DNA from: an uncultured cyanobacterium
GTDB taxonomy: Bacteria > Cyanobacteriota > Cyanobacteriia > Cyanobacteriales > CAWCAG01
Length of the DNA stretch: 64,000 nt
Direction: 5' to 3'
Assembly: GCA_963803805.1 (NCBI GenBank)
Contig: CAWDOD010000003.1
Coordinates: forward strand, 320,001-384,000
Shown: piece after piece, positions 1 through 64,000 of the stretch
How the letters are laid out: every line of letters begins with the position of its first letter
Numbering within the stretch: the stretch's first letter is position 1
Program-made: the position numbers and the translations under genes
The notes under the pieces: model-generated
Databases searched by the model: none
The model's input: only the letters and a program-made list of their open reading frames with translations
Told to the model about the DNA's origin: nothing

Positions 1-116
1 TGATCTTTGCGGTGCAACATCATCGTATATTTGCACCAGCTTGCCTGGATTATCCAGCAGATTAGAATTCAAACCACAGTACTATTCTTGTCACTCCGGA
101 TTTTTTTGTTCCGGAG

Positions 117-386
117 TTACTTCAGCGAGAGAAGGTTTAAGAGAAGGTGAAGATACCTTATCCCTTTAGGAAAATCATCTTTATGGTGTTGAAATACTTG
201 ATTACTTGCGAAAATACCGCAATAGTGGCCAATTAGACAATCTTGACCAATTCTCACACTACGACCATTGAGGCTTTAATGCCCAAAGTATAGAGGAACT
301 CCTCCTACCAAAGCTGTTAGGACTCGGTAGCTGCGGTTAAATTTAAAGGAAGAATCTTTCTTGGCCAATAATTCTGAAAGTAGATA
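117..386 (-). pseudogene. Degraded hexapeptide-repeat (LbH) acyltransferase remnant
   Basis: One minus frame reads ...RVLTALVGGVPLYFGH*SLNGRSVRIGQDCLIGHYCGIFASNQVF; the latter part resembles LbH acyltransferase repeats. Internal TAA at 276-278; no start codon at the 5' end of the frame. Confidence 0.35.
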
Positions 387-491
387 TCATACCAATTACA
401 CCCCTGAAATAGGTATCATTCAAATAGACTGGAATTAAAGCAAAACTTTTTGCCCTCGTCAAATATTAATTAAGAATGGTAAAGACTCTGT

Positions 492-3158
492 GTGAATTTT
501 TCTGCAAAAAACTCAGCCCTTGATCTCAAAACACTATTTCCTTTTGAACTAGATGATTTTCAAAAAAGAGCGATCGCCGCTCTCAATGACAATAAATCTG
601 TGGTAGTTTGCGCCCCCACTGGTTCTGGGAAAACTTTGATTGGAGAGTATGCAATTTATCGTGCTTTGTATAGCGGTAAGCGAGTTCTATACACAACTCC
701 CCTGAAAGCACTTTCTAATCAAAAGTTAAGGGACTTTAGGAAACAATTTGGGGAGAGGGAAGTTGGTTTATTAACTGGGGATGTCTCTAGCAACAGGGAA
801 GCCTCGGTTTTGGTGATGACCACAGAAATTTTCCGTAATATGCTCTACGGAACCCCCATTGGCCAAGTTGGTACTTCCTTAGAAGATGTCGAAGCGGTGG
901 TTTTGGATGAGTGCCACTATATGAATGACCGCCAACGAGGTACAGTTTGGGAAGAGTCGATTATTTATTGTCCTCCAGAAATTCAATTAGTGGCTCTGTC
1001 AGCTACCATTGCTAATGGAGCAGAATTAACAGAATGGATTGCTCAAGTTCATGGCCCCACAGAACTAATCAACTCCGATTATCGCCCCGTACCCCTGAAA
1101 TTTTATTTTAGTAGTCAAAAGGGCTTATTTGATCTGTTAGATAAGCAACAAAAGTCTTTAAATCCTCGCCTCAAATCGAAAAGAAAAGGAGGGCAAAAGC
1201 GCTTAAGAAGAGAAGACTGTCCTGGTGTATTTCAAACAGTATCTCAGCTTTACAAACGGGAGATGCTCCCAGCAATTTACTTTATTTTTAGCCGTCGAGG
1301 TTGCGATCGCTCCGTAGAAGATTTTAGTGAGGTAACTTTGGTTAACCCTGAAGAAGCCTCTCGTCTCAAACTTCGCATTGATGAGTTTCTAAAGCAAAAT
1401 CCTGATGCGGGGAGAAAAGGTCAAGTGGGAGCATTATATCGAGGTGTTGCTGCCCACCATGCAGGCATCCTTCCCGCTTGGAAAGGGTTAGTAGAAGAAT
1501 TGTTCCAAGCTGGCTTAGTTAAGGTTGTCTTCGCCACAGAAACCCTAGCTGCGGGGATTAATATGCCTGCCCGCACCACGGTAATTTCTTCTATCTCCAA
1601 GCGTACTGATCGCGGTCATCGCCTCTTAACAGCTTCGGAATTTCTCCAAATGGCTGGTCGGGCAGGACGTAGGGGCATGGATACTGTAGGTTACGTGGTA
1701 ACTTGTCAAACTCCTTTTGAAGGAGCTAAAGAATCAGCCTACTTAGCAACAAGAAAACCAGACCCCTTGGTAAGTCAGTTTACCCCTACCTATGGCATGG
1801 TTTTGAATTTACTTCAAACCCATAGTATTAGCCAGGTACAAAACCTCCTAGAAAGAAGTTTTGCTCAATATATTGCCACCTTAAGGTTAACCCCCCAACA
1901 AAAGGCGATCGCTGATTTAGCTACAGAATTAGCCAGGTTGGATGTGGAGTTAGCCCCCATAGAAGTTAATTTAATTAGCAGCTACGAAAAACTGAAAGGA
2001 AGACTTAAAGAAGAACGTCGCCTCCTCAAAACCCTTAAGCAACAAGCAGAAGCAGAACGTTTAAAAGATATTGCCTCAATTGCCACAGGATTAGAACCAG
2101 GACAAATAATTTATTTAAAAGGTAAACACCTCAAAGTAAATAAGCCTGTAATCGCCATTTTAATCGCTAAAGCTATCGGAGGAGGTCAAGCCCCTTATCT
2201 TGTCTGTTTAGGTAGAGATAACCACTGGTATATAGTCAGTAACATTGATGTTATCGCCATAGATGAACAATCCCTACCTTCTTCTCAAATAGAATGGTTA
2301 ATTCCCCCAGACAATTTGGGCATCAAATTAGGCAAATCTTGTCCTGGAGACGAAGTTAGTGCCGAAGTCGCCCAACTACTGCCTTCAAAAGCGGAACCAA
2401 AAATTCCTGAAGTACCAGAAGTGTTTGCTCAGCAGCAAAAAATGGCTGCTACCCAAGCCCAAATTGACAATCATACCCTTAGTCAATGGGGCCGTCCGGG
2501 AACCATCGTTAAGCGCCACAAACGCCGCCTTAGCCTCCAAGAAGAAATATCTGACCGACAAAGTAAATACCGAGAACATCAAACCCATCATTGGCAGGAG
2601 TTCCTTAACTTAATTGATGTTCTCCAAGCTTTCGATGCTCTTAAAGGTTACAATCCTACTCCCCTGGGTAAGGCAGCAGCAGCTATTAGAGGAGATAATG
2701 AGTTATGGTTGGCTCTAGCCCTTAGATCAGGAGAATTAGAACAACTAGAACCTCAACATCTAGCGGCCGCAGCTTGTGCCTTAATCAGCGAACCACCCCG
2801 CCCAGATAGTTGGGTAAAATATACTCCTCCCCAACAAGTCATTGAAGTTGTGGGTAACTTGCGTCCCTTGGGACAGGAACTGATCCAACTTCAATATCGT
2901 TATAAAGTTGCTCTCCCGGTTTGGCGAGAATATAAACTAATTGGCATTGTCGAACAATGGGCGTTAGGCATTGAATGGGTTGAACTTTGCGATGGTACAA
3001 GTCTTGATGAAGGAGATATTGTCAGAATCTTACGGCGAACCGTCGATTTTCTCTCGCAAATTCCTCATATTCCGGACATATCCGGAGATTTAAAGAAGAA
3101 TGCCCGTAGAGCAATCCAATTAATGGAGAGATTTCCCGTGTCAGAAATTGTTGATTAA
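492..3158 (+). CDS. Ski2/HelY-like DEAD/DEAH-box RNA helicase
   Basis: APTGSGKT Walker A, DECH, SAT, QMAGRAGRRG motif VI and a C-terminal DSHCT-like region (DEGDIVRILRR). Confidence 0.93.
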   Translation: MNFSAKNSALDLKTLFPFELDDFQKRAIAALNDNKSVVVCAPTGSGKTLIGEYAIYRALYSGKRVLYTTPLKALSNQKLRDFRKQFGEREVGLLTGDVSSNREASVLVMTTEIFRNMLYGTPIGQVGTSLEDVEAVVLDECHYMNDRQRGTVWEESIIYCPPEIQLVALSATIANGAELTEWIAQVHGPTELINSDYRPVPLKFYFSSQKGLFDLLDKQQKSLNPRLKSKRKGGQKRLRREDCPGVFQTVSQLYKREMLPAIYFIFSRRGCDRSVEDFSEVTLVNPEEASRLKLRIDEFLKQNPDAGRKGQVGALYRGVAAHHAGILPAWKGLVEELFQAGLVKVVFATETLAAGINMPARTTVISSISKRTDRGHRLLTASEFLQMAGRAGRRGMDTVGYVVTCQTPFEGAKESAYLATRKPDPLVSQFTPTYGMVLNLLQTHSISQVQNLLERSFAQYIATLRLTPQQKAIADLATELARLDVELAPIEVNLISSYEKLKGRLKEERRLLKTLKQQAEAERLKDIASIATGLEPGQIIYLKGKHLKVNKPVIAILIAKAIGGGQAPYLVCLGRDNHWYIVSNIDVIAIDEQSLPSSQIEWLIPPDNLGIKLGKSCPGDEVSAEVAQLLPSKAEPKIPEVPEVFAQQQKMAATQAQIDNHTLSQWGRPGTIVKRHKRRLSLQEEISDRQSKYREHQTHHWQEFLNLIDVLQAFDALKGYNPTPLGKAAAAIRGDNELWLALALRSGELEQLEPQHLAAAACALISEPPRPDSWVKYTPPQQVIEVVGNLRPLGQELIQLQYRYKVALPVWREYKLIGIVEQWALGIEWVELCDGTSLDEGDIVRILRRTVDFLSQIPHIPDISGDLKKNARRAIQLMERFPVSEIVD
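570..577. repeat. HIP1 octamer GCGATCGC (one example of many copies in the window)
   Basis: GCGATCGC recurs throughout coding regions; characteristic of cyanobacteria. Confidence 0.9.
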
Positions 3159-3300
3159 ATTTTCCTTAATAGCTAACAGCTAACTGATAATTTATAATTC
3201 CTATGAACTAAATGTTTTAATGATCAATGTTAAATGATCAATGATACAACCAGGGTCGCAATTAGCTAGATTTGATTAACTTTTGTGAGGAGACAAATAA

Positions 3301-5952
3301 GTGCCAAAGACAACAGCAAGAGTAGTTTACTGTGTCTTAACTGCTATCATTTGCAACCTAATTCCTGACATTGCAGGGGCAGAATCAGGGAGGCTAGGAG
3401 TAATTAAAAGTCAAGATAATGCGGGACAATGGACGGGTATTACTAGTCGTCTTCAGACTACTGGAGTAGACTATTGCATAATTGAGCAGGATAATTGGCA
3501 AGATAGCGCAGATTTAGCAGGAATTAAAGCCCTTTTTATCCCTAACATCGAAACATTAAGTGCTACTCAAGTCGTTACCCTCCAAAAATGGCTAGATCGC
3601 GGTGGCAAAATTATTGTTAGTGGCCCGGCGGGTAGCCTTTCTCAGCCCCAAGTTCGTACTCAACTGCGATCGCTATTGGGAGCTTATTGGGGTTTTTCCC
3701 TCTCCTCCCCCGCTACCCTAGACCCTTTACAAGTCAGGCAAAATCAATGGTTGGGGAGCAGACAGTTAACTGGCACTATTCGGGGTGGAGTAGTTATTCC
3801 TTCCGGTGCCAATAGTACAACTGCGGCGGTTTGGCTGGCCGATGAAACTCGTCCTGCGGTTGTGGTCACTGATCGTTCTACTTTTTTAGGTTGGCGTTGG
3901 GGAGTTGATACAGCCTCTGATGCTGACTTAGACCAAGCTTGGCTAGAAGCTGCTTTGAGCCGCTACGGACAATTTGCTTCAGCAAATAACAATGCTACTC
4001 CTGAGTTTTGCAACTCTACAACTGCTAGTGAAGGTAATCCTGACGGTTGGTTGGAAGCAAGGCCCCCTACTCAAACAAATACTCCGGCAGTTCCTCCCTC
4101 AACTCCCCCTCCCTCCCCCAACCTCAACAGACCTCCAGCTAGGGTTTCACAGCCCCGTAGCCCTGCTATTCCTGATAATTCCAGGGAGCTTACCCCCCAA
4201 CAAATTCGGACAATGGAGCGAGAATTGCTCGGTTTGATTGGACGTTTTGAAACGGCATTGTTAGCGGCTGATGCTATTGATAGCAACATTAACTCACCCA
4301 TTACTCAAACCATTGAGCGCTACACTAATACAGCTAATAAAAGTAGTGGAGTTGCTCAAAATACCCTTACTACTCCTGCCCACAGTGCTTTGGCCGAGGC
4401 GAAAAGAGGACTGCAAAGCTTTCTTGGTTATGCAAAGCAAGGTAAATACGACTTAGCTCAAAGAACCTGGCAGCAAGCCCGTAACCAATTATGGAACAAT
4501 TACCCTACAGACCGCAAGTTAGTTAGTGCAGAAATTCGTGCTATTTGGTTAGATCGGGGAACCATTGTCAAAACTCGCTCTGAAGCAGATTTAGCCAAGA
4601 TTTTTGACCGCCTTGCTGCTGCGGGTATTAACACTGTCTTTTTTGAAACTGTTAATGCCAGCTATCCGATTTATCCTAGTAATGTTGCTCCCGAACAAAA
4701 TCCCTTGGTTAGGGGCTGGGACCCTCTTAAAGCAGCGGTTAAGTTAGCCCATGAGAGGGGGATGGAACTTCACGCTTGGGTGTGGATTTTTGCGGCGGCT
4801 AACCAAAGACACAACGCCATTCTAAATCAACCCGCAGACTATCTTGGCCCTGTATTAACAAAACATCCTACCTGGGCTGGTACAGACAAAGAAGGAGAAC
4901 CTTTTCAACGCAATACCTACAAAGCCTTTTTTGATCCAGGCAACCCAGAAGTACGCACCTATCTATTATCCTTGCTCTCAGAAATCGCCACTAACTACAA
5001 TGTAGATGGCATTCAATTAGATTACATCCGCTATCCTTTTCAAGACCCGCAAACAGATTTGCTCTACGGTTACGGAGTAGCTTCCCGCCGGGAATTCTAT
5101 CAAATGACAGGGACTGATCCAGTGCAAATTAGTCCTAGGGATACTGCTCAATGGTCGAGGTGGAATCTCTTTCGAGTCCAACAAATAGACAACTTTGTAG
5201 CAGCAGTAGCGCAAATGTTGCGGCAAAAGAAACCCGATTTAACTATATCAGCCGCAGTCTTTCCCATAGAGAGGAAAGAACGCCTGGATAAAATTCAGCA
5301 AAATTGGGAAATTTGGGCAGAAAAAGGTTACATTGATTTGATGATGGCTATGAGTTATGCTGAAAACACTGATGATTTAGAAAATATCACCCAGCTTCTG
5401 TTCCGCTACACTCCTAAAAGTTCTACCCTACTGATACCAGGAATTCGTTTGTTAGGTCTACCCAAAGAAGTAGCTGCGGATCAGGTTCAATTATTGCGTA
5501 ACTCTCCAACTCCAGGCTATGGTTTGTTTGCTGCGGAAAACCTTGATTCTAGCTTTGCCAACATCCTCAGACTGACTCAAGGTGGTGCAACAAGTAAGAC
5601 TGAGCCAATCCCCCATCGCGAACCTTTTAAGGCGGCCATGTTCCGTTATCAAAGTTTGCAGTTGCAATGGAATTTCCTCCTTTCCCACAATCAATTAGCG
5701 ATGGACGCAGAGGCGATGAAAGAATGGGCTACCCAGGCTGATAGTTTAACTCAAGCCCTGCAAACCCTAGCAGAAGATTCTTCCCGTCCGAATCTGCTCT
5801 TGGCAAAAGCAAATTTGGCAGCCTTTCGGGGCTTATTTCGTAACTGGATGAAGCAACAAACTGCTACAACTCCTTATCAGGTGGAGGTTTGGGAAAATAC
5901 CTTGGCAACAGTGGAAGGGTTGTTGTTGTATGGAGAGAGGCAGGGTGATTAG
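3301..5952 (+). CDS. Secreted glycoside hydrolase-like family 10 (GHL10/DUF187) protein
   Basis: Signal-peptide-like N-terminus; EIRAIWLDRG, AHERGMELHAW and DGIQLDYIRYP motifs; Pro-rich linker. Confidence 0.85.
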   Translation: MPKTTARVVYCVLTAIICNLIPDIAGAESGRLGVIKSQDNAGQWTGITSRLQTTGVDYCIIEQDNWQDSADLAGIKALFIPNIETLSATQVVTLQKWLDRGGKIIVSGPAGSLSQPQVRTQLRSLLGAYWGFSLSSPATLDPLQVRQNQWLGSRQLTGTIRGGVVIPSGANSTTAAVWLADETRPAVVVTDRSTFLGWRWGVDTASDADLDQAWLEAALSRYGQFASANNNATPEFCNSTTASEGNPDGWLEARPPTQTNTPAVPPSTPPPSPNLNRPPARVSQPRSPAIPDNSRELTPQQIRTMERELLGLIGRFETALLAADAIDSNINSPITQTIERYTNTANKSSGVAQNTLTTPAHSALAEAKRGLQSFLGYAKQGKYDLAQRTWQQARNQLWNNYPTDRKLVSAEIRAIWLDRGTIVKTRSEADLAKIFDRLAAAGINTVFFETVNASYPIYPSNVAPEQNPLVRGWDPLKAAVKLAHERGMELHAWVWIFAAANQRHNAILNQPADYLGPVLTKHPTWAGTDKEGEPFQRNTYKAFFDPGNPEVRTYLLSLLSEIATNYNVDGIQLDYIRYPFQDPQTDLLYGYGVASRREFYQMTGTDPVQISPRDTAQWSRWNLFRVQQIDNFVAAVAQMLRQKKPDLTISAAVFPIERKERLDKIQQNWEIWAEKGYIDLMMAMSYAENTDDLENITQLLFRYTPKSSTLLIPGIRLLGLPKEVAADQVQLLRNSPTPGYGLFAAENLDSSFANILRLTQGGATSKTEPIPHREPFKAAMFRYQSLQLQWNFLLSHNQLAMDAEAMKEWATQADSLTQALQTLAEDSSRPNLLLAKANLAAFRGLFRNWMKQQTATTPYQVEVWENTLATVEGLLLYGERQGD

Positions 5953-6056
5953 TTAAGATTAAATCCGTTGTTTTGGAGCTGCTTGGCTAAACAATTTTGA
6001 GAAATAGGCTACAGTATTTATAGTTGTGGTGACCGTAGCCTAAAGAGTTTGAGCAA

Positions 6057-6443
6057 CTACTTAAACTTTTCTCTAATTGCTTCTACGCGCTGGCGATTAA
6101 CCCCTAAATCTGATTTACCTAAGCGAGAAGCAGAACGGACATGAATCACTTTTGTTCCTTCATTAAGGTAAAATTCAACATCATCTACAAACCCCATTAA
6201 TTTGCTAGTGAATTCAGCATAAAGATAGTTGGAACTTTCTTCAATAATTTTTGCCCTCTCCATTCCTTCCACAACTCCTTTCAACTTCGCCATAGCTACT
6301 TCTGGAGTTGAATCATAGGTGAGAGGTTCAATTTTTTCTTGAGGACGATCACTTTGAGAATTAACACAGTTAGGTGTACCAGGGCAAGGAGTTAGTTTCC
6401 CATCGCGTACCCCTAATTGATTTGGTCTTTTTCCAGAGAACAT
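6057..6443 (-). CDS. DUF1499 family protein
   Basis: PCPGTPNCVNSQ, GFVDDVEF and RSASRLGKSDLGVNRQR motifs; likely start MFSGKRP at 6443. Confidence 0.88.
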   Translation of the reverse strand: MFSGKRPNQLGVRDGKLTPCPGTPNCVNSQSDRPQEKIEPLTYDSTPEVAMAKLKGVVEGMERAKIIEESSNYLYAEFTSKLMGFVDDVEFYLNEGTKVIHVRSASRLGKSDLGVNRQRVEAIREKFK

Positions 6444-6549
6444 ATATTCAATGACCAATGATTCAGTTATCAGTTAGTTAGTTGTAGGGGCGACCTGTTT
6501 CCAAAGTTTTATGGATAACTCAAGGTCAAATTGGAGCGCCCAAGGAATT

Positions 6550-7803
6550 TTAGGGGCGACCTGCCAATTGACTTTCATTGATTAATCTACCCGTAGTTAA
6601 TAATTCTACTGCTTGATGGTATTGAAGATCAGCTTCAGTACCAATTTGTTTATAGGTAATTGGTTCTTGAGAAACGAGCAGATCCGGAGAAATACCTTGT
6701 TTATTAATGTCGGTATGGTTGGGAGTTTCATACTTAGCTACGGTTACAGCTATTCCTGAACCATCAGGAAGTTCAAATAAAGATTGAATTAAACCTTTAC
6801 CAAAAGTTTTCTCTCCTACCAGCTTTGCCCTACCATTGTCTTGCAACGCACCAGCAAGAATCTCACTAGCGCTGGCTGTACCTTGATTGACCAAAAGAAC
6901 TAATGGTTCATCAGTAATAGCGGAACCATGAGCAACAAAACTATCTAGCATCCCTTGGCGATTTACCGTATAGACCACAGTACCATCATCTAACCAAAGA
7001 CGAGCAATTTCAATCCCGGCTTGCAGTAGCCCCCCCGGATTATTACGCAAATCTAATAAATAGGCATCTGCCCCTTGCTTGTCTAAATCAGCGATCGCCT
7101 TAGCTAATTCTTGAGTGGCGTTGGCGCTAAATTGATTGAGGCGAATATAACCAATAGGAAGGCCTTCATGGCTATTATCTAAAAGGGCAGAAACGGGATT
7201 AAGAGCAATGCGATCGCGGATAATCTCCACATCTCTACTTCGTTGGGTTTCTGGAGATTGAATCGTTAAAGTTATCTGTGTACCAATTTTTCCTCGCATC
7301 GCTGTAGCCGCTTCATCCAAGGTTAAATTAGAAGTCTCTACTCCATCAATAGCTAAAATAGTATCTTTAGCTTGAATACCCGCCTCTTCAGCCGGAGAAC
7401 CAGCAATAGGGGACACTACCTGCAAAACCCCTGTTTCTGAATTAAGGTCAATTTGTAAACCAACCCCAGATAATTCTCCTGAAGTATTCACTTGCAAACT
7501 ACGATACTGTTCTGGCCGCAATAATCGTGTAAAAGGATCATCAAGACTAGCTAGCATTTCTTCAATAGCGGTATAGGCATCTTCGCGTTGCTTAAATCTC
7601 TGTTTCAAATACTTCTGCCGTACAAACCACCAATTTTGGCCATTAAAAGTATCATCTACATAAGACTGATTAACAATTCGCCAAGATTGTAAAAATAACT
7701 TCTGTTCATCGGTAAAAGCAGAAGCAGTGGGCATCCACCAAAAATTAGCACAAATGACAACAACAATGAGCAGAATTTTGACCCAAAAAGCTCGTTTTGG
7801 CAT
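6550..7803 (-). CDS. ctpA: C-terminal processing peptidase (D1 processing, S41)
   Basis: PDZ domain; DLRNNPGG, TASASEI and GEKTFGKGLIQ motifs; divergent from petB as in other cyanobacteria. Confidence 0.9.
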   Translation of the reverse strand: MPKRAFWVKILLIVVVICANFWWMPTASAFTDEQKLFLQSWRIVNQSYVDDTFNGQNWWFVRQKYLKQRFKQREDAYTAIEEMLASLDDPFTRLLRPEQYRSLQVNTSGELSGVGLQIDLNSETGVLQVVSPIAGSPAEEAGIQAKDTILAIDGVETSNLTLDEAATAMRGKIGTQITLTIQSPETQRSRDVEIIRDRIALNPVSALLDNSHEGLPIGYIRLNQFSANATQELAKAIADLDKQGADAYLLDLRNNPGGLLQAGIEIARLWLDDGTVVYTVNRQGMLDSFVAHGSAITDEPLVLLVNQGTASASEILAGALQDNGRAKLVGEKTFGKGLIQSLFELPDGSGIAVTVAKYETPNHTDINKQGISPDLLVSQEPITYKQIGTEADLQYHQAVELLTTGRLINESQLAGRP

Positions 7804-8013
7804 GGGGAGTAAAATAACTTTTCTGTTAACAGTACCTTAAATGTACAAAATTATAGATAATTAGGTAATTATCCAGTTAGGAAAGCACTCCTAGCTGAGA
7901 ATTTTGTTACGATAAGTGAAGAGGTAAAACAAGTTTTAATCTCAGCATAGAACTATTATTTTTCCTCTATGCTCTTATATTCCTGCCAAACGTTTTAGTG
8001 TTAAAACTCACAA

Positions 8014-8682
8014 ATGTTCTCTAAACAAATAACGAACACCAAACCATATAAATGGTTCGATGAACGCCTGGAACTACAGGCTCTCGAAGAAGACATTACT
8101 AGCAAATATGTACCACCCCATGTAAATATTTTTTATTGCTTGGGTGGCATTACTCTAGTTTGCTTCATTATCCAGTTTGCCACTGGTTTCGCCATGACCT
8201 TTTACTACCGCCCTACGGTAACTGAGGCATTTTCTTCTGTGCAGTACATCATGAATGAAGTCAACTTTGGTTGGCTAATTCGCTCTGTTCATCGCTGGTC
8301 TGCCAGTATGATGGTCTTGATGATGATTCTGCACACTTTCCGAGTTTATCTCACCGGTGGTTTCAAAAAGCCTCGCGAAATGACTTGGATTAGTGGTGTC
8401 ATTTTAGCGGTTATCACCGTCACCTTTGGGGTAACAGGTTACTCCCTACCTTGGGATCAAGTAGGTTACTGGGCGGTTAAAATTGTTTCCGGTATTCCTG
8501 AAGCCATTCCTGTAGTTGGTTCTACAATGGTGGAATTACTGAGAGGCGGAACTAGTGTTGGTCAAGGAACCTTAACTCGTTTTTATAGTCTCCACACCTT
8601 CGTTTTGCCTTGGTTAATTGCAGTCTTCATGTTGTTCCACTTCTTGATGATTCGCAAACAAGGTATTTCTGGTCCTTTATAA
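8014..8682 (+). CDS. petB: Cytochrome b6
   Basis: [23 protein letters not shown] and C-terminal RKQGISGPL. Confidence 0.99.
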
Positions 8683-8693
8683 ACTGCTGTTAA

Positions 8694-8728
8694 AAAGGGT
8701 AAAGGGTAAAGGTTAAGGGGTAAAGGGC
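8694..8728. repeat. Heptameric STRR tract (AAAGGGT)n
   Basis: aaagggt aaagggt aaaggtt aaggggt aaagggc; a similar tract lies at about 30503-30533. Confidence 0.75.
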
Positions 8729-8835
8729 AATTTTTAGCCTCAAAAATTATCCTTCAACTTACATTCTTTATCCAGTATTAGTAAGCTTTTTACTAACTGC
8801 TGATCGAAAGTTAATTAAGGAGAAAACCCACAACA

Positions 8836-9318
8836 ATGTCAACTCTAAAAAAGCCGGATCTCACAGATCCTCTACTAAGGGCAAAACTAGCCAAAGGCAT
8901 GGGTCATAACTACTATGGCGAACCTGCTTGGCCTAATGACCTACTTTATGTTTTCCCGATTGTTATCGCCGGAACTATCGGTCTTTGTGTTGGTTTAGCT
9001 GTTCTTGACCCTGCTATGGTAGGAGAACCTGCTAACCCTTTCGCGACTCCTCTAGAAATTCTTCCTGAGTGGTATTTGTATCCCACCTTCCAAATCTTGC
9101 GCGTTCTACCGAACAAATTACTAGGAATTGCTGCTCAAGCGAGCATTCCTTTAGGTTTAATACTCATACCTTTTATTGAGAACGTCAATAAGTTCCAAAA
9201 CCCTTTCCGCCGTCCTGTAGCTACCGCAGTATTCCTATTTGGAACGATAGTTACTTTATGGTTAGGTGCTGGTGCAACCTTCCCCATTGATGAATCTTTG
9301 ACTTTGGGTTTGTTCTAA
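8836..9318 (+). CDS. petD: Cytochrome b6f subunit IV
   Basis: [15 protein letters not shown] and PEWY motifs. Confidence 0.99.
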
Positions 9319-9348
9319 AACTAAGATTCAAACTAATTTCTGAATTTC

Positions 9349-9407
9349 TCAACGCCTGGGATTGCCTCTTCTTACTAGCGATAGAAAAAAGCAGTCCCAG
9401 GCGTTGA
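9349..9407. terminator. Hairpin between convergent petD and a hypothetical gene
   Basis: 17-bp stem TCAACGCCTGGGATTGC / GCAGTCCCAGGCGTTGA with one G-U pair. Confidence 0.65.
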
Positions 9408-9417
9408 TTATCAATTA

Positions 9418-10224
9418 TCAACTACCCTCAAACCAGCTAGATCGCCATGCTGACTCTGCTTCAGCGATCGCTTTTACTTGTTGCTTCTTTTTATATTGCT
9501 TGCGTATTTGCTTAAGCTTTCCCTTTAAACTACGGAGGCTGCTGCGTTCTGCATTAAGGGGAGGATGGGCAAATTCTATTTCTGATAAGCGCAGGTTAAT
9601 TGCCGTAATTGGGGTTGGTATTCCTTCTATTTCGTTTTCTTCTGTTTCCACTTCCACCAACAAATTAATAATATTCGGTGGTCCACTTCCGGGGGCATTT
9701 GCTTCTTCTGCTTCTACAGCCGCTTCTAAAACCTTCATAGGTATGTGTTTTTGGAGGATGCTTTTTTCTAATAACAAACGATTAGTTTCTTGAGAGGCAT
9801 TTTGCAATAAATCCACAATACCTTTTTCCAAGTAAGCAGACCAAAGCATTAACTTATCGGGAAGCTTATCTTGAAAGTTAATATGTTCTACTTCAGCATT
9901 ATTGTTTTCTTTCTCTTCTTCTGGAGAGGGTGAAGATTGAGAAGAGACTTCTAATAAAGCAAGTAAGTTAGCCTGGGTTTGCTTCGCTATTTGTTGAATA
10001 CTTTGTTGTAGATTCTGTCGTTGAGTTACTGATAAATGCAAAAATGCTTCAGGATAAGCTTGAGTACAAACTTGATAGCTAGCTAAGACCAACTGTCTTT
10101 GTAAACACTCTCCTAACAGAGTCAAGTATTTACTATAAATACCTTGTAGCTCCTCTGCTAAATCAACTATTTTCTTTTCTAATGTTGCTATATCGTGTTC
10201 AATTTGCTTAAGTTGTTTAGCCAT
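9418..10224 (-). CDS. Conserved cyanobacterial coiled-coil hypothetical protein
   Basis: 268-aa ORF with C-terminal AEAESAWRSSW; lies downstream of tsf. Confidence 0.75.
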   Translation of the reverse strand: MAKQLKQIEHDIATLEKKIVDLAEELQGIYSKYLTLLGECLQRQLVLASYQVCTQAYPEAFLHLSVTQRQNLQQSIQQIAKQTQANLLALLEVSSQSSPSPEEEKENNNAEVEHINFQDKLPDKLMLWSAYLEKGIVDLLQNASQETNRLLLEKSILQKHIPMKVLEAAVEAEEANAPGSGPPNIINLLVEVETEENEIEGIPTPITAINLRLSEIEFAHPPLNAERSSLRSLKGKLKQIRKQYKKKQQVKAIAEAESAWRSSWFEGS

Positions 10225-10343
10225 CTGCGATGTGGAGAGATTGGAAGTGGGGAGGTAAGGGAAGGAACCTTAGCCCTTTACCCCAACCTTCGGAACTGCT
10301 AAAAAAAACGGGTCATTTACTTCTTACCAGTTTGTTCAGTTAC

Positions 10344-10976
10344 TTATTCAGCAGCGTTGCTTTCTTCTTTTTCAATGCCTTCCCCCAAAACGAAACGATT
10401 AAAGCGGCGTATTTGGATATTTTCTCCTAGCAAAGCAATTCCTTGTTTAACCAGTTCTTCTACCGTGATACTTTGATCGCGGATATAGGGTTGATCCAAC
10501 AAAGATATCTCTTTCAAGCGCTTACCAATTCTACCTTGGACAATTTTTTCTTTAAGTTCATCGGGTTTGCCTTTCATATCATCCCGACCTTTCTCAATGT
10601 CCTTTTCCCGATTAACTATTTCTTCGGGAATATCATCTACTTTGACATATTCCACATTGGGACAAGCAGCAACTTGCATAGCAATATTGCGTACTAGGGT
10701 CTTAAACTCCTCATTCCTAGCAACAAAGTCTGTTTCACAGTTAACTTCTACTAATACCCCAATACGCCCTCCTGTATGGATATAGCTATCCACCAGCCCT
10801 TCTGCGGCGACGCGCCCACCTTTTGTTTCAGCAGAAGTAATACCTTTCTGCCGTAACCATTGAGTCGCTTTTTCGATATCACCATTGTTTTCTTTCAGCG
10901 CTTTCTTGCAATCCATCATGCCAGCGCCAGTTTTATCTCGTAGTTCTTTAACCAGTTTTGCCGATATTTGTGCCAT
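10344..10976 (-). CDS. tsf: Elongation factor Ts (C-terminus shortened by an early TAA)
   Basis: [19 protein letters not shown] and EVNCETDFV motifs; follows rpsB. Confidence 0.98.
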
Positions 10977-11120
10977 CTTATTTTTAATTCCTACTTGATC
11001 ACTAAAACTTCGGAAAGGAAGTTTGGCTAGTTGCTAGTTGCGGTGCGACTCCCCATGGGCAGTAAGACGCAAGGGAACGCGCACCGGTTGTTAAGTTGAG
11101 AGTACTAAACTAGTTGAAGT

Positions 11121-12044
11121 TTATTCTTCGCTATCGTTAGATTTCTCTTCACTACTAGCTTCAGGGGCTTCTTCACTATCGCTAGATGCCTCTTCACTAC
11201 TAGTTTCAGGTACTTCTTCAGCAACAGCTTCAGGTGTCTCTACACTAGCTTCAGGGGCTTCCTCAGCAACAGCTTCAGGTACTTCTTCATCTTCTTCCTC
11301 ATCATAATCAATAGCTTCTACTGCTTGTTCAAACTCTTCGTATTGCTCATCACTATCAACCTTACCGTGACGACCTTCGTAAATAGCGTCAGCTAGCTTA
11401 CCAATAATTAGTTTAATGGAACGAATCGCATCATCATTAGCAGGAATATGAACATCTGCTAAATCAGGATCACAGTTACTATCTAATAAAGAAACAAGGG
11501 GAAGTCCTAACTTTTGGCATTCCAAGATCGCATTGTATTCTCGGCGCTGATCCACAATTACGACAATATCGGGAATACCACGCATGGTTTTAATACCGCC
11601 CAGGTATTTTTCCAGTTTTCCTAATTCGCGACGTAAAACAGACCCTTCTTTTTTAGGTCTTCTTTCAATATTGCCGCTTTCTTCTAAAGCCTCAAGTTCT
11701 TTTAAGCGCTCAACTCTGGTTTTAATTGTTTCCCAGTTAGTGAGCATTCCACCTAGCCAACGCTGGTTAATATAGTAAGAACCACAGCGTTTAGCTTCTT
11801 CAGCAATAATTCCTGCTGCTTGGCGCTTAGTACCGACAAACAAAATTTTCTTACCTTGAGCAGAAGCGTTACGCATATAAATGTAAGCTTCTTCCATTAG
11901 TACAGCAGTTTGTACTAGATCAATGATATGGACACCATTACGGGAAGTGAAGATGTAAGGGTCCATTTTTGGGTTCCAACGGCGAGTTTGATGGCCAAAG
12001 TGAACCCCAGACTGTAGCATTTCTGCTAAAGAAACAACTGGCAT
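11121..12044 (-). CDS. rpsB: 30S ribosomal protein S2 with a long acidic tail
   Basis: [24 protein letters not shown] and PANDDAIRS motifs. Confidence 0.99.
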
Positions 12045-12049
12045 ATTTT

Positions 12050-12131
12050 AACTTTTCTCCTATTCGGGTTTATCCTCGCATCCAGGTGCATTCTTTTAAG
12101 TTAAAGAACACCCGAATTTCTGGATGTGTGA
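12050..12131 (-). promoter_or_regulatory. rpsB 5' leader (S2 autoregulatory RNA)
   Basis: Minus strand reads CACACATCCAG..TTCGGGT..CTGGATG..AACCCGAA followed by an SD (AGGAG), with complementary segments; extended -10 TGtTAATAT at about 12154-12162. Confidence 0.6.
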
Positions 12132-12637
12132 TATTTATTCAAACAATCCCTCTATATTAACACGGTCTAGTAGGTCAAGGTTAGGGCAGTTGTTTAAAAC
12201 TATCTAAGCCGATAAACTCTAAAATATAAGAGGGAAAAATAAATCTACAATAGAATAATCTCATTAAAGGCAAAAAAGCCTTTTTATATCTGAGACTATA
12301 AATCCGCCTAATCTCAATTTTGCTCTAGTTTTACTAGGTCTTGATTAATTCAATCAAACCAAGATAACTTGACTATTTACATATAAAGCTCAATCAATAT
12401 AAGCCAAATTGAAATAAGCCGTTTATTTTAGTACATGGGGGAAATATTTGTCTTTCCATCTACATTTTTGTCTCTCCCTTAGACAATCCTGAAAGTACAC
12501 TTAATATCTGAAGAGAGAAAATATATCTAGATTTAGTATCACAGGTCGAATTTATTTCTAGTACTTAAGATTTCTTTTCTCTCCTAATTAAGAGTTTGAG
12601 TATTTTCTGTCCTTATTCAGAATCGGACAATCTTTTT

Positions 12638-13702
12638 ATGAAAAGGTTAATTTATATTAGTAAATTTGCTACATCTCTTAGTGAAGAACAAATTCGAGAG
12701 ATTGGTGAAACATCTCGTCGCAATAATTCTCGCTCTAATATCACAGGAATTTTGATTTGTTCTAGGGGGATATTTTTCCAAATCATTGAAGGAGAAAACT
12801 ATAGCATCGACAGGTTGTATGGCAAAATTCTGCAAGATAAACGCCATATAGACATAGTTTGTTTAAAAACAGAGGAAAACGTCAATTTTAGGATGTTTCC
12901 AGATTGGGCAATGGAAACTATCGATTTAGAGAATAATGCAGACGTTTTGCTTGTACCGATTAAAACCATGTTGAATACCATTACTGAGTCGCGAATCATT
13001 TTAGAAAAGTATACTCAACCTAGCTTACTGAAAATATTACAAAAAGGGATAAATCCTTTAGACGCGAAACCGCAAAAGGTGGAGAGAATTATTATGTTTT
13101 GCGACCTAATGTCTTTCTCTCATCTTACTGAAATAGTACCTGTTCAAGAAATCGTAGAAATTCTCAACCAGTACTTTACTATTTGTAGTTCAATTATTAA
13201 TCGTTGGGGAGGAGAAGTTAGCAAATTCATTGGTGATTGTGTCATGGCTTACTTCAATAGTGAACAAGGAGATGAGGCTCTTCAAGCTAGTTTAGAGATT
13301 ATTAATGAATTGGCTAAAGTCAGAGATAATGCACCTGCTGGTAGTGCGGCAAAAGTTCTTTATAGCGGTATTGGTTTAGCAAAAGGAACTGTGATTCAAG
13401 GCAACATTGGTTCTTCTGTTAAACAAGATTATACAATCATTGGTGATGCTGTGAATACTGCTCAAAGATTGGAAGCTTTAACCAGAGAATTACCTTACTT
13501 TATCGCTTTTTCTGCTGACGTTAAAAAAAGCTGCCGCTTATCTAGAGGGTTTGTGGAAGTAGGAAATTTTAAACCAAAAGGTAAGGAAGAAACTTTAACT
13601 ATTTATTCTCTTGATCGCCCTTTGAATCGCAAAACCACTAACCCTCATAAGTTATCAGTAAGGATTAATAAATCCTTGGATAGCATGAGTCTTAATGGGT
13701 AA
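12638..13702 (+). CDS. Photoactivated adenylyl cyclase (BLUF + class III cyclase; OaPAC/bPAC-like)
   Basis: BLUF: MKRLIYISK, FFQIIEG, RMFPDWAM. Cyclase: FCDLMSF, KFIGDCVM, DYTIIGDAVNTAQRLE. ATG at 12638 is preferred over TTG at 12596. Confidence 0.93.
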   Translation: MKRLIYISKFATSLSEEQIREIGETSRRNNSRSNITGILICSRGIFFQIIEGENYSIDRLYGKILQDKRHIDIVCLKTEENVNFRMFPDWAMETIDLENNADVLLVPIKTMLNTITESRIILEKYTQPSLLKILQKGINPLDAKPQKVERIIMFCDLMSFSHLTEIVPVQEIVEILNQYFTICSSIINRWGGEVSKFIGDCVMAYFNSEQGDEALQASLEIINELAKVRDNAPAGSAAKVLYSGIGLAKGTVIQGNIGSSVKQDYTIIGDAVNTAQRLEALTRELPYFIAFSADVKKSCRLSRGFVEVGNFKPKGKEETLTIYSLDRPLNRKTTNPHKLSVRINKSLDSMSLNG

Positions 13703-13732
13703 AGGAAAATATTTAATAGTAGAAACTATTTT

Positions 13733-14557
13733 TTAGTTTAATTTGGAGGACTTACTAGAAGGTAACTTTGGGAAGATGCGATCGCACCAAAAAAGTGTTC
13801 CTGATGCGACACAAAAGGGGATGGTAAAGAAGTTGAGCAAGGGAATACTAATTAAGCCTAAACAAACTAAGCTAAAACTTGCGCTAGAAGGAAAACTTTT
13901 CCACGCTAAACCTAATTTATCACGAAAACTAAGACGACGGCGTTCTGCTGCGGCATCGGTGAAATCCAAGCAAGCAATTGTCGCAGCTAAAGTTGGATAA
14001 CCAATGGTAGAAATAATTGTCCCAGCCACAGGAATAAAGCCAATTAAGAACAGAGTCCCACCTACAATGATTAAGAGCAAAAGCTTTTTTAATTCAAACA
14101 TTAATGCTCGCCAAATATCTGTCCAAAAGCTAACTTCTATAGTATTAAGCTGCCCAAGACGTAATTCTTCAAGCTGTTCTGAAAGTTTTCCGTACCAAGG
14201 CGCACCTAAAATTGAGCCAAGGGTTAAAGTTACATAACCGACAATTAATAATAAGATAAAAACAAATAAAAAGCGTAGCAACCAACCTAAACCAATAATT
14301 AAAAAATCCAACCAACTCAACCATTGAGGTAAGTCAACTATCAGTTGATCTAAGCGATTAGCAAGAATAAGCATTAATTCGGTTATGCCTTGCCAACTTA
14401 CCAACAATAAACCTGTATAAAGGAGAATACCAATAACGAAGTTTACTAAAATAGGTGTTAGTATATAACCCCATAAACGAGGATGGCGACGGAAAATAGC
14501 TAAAGTTTGTAAAGGGTAGGTTGTACTCGTAAAAAATCCACTAAACTCTCGTAGCAT
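13733..14557 (-). CDS. EI24/CysZ family membrane protein
   Basis: Multiple TM helices; GAPWYGKLSEQLE and CLDFTD..ERRRLSFR motifs. Confidence 0.82.
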   Translation of the reverse strand: MLREFSGFFTSTTYPLQTLAIFRRHPRLWGYILTPILVNFVIGILLYTGLLLVSWQGITELMLILANRLDQLIVDLPQWLSWLDFLIIGLGWLLRFLFVFILLLIVGYVTLTLGSILGAPWYGKLSEQLEELRLGQLNTIEVSFWTDIWRALMFELKKLLLLIIVGGTLFLIGFIPVAGTIISTIGYPTLAATIACLDFTDAAAERRRLSFRDKLGLAWKSFPSSASFSLVCLGLISIPLLNFFTIPFCVASGTLFWCDRIFPKLPSSKSSKLN

Positions 14558-14587
14558 AATTTGCAGTTAATCGATAATTAGCAATTA

Positions 14588-17500
14588 TCAAAGCATAACA
14601 GTAGCACCATCATCATTTTCATCTTCTTCGTCTTCTTCATCTTCAATCGGCATCAATTCTTCTAAAGCTTGAGTATTTTCTCCACCTCCAGTAGCCGTGC
14701 CAAAAGAAGTATCATCCCAAGCACTTTTCGGTAAAAGAGGTTCCCCTTCTACACTTTCAATCATCCAAGTAACTCCTTCTTGAACTTCAGGGAATTCATT
14801 TTCTTCCTGTTCCTCTGTTCCTGCCACAAAACTTAAAGAACCAAGATATTTCTCATACTCTTCAACAGAAAATAATGCTCCACTATTAGTAGCAAAAATT
14901 TGATTTGCCTCATCTAATTTTGCTGCAAACAAACAGACATTTTTAAGCTTCGCGCCAGCTAAATTTGCTCCTAAAAGATTAGCTCCAGCTAAATCTGCCC
15001 CTTCTAAGTTAGCGTTGTTGAAATTAGCTTTTGTAAGGTTAGCTCCAGCTAAATAAGTCCAAGTTAAATTAGCATCTTTGAAGTTAGCTTCAGCCAAGTT
15101 GGCATCTCTTAATTCTGCCAAAGAAAGGTTTGCTTTCTTAAAATTAGCTTGAGGCAAAACTAAGTTAGGCAGACTAGCACTTACTAGCTGTATTTTGGTT
15201 AAATTATCTCGGATTCTTGTAGCCAAGCGAGAATGGGAAAGAACCATACTTTGCCCCATAAAAAGTAATAACCTTTGAGAATCAAAATATTCAGGCTGTT
15301 CAGGGTTGCCACAGGGAAAGAAAGGTATTGAGGCTAAACGAGAAGTTACGCATAGTAAAATAAAAGTATTAAGTCCTACGGCTGCGTTAATTTGTAAAAG
15401 ATTCAAAGAATTACCTAACTTCTTCAGTTGACTATGAACTTGGCTAACTACTCCTTCATCAAGCCATTTACCATAGCAATAACCTTGATAAAAAGAGTAC
15501 AGCCTTGCAAATAGAACCGCAAAAGAGAAATCAGCCTGATTTTTCTGCTCCTCTCGCCAAAGACGTTCAACTAACAAATTTTGCATTTCTACAGATAAAA
15601 TACCATGCCCCAAATACGGATAAAGATATTGGGCAACTTCCCCAGAAGAATCGAGAACAAAACTTATTTCTCCGTAGCGATCACGAACTTGAGCCGTAAT
15701 TTGCATCAGTTTTTGAGCAATTTCTTCGGCACTAAGAAACTCCCCTAAACTAGCATGGGTAAAGGTAATGGGTAAACTAGGATGAGGAATAGGCGGAATT
15801 GGATTAGGAACAGGTAAAGTTGGTTCAGCTTGGGGGGAAGGCAAAGAATGAAAGAAGAATGCCGGCAATGGATAAGAAATATCTTCTTTCTTTTCACTAA
15901 TCGTCCAACTCCAATCTCCGGTTTGCCAAATTTTGAAAGCCAACTGCTGTATATCAGCACGAATTTGCTCTGGATCTCGACCCCCTAATAAATGAGCAAT
16001 AGCTTCTGGGGTGCGATAGGCATGGGCTAAACCCTCCCTAACTAATTCTGGCATTTGGTTACTGCCGGGGTAAGGCTGGCCAAGTAACCAACGACAAGTC
16101 CGATCATAAATCTCAAACTTCGCTTGGGGCAGCTTCATTTGCAATAGATTCTCTTCTAATAAGCCGTCTCGATACAAAATCCCTAAAATATAAAGCATCC
16201 AAGGTTGGCGTACTAAGGTAGCTATAGGCTTTTCTTGGGGCCCTTTAGTAAATAATCCCTCTTGTTTTAAAAAAGAAAAATAGGCTTGGGCGATCGCTGG
16301 GGATTGAACATTTTTCCAGTAAATGAACCACTTACGCCATTCTTCTTGGGCCATAGGCTGAATTTGTACCCGTTGTATTTGATTATGTGCGACAAAAACT
16401 TTATTTGCCCTATATTTGCGATTGAGAATTTCTGGGGTTAGCTGCTTAGCTGTCAGCATAATTTTGTGCTTTCTCGGAGGCTGACTAGCAAGGCATTGAC
16501 TATGAAAATAGAAAATTTGCTCTAGTAATACTTCAGGAGTAGGACGAAACCTTTGGGGATGGGGAGGAAGTTCATCTAAACCATCTAAAATCAAAAGACA
16601 AGGAATAGCGCTATTTCCTAACCAGCCGTCGGTATCCCTAAAATTAGCTAGGGGAAAAGCGGAATCGAGGGTTTGCTCTAAATTTTCTCCTAATCTTACT
16701 TCCCGTAGGCGAATCACCACAGGCATCCATTCCGGATAAAGTTCTTGGGCAACCTGGGCTGCCCAAATCTGGCAAAAGCTGGTTTTACCAAATCCTGATT
16801 CTCCTTCTACAACACCAATAGTTTTAGGATCTTCGAGTTGAGATTCAGCCCACTCCATTAAATCAACCTGGCGGCGGGCTTCGGTTACTTCGATCTCATC
16901 CCCTCGTAGAGTTATCGCTTTTAAGGGTACATAAATATCTTTTAAAGCAAAGGGATCTGCCATTAAAGGTTGGCTGAGATTTTTCAGCAATTGGGCGCGA
17001 TATTCTTCCCTTTGTTGATTAATCACAAACTCGTCGCTAACTAAGCGAGGATCAAAATCTTCGCTTTCTGCTTGTTGTCTGCGTCTTTCACTAAACTTGC
17101 CTAAGCCAGCAAATTTTTGTAGTTGAGCCAGGGCAAGGGTATTTTCGGTAATGGTAGTTAGTAAATGCCCCGGTAAGCCATTAACTAAGCGTTGGGTAAT
17201 TAGTTTAGCTTCAGTTTCTTCTGTACCATTGGCAATAAACCAGGCAGTAGCTAAATTATTCATTTGCTTGACTAACAAAGAATTGCCAATAGTAGAGAGG
17301 GCTTGTTCTGCTTGAGTATCGCTAAGTTTCCCTGGCCGTAAAGTTTTGAGGAAAGCTTGGAGTTGAATATCGATTAGGGGTTCATCAAAATCCTCTTCCC
17401 TCATTAAATGAGTACGATTAATCCAAGGTCTTCTAATGGCTGCTTCCTGTTCTAAAATCTGCTGTAAGGCATTGAGATAAGCTACCTGAAAGGCTAGCCA

Positions 17501-17773
17501 AGTACCCTCAGAACGCCGTAAGGGTTTTTTACGATTGAGAAGGCGTAATACTGATTGAGTAAGCTGGGCAACAGGCTTAGCTATTTGCCAAGCGGAAATT
17601 AAAGGTAATTCTAAAACATCCGTCAGGGAACAGAGATCAAAAGGAGTCAAGCTTTTGACACTCATATCTTGAACCATACGAAAAGCAATACTAGACACCT
17701 CTGCACCGGGGTGTCCTAATTGTGCGAGTTTAATGTGGCGTTCTGCTAACCACTGCTTAATCTTTAGGCTCAT
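14588..17773 (-). CDS. NACHT-like NTPase with C-terminal pentapeptide repeats
   Basis: Walker A GESGFGKT, Walker B LLILDGLDE, A(N/D)L..A repeats and an acidic tail. Confidence 0.85.
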   Translation of the reverse strand: MSLKIKQWLAERHIKLAQLGHPGAEVSSIAFRMVQDMSVKSLTPFDLCSLTDVLELPLISAWQIAKPVAQLTQSVLRLLNRKKPLRRSEGTWLAFQVAYLNALQQILEQEAAIRRPWINRTHLMREEDFDEPLIDIQLQAFLKTLRPGKLSDTQAEQALSTIGNSLLVKQMNNLATAWFIANGTEETEAKLITQRLVNGLPGHLLTTITENTLALAQLQKFAGLGKFSERRRQQAESEDFDPRLVSDEFVINQQREEYRAQLLKNLSQPLMADPFALKDIYVPLKAITLRGDEIEVTEARRQVDLMEWAESQLEDPKTIGVVEGESGFGKTSFCQIWAAQVAQELYPEWMPVVIRLREVRLGENLEQTLDSAFPLANFRDTDGWLGNSAIPCLLILDGLDELPPHPQRFRPTPEVLLEQIFYFHSQCLASQPPRKHKIMLTAKQLTPEILNRKYRANKVFVAHNQIQRVQIQPMAQEEWRKWFIYWKNVQSPAIAQAYFSFLKQEGLFTKGPQEKPIATLVRQPWMLYILGILYRDGLLEENLLQMKLPQAKFEIYDRTCRWLLGQPYPGSNQMPELVREGLAHAYRTPEAIAHLLGGRDPEQIRADIQQLAFKIWQTGDWSWTISEKKEDISYPLPAFFFHSLPSPQAEPTLPVPNPIPPIPHPSLPITFTHASLGEFLSAEEIAQKLMQITAQVRDRYGEISFVLDSSGEVAQYLYPYLGHGILSVEMQNLLVERLWREEQKNQADFSFAVLFARLYSFYQGYCYGKWLDEGVVSQVHSQLKKLGNSLNLLQINAAVGLNTFILLCVTSRLASIPFFPCGNPEQPEYFDSQRLLLFMGQSMVLSHSRLATRIRDNLTKIQLVSASLPNLVLPQANFKKANLSLAELRDANLAEANFKDANLTWTYLAGANLTKANFNNANLEGADLAGANLLGANLAGAKLKNVCLFAAKLDEANQIFATNSGALFSVEEYEKYLGSLSFVAGTEEQEENEFPEVQEGVTWMIESVEGEPLLPKSAWDDTSFGTATGGGENTQALEELMPIEDEEDEEDENDDGATVML

Positions 17774-17980
17774 ATAAATTTAATAATTCTAATACTGCGC
17801 CCAGCTTGATTTTTAAACTTAATACAATATGACAAGTCAGAAATACTTGCCATTAACTCTTTCTTCGTAGTTAATTACTAGTATTGGGCAACAAAGTCTT
17901 GACTGTTAATTTCGGAATAAGCATTCCGGTTTTCTGTTCTCGGTCATTGATTATTCTTTAATGGCAGTAAGCTCCTATCC

Positions 17981-19786
17981 GTGGTCAAAAGACATCGTGT
18001 ATCTACAAATATTCAGTCCCGCAAACGACGGGGACGTAAAGTTATCAGGTTAACAGAGTTAACTTCTGTATCTACTGAGCAAACCAAACAGGGCCAGAAA
18101 AAGCAAATTCTCGTCCGCAAATATGATCATAAACCTCAAAAAAAAGGTGGCTATTGGCCCTTGTTATTTTTTTGGTTTAATGTACTCCTAATTGTGGGAG
18201 GAAGTGCCTCTTTGGGTATTTTATGGTTAACTAAGTTACCACCCCAGGTAGATTGCCGAGAACTATCCCCTTTAGCGGCAGATAGCGATCGCCTATTTTG
18301 TGTCCAAAAAGCAGCAGAGTCAGGAGAGTTGGCCTCTCTTGCCCAGGCAATTAATTTAGTAGCACCTTGGCAACAAAATCATCCTCTTTATCCTGAAGCT
18401 CAACGTTTATTAGGAACTTGGTCAGGGGAAGTTTTAAAAATGGCCCGGGAAAAAATTAGCCGAGGTCAATTTGAAACTGCTGTGGCTACAGCAAAAAAAA
18501 TTCCCGTTACAAGTCCTTTATACCCTGAAGCTCAAGCGGCGATCGCTGCTTGGGAACATCAGTGGCAGTTAGGAAAAGAAGTTATTACCCAATTTGAGAA
18601 TGCCCTTAAAAACCAAAACTGGCAACAAGCGACTCAATTACTGCCTGAACTTTCTCAATTGAAGATGAAATACTGGCAAGAAGTTGGTATTGATGAGTTG
18701 ATGGTTAGATTGACGAAAGAAAAGTCTGCTTGGCAGCAGTTACAGGACGCTCAGGAAATTGCCAAACCTAATACTCCTCAAGCTTTAGGAGAAGCGATCG
18801 CCTTAATTGGCAAAATTGGGGCCCAAACCTATGCTAAAGCTGAAGGGGAAAGAGTGCAAAATATTTGGGGACGCAAGTTGTTAACCATTACAGGAGAACT
18901 TGTTAATAAACAGAAGTTCCTTGAAGCCGTTGCTGTAGCGAACTATATTCCCTCTAATAGTAAACTTTATGGAGAGGCGGAAGATTGGATTGCTTTAAGC
19001 CAGGCTTCCCAAATGGCTCAAAAACAAAATATTATTACCTATTTAGATGCTTTAGCTGGTTTAGAGAAAATTGATAGCCAAAGTCCTATTTATCAAAAAG
19101 CTCAAGAAAAAGCAGCTCAATGGCAAGGTCAATTGCAAGCTAAAATGCAACTGAGACTTGCTCGTACTACCGCTCAGTTAGGTTATAAGCATAGTTTGGA
19201 TTTAGCAGTAGCCCAAGCCCAAAAAATCGAGCCAGGAAGCCCCGGAAGAATAGAAGCCCAAACCTGGATTGCTAAATGGCGCAAAGATTTGGCTTTCATT
19301 GAAGATCGTTTTATTTTAGCAGAGGCCAAAAAAATTGCCGTTGGGGGTAATATAGATGCCTTGAAAGGGGGTATTATTAAAGCCCAGGAAATTATTAAGG
19401 GTCGCCCTTTGCGCATTGAAGCTCAAACCTGGATCGCTTGGTGGGACAAAGAAGTTAAAATTCTTGAAGACCAACCGACCCTAGATTTAGCGAAAGGATT
19501 TGCTCAACGAGGTGAATGGGAAACAGCGATTAAGACAGTACAAAAAATTAGCTCTAACCGCCCCCTCTATCCAGAAGCCCAAAGCCTAGCAGTACAATGG
19601 TCACAAGCAATTAAACAAGCCCAAGATCGCGAAATCTTACAAACCGCCACAATTTTAGCTCAACAAGGCGACCTTAAAGGGGCTATTACCCAAGCTAGCG
19701 TAATTCAAGCTAGCCGCCCTCTTTACCCTGAAGCACAAATTGCGATCGCCGCTTGGAAACTACAGTTACAGAATGAAAACCCTTGA
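17981..19786 (+). CDS. Membrane-anchored helical-repeat protein
   Basis: Single TM followed by repeated A..I....PLY.EAQ..I..W units. Confidence 0.75.
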   Translation: MVKRHRVSTNIQSRKRRGRKVIRLTELTSVSTEQTKQGQKKQILVRKYDHKPQKKGGYWPLLFFWFNVLLIVGGSASLGILWLTKLPPQVDCRELSPLAADSDRLFCVQKAAESGELASLAQAINLVAPWQQNHPLYPEAQRLLGTWSGEVLKMAREKISRGQFETAVATAKKIPVTSPLYPEAQAAIAAWEHQWQLGKEVITQFENALKNQNWQQATQLLPELSQLKMKYWQEVGIDELMVRLTKEKSAWQQLQDAQEIAKPNTPQALGEAIALIGKIGAQTYAKAEGERVQNIWGRKLLTITGELVNKQKFLEAVAVANYIPSNSKLYGEAEDWIALSQASQMAQKQNIITYLDALAGLEKIDSQSPIYQKAQEKAAQWQGQLQAKMQLRLARTTAQLGYKHSLDLAVAQAQKIEPGSPGRIEAQTWIAKWRKDLAFIEDRFILAEAKKIAVGGNIDALKGGIIKAQEIIKGRPLRIEAQTWIAWWDKEVKILEDQPTLDLAKGFAQRGEWETAIKTVQKISSNRPLYPEAQSLAVQWSQAIKQAQDREILQTATILAQQGDLKGAITQASVIQASRPLYPEAQIAIAAWKLQLQNENP

Positions 19787-19821
19787 GTCTGTTAATCTGT
19801 AGTATCAGGGTTTTCGCTGGT

Positions 19822-19860
19822 TACTAGTTGCTAATTGCTAATTGCTAGCTGATAACTGAT
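19822..19860. repeat. Heptameric STRR tract (CTAATTG-like)n
   Basis: ctagttg ctaattg ctaattg ctagctg ataactg; similar tracts at about 43337-43377, 46520-46553 and 60291-60323. Confidence 0.7.
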
Positions 19861-19915
19861 GCCTAACAGCAACGGCAAGCCGTACATTGATCATTGATTC
19901 CTACTCCCTTCTCAA

Positions 19916-21610
19916 ATGAGCGACGATAAAATCAAGCTAGTTCTCATTGATGATGATCCTGTCTTCCAATTGGGTCTATCTGCGGCTTTCCAAGCTTATA
20001 CGGATTTGGAAATTGTCGGCAGAGGGGAAATGTCTAAGTGGGCAGAAATATTGGCTTCTTTGGGGCAGAATAGCCATTTGGTAATTTTGTTAGCCTCTGG
20101 AGATGATTTTCCTGGACAGCTATGTCAACAAATGCAACAAGATTATCCCCTGGGAAAAATTTTGTTGTTATTAACTCAAGCAAATTTAGAACTACAAACT
20201 ACTGCGAAAGCATCAGGAGTTGTAGGTTATTGTCTCAAAGGGATTGCGATCGCCGATTTAGTTGCAGCTATTCGTCTAGTTGCTTCAGGGCAAGAATATT
20301 GGAGCCAATCATCTCCTTCTCCTTATACCCTCAAAAATCCCTTACCCAAGCCTGTACGCCCTCCACAATGGCTGTACAATATGCGTCAATCGGGGTTACA
20401 ACAAATTGAAGATAGCCTCGTTCAAGTTAAGAGTTTTTTACAAAAACCCCAGTTAACTTTGGTGGATCTTTGGTATTGGCAAGGTAGGCATCGAGAGTTA
20501 GTTGCTGCACGGTGGTTAGTTAATCAGCTTTTACCTGTAGAAGTTATTCTTGAACCAGCTAATAATCAAGCGAATTCCCAATCTTCTACTTCCTTAGTCG
20601 CTTCTCAGCAATTTTTGTTAGCAGAAACTTCAGCTAATTTGACGACTTCTCAATTATTGTTTGCTAACACCTTAGAAAAAATTCAATCAGGGGTAAAAAA
20701 TACCACAGATCAAGTTCTTGAGATCGATGTTCTCCGGGAAGATAAAAAGCAGGAATTGCTTTATTTGGTTTTACAACAGGTAGGTAAGACCCTTGAAGAA
20801 TTAACTTTTTTGAAGATTGATTCAGAGCAATTATCTCAACGAAGAGAAGCAATTTTGCGACAAGTTTGGCAATCTGCCACCACAGAATTTTTTAGTAAGT
20901 ATTATATTCCTAAATCTAATCAACCTGATTATCGTCTTGTGGACTTCTTGCTACGGGATGCAGAAACTTTTATCTCTACAAGCAAAGAAAAAATCCCTTT
21001 TGTTATTGAATTACTGGCTTATTTAAGCCAAGAAAAGCCCTTAATTATTGATAATATTCCCTATCCCCTGGCAGCACCTGAATCATTAGCTAGGGCAGAG
21101 ATAATTTTACATAACTTGATTATTCAATTAGCGAATGGAGTTATGGAACTACTCTTAAATAACTATCCAGAAGCAGAAACTATTAAATATAATCTTTATC
21201 AAAAGCGCTTCTTTTCTTCGCGAGAAATCGCCCGGTTTCGTAACGACCTTTCTTGGCGATATCGTCAAGAATACTATCTCAATCAACCCAAAGCAATATT
21301 TGAAAGTAAGTATAGGTTATTTTATTTTAACGGTATTAGTTTAAAGAAAATTTTTATTTATGGCTCTCGCCAAAACGAACTTGATCAACTCACCGGTTTA
21401 CCTTGGTTAATTACGATCATTTTAGAAACACGAGATGCGATCGCACCTCGTGTTAGGGCTTTAGTTGGTTTAATTGGCAACGGCGCTGTATATATTTTGA
21501 CCCAAGTGGTTGGTAAAGGAATTGGTTTAATTGGACGCGGTATTATTCAAGGGGTTGGTAATAGTTTGCAAGAGACAAGATATGGTAAAAATGAACAAAG
21601 AGGAAAGTGA
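19916..21610 (+). CDS. Receiver-like domain + DUF3685 (Ycf55-like) protein
   Basis: N-terminal LVLIDDDPVF receiver fold; SSREIARFRNDLSW, PKAIFES and LETRDAIAPR motifs. Confidence 0.85.
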   Translation: MSDDKIKLVLIDDDPVFQLGLSAAFQAYTDLEIVGRGEMSKWAEILASLGQNSHLVILLASGDDFPGQLCQQMQQDYPLGKILLLLTQANLELQTTAKASGVVGYCLKGIAIADLVAAIRLVASGQEYWSQSSPSPYTLKNPLPKPVRPPQWLYNMRQSGLQQIEDSLVQVKSFLQKPQLTLVDLWYWQGRHRELVAARWLVNQLLPVEVILEPANNQANSQSSTSLVASQQFLLAETSANLTTSQLLFANTLEKIQSGVKNTTDQVLEIDVLREDKKQELLYLVLQQVGKTLEELTFLKIDSEQLSQRREAILRQVWQSATTEFFSKYYIPKSNQPDYRLVDFLLRDAETFISTSKEKIPFVIELLAYLSQEKPLIIDNIPYPLAAPESLARAEIILHNLIIQLANGVMELLLNNYPEAETIKYNLYQKRFFSSREIARFRNDLSWRYRQEYYLNQPKAIFESKYRLFYFNGISLKKIFIYGSRQNELDQLTGLPWLITIILETRDAIAPRVRALVGLIGNGAVYILTQVVGKGIGLIGRGIIQGVGNSLQETRYGKNEQRGK

Positions 21611-21730
21611 TATAAAATTTGTTTTAGCATGGTTGTGGCAAGTAAGCGTCCTTTAAATGAAGTTTACTAACCCTTGGGCTTACTTCTCCTGTTGACAATA
21701 TTTTCAGTACGACGATACTCGGTGCATTAA

Positions 21731-21889
21731 GTAGGGTGTGTTAGGTGCGTAAACAAAAAATTAATGTATACAATTACATTTGATGTAGCACCGTAACGCA
21801 CCAATATAGTAAAAAGTGGTGCGTTACGGCACAATATATTTCTTTTTGATAAGAAGAAAAATTACTCTAATGTGCCTAACACGCCCTAC
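21731..21889. mobile_element. REPIN-like element: inverted doublet of GTAG-type REP palindromes
   Basis: Ends GTAGGGTGTGTTAGG / CCTAACACGCCCTAC; inner inverted repeat CCGTAACGCACCA / TGGTGCGTTACGG. Confidence 0.75.
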
Positions 21890-22023
21890 ATTCTTCTTAT
21901 TACAGCAAACAAACAATTCCCCAAACTTCGACTCAGTATCCACTCCGTCACCTCAAGGCGAGTCATTTCAGGAAGCAGTGAGAAAAGCAACGAATGCAGC
22001 ACAAATAACTCATGTGATTTAGT

Positions 22024-23319
22024 TTAAATATCTAACCTTTGATAAATCTCATCCAAATGTTGCAAGTGATGTTGTGGATTGAAACAAGCTTCAATATCTT
22101 GAGGGGATAAAAACTCTGTCACTTTGTCATCTTTATTAATTAAGTCATGGAAGTTACCTTCAGGAGTATTCCAAGCTGTATGGGCGCAAGCTTGCACTGT
22201 TGCATAGGCTTCTTCGCGACTCATGCCTTTTTCTACTAAGGTTAGTAATACCCGTTGACTGAAAATTACGCCGCCGTAAACATTCATATTCCGTTTCATA
22301 TTCTCTGGATATACCAACAAGTTTTTCACTAAATTGGTGATTTCCCGCAACATGAAATGGGTGAGAATGCAAGCATCAGGAAGAATAACTCGTTCTACAG
22401 AACTGTGGGAAATGTCTCTTTCATGCCAAAGGGCTACATTCTCTACGGCTGCAACGGCATGACCTCGCACAATCCTAGCCATACCTGTCAAACGTTCAGA
22501 ACGTATGGGATTGCGCTTGTGGGGCATTGCTGAAGAACCCTTTTGTCCTTTAGCAAAAAACTCTTCTACTTCCAAAACATCCGTCTTTTGTAGGTTGCGA
22601 ATTTCTACAGCAAAACGTTCAATGGTGGCTGTAACTAAAGCTAATTGTTGTACATAATTAGCATGGCGATCGCGAGAAATAACTTGAGTCGAAGCAGTAT
22701 CCGGTTCTAAGCCCATTTTTTGACAGGCGATCGCTTCTACTTTCGGGTCAATATTTGCATAGGTTCCCACTGCCCCAGAAATCTTACCCACTGCAATTTC
22801 TTTACGCAAATGAACTAAGCGTTCTCGGTTACGCAACACTTCTGCTAACCAACCTGCTAACTTGAAACCAAAGGTAATTGGTTCAGCATGAATACCGTGG
22901 GAACGCCCAACCATAAAGGTGTTGCGGTGTTGTTGGGCTTGGTAGCGTATGGCTTGGCTTAATTCTTCAATTTTTTCTAAAATCAGGTCTAAACTAGCTA
23001 CCATTTGCAAAGCTAAGGCAGTGTCGAGGACATCAGAACTAGTTAAACCTAAATGAATATATCTCCCAGCATCCCCTACATATTCATTAACATTAGTCAG
23101 AAAAGCAATGACATCATGGCGTACTTCAGCTTCAATTTCTAAGACTCGTTGGGGATCAAAATCGGCCTTTTCCTTAATTTCTGCAACCGCTTCTATGGGA
23201 ATATAACCCAATTCCCCCTGTGCCTCACAAACTGCAATTTCTACTTTTAACCAAGTTTTTAGTTTATAGGTTTCTGTCCACAATGCGCCCATTTCGGGCA
23301 AAGTATAGCGCTCAATCAC
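22024..23319 (-). CDS. purB: Adenylosuccinate lyase
   Basis: MIERY start, GRSHGIHAEP and GSSAMPHKRNP motifs. Confidence 0.98.
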   Translation of the reverse strand: MIERYTLPEMGALWTETYKLKTWLKVEIAVCEAQGELGYIPIEAVAEIKEKADFDPQRVLEIEAEVRHDVIAFLTNVNEYVGDAGRYIHLGLTSSDVLDTALALQMVASLDLILEKIEELSQAIRYQAQQHRNTFMVGRSHGIHAEPITFGFKLAGWLAEVLRNRERLVHLRKEIAVGKISGAVGTYANIDPKVEAIACQKMGLEPDTASTQVISRDRHANYVQQLALVTATIERFAVEIRNLQKTDVLEVEEFFAKGQKGSSAMPHKRNPIRSERLTGMARIVRGHAVAAVENVALWHERDISHSSVERVILPDACILTHFMLREITNLVKNLLVYPENMKRNMNVYGGVIFSQRVLLTLVEKGMSREEAYATVQACAHTAWNTPEGNFHDLINKDDKVTEFLSPQDIEACFNPQHHLQHLDEIYQRLDI

Positions 23320-23467
23320 AGTTTATACAGGGGAAATATAACCGTCATATTGTAACTGAATTAAGGGAGCTAGGGAATAGTCACTCTTTCAATAGTCAAT
23401 AGGGGAAAGGGAAAAGTAGGTACTTGGGCAGAATTAATTTAATGTTTCCTTGAGTCTTTCCCTCTCT

Positions 23468-23764
23468 CTAGCCTTCTTCTGTGTTAAGAATCTTTGGTAC
23501 TCGGAAAAATTCATCGCTGCGATCTGGGGCTTCTTCTAAAAGTGCTTCTTTATAACCAAAGGGTTCTAATTCGTCAGGGCGGGTAATATTACTAGTATCA
23601 ATTGCCCTAGTAGTAGGAGGAACATCTTTTGTATCTAGTTCGCTAAGCTGTTCAAAGTACTCTAGAATATCACTCAACTGGGTAGCAAACTGCCCTTCTT
23701 CTTCTGTGGTAATAGCCAAACGAGCTAAATTAGCTACTTTTTTTACTTCTTCGCGGTCTATCAT
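23468..23764 (-). CDS. gatC: Asp/Glu-tRNA amidotransferase subunit C
   Basis: VKKVANLARL ... FFRVPKI. Confidence 0.96.
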   Translation of the reverse strand: MIDREEVKKVANLARLAITTEEEGQFATQLSDILEYFEQLSELDTKDVPPTTRAIDTSNITRPDELEPFGYKEALLEEAPDRSDEFFRVPKILNTEEG

Positions 23765-23893
23765 AAGCTGAGGGAGTAGAGTTAATTAAAAATTAAAAAT
23801 TGCTCATTTATTGTAGAGGCAGGTTCTGCTAGATTTATGCTAGTTCCTGAAATCTAGATAAACCCGCCTTCACATAGTGCTTCTTAAGGGGAG

Positions 23894-24415
23894 TTAGAAA
23901 AAGACATCCATTTCTGAACGTCCTGTAATTTTCAGCCAGTTTTGAGCTTCAATATAATTGTTGGGGGCTAAGCGAATAGCTTGTTTCCAGTATTCAGCAG
24001 CTTTATTATAAAGTGCTTCTGCTTTGTCACTATTACCATCAAATTTAGCTTGTTCCCCAAGATGGTGGTGAATGACGGCAATATTATTGAGTGCCTGGGG
24101 CATACGAGGATTAAGATCGATAGCTTCGTTATAATATTCTAAAGCTTCTTCATGTTCACCATTGCTAGCTTTAATTAAACCAATATTGTAGAGAATATAA
24201 CTGCGATCATTAGCATCTTCTTCTAACTTCAAGGCTTCAAAATAGTTATCCAAAGCTTCTGCATATTCTCCATCAGCTTGGGCTGCCATGCCATCTCTAT
24301 AATAAGCAAAAGCTTCTTTAGACTGTTTATTAGTGGGCATGACTTTCAGGATGATGTCTGCCATAACAGTAAAGGTTTTATCAATAAAGTTATCGTTACG
24401 TTGAGTTCTCGGCAT
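23894..24415 (-). CDS. ycf3: Photosystem I assembly protein Ycf3
   Basis: [15 protein letters not shown] start, TPRs and [10 protein letters not shown]. Confidence 0.98.
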
Positions 24416-24515
24416 AGTAATACCATTTATTATTTGCCATTAATAATAACGTTTCTCTGGTCAAGAGCGATTCGCAAAATCTCCCCTTACCCTTTCCCCT
24501 TTAAGCCTCACAAAA

Positions 24516-26357
24516 CTACTCCTCTTCCAATTCTGGCTTAGGTTTCTTCTCCAAGGGTAGTTCTTCAGGAACTTTAGGTTCTTTAGGTTCTTTAGGTTCT
24601 TGATTTTTCGCTTCTTCTTCTTCTTGGGCTTTACTCTGACTGGCTTTGTTCCCTAAATTTTCAAATTTTCTACGCCAATAGGGATTATTTGGGGGGCTAT
24701 TTGTAGCTGAAATCGCCTCATCCCAATCTCCCCGATTAAAAGCAGCTTCAGCTTGTTCAAATTGCGCTTCTGCGGCTGCCCAGTCGTTACTCCAAGTTTC
24801 AATAGTTCTTTGGGCTTCTCGATAGGCAGAACTATTGGCAGGTATGGAACTTAATTCCCTAATTGCCCCTGGTAAATCTCCTTGCTGATACTTTTCCCTC
24901 GCAGCCGCAACTATGGCATTGCCATTATCAACAGGTTGTGGTTTGGGTTTTGGTGTAGGAGATGGAGATGAAGATGGTTTTGGTGTAGGAGTTGGGGCAG
25001 CTACTGGTTCTACATCTACTTCACAATTAAGATAGTCACTATATACCCAACCACGGGGCTTGTTGATTTCTACCCATTTCCCTTCATTTTTACCAGAAAG
25101 AGAAACCTTAGTGCCATTTTTCACTTCTCCCACCTGTTCTCCATTAACATTAGGATTATCACGAACGTTCAAAGCTGGTTGGGCGTTTACTGTACACTTT
25201 TCGGTAGCATTGCCAATCAAGCTACCATCTTCTGGGAATAAGGAAACTATTTGTTCCCTGGCTGCAAAAGCAATACCAACCCCTGCCGCCACTAAGATAG
25301 CTAATAAGCTTCCTAAAAGTAGGGGGGCGCTATCGGGGCGGTTAGGGCCAATAGATGAAGGTATAGACGTTTGGGGAGAAGTTGGTTGTCTTGGTGGTGT
25401 AACTGCTACGGTTTGCTTTTGGGATAAGGGGTTTTGGGTGGAAGGTTTGTAGTGAGGAAGCTTGGGGAGAGAGTTATCTGAAACTTCTGGCTGATAAACA
25501 CGGGGAGAAGTTGGAGAAGTGGCAGGGGCTATTCCCGAATTAAGCTGTTCAAGTCTTTGCAATACTTCCGAGGCTGATTGATAGCGATCGCGGAAATGGT
25601 ACATAACCATACCATTTAAAATTGCTGCTAGTCCGGGGCTAACTTGGGCCCTTTGTTGCCAGAGAATTTCTCCTGTGTGGGGGTCATATTGAAATGCCAT
25701 CGGTTGAATTCCGGTGAGGGCTTGGATAGCAATCACCCCCAAGGCATAAATATCACTATTGGGACGAGGTTGTCCCCTAGCTTGTTCGCTAGGCATATAA
25801 CCAGGAGTTCCTACAGCAACGGTTTTAGTTACAGATTTGTCGATGAGTAAGGTTTGATTGCTGAGTTGCTTAACCGCCCCAAAATCCACTAAAACTATAT
25901 GGTTATCTGCTTTTCTTCGTAGTAGGTTATCTGGTTTAACGTCTCGGTGAATGACTCCTTGTTTATGGACAAAATCTAAGATAGGCAAAACATCTTGGAG
26001 GAGTGCTTTAACTTTTGTTTCGGTCCAAGGTTTACCGGGGATTAATTCATCAGAGAGATTATGACCATCAATAAAATCTTGGACTAAATAAAATTCTTGA
26101 TTTTCTTCAAAATAAGCTAATAATCTGGGAATTTGGGGATGATTGCCCACTTTTTCTAGACTTTCAGCTTCGGTATTAAATAAACGCCTCGCTGCGAGTA
26201 AAAAGTTAGCATCTCTAGTAGCGGGTTCGAGTTGTTTCACTACACAAACAGGATTGCCTGGCCGCCTCGTGTCTTGGGCCACATAGGTTTTACCAAAACC
26301 ACCTGCACCTAATACCTTAACAACTTGATATCGCCCGTCGAGTAACTTACCTATCAT
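24516..26357 (-). CDS. Membrane Ser/Thr kinase (Pkn2-type) with SH3b and helical-repeat extracytoplasmic part
   Basis: GAGGFG, VVK, HRDVKPDN, DFG and GTPGYMPSE motifs; TM; LNVR...GWV SH3b. Confidence 0.92.
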   Translation of the reverse strand: MIGKLLDGRYQVVKVLGAGGFGKTYVAQDTRRPGNPVCVVKQLEPATRDANFLLAARRLFNTEAESLEKVGNHPQIPRLLAYFEENQEFYLVQDFIDGHNLSDELIPGKPWTETKVKALLQDVLPILDFVHKQGVIHRDVKPDNLLRRKADNHIVLVDFGAVKQLSNQTLLIDKSVTKTVAVGTPGYMPSEQARGQPRPNSDIYALGVIAIQALTGIQPMAFQYDPHTGEILWQQRAQVSPGLAAILNGMVMYHFRDRYQSASEVLQRLEQLNSGIAPATSPTSPRVYQPEVSDNSLPKLPHYKPSTQNPLSQKQTVAVTPPRQPTSPQTSIPSSIGPNRPDSAPLLLGSLLAILVAAGVGIAFAAREQIVSLFPEDGSLIGNATEKCTVNAQPALNVRDNPNVNGEQVGEVKNGTKVSLSGKNEGKWVEINKPRGWVYSDYLNCEVDVEPVAAPTPTPKPSSSPSPTPKPKPQPVDNGNAIVAAAREKYQQGDLPGAIRELSSIPANSSAYREAQRTIETWSNDWAAAEAQFEQAEAAFNRGDWDEAISATNSPPNNPYWRRKFENLGNKASQSKAQEEEEAKNQEPKEPKEPKVPEELPLEKKPKPELEEE

Positions 26358-26416
26358 TTCGAGGATTTGCTTAAGAGGTTAAAATTACATACTGACATAT
26401 CTAGCTAAGGTCAGGT

Positions 26417-27181
26417 TTATTTTTTTTCTTTAAAAGGGCTTTCTGCTTCGAGTTGTTTGATCTGTTTTTGTAGGGCAGTTAATTTTAAGCGTAGTTGAGA
26501 ATCTTCCTGGATATCAAGAAGGCGACAGAGGCGATCGCGCATTTTTTGGTGATGTCTTAAGGTTGTGTCCCAATCTCCTTGTAAACCGTAGCTACGACTA
26601 TTGATTTGTTCTTCTGGCAAGCAGAAAAATACGCCACCATCAGTACGTTGAATACTTCCTTCCCAAAGGTCAAAAACCCTAGCATTGCCTGTAATAGGGC
26701 TATTGCTATTTTGACTGCCATAGATATGAAGACTTAAAAATTCTGATTGTCCTGAGTTACCCATTTGGTGAATAAGTTCGCCATCAACTAATTTTACTTC
26801 TTGGGGTGCAAAGTCTATTCTTTTGGTGGTTCGCAGTATGCCATGTCTAAATTTATAAACGTAATGTTCTGCTATACCAAAACATTGTACTGCACCCCAT
26901 TGAGTGCAACCGTGATCATGAATGGCACTATAATCCCCTGGACTCCAGGACATGACCATGACTTCAAAATGACCTCCATCGTAGACTAGCTGGCGACCAT
27001 AGCTATCAGGAAGGGGATGATTAAAGTTTGCCCAAGGCATTAATTCTTGCGGTGCAATGTTGGCTTTTAAGATGCAGTTACGAACCCCTTCCGGAGTTAA
27101 AATCGAATGTTTTTTCAAACTATTAATTAGCGATTGCAAACTCTTGGGTAGCAATGGAGTTGCATTAGTAGCTTGAATCAT
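26417..27181 (-). CDS. Cysteine dioxygenase-type cupin
   Basis: SYGRQLV, WSPGDYSAIHDHG, IHQMGN and SLHIY motifs. Confidence 0.8.
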   Translation of the reverse strand: MIQATNATPLLPKSLQSLINSLKKHSILTPEGVRNCILKANIAPQELMPWANFNHPLPDSYGRQLVYDGGHFEVMVMSWSPGDYSAIHDHGCTQWGAVQCFGIAEHYVYKFRHGILRTTKRIDFAPQEVKLVDGELIHQMGNSGQSEFLSLHIYGSQNSNSPITGNARVFDLWEGSIQRTDGGVFFCLPEEQINSRSYGLQGDWDTTLRHHQKMRDRLCRLLDIQEDSQLRLKLTALQKQIKQLEAESPFKEKK

Positions 27182-27506
27182 TTTTCTAATCCTTTAACTA
27201 ATTTATTTCTAAGGTAGAAACTAATACTTAAAGAAATCTGATAAATGTTCATTTTAGCCTTAGAATAGTTTGAGCAAATTCTTAGGTAATCCTCATCTAA
27301 AGTATAAATAGTGAACCTATGCTAACTATGATAATTTTAGTAATTTACATATGATATAGATGTAAAACGACATAGATATGAAGGCTTAGAGGCCAGTGCT
27401 TATGAAAGCTGGACTAATTTAGTCAGCGCTGGGGGAAATATGCTTCAGAAGTTGGAGAGAAACATAAAATTAATTTTGCTTAAGTACTTACCTATGGTTA
27501 TCTTGC

Positions 27507-27535
27507 TTGACGAAAAGAAGACCTTTTGTTAAAGT
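27507..27535 (+). promoter_or_regulatory. Sigma70-type promoter of the aromatic leader / DAHP synthase transcript
   Basis: TTGACG-17 nt-TAAAGT with an extended TGn. Confidence 0.65.
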
Positions 27536-27562
27536 AAGCAAAGCTATTAGATATCGTCAATA

Positions 27563-27619
27563 ATGTTCTCCAGTTTCCAGGATTTTTACTTTTGGTTTAA
27601 ATCGGTTCGCCGCGAGTGA
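27563..27619 (+). CDS. Aromatic-rich leader peptide 1, MFSSFQDFYFWFKSVRRE
   Basis: 18 codons with 5 Phe, 1 Tyr and 1 Trp; its 3' part can pair with the 5' arm of the downstream terminator. Confidence 0.8.
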   Translation: MFSSFQDFYFWFKSVRRE

Positions 27620-27647
27620 ATCTAGCTTTGTCTGGAATCTCCCGGTG

Positions 27648-27677
27648 GACCGCAGAATTAAAACTGCGGTCTTTTTT
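27648..27677 (+). terminator. Attenuator terminator 1
   Basis: GACCGCAG-loop-CTGCGGTC followed by TTTTTT. Confidence 0.85.
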
Positions 27678-27713
27678 ATTGCTCGAATTTTCCCAACTCC
27701 GTTCCAAAACACC

Positions 27714-27770
27714 ATGAGTTTCTACTTTTATTACTTTCACTTTTTTTGGCCTAGACAAAGTTCCGGGTAG
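27714..27770 (+). CDS. Aromatic-rich leader peptide 2, MSFYFYYFHFFWPRQSSG
   Basis: 18 codons with 5 Phe, 3 Tyr and 1 Trp; AAGTTCCGGG duplicates the 3' arm of terminator 2. Confidence 0.85.
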   Translation: MSFYFYYFHFFWPRQSSG

Positions 27771-27794
27771 ATAGCCTCATGCCGTTGTTTTATC

Positions 27795-27828
27795 AAGCCT
27801 GGAACTGAATCAAGTTCCGGGCTTTTTT
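27795..27828 (+). terminator. Attenuator terminator 2
   Basis: AAGCCTGGAACT-loop-AGTTCCGGGCTT followed by TTTT. Confidence 0.85.
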
Positions 27829-27866
27829 ATTGTCCTACTACTATAAATTAAAGGAATCATTGCTTC

Positions 27867-28724
27867 ATGTTAGGTGCTAAACTCGCCCTCAAATCTCTAT
27901 CTCAACCCACAAGTCTGATCAACATATCCGATCAAGTTACCATCGGTGGTTCAGAAATTGTTATTATTGGTGGCCCCTGTGCGGTAGAAAATTTAGAGCA
28001 AATGGAAACTGTTGCAGAAAAACTTGCAGCAACTTCAGTACAAGCTTTGCGGGGTGGAGTCTATAAACCTCGCACCTCTCCCTACTCTTTTCAAGGATTA
28101 GGTAAAGAAGGATTAGATATTTTTACTACTATTAAGAATCGTTGGCATATACCTGTTGTTTCAGAAGTTATGGCTATTAGTCAAATTGAAGAGATGACTG
28201 CTTGTATCGATATGTTCCAAGTTGGTAGTCGTAATATGCAAAACTTTGATTTGTTGAAAGCTTTAGGACAAGCAGGGAAGCCAGTATTACTTAAACGAGG
28301 TTTGGCTGCAACCCTAGAAGAATTTATTTTCGCCGCAGAATATATTTTAAGTCACGGTAACTCCCAAGTTGTTTTTTGCGAAAGGGGTATCCGTAGCTTT
28401 GATAATTACACTCGTAATGTTTTAGATTTGGGTACGGTAGCAGCTTTAAAACAGTTAACTCACTTACCTGTAATTGTTGATCCTTCCCACGCCGCCGGGA
28501 GAAGAGAGTTAATTGCGCCTTTGGCTAAAGCGGCGATCGCCTGTGGTGCTGATGGTTTGATTATCGAATGTCACCCCACCCCCAAAGAGTCTATTTCTGA
28601 TGCTAGTCAAGCTCTTTCTTTAGAAGAAATGGTAAGTTTAGTTGCTGATCTCAAACCTATTGCTAAAGCAGTAGAACGCAATATAGCAACTTCATCACCT
28701 AGTCGTGAACTTTCTTTAGTTTAG
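27867..28724 (+). CDS. aroF: DAHP synthase, type I-beta, catalytic domain only
   Basis: IGGPCAVE, RGGVYKPRTS, GSRNMQNF, CERGIR and DPSHAAG motifs. Confidence 0.92.
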   Translation: MLGAKLALKSLSQPTSLINISDQVTIGGSEIVIIGGPCAVENLEQMETVAEKLAATSVQALRGGVYKPRTSPYSFQGLGKEGLDIFTTIKNRWHIPVVSEVMAISQIEEMTACIDMFQVGSRNMQNFDLLKALGQAGKPVLLKRGLAATLEEFIFAAEYILSHGNSQVVFCERGIRSFDNYTRNVLDLGTVAALKQLTHLPVIVDPSHAAGRRELIAPLAKAAIACGADGLIIECHPTPKESISDASQALSLEEMVSLVADLKPIAKAVERNIATSSPSRELSLV

Positions 28725-28730
28725 CTTTCC

Positions 28731-28772
28731 GGTTGGCAGTTTCCTGGATTCAACATTCAGCCTCTGCCAACC
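28731..28772. terminator. Hairpin downstream of the DAHP synthase
   Basis: GGTTGGCAG ... CTGCCAACC, between convergent genes. Confidence 0.5.
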
Positions 28773-28835
28773 TTCTACAACGATAATCTAAATTCATATC
28801 CTAAATTAAGCAATGCCAAAAAAGCTTTGCAGTAT

Positions 28836-29267
28836 CTAATCCAAATAAGCAAAAAAGCCTTCAGGAACAAGTCGCAATTCCCTACAACTAAACTTATTTA
28901 TATCTACCCAAAGAGCCTTTTTCTTTTTCTTCCCTTCCTGAAAAATCATTTCTGTTAACTCATAGAACTTATTATCTTTAAAATCGCACTGATAAAGTTG
29001 AATGATTTCATGACCAGTCTCTCCATCGCAAGTAAAAATATTTTCCAAACAACTAAGATATTTAATATTTGTTAATTCTGCTTGTATTTCTTCTTGAAAC
29101 TCTCTTTGTAAAGCTTCTAAACTAGTTTCACCAAAATCTACGCCACCTCCCAAAGCACGGTAAAACATATCTTTTTTAAAAGAGTCATGTCCCTCAGAAA
29201 CAAAGATGCGATCGCCCTCACGAATCAAACCCAAAGCAATAACCCGTATTTTCTTTTTCTTGGTCAT
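28836..29267 (-). CDS. NUDIX hydrolase
   Basis: Nudix box GGGVDFGETSLEALQREFQEEI; likely start MTKKKK at 29267. Confidence 0.9.
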   Translation of the reverse strand: MTKKKKIRVIALGLIREGDRIFVSEGHDSFKKDMFYRALGGGVDFGETSLEALQREFQEEIQAELTNIKYLSCLENIFTCDGETGHEIIQLYQCDFKDNKFYELTEMIFQEGKKKKKALWVDINKFSCRELRLVPEGFFAYLD

Positions 29268-29300
29268 CTCCAAATATCCATAACAAAGTAGATACAACTT

Positions 29301-29386
29301 TATAGCAATTCTCGTGCTTGTTAGGTACAAAAAACCTCGGTTTGGGGAACACAGAAATGTACCTCATGAATCTGAGAAACGCTATA
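29301..29386. mobile_element. 86-bp MITE-like element with TATAGC termini
   Basis: Left end TATAGCAATTCTC...AGGTACA and right end TGTACCT...GAGAAACGCTATA form an imperfect 29-bp TIR (20/29). Confidence 0.7.
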
Positions 29387-29415
29387 TTACTTCTATTGAC
29401 TATTGAAAGGCAGTA

Positions 29416-29859
29416 TCATTCATAAAATAAAGATTCACTCTTTGCATCAACAGGCCAATCTTCATTTTCTCCCCCTATAATAACTCTGCTAATCTGCACA
29501 TATTCTTTATTAAATTGCCTCAAAGCGTTGAGCAAAATATCCAAACTAATTAAATCACTGGTTCCCAAATCAAACCAACAACGACCCCATAATCCCAAAT
29601 AATCAAACTCTCCCATATTGTGCATAGGAGACATAAGACTATTTTCTGCTGCCTCGTTGTCATATTCCAAGTAACTTAGATCAATGCCAGTATCTTGTAC
29701 CTGCAAACTTTCAGCATTGAATCCTCCTAACTTACCAAGGAAAAACCAAGAGTTAAAAACTTCTTCAACAAACTGTTTTTCTCTCTGGGCAGGAACAGTC
29801 TCAAACTCTAGCCAAATCCACAGATCAAAAGGGTTAAATTCACGAAATTGTACTTCCAT
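29416..29859 (-). CDS. DUF3531 family protein
   Basis: MEVQFREFNPFDLWIWLEF, LGKLGGFNA and WFDLGTSD motifs. Confidence 0.85.
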   Translation of the reverse strand: MEVQFREFNPFDLWIWLEFETVPAQREKQFVEEVFNSWFFLGKLGGFNAESLQVQDTGIDLSYLEYDNEAAENSLMSPMHNMGEFDYLGLWGRCWFDLGTSDLISLDILLNALRQFNKEYVQISRVIIGGENEDWPVDAKSESLFYE

Positions 29860-29894
29860 AAAAGATTAGCTAAGTTAATATTAAATAGTTCTTT

Positions 29895-30431
29895 TTAACG
29901 CAGTTTGTTTGTGTTATCTACCAAACTTTGAGCAAATTTATCGAAGCGTTGAGACAGCTTTTCATCAACTAGCTTACCTTCCTCATCAAAAGCTTGCCAA
30001 GCTTGACCAATAGCAATCTGTTCAGGAATTACCCAACCATGAACCCAACGTACAATTATGCGCAAGCTATTAAGAGCATTGCTGTTAGACTGTCCTCCCA
30101 AAACGCTAATTAAGCCTGTTACTTTACCGGAAAGATGCTCAAAACTCAATAGATCCAAAGCATTCTTTAAAACGCCACTCACACTACCATGATACTCCGG
30201 AGTTGCCAAAATCAAACCGTCGGCTTCTTTAACTTTGTTACGCAGCTTTTCGACATCAGGATAATCAGAATAGTCATCCCCACCATGACAAAAAGGTAGT
30301 TGCATTTGCCGCAAGTCAAGAATTTCTACTTCTGCCCCCAAGGCTTCCACCCTCGCTGTTGCTAGTTCCAAGGCTTTGTAGCTATGGGCATCCGGGCGCA
30401 AACTACCACCGATACCAATGATCTTAACCAT
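29895..30431 (-). CDS. NADPH-dependent FMN reductase
   Basis: GGSLR and ATPEYHGSVSGVLKNALD motifs. Confidence 0.92.
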   Translation of the reverse strand: MVKIIGIGGSLRPDAHSYKALELATARVEALGAEVEILDLRQMQLPFCHGGDDYSDYPDVEKLRNKVKEADGLILATPEYHGSVSGVLKNALDLLSFEHLSGKVTGLISVLGGQSNSNALNSLRIIVRWVHGWVIPEQIAIGQAWQAFDEEGKLVDEKLSQRFDKFAQSLVDNTNKLR

Positions 30432-30584
30432 AAAAATATTCCTCTTTTATGAACTCGTAACGACTATGATTAAATTGTAGCAACTTTTTTTAGTTGTGTC
30501 AGAAAGGGGTTAAGGGGTAAAGGTTAAGGGGTAAACGTGCCATACTGAGTTGTAACCCAACTAGCAATTAGCAATTAGCAAAGT

Positions 30585-31838
30585 CTAAACTGTACCTAAT
30601 CCTTTCGCTAATAATGCTGTACCAAAAGCAGCTTCTGTATGAGGAGAAAGGAGAATAGGGACTTTGAGGTGGCGTTGGCGTAGATGTTGCCAGGTGGAAT
30701 TTTTTGCTCCTCCTCCGGCTGTATAGATATGTTTGAGGGGGCTTGCACCAAGGGATTGTAATAGTTGGTATCCTTTGGCTTCTATTTTTGCTATGCCTTC
30801 CAATAAACCGTGGAGAAACTCTACAGGATTTTCGGGACGAGGGGTTAATTTTGGGGGCAAGTTGGGGTTGTTGAGGGGGAAGCGATCGCCGGGATTAATG
30901 AGGGGATAATAATCGAGATTAGTTGCTTGGTGAGGATTGATTTTTTGGCTAAGTTCAACTAACTCTTTTGTGGTAAAGAAGTGTTGCAAAACTGCCCCCC
31001 CGGTGTTAGATGCACCTCCGGTTAACCACAACTCCCCTAAGCGATGGCTATAAATGCCGTATTGAGAGGCTTTGACGGGAGTTTGGCTTAATAATTTAAG
31101 CACTAAAGTTGAACCAAGGGAAGTTACTGCTTCTCCTGGTTGCTTTGCACCACTGGCGAGGAAAGCAGCAATACTATCGGTTGTGCCAGTGCAAACTAGA
31201 CAGTTTTTTGGCAAACCGTGATTAGAGGCAACCGCTTTACTTATTTCTCCAACAACAGTACCAGGAGGCAAAACTTTGGGTAAAAGAGATGCAAAGTCCG
31301 AATCTTCTAACCAAGAAGGATAACAGAGTTTTTCTACATCGTACCCTAACTTGAGGGCATTGTGATAGTCGCTGATACCTAATTTACCGTGGAGCAAAAA
31401 ACCTAACCAATCTGCTTGATGGAGGAAGTACTTACCTTGAGAAAAAACTGGCTGTTTCTTTAACCACAAGAGTTTGGCTAAACTTGATGTGGCACTACTA
31501 ACCACATGGTTTGCAGGGGCAATGGTTTGTAATTCCTTTAATACCTCAACTCCCCTTGCATCGTTGTACAAAATTGGTGTGGTAACAGGTTGACCTTGGT
31601 TATCGCACAGAAGTACTGTAGAGGATGTACCATTAATGGCGATTCTCTTAATTCCTGAGCGTATTTCTGGAGAAATTTGAGCTATTAAACTAAACAATGC
31701 CTGCCGCCACAACTCAGCTAAGTTTTCTTTTTGGGAATGAGCAAAAGAAAACTGTTCCTCTACCAGGATATTTTCTTGTTGATCAATTGCGATCGCCCTT
31801 GCGCCGGAAGTACCGAAATCTATACCGAGGTAATACAT
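30585..31838 (-). CDS. FGGY-family carbohydrate kinase
   Basis: LGIDFGTSGAR, GTTDSIAA, SLGSTLV and TAGGGA motifs; start MYYLG at 31838. Confidence 0.9.
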   Translation of the reverse strand: MYYLGIDFGTSGARAIAIDQQENILVEEQFSFAHSQKENLAELWRQALFSLIAQISPEIRSGIKRIAINGTSSTVLLCDNQGQPVTTPILYNDARGVEVLKELQTIAPANHVVSSATSSLAKLLWLKKQPVFSQGKYFLHQADWLGFLLHGKLGISDYHNALKLGYDVEKLCYPSWLEDSDFASLLPKVLPPGTVVGEISKAVASNHGLPKNCLVCTGTTDSIAAFLASGAKQPGEAVTSLGSTLVLKLLSQTPVKASQYGIYSHRLGELWLTGGASNTGGAVLQHFFTTKELVELSQKINPHQATNLDYYPLINPGDRFPLNNPNLPPKLTPRPENPVEFLHGLLEGIAKIEAKGYQLLQSLGASPLKHIYTAGGGAKNSTWQHLRQRHLKVPILLSPHTEAAFGTALLAKGLGTV

Positions 31839-32008
31839 AAGGAGTAGGGAGTAGGAGAAGTAGGGATTTTTGAAAATCTTTAGCAAATCTGCTTTAGGTT
31901 AAGTAAACAGAGTTATCATATTTAGTCTAGGTAGAGGAGTAAACCAACTTCTCTATTTAAAACTAAAACTTGTTTGTATATAAATTGCTATCGCATCTTA
32001 AATTCACC

Positions 32009-33292
32009 ATGACTCAAACTAACTTAGATTTTTTAGCTCAAACAGATCCCAAAGTTGCAGAAATCCTGAACTTAGAACTTCAACGCCAAAGAAGTCATTT
32101 AGAGTTGATTGCTAGTGAGAACTTTACTTCCCCAGCAGTAATGGCTGCCCAAGGTTCGATGATGACTAATAAGTATGCAGAGGGGTTGCCGGGGAAACGC
32201 TACTATGGTGGCTGTGAATATCATGATCAAGTGGAACAATTAGCCATAGATCGGGCTAAAGAGTTATTTGGTGCAGCTAGTGCCAACGTTCAACCCCATT
32301 CTGGGGCGCAAGCTAACTTTGCTGTCTTCCTGACTTTACTAAAACCAGGAGACACCATTATGGGTATGGATTTAGCCCATGGTGGACATTTAACCCACGG
32401 TTCCCCAGTTAATGTTTCTGGTAAGTGGTTTAAGGTGGTGCAGTATGGCGTTAACCCCGATACAGAAAGATTAGACTTTGGGCAGATTCGGGAATTAGCG
32501 AAAAAAGAACAACCTAAGTTAATTATTTGCGGCTACTCTGCTTATTCTCGTACCATTGACTTTGCTAAGTTTCGGGAGATTGCCGATGAAGTGGGGGCAT
32601 ACTTACTCGCAGACATCGCCCACATTGCTGGTTTGGTAGCCACAGGACACCATCCTAACCCCATTCCTCACTGTGATGTTGTCACCACAACCACCCACAA
32701 AACTCTCCGTGGCCCCCGTGGCGGCTTGATTCTTAGTCGTGATGCAGATTTAGGTAAAAAGTTAAATAAAGGGGTCTTCCCCGGCACTCAAGGGGGACCT
32801 TTAGAACACGTAATTGCAGCTAAGGCAGTGGCTTTTGGGGAAGCTTTGAGTAATGATTTCAAAAACTACTGCGGACAGGTAATTAGCAACGCCCAAACTT
32901 TAGCCACAGGGTTAAACAAAAGAGGGTTTAAGATCGTTTCTGATGGTACAGACAACCACCTCCTGTTAGTGGATTTGCGTTCCATTGGCATGACAGGTAA
33001 ACGTGCCGATGCCCTGGTGAGTGAAGTAAACATTACTGCTAATAAAAATACGGTTCCTTTTGATCCGGAATCACCGTTTGTTACCAGTGGTTTGCGCCTG
33101 GGTTCCCCGGCTATGACAACTAGGGGGATGGGTAGTAAAGAGTTTACGGAAATTGCTAATATTATCGCCGATTGTCTTTTAAATCCAGAGGATGAGGCGA
33201 TTAAAAGCGATTGTAAAAATAGGGTGACTGCTTTATGCGATCGCTTCCCCCTTTATCCTCATTTGCAAATTCCTGTCCCAGCTTTAGCGTAG
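32009..33292 (+). CDS. glyA: Serine hydroxymethyltransferase
   Basis: [14 protein letters not shown] and [14 protein letters not shown] motifs; start MTQTN at 32009. Confidence 0.98.
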
Positions 33293-33298
33293 TTATTT

Positions 33299-33341
33299 GT
33301 AGGGTGGGCAGTGATCATTAATTTCTCCTTGCCCACCTTAC
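33299..33341. repeat. GTAG-type REP palindrome overlapping the 3' end of a convergent gene
   Basis: GTAGGGTGGGCA ... TGCCCACCTTAC. Confidence 0.65.
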
Positions 33342-33908
33342 AAAGCGTCTTCGATAAGCCAACAAAAAAGCCACAAGGAGGCAAGCAAAGCCAACAACAG
33401 CGGGAAACAAAACTGTGGTGAGGGAGTAATGTTCTAAAGCTAAGATAACTAAGAGATTGCGAACAGAAGAAAGGGCGAAAAAGCTTACCCTCTCCTCATA
33501 GGGTTGTATATAAGCCTTCCTGATGGTTGGCCCAAACCCAAATAGGTCTACAAGAGTGAGTATAACTACTGCCCACAAAGGGTTTGAGGTGAGAAACCAA
33601 CAAGGCAATGCCCAGAGTGCCGCTATGAAAAATAACCAATCAGTCTTGGTGATAACAGTGTCACCGCGCTTGAGATAGGCAAGTAGAGCAATGTAACTCG
33701 ATATCAAACCAGAAATACAGATAACCCAAGCCCCCGCACCGCCGCCACCTGCAAGTTGAGCAAAGGAGACAATCAAAGTGCCAAGTCCCCAGATTACCCA
33801 GGAGAAAACATGAGGCTTTGTTTCTCCCTGTTGAATAGAACGGATGTAGGGAAAAAATAGAGCGAATGTCAGGGCGGTAGCAATTGTACTTAGCAATTCC
33901 TTAGACAT
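33318..33908 (-). CDS. Multi-TM membrane protein (PQ-loop-like)
   Basis: About 7 hydrophobic segments; PYIRSI..G.TKPH..SW and PTIRKAY motifs. Confidence 0.7.
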   Translation of the reverse strand: MSKELLSTIATALTFALFFPYIRSIQQGETKPHVFSWVIWGLGTLIVSFAQLAGGGGAGAWVICISGLISSYIALLAYLKRGDTVITKTDWLFFIAALWALPCWFLTSNPLWAVVILTLVDLFGFGPTIRKAYIQPYEERVSFFALSSVRNLLVILALEHYSLTTVLFPAVVGFACLLVAFLLAYRRRFVRWARRN

Positions 33909-34013
33909 AACTATTAAGAAGAAACCACTAAGCTAAGATACGTTTAAACTAGTATTAATCAACTTAGCCTAATTTACCATCGTTTTTTTTGTTGAACAAG
34001 TTTTAGATTAATT

Positions 34014-34844
34014 ATGCGTCAAATTATTCCTTTACTGGCTACCCTCACAGCACTTATATCCCTTCAAGCTAGTGCTTCTCCTCTGTTAAATTCTCCTAGT
34101 AAATTTCTTCAGGCTCAAACTCAACAGCCCAATAGTGACTCAGGCTTGTCTTTGTTGATAGAATCTTTACGGGATTTTCTGCAATATGATACCCACACAA
34201 CACAATCCTACTTACAAGTAGATGGGCAATCTCCAGGAGTAGAATTTAAAGTTTACGTGCAAATTAATACTACAGTTAGCTCACCTAATAAGTTTCGCTC
34301 AGAAATTGTCTTCGGTCAATTAGGAGAGACTCCAGGTAATCGTTACGAAGTGATTTCTAATGGTGAAGATGTCTGGATTTACCAACCAGAGAAACAAATT
34401 TATCAGGTTACTGATTATGAAAGTTTTGACGGTTCCACTGATTCCTTTTTGATTGGTTTATCCTCTACTTTATTCTTACAAATTCCTCCTTTCTTCCGTA
34501 GTTTCCTTAATGAAGGTACAGACATTGCAATGATTGAGAGTCTACTAGGTTCTAGTGTTCCTGATTCTCTTAGTGGCGAAGCGGTTACTATTGAAGGACA
34601 ACAATATGCTGCTTATGAGTTTAATGATGAGGATTCTGGTTTTAATATTGGGGTGGTTTTAGATCCTGTTAACAAAACACTCAAACAAGTTAATTTTCAA
34701 GGAGTTAGCGAAGAGCTAAATATAGAAGCTACTGAGCAAATTAGTAGCAGAGTTGCTAACCCTCCAGTAACTACTGATACTTTCAATTTTGTACCCACAG
34801 AAGAAATGACAGAAGTAGAAGAAATTAAGGTTAGTCCTATTTAA
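34014..34844 (+). CDS. Exported LolA-like / DUF2092 protein
   Basis: Signal peptide; PNKFRSEI, VISNGEDVWIY and C-terminal FNFVP motifs. Confidence 0.7.
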   Translation: MRQIIPLLATLTALISLQASASPLLNSPSKFLQAQTQQPNSDSGLSLLIESLRDFLQYDTHTTQSYLQVDGQSPGVEFKVYVQINTTVSSPNKFRSEIVFGQLGETPGNRYEVISNGEDVWIYQPEKQIYQVTDYESFDGSTDSFLIGLSSTLFLQIPPFFRSFLNEGTDIAMIESLLGSSVPDSLSGEAVTIEGQQYAAYEFNDEDSGFNIGVVLDPVNKTLKQVNFQGVSEELNIEATEQISSRVANPPVTTDTFNFVPTEEMTEVEEIKVSPI

Positions 34845-34856
34845 AAGAAACAACTA

Positions 34857-34911
34857 TATCCCCCTATCTCCCCATCAAACCTAATAAGTAAATTAAATGC
34901 CTGATAGCTTA
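34857..34911. repeat. Partial copy (right end) of the 37836-37963 MITE-like element
   Basis: 54/55 nt identical to 37909-37963. Confidence 0.85.
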
Positions 34912-35076
34912 ACGTATCCTACACCTGGAGATTTGAGTTCTTTTAGTCCAGTAGGGCGATACATCGTTACCGTTTCATTTGTGGACATATATATGAATTA
35001 ATTTAAACCTGTTGTCGTTGAATAAATACTATATTGTTGGGTGAACAAAGAAAGCTAAGAATAGTGAAACAAATTA

Positions 35077-36972
35077 TCAAGAAAATTGCCAAATTTTAAC
35101 AGTTTTATCACGGGAAGCACTAGCAATAATTTTACTATCAATACTGACAGCTACACCTAAAACTCCTGAATCATGTCCAGCTAATTCATGCAACAAACTA
35201 CCGCTACTAGGATGGTAAATTCTTACCACCTTATCTTGATTGCCACTAATTAAAAGATTGCCCTCGTTGTTCATCGCCAAGGCATTAACTGGGGTTGAGT
35301 TAGAAGTTATTTCTTTAATTAAGTTACCATCTTCTAGTTGCCAAAACTTAATCGTGCCGTCACTGCTAGAACTAATCATAATTCTATCACTGGGGGTATA
35401 AACTAAAGAAGTAACTTCTTGGCTATGGGCCTTGATTCCTTGCCTTAATTGGTAACTTTGTAAATCCCAAAACTTCACTGTGCCATCGCTACTACCACTA
35501 ACTAAATTATGACCATCAGAACTAATTTGTAAACTCTGGATAGGATTTTCTTGGGTAGGGAAAGTATGTTTGAGTTCATTAGTGGTTAAGTCCCAGAGTT
35601 TAATGGTTTTATCCGCACTACCACTAACCAAAACTTCTCCATCACTACTAATTGCTAAAGTTCTAATCCAGCCTGTATGCCCCGTTAAGTTAGTAATCTC
35701 TTCTCCTGTTTCTATTTGCCAAATCTTAATTTGATTATCCCAACTCGCACTAATAATTCTTTCCCCTTCAGGGCTAAAAAACACTGCTTCTACCAAGCTT
35801 TGATGCCCTAAGAAATTTTGTTCTAATTTCTTGCTGTTTAAGTTCCAAACTTTCACACTTCTATCCGCACCACAACTAGCAAGGTATTTACCATCCAAGC
35901 TAAAACTTAAACTATGAACGGAACTTAAATGTCCTTTTAAAGTAGCTAAACAATGCCACGTAGGAGCTAAAGTAGATAGAGTAGATTTGGGAAGAGTTTG
36001 TTTTTGCTTAGGAGAAAGAGTGATAGTTTGACCAGAATTAAGATCTTGATAAACTTCCGTTGCTGATTGATAGCGTTCTTGAACTTTATCTGCTAACATT
36101 TTGTTAATTACTGCTGCAAATTTGTCAGTAACAGGATTAAGTAAATAATCTTGCCAGACCCATTTAGCTTCATAGCGACTAAAGAGATCGAAAGGATCTA
36201 TTTGAGTTAGTAAGTAAATACAAATCACTCCTAAACTATAAATATCGCTAGCATAAATAGCTTGTCCCATTAATTGTTCTGGGGCAGTATAAGAAGCAGA
36301 ACCAATTACTGTTCCTTGTTTAGCTAAAGCGGTTTTTGTAGTTACTTTTGCGGCACTGAAATCAACAATAAATAATGTTGCTTTTTCTTGTTGAACGGCA
36401 GTAATTTCTATTTCTGTAAGTTCTTTCTGAAAGCGAGAAGAGTAAATAATATTGTTAGGATTAAGGTCACGATGAATTACTCCTTGGTCGTGGATAAATT
36501 GTAAAATAGATAGTAATTCCTTGAGGAACTCTTTAACTTTGTTTTCTGACCAAGCCCCTTCATTCATCAACCTTTCTTGTAAGCTTTCTCCGGTAATCAA
36601 TTCTTGAACTACAGTAGGTAAACCAGAAGGGGAAGTAAGGTTTTCATTTTCAAAGTAACCTAAAAGAGATGGTATTTGTGGATGTTGACCAACTTTTTGT
36701 AATTGCTGACAAATTGTCCGAAATTTTGTGACAGCCTCTTGACTATTTTTAGTTCCTTGATTAAGAAGTGAAACTTGTTTGATTACACATTCTGTTGGTT
36801 GAAGATTGGCTTCATCTCTTCCTAAAAAAGTCCGACCAAAACCTCCTTGACTGATAAGCTTAATAGCACGAAAGCGATTTCCTAAGCTTAACTGAGAACC
36901 ACAATTAGTACAAAATTTTCCTGAATCAGAATTTTGTGGTTTGCTACAAGTAGGATTGAGGCAATAAGTCAT
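35077..36972 (-). CDS. Ser/Thr kinase-like domain + WD40 repeats with 4-Cys N-terminal prefix
   Basis: YCLNPTC..FCTNCG prefix; kinase domain (HRDLN, DFS, APE); seven WD40-type repeats. Confidence 0.9.
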   Translation of the reverse strand: MTYCLNPTCSKPQNSDSGKFCTNCGSQLSLGNRFRAIKLISQGGFGRTFLGRDEANLQPTECVIKQVSLLNQGTKNSQEAVTKFRTICQQLQKVGQHPQIPSLLGYFENENLTSPSGLPTVVQELITGESLQERLMNEGAWSENKVKEFLKELLSILQFIHDQGVIHRDLNPNNIIYSSRFQKELTEIEITAVQQEKATLFIVDFSAAKVTTKTALAKQGTVIGSASYTAPEQLMGQAIYASDIYSLGVICIYLLTQIDPFDLFSRYEAKWVWQDYLLNPVTDKFAAVINKMLADKVQERYQSATEVYQDLNSGQTITLSPKQKQTLPKSTLSTLAPTWHCLATLKGHLSSVHSLSFSLDGKYLASCGADRSVKVWNLNSKKLEQNFLGHQSLVEAVFFSPEGERIISASWDNQIKIWQIETGEEITNLTGHTGWIRTLAISSDGEVLVSGSADKTIKLWDLTTNELKHTFPTQENPIQSLQISSDGHNLVSGSSDGTVKFWDLQSYQLRQGIKAHSQEVTSLVYTPSDRIMISSSSDGTIKFWQLEDGNLIKEITSNSTPVNALAMNNEGNLLISGNQDKVVRIYHPSSGSLLHELAGHDSGVLGVAVSIDSKIIASASRDKTVKIWQFS

Positions 36973-37037
36973 TTTTTTAGGTGATGGGTAATGGCTGTTA
37001 CTATTTCCTAGAAATGATCTAAGAAGGAAAATTAATT

Positions 37038-37817
37038 ATGAGCTTTAAATTGAATAATGTTGTTCCTTGGGGACGTTCTTTTGTTGAATATACTAAGATG
37101 TTTAGTCTAACAGAAGCTGATTTAGAAAAGAAAATTCTTGATTGTGCAGGTGGCCCTGCTAGTTTTAATGCAAAAATGAACTATGGTGGGAATAAAGTTA
37201 TTTCTTGTGACCCAATCTACCAGTTTACAGAAGCAGAAATAAGAAGTCGCATTCAAGAAACTTCTTCACTTATTGTTGCTGGATTACAAGCTAGCTTAGA
37301 TAGATTTGTTTGGCAAGAAATAGAATCTCCCTTAGAATTATATAGGCTCAGAATGGAAGCAATGGATAAGTTCTTGAGAGATTTTCCCCAGGGTAAAGCT
37401 GAAGGACGCTATCTTAGTCGAAAACTTCCTAAACTTGAGGATTTGGAGTTTAATGCTAATAAACTACCAATTATTTGGCTACTCCTGCGAAAATTTGATG
37501 TCATAGCTGGTACTATATTTCTGCACCAACATCTTCCTTTCTCGGACAATAGTTTTGACCTCGCTTTATGTAGCCACTTTCTTTTTACTTACTCAGAACA
37601 ACTTTCTTTTAATTTTCATCTAACTGCGATTTTAGAATTATGTAGGGTAGCTAAAGAGGTGAGAATTTTCCCTCTTTTAGAAAATTTCACAGGCGAAGTT
37701 TCTCCTCACCTTCAACCAGTTATTAAGCAACTAGCAGAAAGAGGGTATGAAGTAAATATTAAAGAAGTTGCCTACGAGTTTCAACAGGGAGGTAATCAAA
37801 TGTTACAGGTTATTTGA
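37038..37817 (+). CDS. Class I SAM-dependent methyltransferase
   Basis: VVPWGRS, ILDCAGGPASF, FDLALCSHFLF and EFQQGGNQML motifs. Confidence 0.85.
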   Translation: MSFKLNNVVPWGRSFVEYTKMFSLTEADLEKKILDCAGGPASFNAKMNYGGNKVISCDPIYQFTEAEIRSRIQETSSLIVAGLQASLDRFVWQEIESPLELYRLRMEAMDKFLRDFPQGKAEGRYLSRKLPKLEDLEFNANKLPIIWLLLRKFDVIAGTIFLHQHLPFSDNSFDLALCSHFLFTYSEQLSFNFHLTAILELCRVAKEVRIFPLLENFTGEVSPHLQPVIKQLAERGYEVNIKEVAYEFQQGGNQMLQVI

Positions 37818-37835
37818 ACTGTTAGGTATTTAGAT

Positions 37836-37963
37836 TAAGCTGATGTGCATTTAAACTGTGTATTACTCAACTAGGAAATAAGCTCTAAAACCCTCCCCCC
37901 AATCTCCCTATCCCCCTATCTCCCCATCAAACCTAATAAGTAAATTAAATGCCTGACAGCTTA
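37836..37963. mobile_element. 128-bp MITE-like element with TAAGCTG...CAGCTTA termini
   Basis: Left end TAAGCTGATGTGCATTTAA; right end reverse complement TAAGCTGTCAGGCATTTAA. Confidence 0.7.
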
Positions 37964-38047
37964 GTTGCCAGGGTAGGGGGATAGTCAGTTTTTCAATAGT
38001 CAACAGTAAATTAGTGGAGTGGACATTGCCCACTCCTTGTTTCTATT

Positions 38048-39655
38048 CTAAATTTCTCTCAATTCAAAAACTCCCAAAATTTGACGTAATTGATCCTTAA
38101 AGTCACCTCTAATTACTAACTTTCCTTTTTCTCTAAAGTAACGGTTACTTTGAAAACATAATTCTGTAGCAAATTGAGGAGATTTGAGAATTAAATCAAC
38201 TTCTCCGGTACTACTAATTATGCCTTGCACATTATCAGCATTGTTGTATTGGTTATCTGGAAAATAATTGCTTAAAAATTGACCATTTTGTTGAAGATTA
38301 ACTGTTTTTAAACGAGTAACTTGCTGAGTAAATACTAGTTGCCACAAGGCTTGTTCTGCACTTAAATCCACAACCGATGGCTTTTGCTCAGTTGGATGAT
38401 TAATATCTTTAGTAAAAGAACTATTAAAGTCGAGAGATTTAAGGGAGTAATTACCACTAAAAAAAGCTAAAATCAAGAGTAAAGCAAAAACGAAAGCTTG
38501 CCAATTCCAGGTAACAAAAGTAGTCATAACTTTTTTTGCAAATTGTACAATCTCTTCTAATAAGCTAGGAGGTTTTAGCTTTTTTTCTAACTCAATAGGT
38601 GAAGCCGTAGGATTTTGAAAAATCATCGGCAACCAGCTTGCACAGGGAAATTCACTTTCTAGACCTTGTAAACGTTCTCTTGCTTCTCTTACTGCACAAT
38701 GAAGAGATTTGCTTTCTATCCAAGCGGTGAGAAAATGTTTTAAAAAGTCTTGGGCTACTCGGTCAGGTACTAACTCGCGCATCACAATTGTTTGGGGAAT
38801 TTGTAACTCATTCAATTGTTGAGCTAAACCTAAACCATCACAAGAATTCAAAATAGCAAGCTGCAAACCATTAGTAACAGCTTGCCTTAAACCATAACGA
38901 AGTTCATCAATGGTTAAACTTTCAGTTTGATTAAGATAAATTCGCCCGGTTTCTCCTTCAGTTTCGCTGTGACCAGCAAAAAAGATAATATCCCAAGGAT
39001 GCTGCCATAACTGTTCATTGAGTTTTTGATGTTGGGGTTCAACTAGAAAGACTACCTTAGTATTAGGTAAACTCTCCAAATACTCGCGGTCTGCATTGAT
39101 ATTAATACCTTCACTATGACCAAGAATAGCTAACACCCTTAATTTACCTTTATTAAATACTGGAGTTGCTATTTTATTACGTTCTAAATGGTAACTACCC
39201 ATAACCACCTCGGCTTGAGGATAACGTTCTACTAAATCCCAAAGATGCCAAGGTAGTTTTGGTAAATTAGCATCTTGGCTACGAACTAAAACCTTAATTT
39301 CTTCATCTCGACTCAAAGTTTCTCGAATACGCTTATCAAGGGGTAGAAACTCCTCAGAATTGAGCCATTGATTAAAAAGTCCCCTTAGCTGTAAACTTGA
39401 CTGTTGGCAGGCTGCCAGCTTTTTATTAGGGGAACCGTCATAAAGGACTCTTTTCGCCTTAAGACGGGCAGGGCTGCCAAGGCTACGATATTGATGATGC
39501 CAATGTTGTGTTAAGCAATGGGCTAATTCTGGAGATTTAGGCAAATAACCACAGGTTTCTATTTCTGGAAGTTGCTCTTGTTTACCAACTTCTAAATTAA
39601 CTCGAAAGCCTTGGTGTAAATCTCCATCTAACTTGAGGACTACTAACTTATCCAT
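38048..39655 (-). CDS. CHAT (caspase-like) domain protein with C-terminal TM
   Basis: LPWHLW, FFAGHS (His), ILNSCDG (Cys), VMRELVPD and WLPMIFQ motifs; TM near residue 390. Confidence 0.88.
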   Translation of the reverse strand: MDKLVVLKLDGDLHQGFRVNLEVGKQEQLPEIETCGYLPKSPELAHCLTQHWHHQYRSLGSPARLKAKRVLYDGSPNKKLAACQQSSLQLRGLFNQWLNSEEFLPLDKRIRETLSRDEEIKVLVRSQDANLPKLPWHLWDLVERYPQAEVVMGSYHLERNKIATPVFNKGKLRVLAILGHSEGININADREYLESLPNTKVVFLVEPQHQKLNEQLWQHPWDIIFFAGHSETEGETGRIYLNQTESLTIDELRYGLRQAVTNGLQLAILNSCDGLGLAQQLNELQIPQTIVMRELVPDRVAQDFLKHFLTAWIESKSLHCAVREARERLQGLESEFPCASWLPMIFQNPTASPIELEKKLKPPSLLEEIVQFAKKVMTTFVTWNWQAFVFALLLILAFFSGNYSLKSLDFNSSFTKDINHPTEQKPSVVDLSAEQALWQLVFTQQVTRLKTVNLQQNGQFLSNYFPDNQYNNADNVQGIISSTGEVDLILKSPQFATELCFQSNRYFREKGKLVIRGDFKDQLRQILGVFELREI

Positions 39656-39964
39656 AATAATGACCTGGACAAAAGGATGTTGAGGTTAGTCCCAAAAAGA
39701 AATATTCTCTAGTCAAGCAAATACCATAGATGTCACTGAGATTAGATAAATTTATGCCTCAGTAGTTATATGGATTGAATCACTTGTCAGAGTCTCTATC
39801 TAAGGGAGTATACCGCTACATCAGGTTAAATTAGGGTAGGTGTCCTGAAGCAAGGCCAATTCATGAGGGGCTATAACTCTTATTTTGTGGGCTATAGAAA
39901 CTTCATCAATGGTAATCAACTTCGGGACAAATTGAATTTCTGGGAAAAATAATCAATTGTATTT

Positions 39965-42400
39965 ATGCCGCGATATAGTACTAGCGATAACGTCAAGAAG
40001 CGCGTTTTAAGATTATTAGAGAGGTTATTAATCTACGCGAATCAAGAAACAACTGACTATGAGTACTTTGCGGAGAAGGTAGTTGTTAGATGGCAAGATG
40101 AAGATGGTGAAAACCCTAGATTATTGGTGAAAACCAAACTAAAATATCTTGTTGAACTAGTATTTTCATGCAAGGATAGCAAAAAACAAAAGGAATACCT
40201 TAGACACGATCTGGGTTTACTAGAGAATTTCCTCGGTATTTTGGAAGATCATCGTATTAAAAAACAGGGATCAGATGAATGGTTGTTCACTCTAAAACTT
40301 TGGCATCGGTCTGTAGAAATAAATTTGGCTAAATGTGAAGCACAATGGCGCAAGCTGAAATCATCGGGATCGCCAAAAGCAAATTCATCTCACCCAGAAG
40401 ACTCAGAAAGATTGCCTAAGCAATTACCACCTCAAACTCCCCGTCTTTACTATAATTTACCAGCACGCCACCACACAGCTTTTATTGGTTTTAAAAGGGA
40501 TTTAACTAAACTACTGAAATTACTTTCTTCTCACCACTCAAGCAATATTATTACTATTGAAGGAATAGGGGGGATTGGCAAAACAACCTTAGTCTTAGAA
40601 GCAGCTTGTCGTTGCTTAGAAGCAATATCTGCCCCGGAAGCTTATCCTGGTGTTCCTAACTTTGGAGCAATCATTTTCAACTCAGCACAAATTCAAAGAT
40701 TTCGTGGCCCATACCTATCTTCAAGACTACGTCCAGAAAGAAATTTACAAGATATTTTTCGTACCATCTTTCGTACTTTTAAATGCCTAGAAAAAGCCCC
40801 AGGAGATTTTAATACTCAGCTAGATTTTGCTATAGAACTGTTGCAAGGGCAACCAACTTTATTAATTGTTGATAACTTAGAAACCATCCAAGATCAAGAA
40901 CTAGTTTTTTCTTTTATTGAAGAACTTCCCTCAACAGTTAAAGTTGTACTCACTAGCCGTATCCGTTTAGGTTTTGGTTCAACCATTCCCTTAGATGGCT
41001 TATCCCCCGAAGAAGGTTTAGAACTAATCCAGTACAAGGCTTTGGAAAAAGAAGTACAACTTTCTGCGGCGCAATGCCAAAGCATTTATGAAAAAACAGG
41101 GGGACATCCTTTAGGGATTACCTACACCATCGGTCAAATTGCAGTTTATGGTACTTCTCCTAGCTTGGCTACCACCCATTTAAAAAAGTCTTCAGAAACC
41201 TTTAGCCGCTACTGCTTTGAAGATTCTGTAGGGCGCTTTCGAGGGCAGATAGCCCATAAGTTACTTTTGGCTTTGACTTTATTTCCCCAATCGGCTGCAC
41301 CAGAAGCTATCTTTGACATTGCAGCGCCGCAAGTTGCTCCTGAAATTAGACAAGAAGCGTTAGGAAAACTTTATGAACTTTCTTTATTAAGGAAAGAAGG
41401 TGCAAGATATACGATGCACTCTTTAACCTGTGAATATATTAGCGCCGAGTTAAGGGTTGATTCACAACTGCGAAATTCCTGGGTGAAATGGTATCTTAAA
41501 TTCTTAACCCCTTACCAAAAACTTCATTGGCAAGAGTGGCAAGACTACGAACCCCTACAGCAAGAATGGCTCAATTTGCGGGAAGTCATGGAATGGTGTC
41601 AAAGCCAAAATCGCTATGAAGATGTACAGAAACTTTGGCACTCCCTCAAAGGCTACACTTTATTTAATGGCTATTGGTGCGATCGCTTAGCTTGGTTAGA
41701 TTGGTTAATTGAGGCTGCCCAAGTCAGGGAAGATTGGCTTGTGGTTGCTGATGCGACTCATCACAAAGGAAGAACATTGGCACATATTAATCAAGCCGAT
41801 CCTCAAGGAGAAGCTTTTGCATTAGGAGAACAAGCTTTGCAACTATGCAAGTCTCAAGATGTTAATCTCCAGCTTGATATAGTTGCTTATCTAATTTATT
41901 TATTAAGTAAAAAACAACAATTCTCTGTAGCAAAAGATTGGCTTAAGCAAGGATACCAAATACTTTCACAAATCCCTCAAACAGATAAAATGTATACTCG
42001 CCAAGAAATTCAACTCCTTTACTGTCAAGCAGAATTGTACAAAAGCACTAACAACTATCAAAAAAGCCAACACTACTACCAAAAAGCTTTGCAAAAAGCA
42101 CAAGCAATTAATTGGCAACGTATGATTGCCTATATTCAAGGGGGTATTGCGGCTATATTGCTAGACAAAGGAGATTTTTCAGCAGCAAAGGTATTGTTCC
42201 AAAAAGTTCTAAAACAAGCTACAATTCACCAAGATAAGCGCTGTCTTGCTTTCTGTAAACATTATCTAGCTATTTTAGAAAAACAACAGGACAACTTATC
42301 ACTATCTCGCAACTGGGCAGAGTCAGCCCAACAAAGTTTTGCCAATCTAAATATGAACAAAGAAGCAGCAGAAATGGCAGTGTTGATGAGGAATAACTGA
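39965..42400 (+). CDS. STAND (NB-ARC) NTPase with C-terminal TPRs
   Basis: Walker A GIGGIGKT, Walker B LLIVDNLE, LTSR, GGHPLGI and MHSL motifs; TPR-like helices. Confidence 0.88.
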   Translation: MPRYSTSDNVKKRVLRLLERLLIYANQETTDYEYFAEKVVVRWQDEDGENPRLLVKTKLKYLVELVFSCKDSKKQKEYLRHDLGLLENFLGILEDHRIKKQGSDEWLFTLKLWHRSVEINLAKCEAQWRKLKSSGSPKANSSHPEDSERLPKQLPPQTPRLYYNLPARHHTAFIGFKRDLTKLLKLLSSHHSSNIITIEGIGGIGKTTLVLEAACRCLEAISAPEAYPGVPNFGAIIFNSAQIQRFRGPYLSSRLRPERNLQDIFRTIFRTFKCLEKAPGDFNTQLDFAIELLQGQPTLLIVDNLETIQDQELVFSFIEELPSTVKVVLTSRIRLGFGSTIPLDGLSPEEGLELIQYKALEKEVQLSAAQCQSIYEKTGGHPLGITYTIGQIAVYGTSPSLATTHLKKSSETFSRYCFEDSVGRFRGQIAHKLLLALTLFPQSAAPEAIFDIAAPQVAPEIRQEALGKLYELSLLRKEGARYTMHSLTCEYISAELRVDSQLRNSWVKWYLKFLTPYQKLHWQEWQDYEPLQQEWLNLREVMEWCQSQNRYEDVQKLWHSLKGYTLFNGYWCDRLAWLDWLIEAAQVREDWLVVADATHHKGRTLAHINQADPQGEAFALGEQALQLCKSQDVNLQLDIVAYLIYLLSKKQQFSVAKDWLKQGYQILSQIPQTDKMYTRQEIQLLYCQAELYKSTNNYQKSQHYYQKALQKAQAINWQRMIAYIQGGIAAILLDKGDFSAAKVLFQKVLKQATIHQDKRCLAFCKHYLAILEKQQDNLSLSRNWAESAQQSFANLNMNKEAAEMAVLMRNN

Positions 42401-42501
42401 TGCACCGTTTGGTATGTTGGTTATTTGACTAATGGCTAATGGCTAAGTGTCCCCAAGGCAACTCTGAACTTCCGCCTTGATTATCAATCATAAACTCAAA
42501 G

Positions 42502-43335
42502 TCAAATTGGTGGTAAATCTAATGGTATAGCTCCTAATAAGCCTTTACGGAAATCATTTAATAATTGACAAGCTGTTCTTTCTTCATCACCTTTGTAACT
42601 GAATTGGGCTAACTTATCTAAATATTCTTCTCCACTGAGATGATCAGGATTTAGTTGGTAGCGAGACTCTAAAGCCTCAGTAAAATTTAGTTCTTGTAAC
42701 AATTCCACAAAGGCTACAGCGACTCTTTGATTATCATAGGAGGCTTCGCCAATATCATCACAAATAGCTAACTTAACAGCATCTTCTTGATCCTCCAAAC
42801 GCCAAGGAATTACCCCCGGTGCATCTAACATTTCAATTTGGTCGGAGATGCGTACCCATTGGAGTTGCTTCGTCACCCCCGCACGACGAGCGCTAGCCAC
42901 GGCTTTACGCCCCACCAAGCGATTAATCAGAGCAGATTTACCCACATTAGGAAAACCGATTACCACAGCCCGAACTGGACGGGGACGCATCCCGCGATCA
43001 CGCCGACGTTGGTTCATTTGCTTACCTGCATTTTGGGCTGCTTGAATTATTTGTTTAATCCCTTTCCCTTTTTGGGCGTTAGTAAAATAAACCTGTTCTT
43101 CTTCTAACTCAAACCATTTTTGCCAAGCTTGTTTAAGATCACGAGGAATCATATCTACCCGATTAATCACGAGTATTTTGGGCTTACTACCAATCCAATC
43201 TTCTAGTTGAGGATGATGAGAAGTAAAAGGAATCCTCGCATCCAAAACTTCTAGCACAACATCAACACGCTTGAGTTGTTCTTTCAGTTGTCTTTCCGCT
43301 TTGGCAATATGCCCCGGATACCATTGAATGAGCAT
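42502..43335 (-). CDS. rbgA: Ribosome biogenesis GTPase RbgA/YlqF
   Basis: IQWYPGHIAKA, DARIP, GFPNVGKS and DAPG motifs. Confidence 0.95.
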   Translation of the reverse strand: MLIQWYPGHIAKAERQLKEQLKRVDVVLEVLDARIPFTSHHPQLEDWIGSKPKILVINRVDMIPRDLKQAWQKWFELEEEQVYFTNAQKGKGIKQIIQAAQNAGKQMNQRRRDRGMRPRPVRAVVIGFPNVGKSALINRLVGRKAVASARRAGVTKQLQWVRISDQIEMLDAPGVIPWRLEDQEDAVKLAICDDIGEASYDNQRVAVAFVELLQELNFTEALESRYQLNPDHLSGEEYLDKLAQFSYKGDEERTACQLLNDFRKGLLGAIPLDLPPI

Positions 43336-43516
43336 TTAATTGTTATTTGCTAATTGTTATTTGCTAATTGCTAATTGCCTTGGCAATATCCCTATTCTTA
43401 GCTATTCCTAAACGATAGATAGCTAGAGAAGTATCTGGATCTTTGTTCTTCTCGTCAATTTAGATATCGCATCTATTTTTTTACTTACTCAATATCTCCG
43501 TCTTGAAGCGAAAGTT

Positions 43517-44374
43517 TTAATTAAACCGCTTTTTTTCCATCCGATAACGCATATATTCTGCCACAAAAGCAAACATTCCTGAACCGAGAATCAATAAGAC
43601 GCTAAGGGCGTTAATATCGGGCTTAACTCCAGTACGGATACGACTAAAAATTTCCATAGGCAGGGTGGTTGCCCCAGTTCCAGCAGTGAAACTGGAGATA
43701 AGGAAATCGTCCATACTCAGGACAAAAGAAAGTAGGCAACCTGCAATAATTGCTGGCATTAATTCTGGTAAGAGAACCCTGATAAAAGCTTCTATGGGGG
43801 TAGCCCCTAAGTCTAAAGCTGCTTCTTCTAAATGAGGATCAAGGGTTGCCAAACGGGAAGAAACGACAATAGCAACATAGGCTAAACAAAATACTACGTG
43901 TGCTGCTACAATCGTCCACAAACTAAGGGGAATACTTACCACGGCTAAAAATACTAGAGTTGCTACAGCGATCGCAATATCTGGGACAATTAAGGGTAAG
44001 TAAGCAATACCTCTATATAAGGTTTTACCAGGGAAGCGATAACGGGCTAAACCTACTGCAGTTAGAGTTCCTAAAATAGCGGAAATCCCCACAGCCACGA
44101 AGGCTACGGTTAAGCTATTTTGCAGCGCCCTGAGTATGCGTCCATCTTGAAATAGTTGTTGATACCATTCTAAGGAGAAACCTTCCCAACCAGAACTATA
44201 GGCTGATTTATTGAAACTATAAAAAGTCAGTACCAAAATAGGTAGGTACATATAGAAAAACATCAGCAGGGAAAATAAAGCCTGCCAAGAAAGGCGGAAT
44301 TTGGGTTTAGATGCAACCATAGAAGGTAGAATTTCCTCCTCCTGCTGATGTGAATTCTCTTGCTCGCTCATCAA
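43517..44374 (-). CDS. potC: Polyamine ABC transporter permease (PotC-like)
   Basis: LEEAALDLGA EAA loop, SMDDF and TTLP motifs. Confidence 0.8.
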   Translation of the reverse strand: MMSEQENSHQQEEEILPSMVASKPKFRLSWQALFSLLMFFYMYLPILVLTFYSFNKSAYSSGWEGFSLEWYQQLFQDGRILRALQNSLTVAFVAVGISAILGTLTAVGLARYRFPGKTLYRGIAYLPLIVPDIAIAVATLVFLAVVSIPLSLWTIVAAHVVFCLAYVAIVVSSRLATLDPHLEEAALDLGATPIEAFIRVLLPELMPAIIAGCLLSFVLSMDDFLISSFTAGTGATTLPMEIFSRIRTGVKPDINALSVLLILGSGMFAFVAEYMRYRMEKKRFN

Positions 44375-44500
44375 GTTGTACCTATTTTAGGCGATCACGT
44401 TCTTTAATGACCAATGATTAATTATCAATGATGGGGTGCGACAACAGCAAGCCGTACATTGAGCAATTATATTGGTAAATACAGCACTAGTAATTAGTCA

Positions 44501-44707
44501 CTAATTCCCCAAATCTTCCACCTCCTTCTCCCTCTGTTCATTGAGATTAGGGGCTTTGTTTGGTACTAACCCCATCACAAATTTATTAATACCAACACGA
44601 GTACTTTTACTAGCTTGACCTAAAGAACCGGGTAAAACGCGATCTCCTACAGTAATAAAAGCTAGGGTTAAAGCTACAAAAATAAAGGCTAAAGTTTGCC
44701 GATTCAT
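44501..44707 (-). CDS. Small membrane-anchored hypothetical protein
   Basis: MNRQT start, hydrophobic N-terminus, GDRVLP motif. Confidence 0.6.
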   Translation of the reverse strand: MNRQTLAFIFVALTLAFITVGDRVLPGSLGQASKSTRVGINKFVMGLVPNKAPNLNEQREKEVEDLGN

Positions 44708-44921
44708 GACTAAATAATTATTGATAGAGAAAGTTATACTTCTCATCTTAGTCTTTCCCTAGACAGAAATATTCATAGCTTCTGCCCTTAATGTTTTAGC
44801 CTTGAGGTATTTTACTTTGCGCTCTAGTTTAAGCTAGGATTTGCCTATGCGTGACAAATTATTCACAGCATACATTCAAGAAAAACCTTAAAAACTTAAT
44901 CTCAAATAGGAGAATTTGCAA

Positions 44922-45053
44922 ATGGCTAAAGAAAATCCTCCCGTTCCCCAATCCGGTGAACCCCCCTATCCTTTCCGTACAGGTTGGGCGTTGTTTTTGT
45001 TATTCATCAACATTTTAGTTGCTGCTATTTATTTCCACATTTGGAATATTTAG
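44922..45053 (+). CDS. psaX: Photosystem I subunit PsaX (absent from the ORF track)
   Basis: MAKENPPVPQSGEPPYPFRTGWALFLLFINILVAAIYFHIWNI; SD AGGAG upstream. Confidence 0.93.
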   Translation: MAKENPPVPQSGEPPYPFRTGWALFLLFINILVAAIYFHIWNI

Positions 45054-45071
45054 TTCACTCTCAACTAATTC

Positions 45072-46478
45072 CTAATCCTTGAATAAAGCAGGACGTTGAT
45101 TTTCCCATAATTTTGCGGCTTCCAATTGTCCTGCTAGGGAAATAAGGGTTGTTTCTGCGGCGGGACGGCGAATAATTTGGATACCAAGGGGCAAGCCGTT
45201 ACTAGCAAAGCCTGTTGGTAGGGCGATCGCTGGTAAGCCAGAAGCATTAACTCCAGGACAAGGGGCAACCCACTCAATAATTTTTTGTAAAGTTTCTTTC
45301 GGTTCCAAATCTGCCCACTCACCAATTTTAATAGTGGGGTGTAGATATACAGGTAGGATTAAAACATCATAATTTTCAAAAAAGGCAACAATCTGCCTCG
45401 CCACAAGCTGCATTTGGGAAACTGCTTGTAAATACTCCCCAGCAGAACCCGCTTGTTCCCCAATCCATCGCTCTAAAGGACTCAAAGCTTCTAAAGGAAT
45501 GCCCGTAGCTGTAACTCCTGCCTGCCAAATTTTAGTAAAAGGTTTAACTAAATCCCTAAAATCAGGACAGGCAGATTCAACAGTATGACCTAAACTTTCG
45601 CAGAGTTTGGCTGTTTTCTCCACAGCTTCTTTTATTTGGGCTGTTGCTTCTCCAAAAGGGGCTATGGAAGTGGAAAAAGCAACTTTTAATTTCCTAGGAG
45701 ATTGTTGTGCGGCGTGGAAAAAAGAAGTTTCTGGCAGAGGTAGCCAGTAAGGATCTCCTACTACATAACCAGACATTATATCTAATAAAGCTGCTGCATC
45801 CTCAACATTGCGTGCAAGAGGACCACTGGTGGAAATACCGCTTTGATAATCTCCCACAGGGGCGTGGGAAACTCTACCCCTAGAAGGTTTCAGTCCCACT
45901 AAACCACAACAAGAACCTGGGCCACGTATAGAACCACCACCATCGGAACCTTGGGCGATGCCACATAAACCTGCTGCTACTGCTGCTGCTGCCCCACCAC
46001 TAGACCCTCCGGGGGTATATTCTAAGTTCCAAGGGTTTCGGGCAGGGGGAAAGCCAGGAGGTTCAGTATAGGGCAAGGAACCAATAGCAGAGGTGGCTGT
46101 TTTACCCAGAATAATAAAACCCGCCATTTTCATGCGAGTGGTAACGCCATCATCATAGGGAGAGATTTTTTCTTTTAACGCTGCTACGCCATAGCTACAG
46201 GGCATTCCTTTGACGGCGTTCAAGTCTTTAATTGCTGTGGGTACACCAAAAAAAGGTGGTAGTTGAGTAGCGTCAATTTGGGTAAGTTTTTCTGTTTTAA
46301 CTTTAGCCTCTTCTAAAGCTAATTCCCCCGCAACAGTGAAATAACTTCCTAGTTGGGTATTGAATTTATTGATACGTTCTAAGTAAAGTTCTACTAATTG
46401 CAAAGGAGAAACTTCACCACTACGAATGAGTTGGGCTTGTTGCAAGGCTGGGGCAAAAGCCAAGTCAGCTTGATTCAT
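45072..46478 (-). CDS. Amidase signature family protein
   Basis: AIKDL, PGGSSGG and GSDGGGSIR motifs. Confidence 0.93.
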   Translation of the reverse strand: MNQADLAFAPALQQAQLIRSGEVSPLQLVELYLERINKFNTQLGSYFTVAGELALEEAKVKTEKLTQIDATQLPPFFGVPTAIKDLNAVKGMPCSYGVAALKEKISPYDDGVTTRMKMAGFIILGKTATSAIGSLPYTEPPGFPPARNPWNLEYTPGGSSGGAAAAVAAGLCGIAQGSDGGGSIRGPGSCCGLVGLKPSRGRVSHAPVGDYQSGISTSGPLARNVEDAAALLDIMSGYVVGDPYWLPLPETSFFHAAQQSPRKLKVAFSTSIAPFGEATAQIKEAVEKTAKLCESLGHTVESACPDFRDLVKPFTKIWQAGVTATGIPLEALSPLERWIGEQAGSAGEYLQAVSQMQLVARQIVAFFENYDVLILPVYLHPTIKIGEWADLEPKETLQKIIEWVAPCPGVNASGLPAIALPTGFASNGLPLGIQIIRRPAAETTLISLAGQLEAAKLWENQRPALFKD

Positions 46479-46595
46479 GTAAAAATTAGATTAATGGCAA
46501 GTAACAACATAGCTTAACTTAATTGCTAATCGCTAGTGGCTAGTGGCTAATTGTTAAAGTTAAACATTACTTATTATTTATTACTTATTACTTAT

Positions 46596-47384
46596 TCAAG
46601 CCCCCATGCCAGAATATTGTTTTAAACCCCGTCGCCACAACCAACGGTTAATAATTAAAAAGAATAATCCCCAACCTAAAGTTGCTAAAATCCCTTGCAT
46701 AATATCAACTTCTAAACCAACTATAATAGCTGCTGGAAAATACATCATATAGGGGAAAGGTGTCCAGAGAGTTAGTTTTTGCATTAAAGGAGGGAATACA
46801 TCTAAAGGGGCTATCATTCCAGAAAGAAAGAGGTAAAACAATAACCAAAATTGCTGAATTGCCACCGCCCTTTCTATCCAAAAAGCGAACATAGCAAAGG
46901 TATATTGAATTAGAAAACGTAGGGCAAAAGCCATAATACAGGTAACAAAGAATAAGCAAACTTGTCCAAAGTTAGGTTGCCAAATCCCTTGGGGATAGAG
47001 GTAGAAAAAGAGAATTAAGAAGAAAATAATAATTGGTGCGCGTCCTAAACGTTCTCCTAAATGAGTAGCAACATGATGCCAAACCGGATCTATAGGTTGG
47101 AGGAGTCGAAAGGAAAGACTTCCTTCTACTACTTCCCTTTCAAATTCCCAAATTACCCAAATAACTGTAAGTTGTCGTACTAAGAAAACAGCAATAAAAT
47201 AGCGGGCAAAATCCATTGCTGAGAGGTCGAAATCTCCGCTGTTAGCTGCTTTAGTCCAAACTCCCATCAAAATAATTGGTAGGGAGTTAGAAAGGGCCCA
47301 TAAAAAAATTTCTGCTCGATATTCGAGCATATAAGCGTATTGAACGCTGAGTAAAGTTGTGGCTTTTTTCCATAACCATTTCAT
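46596..47384 (-). CDS. ABC-2 type exporter permease
   Basis: Six TM helices; LEYRAE, LLQPIDP and FLSGMIAPL motifs. Confidence 0.85.
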   Translation of the reverse strand: MKWLWKKATTLLSVQYAYMLEYRAEIFLWALSNSLPIILMGVWTKAANSGDFDLSAMDFARYFIAVFLVRQLTVIWVIWEFEREVVEGSLSFRLLQPIDPVWHHVATHLGERLGRAPIIIFFLILFFYLYPQGIWQPNFGQVCLFFVTCIMAFALRFLIQYTFAMFAFWIERAVAIQQFWLLFYLFLSGMIAPLDVFPPLMQKLTLWTPFPYMMYFPAAIIVGLEVDIMQGILATLGWGLFFLIINRWLWRRGLKQYSGMGA

Positions 47385-48364
47385 TAAATTTCCCCTTTAT
47401 TAAAAAGCTGCCCAATTACTTCTTCTATAGGTGGATCAGCTATACTTAAATCAATAACTTCTAATTGTGCTAACATCTTTGCCACACTATTAGTCAAGTC
47501 TTCTCGTTTGATTAAAAAACGTACTTCTCGCCCTTCTATAGTTTTAATATCTCCGAAGTCAGCTAACTTTTCTGAAGGTAAGAAGTAACCAAGTTCTACT
47601 TTAACCTCTCGACAAGGGGCAAAATGTTCTAATAATTTATTCAAGTCACCATTATAAATAAGTTGTCCTTGATGGATAACCATAACTCGCTCACATAAAG
47701 CAGTTATATCTGCCATATAATGACTTGTTAAAAGAATTGTTGCTTGGTAACGTTGATTGTAATCCCGCAAAAAATCCCGCACAGCTACTTGAGCATTTAC
47801 ATCTAATCCTAAAGTTGGTTCATCTAAAAATAATACTTGAGGATGGTGCAGTAAGGCAGCGAGTAATTCGGCCTTCATTCTTTCCCCTAATGAAAGCTTG
47901 CGTACTGGCTGTTTTAGTTTATTTTCTAAAGAAAGCATTTCCGTTAATTCCCCTAACCTTTGCTTAAATTGAGGTTGAGGAATTTGATAAATGGCGGCAT
48001 TAATTCTTAAAGAATCTAGGGCAGGTAAATCCCAAATTAATTGCTGCTTCTGCCCCATAACCAAACTAATCTTATTAAGAAATTGGTGTTTACGATTAAA
48101 AGGTGTATAACCAGAAACTTTAACCTTTCCTTGAGAAGGATAAATTAAACCTGCTAACATTTTGAGGGTAGTAGTTTTCCCTGCCCCATTAGGTCCTAAA
48201 AAACCAACAACTTCACCTGTTTCAATCTGAAAAGAAATATTTTGTACTGCTTTTACTTGGCGATATTGACGTTTAAAAAAGTGATTTAATGTCCCTTTCA
48301 ATCCTGGTTCTTTAACAGCAACGGGATAGATTTTAGTCAGGTTTTCGACAGCAACTATGGGCAT
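47384..48364 (-). CDS. ABC exporter ATP-binding protein
   Basis: GPNGAGKT, LSLGERM and LFLDEPT motifs; overlaps the permease start. Confidence 0.92.
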   Translation of the reverse strand: MPIVAVENLTKIYPVAVKEPGLKGTLNHFFKRQYRQVKAVQNISFQIETGEVVGFLGPNGAGKTTTLKMLAGLIYPSQGKVKVSGYTPFNRKHQFLNKISLVMGQKQQLIWDLPALDSLRINAAIYQIPQPQFKQRLGELTEMLSLENKLKQPVRKLSLGERMKAELLAALLHHPQVLFLDEPTLGLDVNAQVAVRDFLRDYNQRYQATILLTSHYMADITALCERVMVIHQGQLIYNGDLNKLLEHFAPCREVKVELGYFLPSEKLADFGDIKTIEGREVRFLIKREDLTNSVAKMLAQLEVIDLSIADPPIEEVIGQLFNKGEI

Positions 48365-48803
48365 ATAAAGTTAATTGATAATTGATCAAGATGATTATTT
48401 TAAGTGAAGCAGCAGAACAAGTAGCGCCATCTGCTAGTGCTAGAGAAAATGAAACTCTGACTGAAGCCCCTAAGATAATAGGTTTAGGTTAAGGAATTAA
48501 ATTAGTTAATTCACTACAACAACTATAGTTATTCCTAAACTTGAATTTTGGCATCATCTTAAGGAATTAGTTTTAGCCAAGAATTAGGGCTAATATTATA
48601 CCTTACTTGCTTGACTAAAATATATCTAAAAAGCTTAATTTCCCGTTTCGATTTCTCAAAATACTTAGGATTTTTAGCAAGAATATTATTATTACTGGGG
48701 TAGGTTCTTACGAACTTACGACTCAAAGTCTGAAGCTATTGATTCGCTCAACCTCCAAAATCTAGGTACAATAAACCCTGTCCTCTCGTACAAGAGTGCA
48801 TCT

Positions 48804-51116
48804 ATGGCTCCCTTTTCCCCTCAAGAAATTGCTGCTGAAGGTCTGAAACCAGAAGAATATCAAGAAATTGTTAATAGATTAGGTCGCCATCCCAATCAAG
48901 CTGAATTAGGTATGTTTGGGGTGATGTGGTCAGAACATTGTTGTTACAAAAACTCCCGTCCTCTGCTTAAACAGTTCCCCACCACAGGTAAGCGAGTCTT
49001 GGTGGGACCAGGGGAAAATGCTGGAGTTGTAGATTTAGGTAATGGTTTACGTCTTGCTTTTAAAATAGAATCTCACAACCATCCTTCAGCCATTGAACCT
49101 TTCCAGGGGGCAGCCACCGGAGTTGGAGGCATTCTCCGAGATATTTTTACTATGGGGGCCCGTCCCATTGCTATTTTAAACTCCTTACGGTTTGGAGAAT
49201 TGGAAAATCCCCGTACTAGAAGGATTTTTACTGGAGTTGTCGAAGGTATTGCTAATTATGGTAATTGTGTGGGAGTTCCTACTGTAGGGGGAGAAATTTA
49301 CTTCGACGCGGCTTATACAGGCAATCCCTTGGTTAATGTTATGGCTTTAGGTTTAATGGAAACTGAGGATATTGTTACCTCTGGGGCAGCAGGTATTGGC
49401 AACCCAGTTTTGTATGTGGGTTCTACTACCGGCAGAGATGGTATGGGAGGGGCTAGTTTTGCTAGTGCCGAACTTTCCGACGCATCTATGGATGATCGTC
49501 CGGCAGTACAAGTAGGTGATCCTTTCTTAGAAAAATCCTTAATAGAAGCTTGTTTAGAAGCCTTTAAAACTGGGGCAGTGGTGGCGGCACAGGATATGGG
49601 GGCGGCAGGACTTACCTGTTCAACATCGGAAATGGCCGCGACAGGAGGTGTGGGGGTAGAACTAGATTTAGATAAAATTCCAGTGCGAGAAACGGGGATG
49701 ATTCCCTACGAATACCTGCTTTCTGAATCCCAAGAAAGGATGTTGTTCGTTGCCGAAAAAGGGCGAGAAACAGAATTAATCAAGATTTTCCACCGTTGGG
49801 GACTGAATGCGGTAGTTGCGGGGGAAGTAATCGAAGAACCCATCGTCAGGATTTGGTTTCAAGGGAAAGTCGCCGCCGAAGTCCCTGCTACAGCTTTGGC
49901 TGATAATACTCCTATTTATAACCGAGAACTCTTAGCAGAACCTCCCGTCTATGCCCAAAAAGCTTGGCAATGGAGTTCCACTTCCTTGCCCCCTTGCACG
50001 ACCACAGGTATCTCCTTAGATGGGGATAACAAAACCTGGACAGAAATTCTCCTCGAACTTTTAGATAACCCTACCCTAGCTGATAAAACCTGGGTTCATC
50101 GCCAATACGATCACCAAGTTCAAAATAACACCGTAATCTTGCCAGGAGGGGCTGAAGCGGCGGTGGTAAGAGTTCGTCCTTTAAATGCCAATCCTGCAAG
50201 CTGTACCACAGGAGTAGCCGCAACGACAGATTGCAACTCCCGCTACTGTTACCTTGACCCCTATGAAGGGGCTAAAGCGGCTGTAGCTGAAGCTGCCCGT
50301 AATTTAAGCTGTGTGGGTGCTGAACCCTTGGCAGTTACTGATAACCTCAATTTTGGTAGCCCGGAAAAGCCCGTGGGTTACTGGCAATTGGCCTGGGCTT
50401 GTCGGGGTATTGCTGAAGCCTGTGAAGTTTTTAATACCCCTGTGACGGGGGGAAATGTTTCTTTGTATAACGAAACCCTAGACAGCAACGGTAAGCCTCA
50501 ACCAATTTATCCTACTCCCGTTATTGGTATGGTGGGTTTAATCGCCGATATTAAAAAAGTTTGCGGTCGAGGTTGGATAGAAGAAGGAGATTTAATTTAT
50601 TTGTTAGGAAATGGTGATAATTTCCCCACCTTGGGAGGATCAGAATATTTAGCTGCTATTCACCAGATTGTGGCAGGAAAACCTCCTCAAGTTGATTTTG
50701 CTTTAGAAAGTCAAGTGCAAAAAGCTTGCCGGGAAGGTATTCATCGCGATTTGGTCAAGTCTGCCTGTGATTGTTCTGAAGGTGGCATAGCTGTGGCTAT
50801 AGCTGAAGCTTGTTTAGTTAACCAGTTAGGGGCAGAGATTTACCTTAATATTCCAGAAGCTCAACGTTGGGATGAAGTCCTCTTTGGGGAAGCTACCAGC
50901 CGTATTTTGGTTTCTATTTCCCCTACTCAACAAAAAACTTGGGAATCATACCTCCAAAAAGAACTACCAGATGCTTGGTTACAAATTGGCACAGTGAAAG
51001 AAAAAAAATCTCAATTACGCATATATACTGCTGACAAGGTATTGTTAATAAAAGTTAAGATGACCAAAGTAAGCGATCGCTGGCAAGAGGCCATACCCAA
51101 ACGCTTAAAAGTTTGA
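48804..51116 (+). CDS. purL: Phosphoribosylformylglycinamidine synthase PurL
   Basis: [15 protein letters not shown] and QDMGAAG motifs. Confidence 0.98.
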
Positions 51117-51295
51117 AACTTAAATTATGCAATTAAACTCATTAGCCATTAGCGGCAATTCTCACTTTTCCAAAGTTAAGAATTACTGCTATTGTTGTAA
51201 TTGTTAAGCAAATGTTAAGCTCAACTTAAGGGTCTATCTACCTCAATACTCATCTCATTGATTCACTTGCCGCTATCAGGAGCAAAAGCCGTAGC

Positions 51296-52786
51296 ATGAT
51301 TCCTAACTCATCCTTTCCCTTTAAGGCCAACTCTGCTGACAATTTTGGTCAAAGCGAAAAAAGACCAGATAAACCAGAAGAAGCCTGTGGTGTTTTTGGC
51401 ATTTATGCCCCCGAACGGGACGTAGCCAAACTAACTTATTTTGGACTATATGCCCTGCAACACCGAGGTCAAGAATCCGCTGGAATAGCAACTTTTACTG
51501 AAGATAGAACCCTAATTCATAAAGATATGGGTTTGGTGTCCCAAGTGTTTAATGAGTCTATTTTAAGTACTATGCCGGGAAATCTAGCGGTGGGTCACAC
51601 CCGCTATTCCACAACAGGTTCTAGTTTAGCCTCAAATGCTCAGCCAGTAGTTGTAGAAACTAAAAAAGGGATGTTAGCCCTGGCCCACAATGGCAACTTA
51701 GTTAATGCAGCCCAATTAAAAGAAAAACTGAGTAGGAGAAATTGTAACTTCGCTAGTACCACAGACTCAGAAATGATTGCGATCGCGATCGCCGAAGAAG
51801 TAGACCGTGGTAAAGATTGGTTAGAATCAGCTATTAGTGCTTTTCAAATGTGTGAAGGAGCCTACAGTCTAACAATTGGTACTCCTGAAGGTTTAATGGG
51901 GGTTAGAGATCCCCATGGTATTCGTCCTTTAGTAATTGGTACATTAGGCAATAATCCTTGTCGCTACGTTCTTGCTTCAGAAACCTGTGGCTTAGATATT
52001 ATTGGGGCAGAATATCTCCGGGATGTAGAACCTGGGGAAGTAGTTTGGATTACTGAAGAAGGTATGGCTTCTTTCCACTGGGGACAAAAACCCCAAAGAA
52101 AACTCTGTATCTTTGAAATGATTTACTTCGCAAGGCCAGATAGCCTCGTTAACGAAGAAACTCTCTATAGTTACCGGATGCGTATCGGTAGACAATTAGC
52201 TCAAGAATCTCCTGTCGAAGCTGATATTGTTATCCCAGTTCCCGATTCTGGAGTTCCTGCGGCCATTGGTTATTCCCAGGAATCAGGTGTTTCTTTTGCT
52301 GAAGGATTAATCAAAAATCGCTACGTAGGCCGTACATTCATCCAGCCTACCCAAGAAATGAGAGAAGCTGGCATCCGCATGAAACTCAATCCCCTCAAAG
52401 ACGTTTTAGTGGGCAAGCGGGTAATTATTGTTGATGATTCTATTGTTCGTGGTACAACCAGCAAAAAAATTGTTAAAGCATTGCGCGAAGCTGGGGCTAA
52501 GGAAGTACATATGCGTATTTCTTCCCCCCCTGTTACCCATCCTTGCTTCTATGGTATAGATACCGATAGTCAAGACCAACTGATTGCGGCTACTAAGTCT
52601 GTAGCAGAAATAGAAGCACAAATTGGTGTAGATTCTTTAGCGTATTTAAGTTGGGAAGGTATGCTAAAAGCCACTGGAGAAGACCCCCAAAGCTTCTGTA
52701 CTGCTTGCTTTAATGGTGACTATCCCATCTCTATTCCTAACCAAGTGAAGCGTTCTAAATTGATTTTAGAGAAGCTGAAAGTGTAG
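51296..52786 (+). CDS. purF: Amidophosphoribosyltransferase
   Basis: EACGVFG, LQHRGQE and VDDSIVRGTT motifs. Confidence 0.98.
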   Translation: MIPNSSFPFKANSADNFGQSEKRPDKPEEACGVFGIYAPERDVAKLTYFGLYALQHRGQESAGIATFTEDRTLIHKDMGLVSQVFNESILSTMPGNLAVGHTRYSTTGSSLASNAQPVVVETKKGMLALAHNGNLVNAAQLKEKLSRRNCNFASTTDSEMIAIAIAEEVDRGKDWLESAISAFQMCEGAYSLTIGTPEGLMGVRDPHGIRPLVIGTLGNNPCRYVLASETCGLDIIGAEYLRDVEPGEVVWITEEGMASFHWGQKPQRKLCIFEMIYFARPDSLVNEETLYSYRMRIGRQLAQESPVEADIVIPVPDSGVPAAIGYSQESGVSFAEGLIKNRYVGRTFIQPTQEMREAGIRMKLNPLKDVLVGKRVIIVDDSIVRGTTSKKIVKALREAGAKEVHMRISSPPVTHPCFYGIDTDSQDQLIAATKSVAEIEAQIGVDSLAYLSWEGMLKATGEDPQSFCTACFNGDYPISIPNQVKRSKLILEKLKV

Positions 52787-52799
52787 TAGTGAATTGATT

Positions 52800-53030
52800 T
52801 TAGATTTGTTCACTTTTTGATGGCTGGTAATAGGCCAAAAAAGAAGGAAGAGAGTTAAGTTCTCTTCCTTCTTTTGTCTGGTTTTGTTGATTGTCTGAAC
52901 GCGCTTTTAACTTTTTCCGTAACATTTGCTGTCGCTTTTTCAGTTGGCGCTTTCTGGCTGCACCGCCTTTACCTTTATCATTGCGCCCTTGGCGGCGAGG
53001 TGATTCCCAGCTTTTAAGTCGCTCTACCAC
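52800..53030 (-). CDS. Small basic protein, candidate ArfA/BrfA-like ribosome rescue factor
   Basis: GTG start with a GAGGA SD; 18 K/R in the first 44 aa; KGKGG motif; intrinsic terminator inside the ORF. Confidence 0.65.
   Translation of the reverse strand: MVERLKSWESPRRQGRNDKGKGGAARKRQLKKRQQMLRKKLKARSDNQQNQTKEGRELNSLPSFLAYYQPSKSEQI
52837..52875. terminator. Bidirectional intrinsic terminator inside the 52800-53030 ORF
   Basis: Perfect 15-bp stem 52839-52853 / 52861-52875; U6 tract on the minus strand and U4 on the plus strand (after purF). Confidence 0.85.
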
Positions 53031-53092
53031 TATTATTTTTCCTCATACTTGCCTAGTACTATTTGTAGCATAATAATACTATTCAAACAAGT

Positions 53093-55669
53093 TTACTCTG
53101 GCGCTGTTATGGGAACTGGCGCTGGGGCTGGGGCTGGAACTGGTTTCGATTGTTTTTCAATTGTAGGAGGTGGAGCGGGGGCTGGGGCTGGAGCGGGGGC
53201 TGGGGCTGGAACTGGGGCTGGAACTGGGGCTGGAGCCGGCGCTGGTCTTGGTGCGGGTGCAGGTGCTGGAGCTGGCGCGGGTCTTGGTGCGGGTGCAGGG
53301 GCTGGAGCTGGTCTTGGTGCGGGTGCTGGAGCTGGAGCCGGCGCTGGTCTTGGTGCGGGTGCAGGGGCTGGAGCCGGTGCGGGTCTTGAACTACCTTGGT
53401 TGCTCCTACTATTACCGCTATTTCCTTGGCTAGGCTGAGAGCGACGTTTAGGTTGGGAATTGGAATTAGAACCAGAATTAGAAGTAGAGCGCCTACGGCT
53501 ATTACTAGAACCAGAGCTAGAACTTTTACGGCTTCTGCTTTGACTGCTTTTTTTGTAATACTGTTTTTTGGGCTTAATGGGTTTAGCTTTAATCGTACCT
53601 TCGCGGCCTTCCAATTTATCAGGAAGCTTAGGGAAATCTGCTTTAGGTAAATCTTCCACGGCTTCCCCCATAAATCTACTCCAGGTGGCTGCTGCAGTGC
53701 CGCTACTGGCGTAAGTAGATTTATTATCATCATTACCAAGCCAGACCCCAGCAACTAATTGAGGTATGTAGCCAATAAACCAAAGATCCTTTTCTTCATC
53801 AGAGGTTCCTGTTTTCCCAGCTACAGGTCGGTCTATTTGGGCTGGTGAAGCTGTACCATAAGTTACGACCCCTTGGAGCATCCAAGTCATGATAGCGGCG
53901 GTATCTTTGTCTAAAGCCCGTTCTTTTTTGAAGTCAGCTTTGTAAATCACCTCACCATTTTTATCAAGAATGCGATTAATACCACGGGGCGGAACGTGCA
54001 TTCCTTTGTTGGCTAGGGTTCCGTAGGCACTGGTTAATTCGAGGAGATTAACTTCAGAAGAACCTAGTGCCAAAGAATAGGTTGGTTTTAGTTTAGACTT
54101 GATACCCATTTTTTTGGCAATTTCGATGGTTGGCTCCCAACCCACATCAACCAAGGTGCGAACAGCCACAACATTAAGGGAATAGGCGAGAGCATCCTTG
54201 ATAGATACATAACTACCGCGATACTTATCATCGTAATTTTCAGGTTGGTAGCCAGCGACAACATAGGGTTGATCTAGAACACCTTTATAAGGAGAAAAAC
54301 CTGCGGCGATCGCCGTGGAATAAACAAAGGTTTTGAAGGTGGAACCGGGCTGTCTTTGGGCTTGGGTAACGCGATTAAATTGATTTTCGTCAAAGTCTTT
54401 CCCTCCCACCAAAGCCCTGATTTTCCCATTGCGGGGGTCAATGGCTACTAAAGCCGCTTGATCAAAACGTTGACTCTTACCTTGATTTTCTAGGGTTTTA
54501 GTAACGGTTTCTTCCGCTATTTGTTGCCATTCTGGGTTAAGAGTAGTTTCTACGGTTAAGCCCCCAACTTCGATTTGTTCTGAGGAGACGTATTTAGGCA
54601 ATTCTTTTTGGATATAACTGGTGAAGTAAGGGTATTTCCGATTGAGGCGTTTTGGTTCACTGTAGTCTGTTCTTAAACGAGAAGCGATGGCTTTTTCGGC
54701 TTCAGCTTCGGTAATAAAACCCTCTTTTTCCATTTGCCGCAAGACAACATTACGGCGCTCTTGGGCCAACTTTTTATTCTCTAAAGGAGAATAAGCTGTG
54801 GGTGCTGGGGCTAAAGCAGCGATGGTTGCTGCTTCAGGGAGGGTAACTTCGTCAATTTCTTTACTAAAATAAACCCAAGCAGCATCCCCAACACCATAGG
54901 CTCCCGAACCTAAATAAACTAGATTCAGGTAACGTTCCATAATTGTCCCTTTCTCGAATCTGCCTTCGATTTTATTCGCTAAGCGCATCTCTCGTAGCTT
55001 GCGCCAAATTTTCTGTTCTTGGTTGAGAAAGACAATACGGGCTAGTTGTTGGGTAATAGTACTTGCTCCTTGGACAACATCCCCAGATTGAAAGTTAGAA
55101 AAAGCCGCTCTCAAAACACCTTGAAAATCAACGCCATGATGTTTTTCAAAACGCCGATCTTCACTAGCGATAAAAGCTTGAACTACATCTTGAGGAATTT
55201 CTTCAATATCTAACTGATCATGGGTTGTGGGGCCAACTTCTTGCAATACACTACCGTCAGAAGCAGTGATTTTCAAGGTTCCTTCACGGGCATAGGTTAA
55301 AACATCATCAACAGAAGCAGGCAAACTTTTCTCAATTTTCCACCAACCCCAGCCCAAAAAGATTAAACCCGTAGTAAAACCGACACCAGCCCCTAAAGCT
55401 AACCAAAAACGGGGGCGATTTTGCCAGGGATGATCTCCAGTAAAGGGGCGAACTACTTTTGTTTTTAGTTCAGCAGCTTTGGTTTTAAATTTTTGGAAGT
55501 AATCTTTAACTGGTGTTTCTCCCTGCCTATTTGTTTCTGCTGCTAATTCTTGTTCCTCAGTCTTTGACGGGACATCACCAGATACGGCTTTCGGATCTGT
55601 GGATGTCGAGTTAGAAGGTTGCTTACTCGACATATTTTTTAATCTGAACCTAGAAATGAACTTTTGCAC
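53093..55669 (-). CDS. Class A penicillin-binding protein (PBP1A family) with Ser- and Pro/Ala-rich tail
   Basis: EDRRF.HHG, GASTITQQL, SxxK (GSTFK), SLN and KTG motifs. Confidence 0.93.
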   Translation of the reverse strand: MQKFISRFRLKNMSSKQPSNSTSTDPKAVSGDVPSKTEEQELAAETNRQGETPVKDYFQKFKTKAAELKTKVVRPFTGDHPWQNRPRFWLALGAGVGFTTGLIFLGWGWWKIEKSLPASVDDVLTYAREGTLKITASDGSVLQEVGPTTHDQLDIEEIPQDVVQAFIASEDRRFEKHHGVDFQGVLRAAFSNFQSGDVVQGASTITQQLARIVFLNQEQKIWRKLREMRLANKIEGRFEKGTIMERYLNLVYLGSGAYGVGDAAWVYFSKEIDEVTLPEAATIAALAPAPTAYSPLENKKLAQERRNVVLRQMEKEGFITEAEAEKAIASRLRTDYSEPKRLNRKYPYFTSYIQKELPKYVSSEQIEVGGLTVETTLNPEWQQIAEETVTKTLENQGKSQRFDQAALVAIDPRNGKIRALVGGKDFDENQFNRVTQAQRQPGSTFKTFVYSTAIAAGFSPYKGVLDQPYVVAGYQPENYDDKYRGSYVSIKDALAYSLNVVAVRTLVDVGWEPTIEIAKKMGIKSKLKPTYSLALGSSEVNLLELTSAYGTLANKGMHVPPRGINRILDKNGEVIYKADFKKERALDKDTAAIMTWMLQGVVTYGTASPAQIDRPVAGKTGTSDEEKDLWFIGYIPQLVAGVWLGNDDNKSTYASSGTAAATWSRFMGEAVEDLPKADFPKLPDKLEGREGTIKAKPIKPKKQYYKKSSQSRSRKSSSSGSSNSRRRSTSNSGSNSNSQPKRRSQPSQGNSGNSRSNQGSSRPAPAPAPAPAPRPAPAPAPAPAPRPAPAPAPAPRPAPAPAPAPAPRPAPAPAPVPAPVPAPAPAPAPAPAPPPTIEKQSKPVPAPAPAPVPITAPE
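53100..53385 (-). repeat. (PA)n / RPAPAPAPAP coding tandem repeat
   Basis: Repeated gctggtcttggtgcgggtgc units on the plus strand. Confidence 0.9.
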
Positions 55670-56082
55670 CTCAACTCCTCAGACAAACCACCAATGACCC
55701 TGACTTGATGTTTTTCTTTTTCTTAGTTTCTTTGTCTAGAAATACCACGATATTTCAAAAATAGTAACTTAAAATCTATTTTTACTGACTTTGAATTAAA
55801 TATGAAGTAGCAGAAAACACAGACAGTTTTTGGCTGAAGATGTTCCTGGCGAAGGGGCAAACTAGGTTTTTTTTGAATCTACTCAACAATCTGAAAAGAA
55901 TTAAAAAAGCCTTTAATGCTCTTAGGTCAGTATTGCTCTTTATCTGTAAATACTACTAATTGATCTAAACGCTCATTAAAGAAGAATACTCTATATAAAA
56001 AATAAGGTGGTAAAAAAAATTTCTTTTTCATGTTTCTTTGATTTTTCAAGTCGAAGGGCGCAACAACTGTTACGCCCGTTTC

Positions 56083-56472
56083 TTATTCCTGGACGACAGA
56101 AGCCTCGATTTGAGCTTCTTCCCAAAGTTTAAAGAGATAGAACTCAGCGTGATCACTCATGGTGCAGACGAAGATACCTTCCTCGCTTCCCGGCTCACTT
56201 ACTAACCAAGTGCCATTTAAGCTCACCTCAACACAGTCAGCATCACACAGAGAAAGAGTGACAGCATCCGGGTTTTCCTGCTCTACTATGGCTTCAAAAC
56301 GAACTAGCTGGGGTAAATCCGCCGGCAATAGAAAAGAAGCAGCGCTAGGCTCCACATAGAGGTTTGTAGCAGCCCTAAGAGCTAAAAGTACTCTTGTTAA
56401 TACCCACTCTTCTAAGGGTTGAGCCAAACGTTCTAAATAAAAACCGTTTTCAGTATAAGTTAGTTTCAGCAT
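56083..56472 (-). CDS. Alr0857-family hypothetical protein
   Basis: MLKLTYTE, RVLLALRA, EPSAASFLLP and GTW..EEGIFV motifs; lies downstream of the HNH gene. Confidence 0.8.
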   Translation of the reverse strand: MLKLTYTENGFYLERLAQPLEEWVLTRVLLALRAATNLYVEPSAASFLLPADLPQLVRFEAIVEQENPDAVTLSLCDADCVEVSLNGTWLVSEPGSEEGIFVCTMSDHAEFYLFKLWEEAQIEASVVQE

Positions 56473-56486
56473 TTATCATTATCCTG

Positions 56487-57017
56487 TTATTCCAGGTGTT
56501 TTTGCCGTTCCCAGAACTTCTCAGCAAAGGTGATTGCAGGGTGAAGGGGGGCTTTGGGTTTACTCTTGAGAATCAAGCCTGCTTCAGTGGGAGTGCGACT
56601 GCCTTTTTTAGAGTTACATCCCTCGCAGGCAGTTACTACATTGTCCCAAGTGTGTTTTCCGCCTTTTGAGCGAGGGATGACATGATCCAAGGTTAGTTTT
56701 TTGTTGCTGTCGCAGTACTGGCAGCTATGGCGATCACGCCGCAATACTTCTCGCCGATTTACTGGTGGGACTTTCCAAACCCTCTCTGCACCATTAATCG
56801 TTAAGCGAATGTGGGCAGGAACTTGGAAAATTGCCCTAGCTGAGCGGATTTCCCAAGTATTGCCAGCAAGAAAAGTTACTGGTTCTGCTTTACCTGTAAC
56901 CAAAAGAACAATGGCTCGCTTGATGTTAATGCGACTAATGGGTAGGTAGTTTTTAGAGAACACCACTACCGATTGGCTTAGTATGGCTGTTGGGTGAATT
57001 TCCGTTGTATTTGTCAC
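56487..57017 (-). CDS. HNH endonuclease (McrA-like)
   Basis: RD...CQYC, TLDHVIPRSKGG and NVVTACEGCNSKKG motifs. Confidence 0.93.
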   Translation of the reverse strand: MTNTTEIHPTAILSQSVVVFSKNYLPISRINIKRAIVLLVTGKAEPVTFLAGNTWEIRSARAIFQVPAHIRLTINGAERVWKVPPVNRREVLRRDRHSCQYCDSNKKLTLDHVIPRSKGGKHTWDNVVTACEGCNSKKGSRTPTEAGLILKSKPKAPLHPAITFAEKFWERQKHLE

Positions 57018-57061
57018 GGTTTTACCTCTTCAGTAATTGAAGCTTGGCAGGTAGTTTACAC

Positions 57062-57098
57062 ACAAAAACCCCCGCTTCTTGGCATTTGAGCGGGGGTT
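57062..57098 (-). terminator. Intrinsic terminator / attenuator upstream of the HNH gene
   Basis: Minus-strand RNA AACCCCCGCU-loop-AGCGGGGGUU followed by UUUGU. Confidence 0.8.
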
Positions 57099-57145
57099 GG
57101 AAAAACTTTTTCAGATTTTCTTTTATGTTTGGTACAGTTTTGGCT

Positions 57146-57385
57146 TCATGTCTGCCTGTACCTCCCGCTTCTTTGATTTAGTTTTGAATCTCGAATTTCT
57201 AAACTATGAATGCTTTCTAACCAATAATTTTCCTCGGTATTAGGTTGTTCTTGCTTGATTTCCAAGCTGCTTGTTAAAGCGGTGAAACAACCTATAAAGG
57301 CAAAATCCACTCCCATTCCTGCTAATTTCCTGGGGGGGAAATTGAAAGCAGGTTTGGCAGTGGAGATGGTAGAAAGAAGTTTCAC
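57146..57385 (-). CDS. 79-aa putative leader ORF of the HNH operon
   Basis: GTG start with an AAGGA SD; its 3' end duplicates the 3' arm of the downstream terminator. Confidence 0.55.
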   Translation of the reverse strand: MKLLSTISTAKPAFNFPPRKLAGMGVDFAFIGCFTALTSSLEIKQEQPNTEENYWLESIHSLEIRDSKLNQRSGRYRQT

Positions 57386-57423
57386 AGAATTCCTTGACTT
57401 AAATTACTCAAAGGGACTTTTTA

Positions 57424-57452
57424 ATACTACACTTGTATTACCCATATGTCCA
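57424..57452 (-). promoter_or_regulatory. Promoter TGGACA-17-TAGTAT overlapping a TrcR-type operator (GTAATACAAGTGTAGTAT)
   Basis: -35 at 57452-57447 and -10 at 57429-57424; the motif resembles the recalled TrcR operator. Confidence 0.65.
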
Positions 57453-57475
57453 CTATTTGGAAGGAGAAAATTTTT

Positions 57476-57811
57476 ATGCGTACCCTAACTCGCACTTCAA
57501 CAACTGATATGGAAGTTACTAGTATTCGCTTGGAGAGGGCGCTTAAGGACAAGTTGAAAGAACTTGCAGGCAATCAGGGATACCAAGCTTTGGTTAGGGA
57601 TATTCTCTGGAATTATGTCCAACTTAAGTCGGGAGAGTATCGTCCCCAATTTTCCCGTTCTGATATTCGAGCTAGCTTTGATGGGGTTGCCCAGAGAGAT
57701 GAATGCTGCGTACTAACAGGTAAGTTTATGTCCGAAGGGGAACCCATTTTACTCGGACTCACTATCAACGGTGACTTAGTTCCCTTAAGCCCAGAGAGCT
57801 TAGCTGGCTAG
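57476..57811 (+). CDS. trcR: Ribbon-helix-helix repressor TrcR (All0854-like)
   Basis: MEVTSIRLERALKDKLKE..GYQALVRDILW RHH; SD AAGGAG; divergent from the HNH/alr0857-like genes. Confidence 0.8.
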   Translation: MRTLTRTSTTDMEVTSIRLERALKDKLKELAGNQGYQALVRDILWNYVQLKSGEYRPQFSRSDIRASFDGVAQRDECCVLTGKFMSEGEPILLGLTINGDLVPLSPESLAG

Positions 57812-57820
57812 AAAATAAAA

Positions 57821-57848
57821 GGAGGGGCTATAATTATATAGCCTCTCC
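57821..57848. terminator. Terminator between convergent trcR and apcF
   Basis: GGAGGGGCTATA / TATAGCCTCTCC stem; the upstream A-run gives a U-tract on the minus strand. Confidence 0.7.
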
Positions 57849-57921
57849 CTCTGACAAAAATACTCAACCAAAAAAGCAAACCCTACACTGATTCAATGAA
57901 TATTGAACATTGATCACTGAG

Positions 57922-58431
57922 TTAAAGGTCTTTTTCCCCAAAGTCGCGGGTTAGATGCTCAAAAGGTTCATCAATAAATGATGTATCCTCTACACCAGCC
58001 TCTGCAACCATATTTTTAACCATGGTTTTAACAATCTGGATACCATAAACTGTTGGTCCGATGGGAACTCCTAAAGAATTATAGGTTTCTCTTAAACCCT
58101 GTAAGACTCGCTCATCAAGGATGTTGGTATCTCCAGCTATTAAGGCATAGCTAGCATAGCGCAAGTAATAGTCCATATCCCGCAAGCAAGCAGAATAGCG
58201 GCGAGTGGTATAAGCATTTCCTCCCGGACGAATTAATTCTGGTTGCTCTTCAAATAGTTGCAGTGCAGCTTCTTTGATAATAGAGGCAGCATTACCGCTA
58301 ATCAATTCTGCGGCTTTGATTCTTGCTTGACCTGATTCAAAGTATGATTTCAGGCTATCCATGGCATTGCGGTCAAAATAACGACCAGCAACATCATAAT
58401 TTTTAATTAAACTTGTGACGGCATCCCGCAT
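57922..58431 (-). CDS. apcF: Allophycocyanin beta-18 subunit
   Basis: MRDAVTSLI start and RPGGNAYTTRRYSACLRD; divergent from glnA. Confidence 0.95.
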   Translation of the reverse strand: MRDAVTSLIKNYDVAGRYFDRNAMDSLKSYFESGQARIKAAELISGNAASIIKEAALQLFEEQPELIRPGGNAYTTRRYSACLRDMDYYLRYASYALIAGDTNILDERVLQGLRETYNSLGVPIGPTVYGIQIVKTMVKNMVAEAGVEDTSFIDEPFEHLTRDFGEKDL

Positions 58432-58769
58432 TAAATTTTTTCTCCCAACAGCATTTTATTTATTCTTGGCTTAATATCAAGCCCGGTCGCTTTTCATTTA
58501 TCATCCCATTCAAGCTGCCTTGAGGAGATGGTATTCAACAAGAAAATTTACTATTGTGCGCCGGAGCTAAATAACTAATAACAAATTCACCTACCTGAGT
58601 TTAGGGAAGGCATATTGCAGAGTATCATCCCACGAGGCTCTTTGTTGACTAAAAGAGATTTTTTGATAAATTTTTTAAAATTACCTGGTGAAGCTGTTTA
58701 GTTTTTGTATAGCAAGTAACATATTTCTAATGTTCACAGATTTTCTCCAAGATGATAACTGGTATTTTT

Positions 58770-58811
58770 GTAGCAAAGAATACAAAACATCCCCAAACCT
58801 CTCTTTAGGAT
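58770..58811 (+). promoter_or_regulatory. NtcA-activated class II promoter of glnA
   Basis: GTAgcaaagaaTAC (58770-58783) flanked by T/A tracts; -10 TAGGAT lies 22 nt downstream. Confidence 0.9.
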
Positions 58812-58871
58812 GATTCGTGACCTTGATTGATATAGCAAAGACAATAAACTAAAGATACTGAGGAATAACCT

Positions 58872-60293
58872 ATGGCAGATACACCCCAAGAAGTCTTAAA
58901 AATGATTCAAGATGAAGATATCAAGATAATTGACTTGAAATTCATCGATATGCCTGGTATTTGGCAGCACTGTTCTTTTTTCCAAGATCAAATTGATGAA
59001 GCTGCATTTGTAGACGGTGTAGCCTTTGATGGTTCGAGTATTCGTGGTTGGAAAGCCATCAATAATTCTGACATGGCTATGGTTCCCGATCCTAAGACGG
59101 CTTGGATCGATCCATTTATGAAAGAAAAAACTCTAAGCATGATCTGTAGCATCATAGAACCTCGCACGGGTGAGATGTATGAGCGAGATCCTCGTTCCAT
59201 TGCCAAAAAAGCTCTTGAATATCTTACCTCTAGTGGCCTCGGTGATACGGCTTTTTTTGGCCCGGAAGCTGAGTTTTTTGTTTTTGACGATGTACGCTTT
59301 GACCAAGCGGAAAATAAAAGCTACTACTACGTAGACAGCGTTGAGGGACGTTGGAATACTGGTAGGGAAGAAGAAGGGGGCAACCTCGGTTACAAACCTG
59401 GCTACAAGCAAGGTTACTTCCCTGTTCCTCCTACCGATACTCTCCAGGATATGCGTACTGAAATGCTTTTAACCATGGGAGAGTGCGGTGTACCTATTGA
59501 GAAGCATCACCACGAGGTTGCTACTGGGGGACAAAACGAGTTAGGGATTAAGTTTGCTCCCATTGTTGAGTCTGCGGATTATTTAATGACTTATAAGTAT
59601 GTCATTAAAAACGTGGCGAAAAAGTATGGCAAAACCGTTACCTTTATGCCTAAGCCTCTGTTTAACGACAATGGTACTGGTATGCACTGTCACCAATCCA
59701 TTTGGAAAGGTGGAGAACCTTTATTTTGGGGAGATGGTTATGCTAATTTGAGCAAAATGGCTCTCAATTACATCGGTGGTATCCTCAAGCACGCCCCCGC
59801 CCTTTTAGCTTTTACTAACCCTACCACCAACTCCTACAAGCGTTTAGTACCTGGTTTTGAAGCCCCCGTTAACCTGGCTTATTCCCAAGGTAATCGTTCC
59901 GCTTCTGTTCGTATTCCTTTATCTGGATCTAACCCCAAAGCCAAGCGTTTAGAGTTCCGTTGTCCTGATGCTTCCAGCAATCCCTACTTAGCTTTTGCAG
60001 CAATGCTTTGTGCGGGAATTGATGGTATTAAAAATGAAATTGATCCAGGGGAACCCCTAGATGTGGATATCTACGAACTTAGTCCTGAAGAGTTGGCCAA
60101 AGTTCCTTCTACTCCTGGTTCATTAGAAGATGCTTTAGAAGCGTTAGAGGAAGACCATGCTTTCTTAACTGAAAGTGGTGTATTTACCGAAGACTTTATT
60201 AAGAACTGGATTGAGTTTAAGCTTTCTAATGAAGTTATTCCTCTTAAGCTGCGTCCCCATCCCTATGAGTTTTCCCTTTACTATGATGTTTAA
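58872..60293 (+). CDS. glnA: Glutamine synthetase type I
   Basis: [28 protein letters not shown] and RPHPYEF motifs. Confidence 0.99.
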
Positions 60294-60331
60294 TTGCTAA
60301 TGGTTAATTGCTAGTAGCTAGTGGCGAAAAT

Positions 60332-60375
60332 AAAACTCTGTCTCAGATAAAATAAGCAGGAGACGGAGTTTTTTT
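60332..60375 (+). terminator. glnA intrinsic terminator
   Basis: AAAACTCTGTCTC ... GAGACGGAGTTTT followed by TTT. Confidence 0.8.
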
Positions 60376-60501
60376 GCTTTAAATGATTCCACTGGAGTAT
60401 TGTTATAAAATCTAGAAATCCAAGTTCTTTAATTCTACTTCCTACTCCCTATTCCCTATGTCCTTAAGTACTTAGCTGTTTGTAAATAAATCTGATTCTG
60501 T

Positions 60502-61359
60502 ATGACTTTATCGAAACGAATTCAACAATTTTATGATGCCTCTAGTGGAGTTTGGGAACAGACTTGGGGCGAACATATGCACCATGGCTATTATGGTAGG
60601 GCTGGTAATTACAAAATTGAACGGCGGCAAGCACAGATTAATTTAATTGAAGAACTTTTGTTTTGGGCTGGGGTATCTGAGAAGAAACAATCACCTCAAA
60701 ATATTCTTGATGTTGGCTGCGGTATTGGAGGTAGTACCCTTTACTTAACAGATAAGTTTAATGCTACGGGGACAGGTATTACTTTGTCCCCTATTCAGGC
60801 ATCTAGGGCTAAAGAAAGAGCAATGAAAGCTGATTTACGTCATAAAGTTCAATTTATGGTTGCAGATGCTCTTGATACCCCTTTTGCTGATAATTCCTTT
60901 GATTTAGTTTGGTCTTTAGAAAGTGGCGAACATATGCCCGATAAGGCTAAGTTTTTGCAAGAATGCTATCGAGTGTTGCAACCGGGAGGGACTTTTGTTA
61001 TGGCAACTTGGTGTCATCGCCCTACTAATTCTGTTGCAGGGGAGTTGACAGCAGCAGAAAGAAAACATTTAGAACAGATTTATCAAGTTTATTGTTTGCC
61101 CTACGTTATATCTTTACCAGAATACGAAGAACTTGCCCTTAGTTGCGGTTTCCAAAATCTACGTTCTGATGATTGGTCAACAGCCGTTGCTCCTTTTTGG
61201 GATGTGGTAATTGATTCTGCCCTAAATCCTCAAGCTATTACAGCACTTTTTCGCTCCGGTTGGCAAACGATTCAAGCAGCCCTTTCTTTAAATTTGATGA
61301 GTAGTGGTTACGAAAAAGGTTTAATTCGTTTTGGTTTGATTTGTGGGACTAAAGGCTAA
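60502..61359 (+). CDS. Gamma-tocopherol methyltransferase (VTE4-like)
   Basis: WGEHMHHGYY, LDVGCGIGGS, WSLESGEHMPDK and ATWCHR motifs; adjacent to hpt. Confidence 0.85.
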   Translation: MTLSKRIQQFYDASSGVWEQTWGEHMHHGYYGRAGNYKIERRQAQINLIEELLFWAGVSEKKQSPQNILDVGCGIGGSTLYLTDKFNATGTGITLSPIQASRAKERAMKADLRHKVQFMVADALDTPFADNSFDLVWSLESGEHMPDKAKFLQECYRVLQPGGTFVMATWCHRPTNSVAGELTAAERKHLEQIYQVYCLPYVISLPEYEELALSCGFQNLRSDDWSTAVAPFWDVVIDSALNPQAITALFRSGWQTIQAALSLNLMSSGYEKGLIRFGLICGTKG

Positions 61360-61479
61360 TGGCTAATTGCCTTAACTACCCTTGCCGTCCTACCCCCTAC
61401 CTCTAAACTTTCCTGACTTATCCCTGCTCCCTTTTCCCTGTTCCCACTAATAATCTGTGCAACTACACACTAATCTGGT

Positions 61480-62406
61480 ATGACTCAAGTTCTAGATTGA
61501 AAATTTCCTTGGCTTTATAGTCTTTGGAAATTCTCTCGTCCCCATACAATTATTGGTACAACTTTAAGTACTTTAGCACTCTATTTGATTGCTTTAGCTA
61601 GTTTTAATAGTAGCCCAGATGCAAACAACTTGCTACTACTATTAGTAACTTGGTTAGCTTGCATTTGCGGCAACATTTATATTGTTGGTTTAAATCAATT
61701 AGAAGACATTGCTATTGATGAAATTAATAAGCCCCACCTTCCTTTAGCCGCCGGGGAATTTTCTCTTTTTCAAGGAAGAATCATTGTTGCTACTACAGGA
61801 ATGTTAGCTTTACTCTTGGCTGGAGTTTCAGGATTTTGGTTATTTTTAACTGTGGCAGTTAGTTTAGCCATTGGAACAGCTTATTCTTTGCCTCCGGTTC
61901 GTTTGAAACGCTTTCCTTTCCTGGCTGCTTTATGTATCTTTACGGTGCGGGGAATGATTGTTAATTTGGGTTTATTTTTACATTTCAGCAGTAAGTTGAA
62001 TGGAGTGGAAGTACTAACTCCTGGTATCTGGGTTTTAACTCTATTTATTCTTATTTTTACTGTGGCCATCGCAATCTTTAAAGATGTGCCAGATATGGAG
62101 GGAGACAAACAATATAATATTAAAACCCTAACTTTATTAGTAGGTAAGAGAACTGTTTTTGATTTAGCTTGCGGAATTATTGTTTTTTGTTATTTAGCTA
62201 CAATTTTCTCTGGCTGGCTTTTATTACCAGAACTCAATCCTTGGTTAGTGAGTATTAGTCATTTAATTTTATTAAGTTTGTTGCGGTGGCGCTCTCAGAA
62301 AGTAGATTTAGAAAATAAAAGTGCGATCGCGCTTTTCTATCAATTTATTTGGAAACTATTTTTCTTAGAATACATTATCTTTCCCGCCCTGTATTTGATT
62401 AAATGA
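61480..62406 (+). pseudogene. hpt: Homogentisate phytyltransferase with an in-frame TGA at codon 7 (pseudogene, readthrough or sequencing error)
   Basis: MTQVLD*KFPWLYSLWKFSRPHTIIGT...; NQLEDIAIDEINKP, KDVPDMEGD and FYQFIWKLF motifs are intact. Confidence 0.75.
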
Positions 62407-63275
62407 AGGTAAAATCCTCTCACCTTAATCTTTTAAGTTACAAAACTCAAGCTACTGACACCACTATTGAAGCGGAGTTAGTGCAGTTTGAGTTGTGGCG
62501 TAGAATGAAAACGGAGCAGAAATATAAATGTTTTAAAAGGTTGTTAAGGAAAGGAACTCAGTTAATTATAATGAGCCTACAACAGCAGTTTCCTGAAATT
62601 TCTCCTCACCAGTTAAGAAAGTATTATCTGAAAAAACGCTGGGGAACTTCTGATTTTGCCAATTCACTTGCTTACTATCAAGGGGGAAAAGATTTAGTTA
62701 TGGAAGATGCCCTTTGGTTAGCTGAACAAATTACTGGTATTTTGGAAAGGTTAGGTATTACCTATTATATTGGTGGTTTTGTTGCTAGTTCTTTACAAGG
62801 GGAGATGAGATATACAGAAGATTTGGATTTAGTGATAGATATACAACCTCAACAGAAACAAGCTTTAATTACAGCAATGGCAGGAGATTATTACATTAGC
62901 GATGTAGCAGTAGAAGAAGCTATAGAAGGAAAGATTTCTTCTTTTAATGTTATTCATTTAGAAACTACAGAAAAAGCTGATATTTTTGTCATGCGGGAAG
63001 ATAGCTTTTCTCAAAAACAAATGTCTAGCCGACAGTTATATGAAACTGGAAATAATACTTTTTCTTTATACATTTGTACTCCAGAAGATAGCATCTTACA
63101 AAGATTGCTTTGGTATAGAATAACTGCTGGGGAATCTCAGAAACAGTGGCGAGATATTTTAGGAGTTTTGAAGTTACAAGGAGAGAAGTTGGATTTTAGC
63201 GATCTTTGGCATTGGGGAGAAAATTTAGGAGTTTTAGCAGATTTAGATCAAGCTTTCATTGAGGCAGGGCTTTAG
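62403..63275 (+). CDS. Fused helical module + nucleotidyltransferase (MenA/MenT-like)
   Basis: N-terminal DTTIEAE..Q..LWR...QQFP module; C-terminal YYIGG.VAS..GE.RYTEDLD, PEDSIL and KQWRD motifs. Confidence 0.7.
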   Translation: MKVKSSHLNLLSYKTQATDTTIEAELVQFELWRRMKTEQKYKCFKRLLRKGTQLIIMSLQQQFPEISPHQLRKYYLKKRWGTSDFANSLAYYQGGKDLVMEDALWLAEQITGILERLGITYYIGGFVASSLQGEMRYTEDLDLVIDIQPQQKQALITAMAGDYYISDVAVEEAIEGKISSFNVIHLETTEKADIFVMREDSFSQKQMSSRQLYETGNNTFSLYICTPEDSILQRLLWYRITAGESQKQWRDILGVLKLQGEKLDFSDLWHWGENLGVLADLDQAFIEAGL

Positions 63276-63453
63276 CATAAACTGATTGTCTTGGGAGTTT
63301 TGCTAGTTTTACCAGGATTGACCGGATAAAACTAGCCACTAGCTATCAGCAACTAGCAAAGGAACGTGCCATGCGGGGTGGCATCTGAACTAGCAATTAA
63401 CTCTCAATTCTTGGTAGGATTGATGATAATTTGTAATCTTAGTAACATAAATT

Positions 63454-63861
63454 ATGCGTCTAAAACCTTTTTTATCTCGTTTAATGGCTCTGCTTCTCGT
63501 GGTTACTATGGGCTTGATGGGCTGCTCTAGTAACAGTATGACAGGGCTAACAGGAAACTACGGTCAAGATACTCAAACTTTACTTAGTAGTGTTAACACA
63601 AATATTGAGTTACCAGATAATGCCCCTGAACGTATAGAATCTGTTAATCAATTACGGGAACAAATCAACGATTATACTTCTCGCTATCGCAGGGATAGTA
63701 AAGTCGCTGGTTTGCGCTCTTTTACGACTATGCAAACAGCCTTAAATTCTTTGGCAGGCTATTATAGCGCTTATTCTAGCCGTCCTTTATCAGCGAAACT
63801 AAAAAAACGCTTGAAGCAAGAGTTTAAGCAAGTAGAAATTGCTCTGAAGCGGGGAAGGTAA
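63454..63861 (+). CDS. psb27: Photosystem II lipoprotein Psb27
   Basis: Lipobox LMGC; LTGNY, INDYTSRYRR and SFTTMQTALNSLAGYY motifs. Confidence 0.96.
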   Translation: MRLKPFLSRLMALLLVVTMGLMGCSSNSMTGLTGNYGQDTQTLLSSVNTNIELPDNAPERIESVNQLREQINDYTSRYRRDSKVAGLRSFTTMQTALNSLAGYYSAYSSRPLSAKLKKRLKQEFKQVEIALKRGR

Positions 63862-64000
63862 TCAAAATTTAATTGTCATTGTGGCACTAATTTGCCCAGT
63901 TAGGGTTTGAGAAATCAGGCCCAATTTTTTTATTTACATTAGCCTAAATGTTTAACAGCAACACGACAGGAATTGTGTTAGCTATTTTCACTCAGTGTCC

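Follow-up and report, generated by a model that had tools for sequence, protein, structure and literature searches.

The 64,000-nt stretch of DNA analysed here (the window), which derives from an uncultured cyanobacterium, raises the question of how expression of a gene for a short DAHP synthase is controlled. An earlier note on this DNA had claimed that a promoter ahead of the gene is followed by two consecutive modules, each composed of an 18-codon ORF in which Phe, Tyr and Trp codons abound and of a hairpin that is followed by a T-run, and had interpreted the modules as ribosome-mediated attenuators. All of these elements were located in the sequence, and comparison with related loci provided support for every structural element of that interpretation. 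As judged by these comparisons, the locus is conserved and almost certainly functional, and the modules probably represent two ribosome-mediated (leader-peptide) transcription attenuators arranged in series, which would control a DAHP synthase that lacks an allosteric domain.

Organisation of the locus and its promoter

The gene in question (27867-28724, + strand) encodes a protein of 285 aa, which is assigned to the short form of the type Ibeta DAHP synthases by its matches to NF006421 (386.9 bits, cut-off 335) and TIGR01361 (348.7). With NF006421 above its cut-off and PF00793 scoring 254 bits, the claim that the downstream gene encodes the first enzyme of the shikimate pathway stands. A divergent cupin/CDO-like gene (PF05995, 29.5 bits) lies at 26417-27181 on the minus strand, and the 685-nt gap between the two genes holds the promoter and both modules.

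The sigma-70-type promoter TTGACG-17-TAAAGT given in the earlier note is present at 27507-27535 (+ strand). It has 9 of 12 consensus matches and, in addition, an extended -10 element, as TGT ends the spacer. Transcription would start at ~27542, ~7 nt past the -10 box (27535). Of 85 distinct loci among the relatives described below, 76 have TTGACN-N16-18-TANNNT upstream of leader 1 and 74 have the TGn extension as well, as compared with a frequency of the pattern of 0.6% in shuffles; between the end of the conserved promoter and the leader 1 start codon there are usually 43-50 nt. No promoter-like site was detected in the promoter scan of the + strand between 27536 and 28398. In the aligned relatives, ~20-35 nt separate the T-run of terminator 1 from the start of leader 2, too little space for leader 2 to have a promoter of its own, and in the window terminator 2 is separated from the synthase start codon by only 36 nt. 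The number of terminator-like sites found in the scan was 2, against 1.1 +/- 1.0 in shuffles.

Leader ORFs and predicted RNA structures of the two modules

Leader ORF 1 (27563-27619, + strand), identified by ORF reading, conservation and the nascent-RNA fold, consists of 18 codons followed by TGA and encodes the peptide MFSSFQDFYFWFKSVRRE. It includes seven F/Y/W residues in total, and the regulatory codons are those for F8, Y9, F10, W11 and F12. In the predicted antiterminator 1 (27603-27652, + strand), 27603-27616 is paired with 27639-27652 at -24.2 kcal/mol in the nascent-RNA fold, with a small inner hairpin within the loop. The 5' arm of this helix corresponds to codons 14-18 of leader 1, and the Trp codon begins 10 nt before it. 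The predicted intrinsic terminator 1 (27647-27678, + strand) consists of a stem-loop at 27647-27672 (GGACCGCAG..CTGCGGTCT) and a T-run, the 9 pairs of the stem being followed by TTTTTTATT. GGACC is common to antiterminator 1 and terminator 1, and the overlap between them is only ~5 nt. The complement of CCCGGTGAACC is GGTTCACCGGG, which codes for V-H-R-E.

Module 2 is built in the same order. Its leader ORF, recognised on the same three grounds, includes 18 codons followed by TAG and encodes the peptide MSFYFYYFHFFWPRQSSG with nine F/Y/W residues; the claim made for it holds with one adjustment, namely a start at 27714, which places the ORF at 27714-27770 (+ strand). In the predicted antiterminator 2 (27759-27806, + strand), AGTTCCGGGT (27759-27768) is paired with GCCTGGAACT (27797-27806) at -17.6 kcal/mol in the nascent-RNA fold. 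The 5' arm AGTTCCGGGT comprises the codons for S-S-G and the first base of the stop codon, and the leader 2 Trp codon begins 12 nt before this arm. The predicted intrinsic terminator 2 (27795-27830, + strand) is formed by a stem-loop at 27795-27824 (AAGCCTGGAACT..AGTTCCGGGCTT) and a T-run, its stem of 12 pairs being followed by TTTTATT. The 3' arm of terminator 2 is repeated by AGTTCCGGG (S-S-G), which represents the last codons of leader 2. The two nascent-RNA folds thus bear out the claim that the end of each ORF can pair with the 5' arm of the terminator that follows. The earlier caveat on Shine-Dalgarno (SD) sequences also applies, as neither leader 1 nor leader 2 of the window is preceded by an obvious SD sequence; in the alignments, AAGGAG is present ahead of leader 2 in many Nostoc-type loci.

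Conservation of the aromatic leaders

The aromatic content of a short ORF carries little weight by itself. This genome has 28,132 ATG ORFs of 12-30 codons, and in 139 of them F/Y/W account for 7 or more residues with all three represented, which is unexceptional for an AT-rich genome, and the case must therefore be comparative. An alignment of the regions upstream of orthologous synthase genes had been proposed in the earlier note, and it revealed both conserved aromatic leader ORFs and covarying stems. In a first set, obtained by a protein search of 61 related genomes at >=65% identity, at least one aromatic small ORF was found upstream of the gene in all 21 loci recovered. A second set, for which one genome per species was scanned, added 80 loci to give a total of 101 and covered Nostoc, Calothrix, Microcoleus, Laspinema, Stenomitos, Coleofasciculus, Symploca, Hydrococcus, Leptolyngbyaceae, Elainellales and others. 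Of these 80 loci, 75 proved to have one or more aromatic leaders. Those without were L104, L038, and L040, L063 and L092, for which the upstream DNA extends to just 102, 365 and 258 nt, respectively. In L038, a leader that was counted in the scan sits further upstream.

The tandem layout proved to be the rule. When nhmmer profiles built from the module 1 and module 2 alignments (A2 and A3, respectively) were run on the 101 loci, 93 of these gave a match for module 1 and 98 a match for module 2, with 91 giving both. Two of the ten loci that do not have both modules have upstream DNA of only 102 and 365 nt. Eight loci have a single module even though their upstream DNA extends over 900 nt or more, and two modules are hence not obligatory.

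The leaders fall into two peptide classes. The first, ..YFYFWF..VHRE, is located ~300 nt upstream of the gene, where it is read as an ATG ORF in 86 of the 101 loci, and the second, ..WFYGFYFWPRxSSG, is located ~155 nt upstream (ATG ORF in 76 of 101); both motifs end at the stop codon. Loci that seemingly lack an ATG ORF for one of the modules mostly have a GTG start or an ORF masked by an in-frame extension. The 82 distinct leader 1 peptides have a median length of 18 aa and contain on average 3.2 F, 2.3 Y and 1.2 W, with all three residues present in 81 of them. For leader 2, the 69 distinct peptides have a median length of 20 aa and means of 3.8 F, 2.4 Y and 1.7 W, and all three residues are present in 68. 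The last aromatic codon most commonly lies 7 codons ahead of the stop, as it does in 58 of 82 leader 1 and 59 of 69 leader 2 peptides.

Codon usage in the leader 1 core was assessed over the 86 rows of the alignment. At the two Tyr positions both codons occur (TAC 53 and TAT 17 at one, TAT 70 and TAC 10 at the other), and the remaining positions are occupied by Phe TTT (82 and 71 rows) and Trp TGG (83 rows). The leader N-termini are not conserved, and the position of the stop codon is fixed relative to the antiterminator arm. Since Tyr codons vary synonymously with the aromatic residue kept, and since the N-termini are variable, selection acts on the meaning and position of the codons and not on a peptide fold. 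The conserved C-termini (VHRE and SSG) are explained by RNA pairing. As judged by these sequence data, the combination of elements together with their conservation exceeds chance.

Covariation and alternative folding of the helices

The helices were evaluated by the proportion of alignment cells that are paired and by the number of base pairs changed on both sides. In module 1 (86 sequences), the antiterminator helix is paired in 94.3% of cells with 6 of 11 pairs changed on both sides, and the terminator helix in 99.2% with 5 of 9 pairs so changed. Module 2 was evaluated on 71 of 74 sequences, three aberrant long variants having been left out; the antiterminator helix is paired in 93.0% with 3 of 9 pairs changed on both sides, and the terminator helix in 93.8% with 4 of 10. 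All four helices beat every slid control, and the shuffle controls were beaten too, the statistics of the latter overstating the support because relatives are not independent.

One column of the module 1 alignment is shared by the two alternative helices. At column 126, A is replaced by G in 11 sequences together with a change of U to C in the terminator partner, and a G-U pair is kept with the antiterminator partner. This pattern is as predicted by selection on both conformations of module 1. Elsewhere in terminator 1, CTGTAG/CTACAG replaces CCGCAG/CTGCGG in L003, a locus from the same genus.

That stem segment bears on another interpretation, in which the hairpins are attenuators flipped by a factor acting in trans (a TRAP- or PyrR-like RNA-binding protein, a small molecule or, in the manner of T-boxes, an uncharged tRNA) and the ORFs are incidental. 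CCGCAG/CUGCGG is near-invariant, with 84-86 of 86 sequences conforming at each pair, though it lies outside the antiterminator, and might be a binding site; the lack of SD sequences at the leaders of the window would also suit such a switch. However, a factor-driven switch needs neither a start codon, a frame, synonymously varying aromatic codons nor a particular stop placement, all of which are kept. Nor is any known family of this kind recognised, as a cmscan search of 27000-29000 against Rfam, at E up to 10, gave no Trp, Phe, His, Thr or Leu leader and no T-box; its 8 weak matches to other families are all far below gathering scores. Control by a trans-acting factor is thus considered very unlikely.

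When the segment that a ribosome would occupy on reaching the stop codon was masked in the nascent RNA, the terminators alone formed. In the minimum-energy fold of the full-length RNA, both terminators are kept and antiterminator 1 is formed only in part, with no ribosome needed. Because the terminators win at equilibrium, the switch would have to be kinetic. The same preference of the equilibrium folds for the terminator hairpins, whatever the position of the ribosome, would be accommodated by post-transcriptional control, in which stalling on the leaders alters the stability or translation of the synthase mRNA and the hairpins serve as stabilisers or processing sites. Such control is extremely unlikely given that the T-runs after both hairpins are conserved, as befits terminators, and that the ribosome-binding region of the synthase lies outside both conserved helices. 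For attenuation by leader peptides, a search for an anti-antiterminator or pause hairpin is also relevant. RNAalifold indicated a 5-bp helix, UUCAC/GUGAA, around the leader 1 stop with no pair changed on both sides, and no comparable counterpart of this anti-antiterminator (1:2) helix was seen in the folds of module 2.

Distribution of the modules

The association with the synthase was also examined from the opposite direction. A DNA pattern for module 1 alone, which made no use of the protein, was searched in 401 genomes across the phylum. It matched in 50 genomes, and a reversed control pattern matched in none. The figure of 50 is a lower bound, because the pattern is strict and misses the window's own locus. 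All matches are within the order or class of the window; family f44, with 29 genomes, gave no match, nor did the part of the phylum outside the class. Among 30 pattern loci that were fetched, 28 have a short DAHP synthase gene 186-261 nt downstream on the same strand; of the remaining two, one is a decayed fragment and the other has DNA inserted after module 1.

These data bear on a further alternative, in which each unit would be a small gene in its own right, terminator included, that specifies a hydrophobic aromatic micro-protein or a small RNA and simply lies next to a synthase gene served by a promoter of its own. Each unit is indeed closed by a good terminator, and attenuator-derived RNAs and leader peptides are described as able to act in trans in Sinorhizobium. 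Independent units would not be expected to be followed by the synthase in 28 of 30 loci that were found independently of it, nor does the short interval between terminator 2 and the synthase start contain a promoter-like site. The parts of the peptides that are conserved, VHRE and SSG, are those accounted for by RNA pairing, and the N-termini are unconserved. An origin as separate small genes is accordingly judged extremely improbable. A role of the units in trans alongside attenuation is possible.

In the genome of the window, both modules are found at this locus only. A second match to the module 2 profile (C2:1330519-1330592, E 1.8e-4) was dismissed as due to chance, as it has no terminator or plausible gene context. 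A crude genome-wide scan for leaders returned 991 terminator-like sites and 59 candidates, none of which was convincing besides this locus; the scan is not sensitive, because module 2 itself was missed. The best of the additional candidates, an I/L/V-rich ORF with a TTG start before an ilvD-like gene (C7:157372), was rejected for its weak 5-bp hairpin. No Rho protein was found above the family cut-off in this genome, the best match having 28.4 bits against 509.45.

Association with a DAHP synthase lacking a regulatory domain

The only DAHP-synthase-related Pfam match in the 285-aa protein is PF00793 (residues 20-260), so that the protein includes the catalytic barrel only. The Pfam scan detected neither an FXD domain (PF18152) nor a chorismate mutase domain. 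The short synthase would hence be expected to be free of feedback inhibition. Two further Pfam matches in this protein are weaker and are to unrelated families.

The genome also encodes another type Ibeta DAHP synthase, which has 352 aa and is 49% identical to the short form. Its residues 1-67 form a ferredoxin-like regulatory domain (PF18152). In the DAHP synthases of the Thermotoga type, the ferredoxin-like domain mediates feedback inhibition. No type II DAHP synthase was found, as the genome, which is 97% complete, gave no match to PF01474. The 352-aa synthase gene of this genome has no leader, and at none of 10 loci examined for this paralogue was an aromatic leader or a match to the module profiles found. 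The elements are therefore tied specifically to the paralogue without a regulatory domain. Control of the short synthase at the RNA level would have a rationale in that this enzyme is without feedback through an allosteric domain. This suggests a split of labour between a synthase with an allosteric domain and no leader, and a domain-less synthase under RNA-level control.

Proposed mechanism

We infer that the leaders would be translated, that ribosomes would stall on them, that termination would occur in vivo and that the effects of the two modules would multiply, as follows. Both attenuators would lie on one transcript, initiated ~7 nt past the -10 box. When Phe-, Tyr- and Trp-tRNA are all charged, the ribosome would proceed to the stop codon, where it would occupy the final four or five codons of the leader and mask the 5' arm of the antiterminator. 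The terminator hairpin would then be free to form, and RNA polymerase would stop at the U-tract, at ~27678 in module 1 and ~27830 in module 2. When any of the aromatic tRNAs is poorly charged, the ribosome would stall in the F/Y/W block, at least 10-12 nt upstream of the arm, which would then pair with the 5' arm of the terminator; no terminator would form, and the polymerase would read through.

The ribosome footprint extends ~12-13 nt downstream of the A site. Given this footprint and the start of the Trp codons 10 and 12 nt before the respective arms, a ribosome stalled in the aromatic block would leave most or all of the arm free. Because the polymerase must pass both checkpoints, read-through would be the product of two probabilities, and such a multiplicative effect of the serial modules would give a sharper response and lower leakage. 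In a two-state design with no clear anti-antiterminator, leaders that are not translated should default to read-through. The second module would suppress this leak, and this could plausibly explain why the duplication is conserved.

Relationship to known attenuators

In the trpL and pheL leaders of Escherichia coli, a short ORF with codons for the end product is combined with an intrinsic terminator and with an antiterminator, the 5' arm of which becomes masked once a ribosome arrives at the stop codon. The cyanobacterial modules share this logic of ORF, terminator and masked arm. In contrast to the E. coli leaders, however, they match no Rfam leader family, carry mixed F/Y/W codons and not codons for one amino acid, form two complete attenuators in series with no clear 1:2 anti-antiterminator, and reside in a cyanobacterial host in which no Rho was found above the cut-off. 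Tandem T-boxes and tandem riboswitches are likewise serial terminator-based switches on one leader that sharpen the response. They sense tRNA or metabolites by RNA alone, whereas the proposed sensor in the present case is the translating ribosome.

An aromatic leader before a DAHP synthase gene is already known from aroR-aroF of Corynebacterium glutamicum (Neshat et al. 2014, as described in PMC11802643), where a leader with Phe-Tyr-Phe precedes a DAHP synthase operon and ribosome stalling raises read-through. As compared by that description only, the C. glutamicum system differs from the present one in being a single attenuator in an actinobacterium, and the description mentions no Trp codon (PMC11802643). 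The aroR leader is described there as responding to limitation for Phe and not for Tyr, and the claim in the earlier note that each module senses all three aromatic amino acids may therefore be an overstatement (PMC11802643).

The uORFC-13-1 motif upstream of aroF in Acholeplasma, in which a predicted uORF has Phe codons just before a terminator stem, is likewise associated with a DAHP synthase gene (Brewer et al. 2021, PMC8632094). As described, it differs from the cyanobacterial modules in that it is a prediction confined to Acholeplasma and environmental sequences, forms a single unit and has a U-run that codes for at least one Phe (PMC8632094). In Salmonella, two short leader ORFs termed the 'tandem attenuators' of mgtCBR govern the choice between stem-loops and transcription into the coding region (PMC3641672). 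The Salmonella ORFs respond to other signals, belong to an operon that is not concerned with amino-acid synthesis and are not copies of one design, whereas both cyanobacterial modules read the same three amino acids.

The view that little is documented about attenuation in cyanobacteria is in line with the statement of Korolev et al. 2016 that there are 'no reliable data' on it in this group (PMC4833913). No cyanobacterial aromatic attenuator was found in the literature searched, which comprised the main texts of openly accessible papers. A 2026 survey covered RNA structures in 202 cyanobacterial genomes (PMC12873609); the terms attenuat-, aromatic, DAHP and shikimate do not appear in its main text, and its supplementary lists may include the element. 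Similarly, the main text of a 2016 survey of sRNAs in heterocystous strains (PMC4734099) has no mention of leaders or attenuation, and its sRNA tables may include the element; PMC2965389 has no mention of cyanobacteria, aromatic or DAHP. The conserved small-peptide RNA ncl0160 (PMC4734099) was considered as an earlier name and rejected, as it is from Synechocystis, encodes a peptide of 23-25 aa and is thus a different element. The locus appears to represent an aromatic leader-peptide attenuator of two-state design that is present twice in series, in a phylum without apparent documentation of the mechanism.

A broader proposal can be put forward only tentatively, and as a whole it is rather doubtful. 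It holds jointly that classical ribosome-sensed attenuation would here have its first well-supported example in cyanobacteria, that RNA polymerase and the lead ribosome would be tightly coupled without Rho, and that the serial checkpoint would square the dose-response and cancel the leak from uncoupled polymerases. It further holds that both modules would go back to a single ancestral unit, as suggested by their arms GTTCACCGGG and GTTCCGGG, and that the terminated RNAs (~135 and ~290 nt) or the peptides might act in trans.

Significance

For roughly a hundred species, the annotation of the locus is extended by four RNA helices and by two small ORFs that had not been annotated. If the mechanism proposed here is true, cyanobacteria would join the groups with textbook leader-peptide attenuation, and a directly testable handle on the coupling of transcription and translation in these organisms would be provided. 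The suggested split of labour between the two synthases would be relevant to the engineering of cyanobacteria for aromatic products. A natural and widely conserved pair of attenuators with identical logic, arranged in series, would moreover represent a design principle for steep control with low leakage.

Origin and conserved elements of the two modules

The two predicted attenuators that precede the short DAHP synthase gene have near-identical antiterminator arms (27604-27614 in module 1 and 27759-27767 in module 2), with the consensus sequences GGTTCACCGGG and AGTTCCGGG, respectively, and in both modules a ..TTT TGG.. block precedes the arm at equal spacing. These near-copies and the shared block at the same distance suggest that modules 1 and 2 arose by an ancient tandem duplication of a single attenuator.

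Within module 1, two elements stand out in A2, the alignment of 86 module-1 sequences from orthologous loci. The stem core of terminator 1, CCGCAG/CUGCGG (window 27650-27669; A2 columns 128-133 with 151-156), falls outside antiterminator 1, yet each of its pairs is conserved in 80-86 of the 86 sequences across many families. Such rigidity is unusual for a terminator stem. A small hairpin, UUCAC/GUGAA (27605-27621; columns 78-82 with 88-92), is predicted across the leader-1 stop codon; of the 82 distinct leader-1 peptides, 78 end at TGA. The paired columns show almost no variation and no compensatory changes in A2, and the hairpin could act as a weak anti-antiterminator or as a pause element.

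Disrupted loci and labels of metagenome bins

At L139, a locus on contig C1 of genome G207, module 1 is complete, inserted DNA breaks the locus where module 2 begins, and the synthase gene was not found within 1.5 kb. At L136 (genome G101, contig C49), a deletion joins module 1 to a synthase-gene fragment, which is apparently a pseudogene. One or both leaders were also found at four loci from named metagenome-assembled genome records (L090, L104, L105 and L110), among which the bin labels Gloeobacterales, Candidatus Melainabacteria, Candidatus Obscuribacterales and Proteobacteria occur. As the module-1 pattern, searched alone in 401 genomes sampled across the phylum, had no matches in genomes outside the class to which the window belongs, these labels may be due to mis-binning.

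Other features of the G000 genome

In G000, the genome from which the window derives, nhmmer returned the same 49-nt stretch at 12 places as equal weak matches (e.g. C10:90562-90610 and C3:163649-163697, with at least 10 more places). Small ORFs such as MLLDIFEYFTHYFWLKILFYLLLS likewise occur as identical copies on several G000 contigs. The recurring stretch and the identical ORFs are a dispersed repeat family with no relation to the attenuator. A TTG-start ORF rich in I, L and V (MVLLIWCNIIICIKN), is located with a weak 5-bp hairpin before an ilvD-like gene (C7:157372-157496); this candidate was rejected as too weak for a branched-chain attenuator.

The other DAHP synthase encoded by G000, which is 352 aa long (C2:854576-855307; locus L002:1471-2529, minus strand), carries the ferredoxin-like regulatory domain PF18152 at its N-terminus. 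No aromatic leader is present before this gene at L002. Allosteric and RNA-level control seem to be divided between the two DAHP synthase paralogues.

Follow-up and report, generated by a model that had tools for sequence, protein, structure and literature searches.

The window, by which we mean the whole 64,000-nucleotide stretch of DNA analysed here, contains on its minus strand a short reading frame that carries a hairpin and a run of uridines ahead of its own stop codon. [quoted passage not shown] To our knowledge, only arfA and brfA are established as genes switched on by the loss of their own stop codon; each encodes a back-up factor for ribosome rescue. The original prediction proposed an ArfA/BrfA-like factor at this locus, with a mere overlap with the terminator of the neighbouring purF gene as the alternative. 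Our literature search found no description of a cyanobacterial release-factor-dependent rescue factor of such a kind, and a motif search likewise returned nothing relevant.

An uncatalogued family of small basic proteins

The reading frame occupies 52800..53030 on the minus strand, as given by the ORF listing and its translation. It opens with GTG, closes with TAA at 52800-52802 and encodes 76 aa, including RRQGRNDKGKGGAARKR, which make up a small and highly basic protein. A Shine-Dalgarno-like GAGGA motif, read directly from the sequence, lies 9 nt 5' of the GTG (53040..53044, minus strand), and this start fits the N-termini of the homologues, which follow M-x-[EQ]-R-L-K in the family alignment. 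The genome from which the window derives holds a single copy of the gene, according to a genome search. No family in Pfam or NCBIfam matches the 76-aa protein.

Homologues are nevertheless numerous. A search of 5.8 billion proteins recovered 424 of them at E <= 0.01, and all those carrying an organism name are cyanobacterial. Among 1.84 billion cluster representatives, a profile search identified 455 clusters at 50% identity with E <= 0.001 (390 at E <= 1e-10). In the best 150 of these 455 clusters, the proteins span 66-172 aa and almost every match has its start among the first few residues, with about 16 starting at residues 5-68; no long fused form was seen. One stored homologue in the ESM Atlas led to cyanobacterial clusters without names only. 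A scan with one genome per species produced more than 597 pattern matches and confirmed a homologue in at least 535 species genomes, and 80 of these loci were retained for comparison with the window, making a set of 81. When 401 genomes were sampled across the phylum, the family was found in 117, almost all of them in the window's own order; two bacterial families serve as examples of its density there, with 25/26 and 41/46 genomes carrying it. It was found in 0/33 genomes of a family with small genomes (1.6-3.0 Mb), all 33 of which have ArfB.

Conservation is concentrated at the N-terminal end of the protein. Residues 1-42 form a conserved module (52905..53030, minus strand), delimited by (near-)invariant alignment columns and by codon-position entropy, and in the family alignments residues 4-42 read RLKxWESPRRQGRNDKGKGGxARxRQLKKxxQMLRKKLK with (near-)invariance. 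Across the 81 loci, the entropy of the conserved stretch is 0.448, 0.219 and 1.201 at codon positions 1, 2 and 3, respectively. Variation thus gathers in third codon positions, which indicates that the stretch is translated. The module is followed by a variable linker rich in Q, N and K (about residues 43-51; 52876..52904, minus strand), whose alignment columns are unconserved and differ in length. AlphaFold2, run with 79 sequences, gave a mean pLDDT of 69.8: residues 1-22 are extended and of low confidence, residues 23-53 form a single long basic helix that the linker extends (pLDDT 96 over residues 31-40), and the end is disordered. Translation and conservation together confirm the 76-aa ORF of the original prediction as a genuine, conserved and uncatalogued coding gene, as far as comparison of sequences can establish this.

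A terminator within the reading frame

The hairpin lies inside the coding sequence at 52839..52875 (minus strand), where it was identified by folding, by a terminator scan and by its presence in 81/81 loci. It encodes ..KEGRELNSLPS.., in agreement with the peptide ...KEGRELNSLPSF.. that had been assigned to it earlier from the same frame. It consists of 15 consecutive pairs, with the 5' arm at 52861-52875, the loop at 52854-52860 and the 3' arm at 52839-52853; purines alone make up the 5' arm, and pyrimidines alone the 3' arm. The 101-nt minus-strand RNA around it has a folding energy of -27.1 kcal/mol (z = -5.09), a stability reached by 0/200 shuffled sequences. A U6 tract is present in the sequence at 52837..52842 (minus strand) and overlaps the hairpin, since its outer four pairs are A-U pairs formed with the tract's first four U. 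The earlier description of 15 bp plus U6 was therefore right about each part, but it counted four U twice: the element is either an 11-bp G/C-containing stem followed by U6 or a 15-bp stem followed by U2, not both. Rfam models run over 52600-53300 gave nothing at gathering score, and only microRNA-like matches to the bare hairpin.

Intrinsic termination typically takes place 7-9 nt beyond the core stem. We accordingly predict from position that the RNA 3' end falls near 52834-52837, in codons 64-65 (...SLPSFL), which is 32-35 nt short of the TAA at 52800-52802 and matches the earlier estimate of an end at about 52837, some 35 nt ahead of the stop. The remaining tail of the ORF (52800..52836, minus strand; ..AYYQPSKSEQI and the stop), whose counterparts in the homologues are unalignable and of any length, is predicted to be absent from the main transcript.

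The original prediction expected the in-ORF terminator to persist among homologues while the part beyond it varied, and this is what the loci display. In 81/81 loci, the reading frame contains a hairpin with a T-run behind it; one of these loci (L050) was scored as terminator-bearing only under a relaxed T-run criterion. The hairpins have dG values from -11.6 to -22.9 (median -16.8) and end a median of 170 nt past the invariant Trp codon (range 156-243). With the same search, dG <= -11.6 was reached in 81/81 family loci vs 25/234 random windows from the same loci, and dG <= -15 in 65/81 vs 8/234. The same layout recurred in 19/20 more distant members, 17 by the first motif and 2 more by a relaxed motif; in the other one, L104, it was found under neither.

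Stems differ among lineages yet remain paired in per-sequence folds, and a comparison of the hairpin stretches showed the 5' arm to be always purine-only and the 3' arm always pyrimidine-only. Arms of this composition make a stop codon impossible in any frame, a property that we read, from the sequences compared, as selection for a terminator that is safe inside a reading frame. RNAalifold on a MAFFT alignment of 46/75 distinct hairpin stretches gave a consensus of 6 pairs at -0.67 kcal/mol, a weak value because stems and loops of unequal length were aligned out of register; our conclusions on the hairpin therefore rest on the per-sequence folds in place of this consensus.

The placement of stop codons follows the hairpin closely. 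No in-frame stop occurs at or ahead of it in any of the 81 loci, so an outcome that would have spoken against the original prediction, homologues that end before any hairpin, was encountered in 0/81. Over the linker and hairpin, there were 0 stops in 1786 codons of frame 0, against 19 stops in frame +1 and 170 in frame +2. Past the hairpin, the reading frame stays open for 2-281 nt (median 43), about as far as the other two frames (medians 34 and 44.5); one locus sequence runs out before any stop is reached. The protein tails in this region are unalignable and of differing length in the family alignment, and neither their length nor their sequence is constrained across homologues. The layout found in the 81-locus comparison is thus that of a stop-less message, with no stop upstream and an unconstrained stop beyond, and we regard it as very probable that the gene is built for expression from stop-less mRNA.

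An ordinary small basic protein, for example one that binds ribosomes or nucleic acids, might also have a C-terminus that happens to overlap a terminator, with translation reaching the stop on read-through or longer transcripts and with no role for tmRNA. A few members do have a stop inside or directly after the U-tract (<=8 nt from the hairpin end in 3/80 loci, <=10 nt in 5/80, and within the U-tract in 3/17 distant members), and these may end translation normally. RNA-library contigs across the terminator have also been recorded in a homologue. Sixteen RNA runs match part of the stretch of a Microcystis-like homologue, which, rather than the window, was used for the search, and contigs from the RNA libraries cover that gene in 4/4 runs examined. 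In X1 and X8, contigs span the terminator, and the X2 contig begins inside the gene and continues, although assembled contigs show neither RNA ends nor levels; the bridging contigs mean that read-through transcripts, or DNA in those libraries, exist. An ordinary gene would, however, be expected to have a defined end upstream of its own terminator, whereas here no stop stands at or before the hairpin in 81 loci and the later one sits at a chance position, behind unrelated tails, 2-281 nt further on. The reading frame over the hairpin is itself conserved, with G55, P62 and F64 each at >= 90%, and it is the T-run that is translated as Phe in the homologues (F64). On this balance, we consider an ordinary protein improbable.

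Neighbouring genes vary in kind and orientation

In the window, the small gene converges with an ORF on the plus strand at 51296..52786 (ORF listing), which we take to be purF, following the label in the earlier note. Upstream on the same strand, the ORF listing gives an 858-aa ORF at 53093..55669 (minus strand) that ends 62 nt before the small gene and that we read, from its translation alone, as a putative class A penicillin-binding protein; in the upstream ORF scan, this is not the usual neighbour of the family. The hairpin region also folds on the plus strand (z = -4.51), where the terminator scan calls a terminator at 52839-52875, followed by GTCTGGTTTT. This call begins 53 nt beyond the purF stop at 52786, so that the element also resembles a purF terminator, and the window hairpin probably terminates purF from the opposite side as well.

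Such a service to a neighbour could in principle be the whole purpose of the hairpin, either as a bidirectional terminator of a convergent gene or as a leader-peptide attenuator, with the ORF being incidental. Besides the position past purF and the T-rich run on the plus strand, this would suit the 45/75 loci in which the nearest downstream ORF lies on the opposite strand, in convergent orientation. At the other 30/75 loci, the hairpin is retained although the downstream gene is co-directional and 200-1000 nt away, and the families concerned are mutually unrelated; the downstream ORFs scanned (43/75) belong to many unrelated families. Upstream, where we recorded the nearest ORF of >= 120 codons, a Peptidase_M48 gene was found in 30/74 scanned loci and about 20 other families made up the remainder. 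With neighbours this diverse in kind and orientation, the hairpin is not a purF terminator alone, and we rejected a mere overlap with that terminator as a sufficient explanation of the ORF, contrary to the alternative raised at the outset. Termination of purF cannot account for a hairpin whose distance from the coding module stays the same in every genomic setting; the distance is fixed to that module and not to the neighbour, and a conserved module of 42 residues is unlike a leader peptide. The comparative data thus largely refute a hairpin that serves only its neighbours, and we give this reading very little credence. Comparison between loci thus shows, besides the conserved coding sequence, in-frame terminator and stop pattern, a layout that is independent of the neighbours.

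A design shared with ArfA and BrfA in the absence of sequence similarity

The protein has neither a GGQ motif in its 76-aa sequence nor a match to the RF-1 domain (PF00472). Without GGQ it would be unable to hydrolyse peptidyl-tRNA alone, and this sets it apart from ArfB (NF006718), which bears GGQ in an RF-1 domain and is made from a normal mRNA. One likeness to ArfB lies in the predicted basic helix, which could fill an empty mRNA channel as the ArfB C-terminal helix does (PMC7641280).

With ArfA (PF03889; E. coli and other Proteobacteria), the protein shares small size, basic character and a KGKG motif, which is KGKGS in E. coli ArfA and KGKGG, (near-)invariant in the family, at residues 19-23 here. 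The hairpin inside the ORF, ahead of the stop, is likewise a feature of arfA and is present here at the level of sequence. The arfA hairpin is cleaved by RNase III, whereas the present one carries a U-tract, as intrinsic terminators do. The two proteins also carry the motif at different positions, and no homology was detectable by any comparison: PF03889 did not match the window protein at E <= 10 or any of 79 members at E <= 1, BLASTP against ArfA gave E = 2.8, and hhalign of the family against E. coli K-12 ArfA gave a probability of 2.3% over 15 columns, aligning RQGRNDKGKGGAARK against RVEKNKKGKGSYMRK. When a profile of the family was searched at E <= 10 against every chain of the PDB, the sole match was to Nop14, and no rescue factor emerged. 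Judged from these alignments, the KGKG likeness to ArfA is one of motif only and is not evidence of common descent. The gating of arfA expression by a stop-less mRNA from an in-ORF hairpin is described in PMC10107115.

The layout comes closest to that of BrfA (YqkK) of Bacillus subtilis in several respects. Both are small basic proteins without GGQ, both are encoded by an ORF with an intrinsic terminator (hairpin and T-run) in its 3' part, and both genomes contain tmRNA and SmpB. The BrfA study (PMC6881298), which also describes a structure of BrfA on the ribosome, places the brfA terminator within codons 63-71 and reports a product that is SsrA-tagged, is missing the C-terminal region, builds up only when SmpB is absent and needs RF2 for its activity. 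The encoded tail past the terminator is dispensable in BrfA, where 72 codons give a 62-aa product, and the same would hold here, where 76 codons are predicted to give about 64-65 aa. The two differ in phylum, and no sequence similarity was found through the PDB profile, Pfam or NCBIfam. They also differ in that the channel-probing basic region of BrfA is C-terminal, whereas the present family is conserved in its N-terminal module and variable beside the terminator.

RF-dependent rescue factors are species-specific (PMC6881298). ArfT of Francisella tularensis is reported to be a small rescue factor confined to its lineage and to recruit RF1 or RF2 (PMC6299226). We set ArfT beside the present family by description only, as another lineage-restricted small factor; it shows that members of this class have independent origins. 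The name ArfA/BrfA-like in the original prediction accordingly stands for the design, given the in-ORF terminator in 81/81 loci, and falls for homology, given the PF03889, PDB-profile and hhalign (2.3%) results. From these sequence comparisons, we rate the family as a sequence-unrelated variant of the ArfA/BrfA design, and by analogy it is a strong candidate for a function of the ArfA/BrfA type.

A further observation concerns the arrangement of the protein and weighs against a rescue factor. The channel-probing tail of ArfA is C-terminal, as is that of BrfA, and the conserved module of this family, being N-terminal, is unlike them.

Ribosome-rescue components in the genome and the phylum

The genome to which the window belongs (5.3 Mb, 97.4% complete) encodes a one-piece tmRNA with the tag ANNIVPFARKTTAVAVA, together with SmpB and RqcH. 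It contains exactly two genes with an RF-1 domain, RF1 (L081:859-1968) and RF2 (L082:901-1929). The ArfB model (NF006718) found nothing above its cut-off in this genome, and a PF03889 search for ArfA found no match there and was positive in the E. coli control. A search for the Rho domain in the same genome also found none, so that intrinsic terminators are the expected transcript ends, and hairpin-plus-U termination is the route available to the small gene.

Across the phylum, a 2024 survey of 162 cyanobacterial genomes (PMC11633108) counts smpB in 161, ssrA in 155, arfB in 90, arfA in 0, rqcH in 161 and mutS2 in 150. Because RqcH is carried by this genome and by nearly all cyanobacteria, a different back-up pathway is already in place, a point that also weighs against a rescue factor. 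Our own sample of 401 genomes comprised 58 with both the family and ArfB, 59 with the family only, 66 with ArfB only and 218 with neither. Mutual exclusion of the family and ArfB was a pattern that we considered and ruled out, as 58/117 carriers hold both. The lack of a complementary distribution with ArfB over the 401 genomes likewise runs against a rescue factor. ArfA and ArfB were found together in E. coli, which served as the control.

A proposed route from stop-less message to ribosome rescue

We propose that the small gene belongs to a cyanobacterial family, so far undescribed, whose small and very basic proteins are made from a self-truncating stop-less mRNA and act as a tmRNA backup, that is, as RF-dependent rescue factors. 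This is the reading that we favour, with reasonable though far from full confidence; we infer the transcript 3' end, the tagging, the ribosome binding and the RF dependence from the architecture described above. RNA polymerase would stop at the intrinsic terminator within the reading frame, leaving a message that ends at about codon 64-65 without a stop codon, and each ribosome on it would stall at the 3' end. As long as trans-translation works, tmRNA-SmpB would clear the stall and append ANNIVPFARKTTAVAVA; because the mRNA ends without a stop, the product of about 64-65 aa would be tagged in this way for destruction and degraded. Once trans-translation is saturated or lost, the untagged product would build up and bind stalled ribosomes whose mRNA channel is empty. 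The basic helix (about residues 23-53) would most likely lie in that channel, with the invariant RLKxWESPRRxGRNDKGKGG placed at the decoding centre. The C-terminal helix of SmpB occupies the empty mRNA channel in a comparable manner. Like ArfA and BrfA, the bound product would then let RF2 or RF1 hydrolyse the peptidyl-tRNA with no stop codon present. The scheme is the one demonstrated by experiment for brfA (PMC6881298) and also described for arfA (PMC10107115); for the present gene, sequence comparison supports its first step.

The gating by stop-less mRNA and tmRNA could also hold for a protein that does not recruit a release factor and has some other ribosome or RNA role when trans-translation is overloaded. 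It might plug the channel to park or hibernate ribosomes, hand them over to RqcH/MutS2, or act as an RNA chaperone or regulator. All of the architectural evidence fits such roles equally well, and similarity to the RF2-contacting parts of ArfA and BrfA could not be detected in the protein. The presence of RqcH in this genome and in 161/162 surveyed cyanobacteria (PMC11633108) points in the same direction, and with ArfB in 58/117 carriers there is no obvious need for a second release route. The co-occurrence with ArfB has a precedent, however, in E. coli, which holds both ArfA and ArfB. The only two characterised genes of this design both encode RF-dependent rescue factors, and the size, the charge and the KGKG-type motif match that class. 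We therefore treat a role apart from release factors, including the examples just given, as a possible but rather unlikely outcome.

A more specific and slightly more doubtful proposal along these lines is a new kind of effector, one that would gauge trans-translation capacity and be produced only when tmRNA is overwhelmed. It would fill the vacant mRNA channel and the decoding centre of ribosomes stalled at a 3' end, and would route them to RqcH/MutS2, the quality-control pathway of nearly all cyanobacteria, or into a parked state; the 'stop-proof' arms of the hairpin would have been selected so that no frame gains a stop before the RNA ends.

Should the RF-dependent rescue factor proposed here be borne out, the family would be the third, sequence-unrelated one with a stop-loss switch, spread across a cyanobacterial order, and would show that this logic has been invented repeatedly. 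It would also supply the RF-type back-up that surveys report as missing from cyanobacteria (arfA 0/162, PMC11633108). About half of the sampled carriers, the window's genome included, are without ArfB. The rescue factor would further be a candidate for direct testing in organisms in which quality control of translation is important for photosynthesis and for the related chloroplast system. The all-purine/all-pyrimidine terminator within a reading frame provides a usable signature for finding more genes of this kind.

Genomic neighborhood of the small gene

Across the family loci, the nearest same-strand open reading frame upstream of the small gene was a Peptidase_M48 (HtpX-like) gene in 30 of 74 cases, located at about 2048-2914 on the plus strand in L001, L002, L006, L007, L011 and others, and in many of these 30 loci exactly 86 nt separated its end from the small gene. 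This adjacency may be a leftover of ancestral synteny, or it may reflect co-transcription with the small gene. The window differs, in that the small gene there (52800..53030, minus strand) lacks Peptidase_M48 as its upstream neighbor and is instead preceded by a gene at 53093..55669 (minus strand), whose 858-aa product we read, from its sequence, as a penicillin-binding protein. At the 3' end of this gene (window 53093-53400, minus strand), the encoded C-terminus carries a Ser/Arg-rich stretch and then a long Pro-Ala repeat tail of the (PAPAPAPAPR)n-like type.

Directly upstream of the Microcystis-like homologue lies a short element (L094:1274-1391) that looks like a dispersed repeat: in all four RNA libraries its contig depth was very high, and loose ends were numerous there.

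Variant family members

In the family loci L016, L025, L050, L047 and L019, as well as in the distant members L101, L102 and L109, an in-frame stop lies inside or directly after the terminator U-tract. The mRNAs of these members may or may not keep the stop codon, and the members could represent variants with different control. The distant member L108 (G151:C1, minus strand) lacks the otherwise invariant RLKxWESPR start, the frame there reading ..MERLYKGRNDKGRGG.., yet it retains the helix and the in-frame hairpin; it may be a decaying copy or an N-terminally altered one.

Release factor and arfA loci

The RF2 open frame of the window's own genome (L082:901-1929) begins with TTG and encodes 342 aa, whereas RF2 homologues span about 333-420 aa and mostly 359-373 aa. 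A programmed +1 frameshift near the prfB start is usual, and the TTG start and 342-aa length would fit such a frameshift. In the E. coli K-12 annotation, an 'arfA-derived small regulatory RNA' (yrdG, L116:6432-6485) overlaps the arfA 3' end.

Follow-up and report, generated by a model that had tools for sequence, protein, structure and literature searches.

What would a transcription terminator be doing between a promoter and the genes that follow it, with a long open reading frame (ORF) in front of the hairpin? The question is raised by one locus in the window, by which we mean the whole 64,000-nucleotide stretch of DNA from an uncultured cyanobacterium that was analysed here. On the minus strand of this locus, a TrcR box and promoter are followed by a 79-codon ORF, a predicted terminator, a gene for an HNH endonuclease and a gene of the alr0857 family, with trcR itself divergent. 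The corresponding regulon in Anabaena (asr0855-alr0856-alr0857, and all8564 with its trn array) is repressed by TrcR and induced by chloramphenicol (PMC10272220, PMC8421152). A sequence-only reading of the locus had proposed that the ORF and the terminator form a translation-coupled attenuator beneath TrcR repression. We find translation-coupled attenuation of some kind very probable here, and the more specific reading, a ribosome-controlled attenuator in which slowed translation permits read-through into the HNH and alr0857-family genes, a good deal better than an even bet. The element appears to be a conserved and apparently undescribed cyanobacterial variant of ribosome-mediated attenuation, an attenuator layer that would be added to the known control by TrcR.

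The locus and its parts

The features of the locus are as follows.

57446..57811, plus strand: trcR, ribbon-helix-helix repressor gene, divergent from the leader; start codon uncertain; weak Pfam RHH_4 match (E 0.048)
57424..57441, no strand assigned: TrcR operator, covering the leader -10 hexamer; 18/18 match to the motif of PMC10272220
57424..57452, minus strand: sigma-70-like promoter, TGGACA-17-TAGTAT, by consensus match (8 such sites in the region against 8.0 expected)
57146..57385, minus strand: leader ORF, GTG to TGA, 79 amino acids; positional equivalent of Anabaena asr0855
57282..57385, minus strand: hairpin H1, a long 5' hairpin over the first third of the ORF, from folding; candidate pause hairpin
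57160..57173, minus strand: segment A, predicted antiterminator strand in the last codons of the ORF; a near-copy of the terminator 3' arm, with the pairing part at 57169-57160
57131..57162, minus strand: hairpin B:C, 57162-57156 with 57137-57131, from the consensus fold; the window's stop codon lies in its loop
57062..57098, minus strand: predicted intrinsic terminator; 5' arm D at 57098-57089, 3' arm E at about 57078-57067, U tail to about 57063
56487..57017, minus strand: HNH endonuclease gene, alr0856 equivalent; Pfam HNH_5, E 5e-17; product 69.5% identical to All8564 of the Anabaena tRNA-array plasmid
56083..56472, minus strand: alr0857-family protein gene; NCBIfam NF045647, E 1.5e-49

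The order and coordinates given by the sequence-only reading, from promoter through ORF and terminator to the two genes, proved correct throughout. Transcription of the leader would start near 57417. The exact match to the 18-nt motif suggests that the window operator is bound by TrcR, binding itself having been demonstrated in Anabaena only; the motif occurs with no mismatch in 102 of the 129 loci that carry the element (see below). The terminator hairpin has a folding energy of -18 kcal/mol and is followed by five U residues; a hairpin pattern scan did not list it, since its loop exceeds the 8-nt limit of that scan. Further along the window, at 53093-55669, a gene recognised from its sequence as penicillin-binding-protein-like carries a long Pro-Ala repeat tail.

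Relatives of trcR are present in 97 of the 301 genomes searched. The 170 trcR loci examined comprise 90 of these 97 genomes together with the best 80 of 283 from named genome contigs, a Nostoc-rich set that may overlap the first, and related loci are not independent. An HNH or alr0857 gene lies downstream in 137 of the 170, and both A and the terminator were detected by script in 129 of the 137. Among the eight loci that the script missed, L011 carries the element, L005 has a diverged one, L143 is without A, L164 is degenerate, L167 and L168 have the terminator only, and L133 and L172 have neither part; L167 and L168, where A is unrecognisable, may use another antiterminator or be constitutive. 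Loci below 80% similarity to one another gave 45 representatives, of which 42 were used for comparing leaders (leaving out L025, L156, and L151, where the script had picked the frame wrongly) and 44 for the RNA alignment (leaving out L025). In two related genomes (L025 and L030) a long insertion interrupts the leader, parting promoter from terminator.

A reading frame that is kept and a peptide that is not

In 124 of the 129 element loci, no stop codon interrupts the S-G-R-Y frame of segment A over 150 nt or more upstream. Another frame is open across A in three (L012, L137 and L147), and the frame is broken in two, L025 with its long insertion and L156, where the terminator is weak too. A long frame thus crosses A in 127 of 129 loci, the chance per frame being 0.042; among the 45 representatives, 40 have the S-G-R-Y frame open, three another frame, and two a broken one. 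Counted from the first position of A, all 127 stop codons lie at +9 to +42; no frame closes ahead of A or inside the terminator. The stop is at exactly +36, just past strand C, in 99 of 124 loci and in 25 of 40 representatives. The window leader stops at +21 because of an insertion in the loop of B:C, and is one of 16 loci with stops at +9 to +21 that retain the element.

The encoded peptide behaves very differently. Leaders range from 65 to 136 amino acids, and that of the window is 1-35% identical to the 41 others in the set of 42 representatives. A tblastn search with the window peptide found no relative in 29 other trcR loci, and the peptide has no Pfam match, only a sub-threshold match to Vsr. 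Even within A, every codon shows non-synonymous change at some locus: S to R; G to R or A; R to G, W, Y or K; Y to C, F, W and others. Since the frame and the position of the stop are kept while the peptide diverges, translation up to and across A appears to be what is selected.

Could the leader peptide nonetheless be the sensor? The sequence-only reading had noted the absence of any run of a single amino acid, and this stands: the longest run in the window leader is two, and all 20 amino acids occur in it. The median leader among the 42 representatives likewise contains 20 amino-acid types, and no amino acid is strongly enriched across them (glycine 8.1% against 5.3%). A different proposal, that the C-terminal S-G-R-Y is an arrest peptide sensing a specific ligand, would account for the presence of these residues in frame in 124 of 129 loci; each of the four is, however, replaced non-conservatively in some loci with the pairing largely kept, and A is read in another frame at three, and we regard such a peptide as very improbable.

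Pairing of the leader RNA

The sequence-only reading had pointed to a 10-nt repeat, which is indeed found at 57164-57173 and again at 57071-57080, and had proposed that the upstream copy pairs with the 5' arm of the terminator as an antiterminator. The pairing of A with D is possible as 6 bp, a bulge and 3 bp, and the predicted nascent fold uses only the 6 bp; the proposed picture was also incomplete in that it missed the nested hairpin B:C. Within the window leader alone the complementarity of A and D is modest, being equalled in 39 of 1000 dinucleotide shuffles. When the 398 U-tailed hairpins of the genome are ranked by their best partner 30-100 nt upstream, the terminator comes second, and among the 52 with equally GC-rich arms it comes first.

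The alignment of 44 representatives shows how these pairings have been maintained. In the terminator, D:E, 92% of cells are paired, with 17 double changes, a result reached by none of 500 shuffles. For A:D, 86% of cells are paired against 45-56% for slid controls. The duplicated motif thus keeps its pairing in orthologous loci, but covariation is weak, because A and D barely vary: on five measures, 4, 30, 100, 31 and 35 of 500 shuffles did as well (30 for the pair count and 35 for the score). At two loci, L162 and L146, matched changes occur in A, D and E together. Hairpin B:C is 72% paired over the nine pairs tested, two of them poorly kept, and does not stand out from shuffles (22-309 of 500).

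In the consensus fold, an RNA that ends at D forms A:D with B:C nested inside it, and an RNA to which E has been added forms B:C and D:E. The window alone folds likewise, its nascent form having the 6 bp of A:D with B:C nested. Across loci, 41 of 43 nascent RNAs cut at D are predicted to form A:D, and the count is the same for naked RNA and for RNA carrying a ribosome mask 90 nt upstream; on complete RNA, D:E wins in 42 of 43. Since the terminator wins on the complete RNA, the switch must be kinetic. With the RNA exposed to 5, 4 and 3 nt short of the end of the stem, A:D beats D:E in 40, 37 and 29 of 42 loci, and masking A at these same points gives a median of 3.8, 5.7 and 7.0 D:E pairs against 0.1, 0.3 and 1.9 unmasked; these are equilibrium folds of shortened RNAs with crude ribosome masks, which stand apart from kinetics.

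Where would a ribosome have to be in order to matter? One alternative holds that the attenuator answers to a different input, namely a ribosome dwelling at the stop codon, which would cover C and free all of A for 9-11 bp with D, so that the operon opens on slow termination or recycling and B:C serves as an anti-antiterminator. The stop at exactly +36 in most loci, just past C, is what such a device would call for, and a mask on the stop raises the median number of A:D pairs from 7.0 to 8.4. The median energy gain is nil, however, the value being the same as for naked RNA (-9.9 kcal/mol); A:D already forms well on naked RNA with B:C nested; and the 16 loci with early stops keep the element even though a terminating ribosome would cover much of A. 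We consider this alternative unlikely. With the stop masked, A:D is still possible in 34 of 43 loci, and therefore passage of the ribosome over A, rather than parking at the stop, must matter in most of them. That a terminating ribosome simply covers A can be true only where the stop is early, as it is in a minority of loci. The window is one of these, and its masked fold varies with the footprint assumed (-7.9 or -1.9 kcal/mol, against -11.1 for the naked RNA).

Two further features of the leader RNA deserve mention. The inner stem of H1 begins about 20 nt past the start codon and is followed by a U-rich run, and similar hairpins are seen in several relatives; H1 has a z score below -2 in only 13 of 42 representatives. 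A pause at H1 could let a ribosome load. Just before arm D, after an A-rich spacer, there is a T-rich stretch, at 57099-57107 in the window and also in relatives (about two thirds T at -3 to -6), which may signal a pause or form a weak third hairpin.

Linkage to the downstream genes, and mobile copies

If the element acts on the genes that follow it, it should be found where they are. A single pattern finds the element in 123 of the 137 trcR loci with the genes and in 2 of the 33 without them, and of these two matches one is on a truncated contig and the other was judged spurious by eye. This distribution indicates that loci lacking the downstream genes have lost the element too and, with the copies described below, that it travels with its cargo and acts in cis. 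It bears also on the proposal that the leader RNA acts in trans, or that a protein, small RNA or ligand sets the choice between A:D and D:E, translation being incidental. The leader does fold far better than shuffled sequences (z -5.5), and the element occurs in RNA-repair and tRNA-array contexts. Yet loci that lack the downstream genes hardly ever carry it, a strong H1 is confined to those 13 of 42 leaders, and the open frame is under clear selection; moreover, an Rfam scan of 55600-58000 gave four chance-level matches, the best at E 0.43 and none near the gathering threshold. We judge this proposal quite improbable.

Copies of the element are also found away from the main trcR locus. A degenerate pattern matches 45 places in 41 of the 301 genomes, with none for the reversed control; it is too strict to find the window itself, and therefore gives no prevalence. 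Six of these places are away from the main trcR locus, and all six show the same design, with operator-like sites and a long frame ending at +33 or +42; downstream lie HNH (as fragments in two) or alr0857, and tRNA arrays follow in three. Seventeen plasmids encode proteins 65-72% identical to the window HNH, and the same leader was found in all eight plasmid loci read, with the stop at +30 or +33. Among these is the all8564 locus of pCC7120delta, where an ORF of about 72 codons, absent from the plasmid gene table, lies upstream of all8564 (L183, NC_003273.1) with A, B:C and a terminator. No second copy of the element was found in the window's own genome, and the HNH has no match in a phage collection at E 1e-25.

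The plasmid locus speaks to a simple way in which the whole scheme could fail, a promoter for HNH of its own downstream of the hairpin. The all8564 promoter sequence mapped by 5'-RACE (supplement Fig. S9) matches, on comparison by eye, the DNA just upstream of the leader, so the all8564 message starts before the terminator, which is evidence against such a downstream promoter at this paralogous locus. The trn operon has its own promoter; the switch would therefore gate the HNH gene, not necessarily the tRNAs.

The downstream genes are themselves subject to loss. HNH is often deleted or truncated while the leader and alr0857 remain (L016, L020, L026, L028, L042, L043, L056, L121 and L135), and the tRNA arrays present the reverse; 14 of the 129 element loci are without an N-terminal HNH match. 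Second trcR-like genes, apparently broken, lie beside decayed HNH genes at L181 and L182, with a tRNA array after the latter.

Where HNH is present, its catalytic and zinc motifs are evidently intact, the zinc-finger cysteines and the DH..N..N motif being invariant in 36 sequences. An identity as an RNA-guided nuclease of the IscB/HEARO type was rejected, as only positions 184-268 of the 314-position model match, scoring 58 bits where the cut-off is 175. For Alr0857 a confident alpha/beta model was obtained (pLDDT 92), but no match to solved relatives was found by sequence profile, Foldseek or VIA-align (best Z 4.7). Its language-model neighbours include WapI-like immunity proteins (Atlas, 0.91-0.92); that Alr0857 might be a nuclease inhibitor paired with HNH is a lead only.

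Expression of the Anabaena regulon

Anabaena PCC 7120 has all0854 (trcR), asr0855, alr0856 (HNH) and alr0857 in the same order, according to the accessible parts of the published record. The gene asr0855, placed between trcR and alr0856 by its locus tag, is 252 nt long and listed as a hypothetical protein; its equivalence to the window leader rests on position and on length, 252 nt being that of the Nostocaceae leaders here. As given in the same parts of that record, asr0855, alr0856 and alr0857 rise 7-9-fold in a trcR mutant without antibiotic, and asr0855 and alr0857 are among the chloramphenicol-induced genes. The RNA-seq values for asr0855, alr0856 and alr0857 are 23.4, 97.1 and 46.8 in the wild type and 214.6, 701.5 and 397.1 in the trcR mutant, and all8564 is also up 17-fold without drug. 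The leader is thus not in excess over HNH in either strain, which means that the terminator is leaky in unstressed cells, or that a short structured leader RNA is under-counted or lost from the library.

These data favour in part a simpler explanation, in which the hairpin, as a constitutive and leaky terminator or as a stem that stabilises the RNA, keeps leader and HNH message in a constant proportion, TrcR is the sole regulator, and the ORF encodes a fast-evolving small protein. All three genes go up by a similar factor in the trcR mutant with no surplus of leader, the TrcR repeats by themselves, when transplanted, made a promoter inducible by chloramphenicol (PMC8421152), and some residues are common to the leaders of Nostocaceae. 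Equal fold changes are, however, expected from derepression under either model, and it is difficult to see why a fixed terminator would be accompanied by intact frames, those of the frameshifted loci included, that end just past A, or by the complementarity of A and D. This explanation too we hold to be unlikely.

Public RNA runs, all 23 of them in the form of contigs, carry no weight here; four were compared with a Nostoc locus (L091). One contig each from X5 and X9 bridges the terminator, and X1 and X2 have no cover there; depth in X5 is greater over the leader than over HNH, although contig depth cannot rank the parts and DNA may be present.

The words attenuation (or attenuat-) and terminator are absent from the main texts of PMC10272220 and PMC8421152, and a literature search, with subscription papers mostly outside its reach, found no description of this element. 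The accessible text of PMC13613805 treats premature termination for resistance genes only, and that of PMC12642595 reports cyanobacterial termination to be poorly explained. Within the sources accessible to it, the search also found no measurement of transcription-translation coupling in cyanobacteria.

A model for control by the ribosome

The original proposal of a translation-coupled attenuator under TrcR is supported by the conserved frame and stop position with an unconserved peptide, by the complementarity that A retains to D at a fairly fixed distance across loci, and by the linkage in cis to the cargo. A sequence of events consistent with these observations can be suggested. First, TrcR would repress the promoter and translation stress would relieve it, as others have shown in Anabaena and as the exact operator implies for the window. 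Second, the conservation of the frame suggests that the leader is translated. Third, when no ribosome is at A as D exits the polymerase, A:D is predicted to form, aided by the nested B:C, and to keep D:E from nucleating during the passage of the polymerase over the U tract. Fourth, a ribosome that keeps pace would occupy or unwind A and B:C within that interval, such that D:E forms and transcription stops. Output would then need derepression and slow ribosomes together.

The sequence-only reading had cast the leader as a general sensor of ribosome stalling, and both this role and the direction of control would follow from the steps just given. With some 80 codons covering nearly all amino acids, the leader would be a general test of ribosome speed, and not a sensor specific for an amino acid. 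Perhaps the element is best seen as a 'ribosome speedometer', widespread and mobile: the time that a ribosome takes to cross an all-codon leader would decide termination, and together with TrcR the element would make a two-key gate on HNH both in the chromosome and in horizontally moved tRNA arrays; we offer this broader picture tentatively, as somewhat short of an even chance.

If the model is true, the ribosome and the polymerase of this Rho-less phylum keep functional time with one another, and a leader that reads the progress of the ribosome directly would be a second, likely faster input into the same response. The element would also offer a ready reporter of translation stress and a genetically simple test of transcription-translation coupling in cyanobacteria, with both loci present in the model strain Anabaena PCC 7120. 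In addition, asr0855, now listed as a hypothetical protein, would become a regulatory leader, and all8564 would gain a leader that had escaped annotation.

Comparison with known attenuators

The whiB7/wblC attenuator of Actinobacteria, for which the primary paper is said to be that of Lee, Lee and Roe in 2022, shares much of the design proposed here. In the accessible accounts a long, variable upstream ORF (uORF) is combined with an antiterminator and a terminator, and translation stress opens the switch (PMC10274678, PMC12421871). As far as these accounts go, both systems place a terminator, here a predicted one, between the promoter and the first structural gene; both have an antiterminator that is mutually exclusive with the terminator, as A:D and D:E are predicted to be by their sharing of D; both have a long uORF, variable in length and sequence, that overlaps the antiterminator; and both are paired with control at the level of the promoter. 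In whiB7/wblC, slow translation leads to read-through in a broad response to translation stress, a trait that the cyanobacterial element would share. The likeness drawn here is one of design: in Cyanobacteria the partner is the repressor TrcR instead of an autoactivator, the cargo is HNH and alr0857, B:C is nested within the antiterminator, and the leaders have no marked amino-acid enrichment save that of glycine (8.1% against 5.3%).

The classical amino-acid attenuators trpL, hisL and leuL, in the available description (PMC10274678), likewise have a mutually exclusive antiterminator and terminator with translation of the leader as input. An attenuator of the trp/his/leu type was nonetheless rejected for this locus, where the leader of 79 amino acids is much longer, the longest run is two residues with no run of regulatory codons, and the usual distance from the first position of the antiterminator strand to the stop is 36 nt. 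The attenuators of the ARE-ABCF genes (vmlR, vgaA, lmrC and tiaA; PMC12421871) also combine a uORF with a terminator/antiterminator switch, theirs opened by inhibited translation. The uORFs in the accessible account of that group have 3-9 codons, with stalling at or near the start in the presence of particular drug classes, whereas the cyanobacterial leaders have 65-136 codons and the predicted switch lies at their 3' end.
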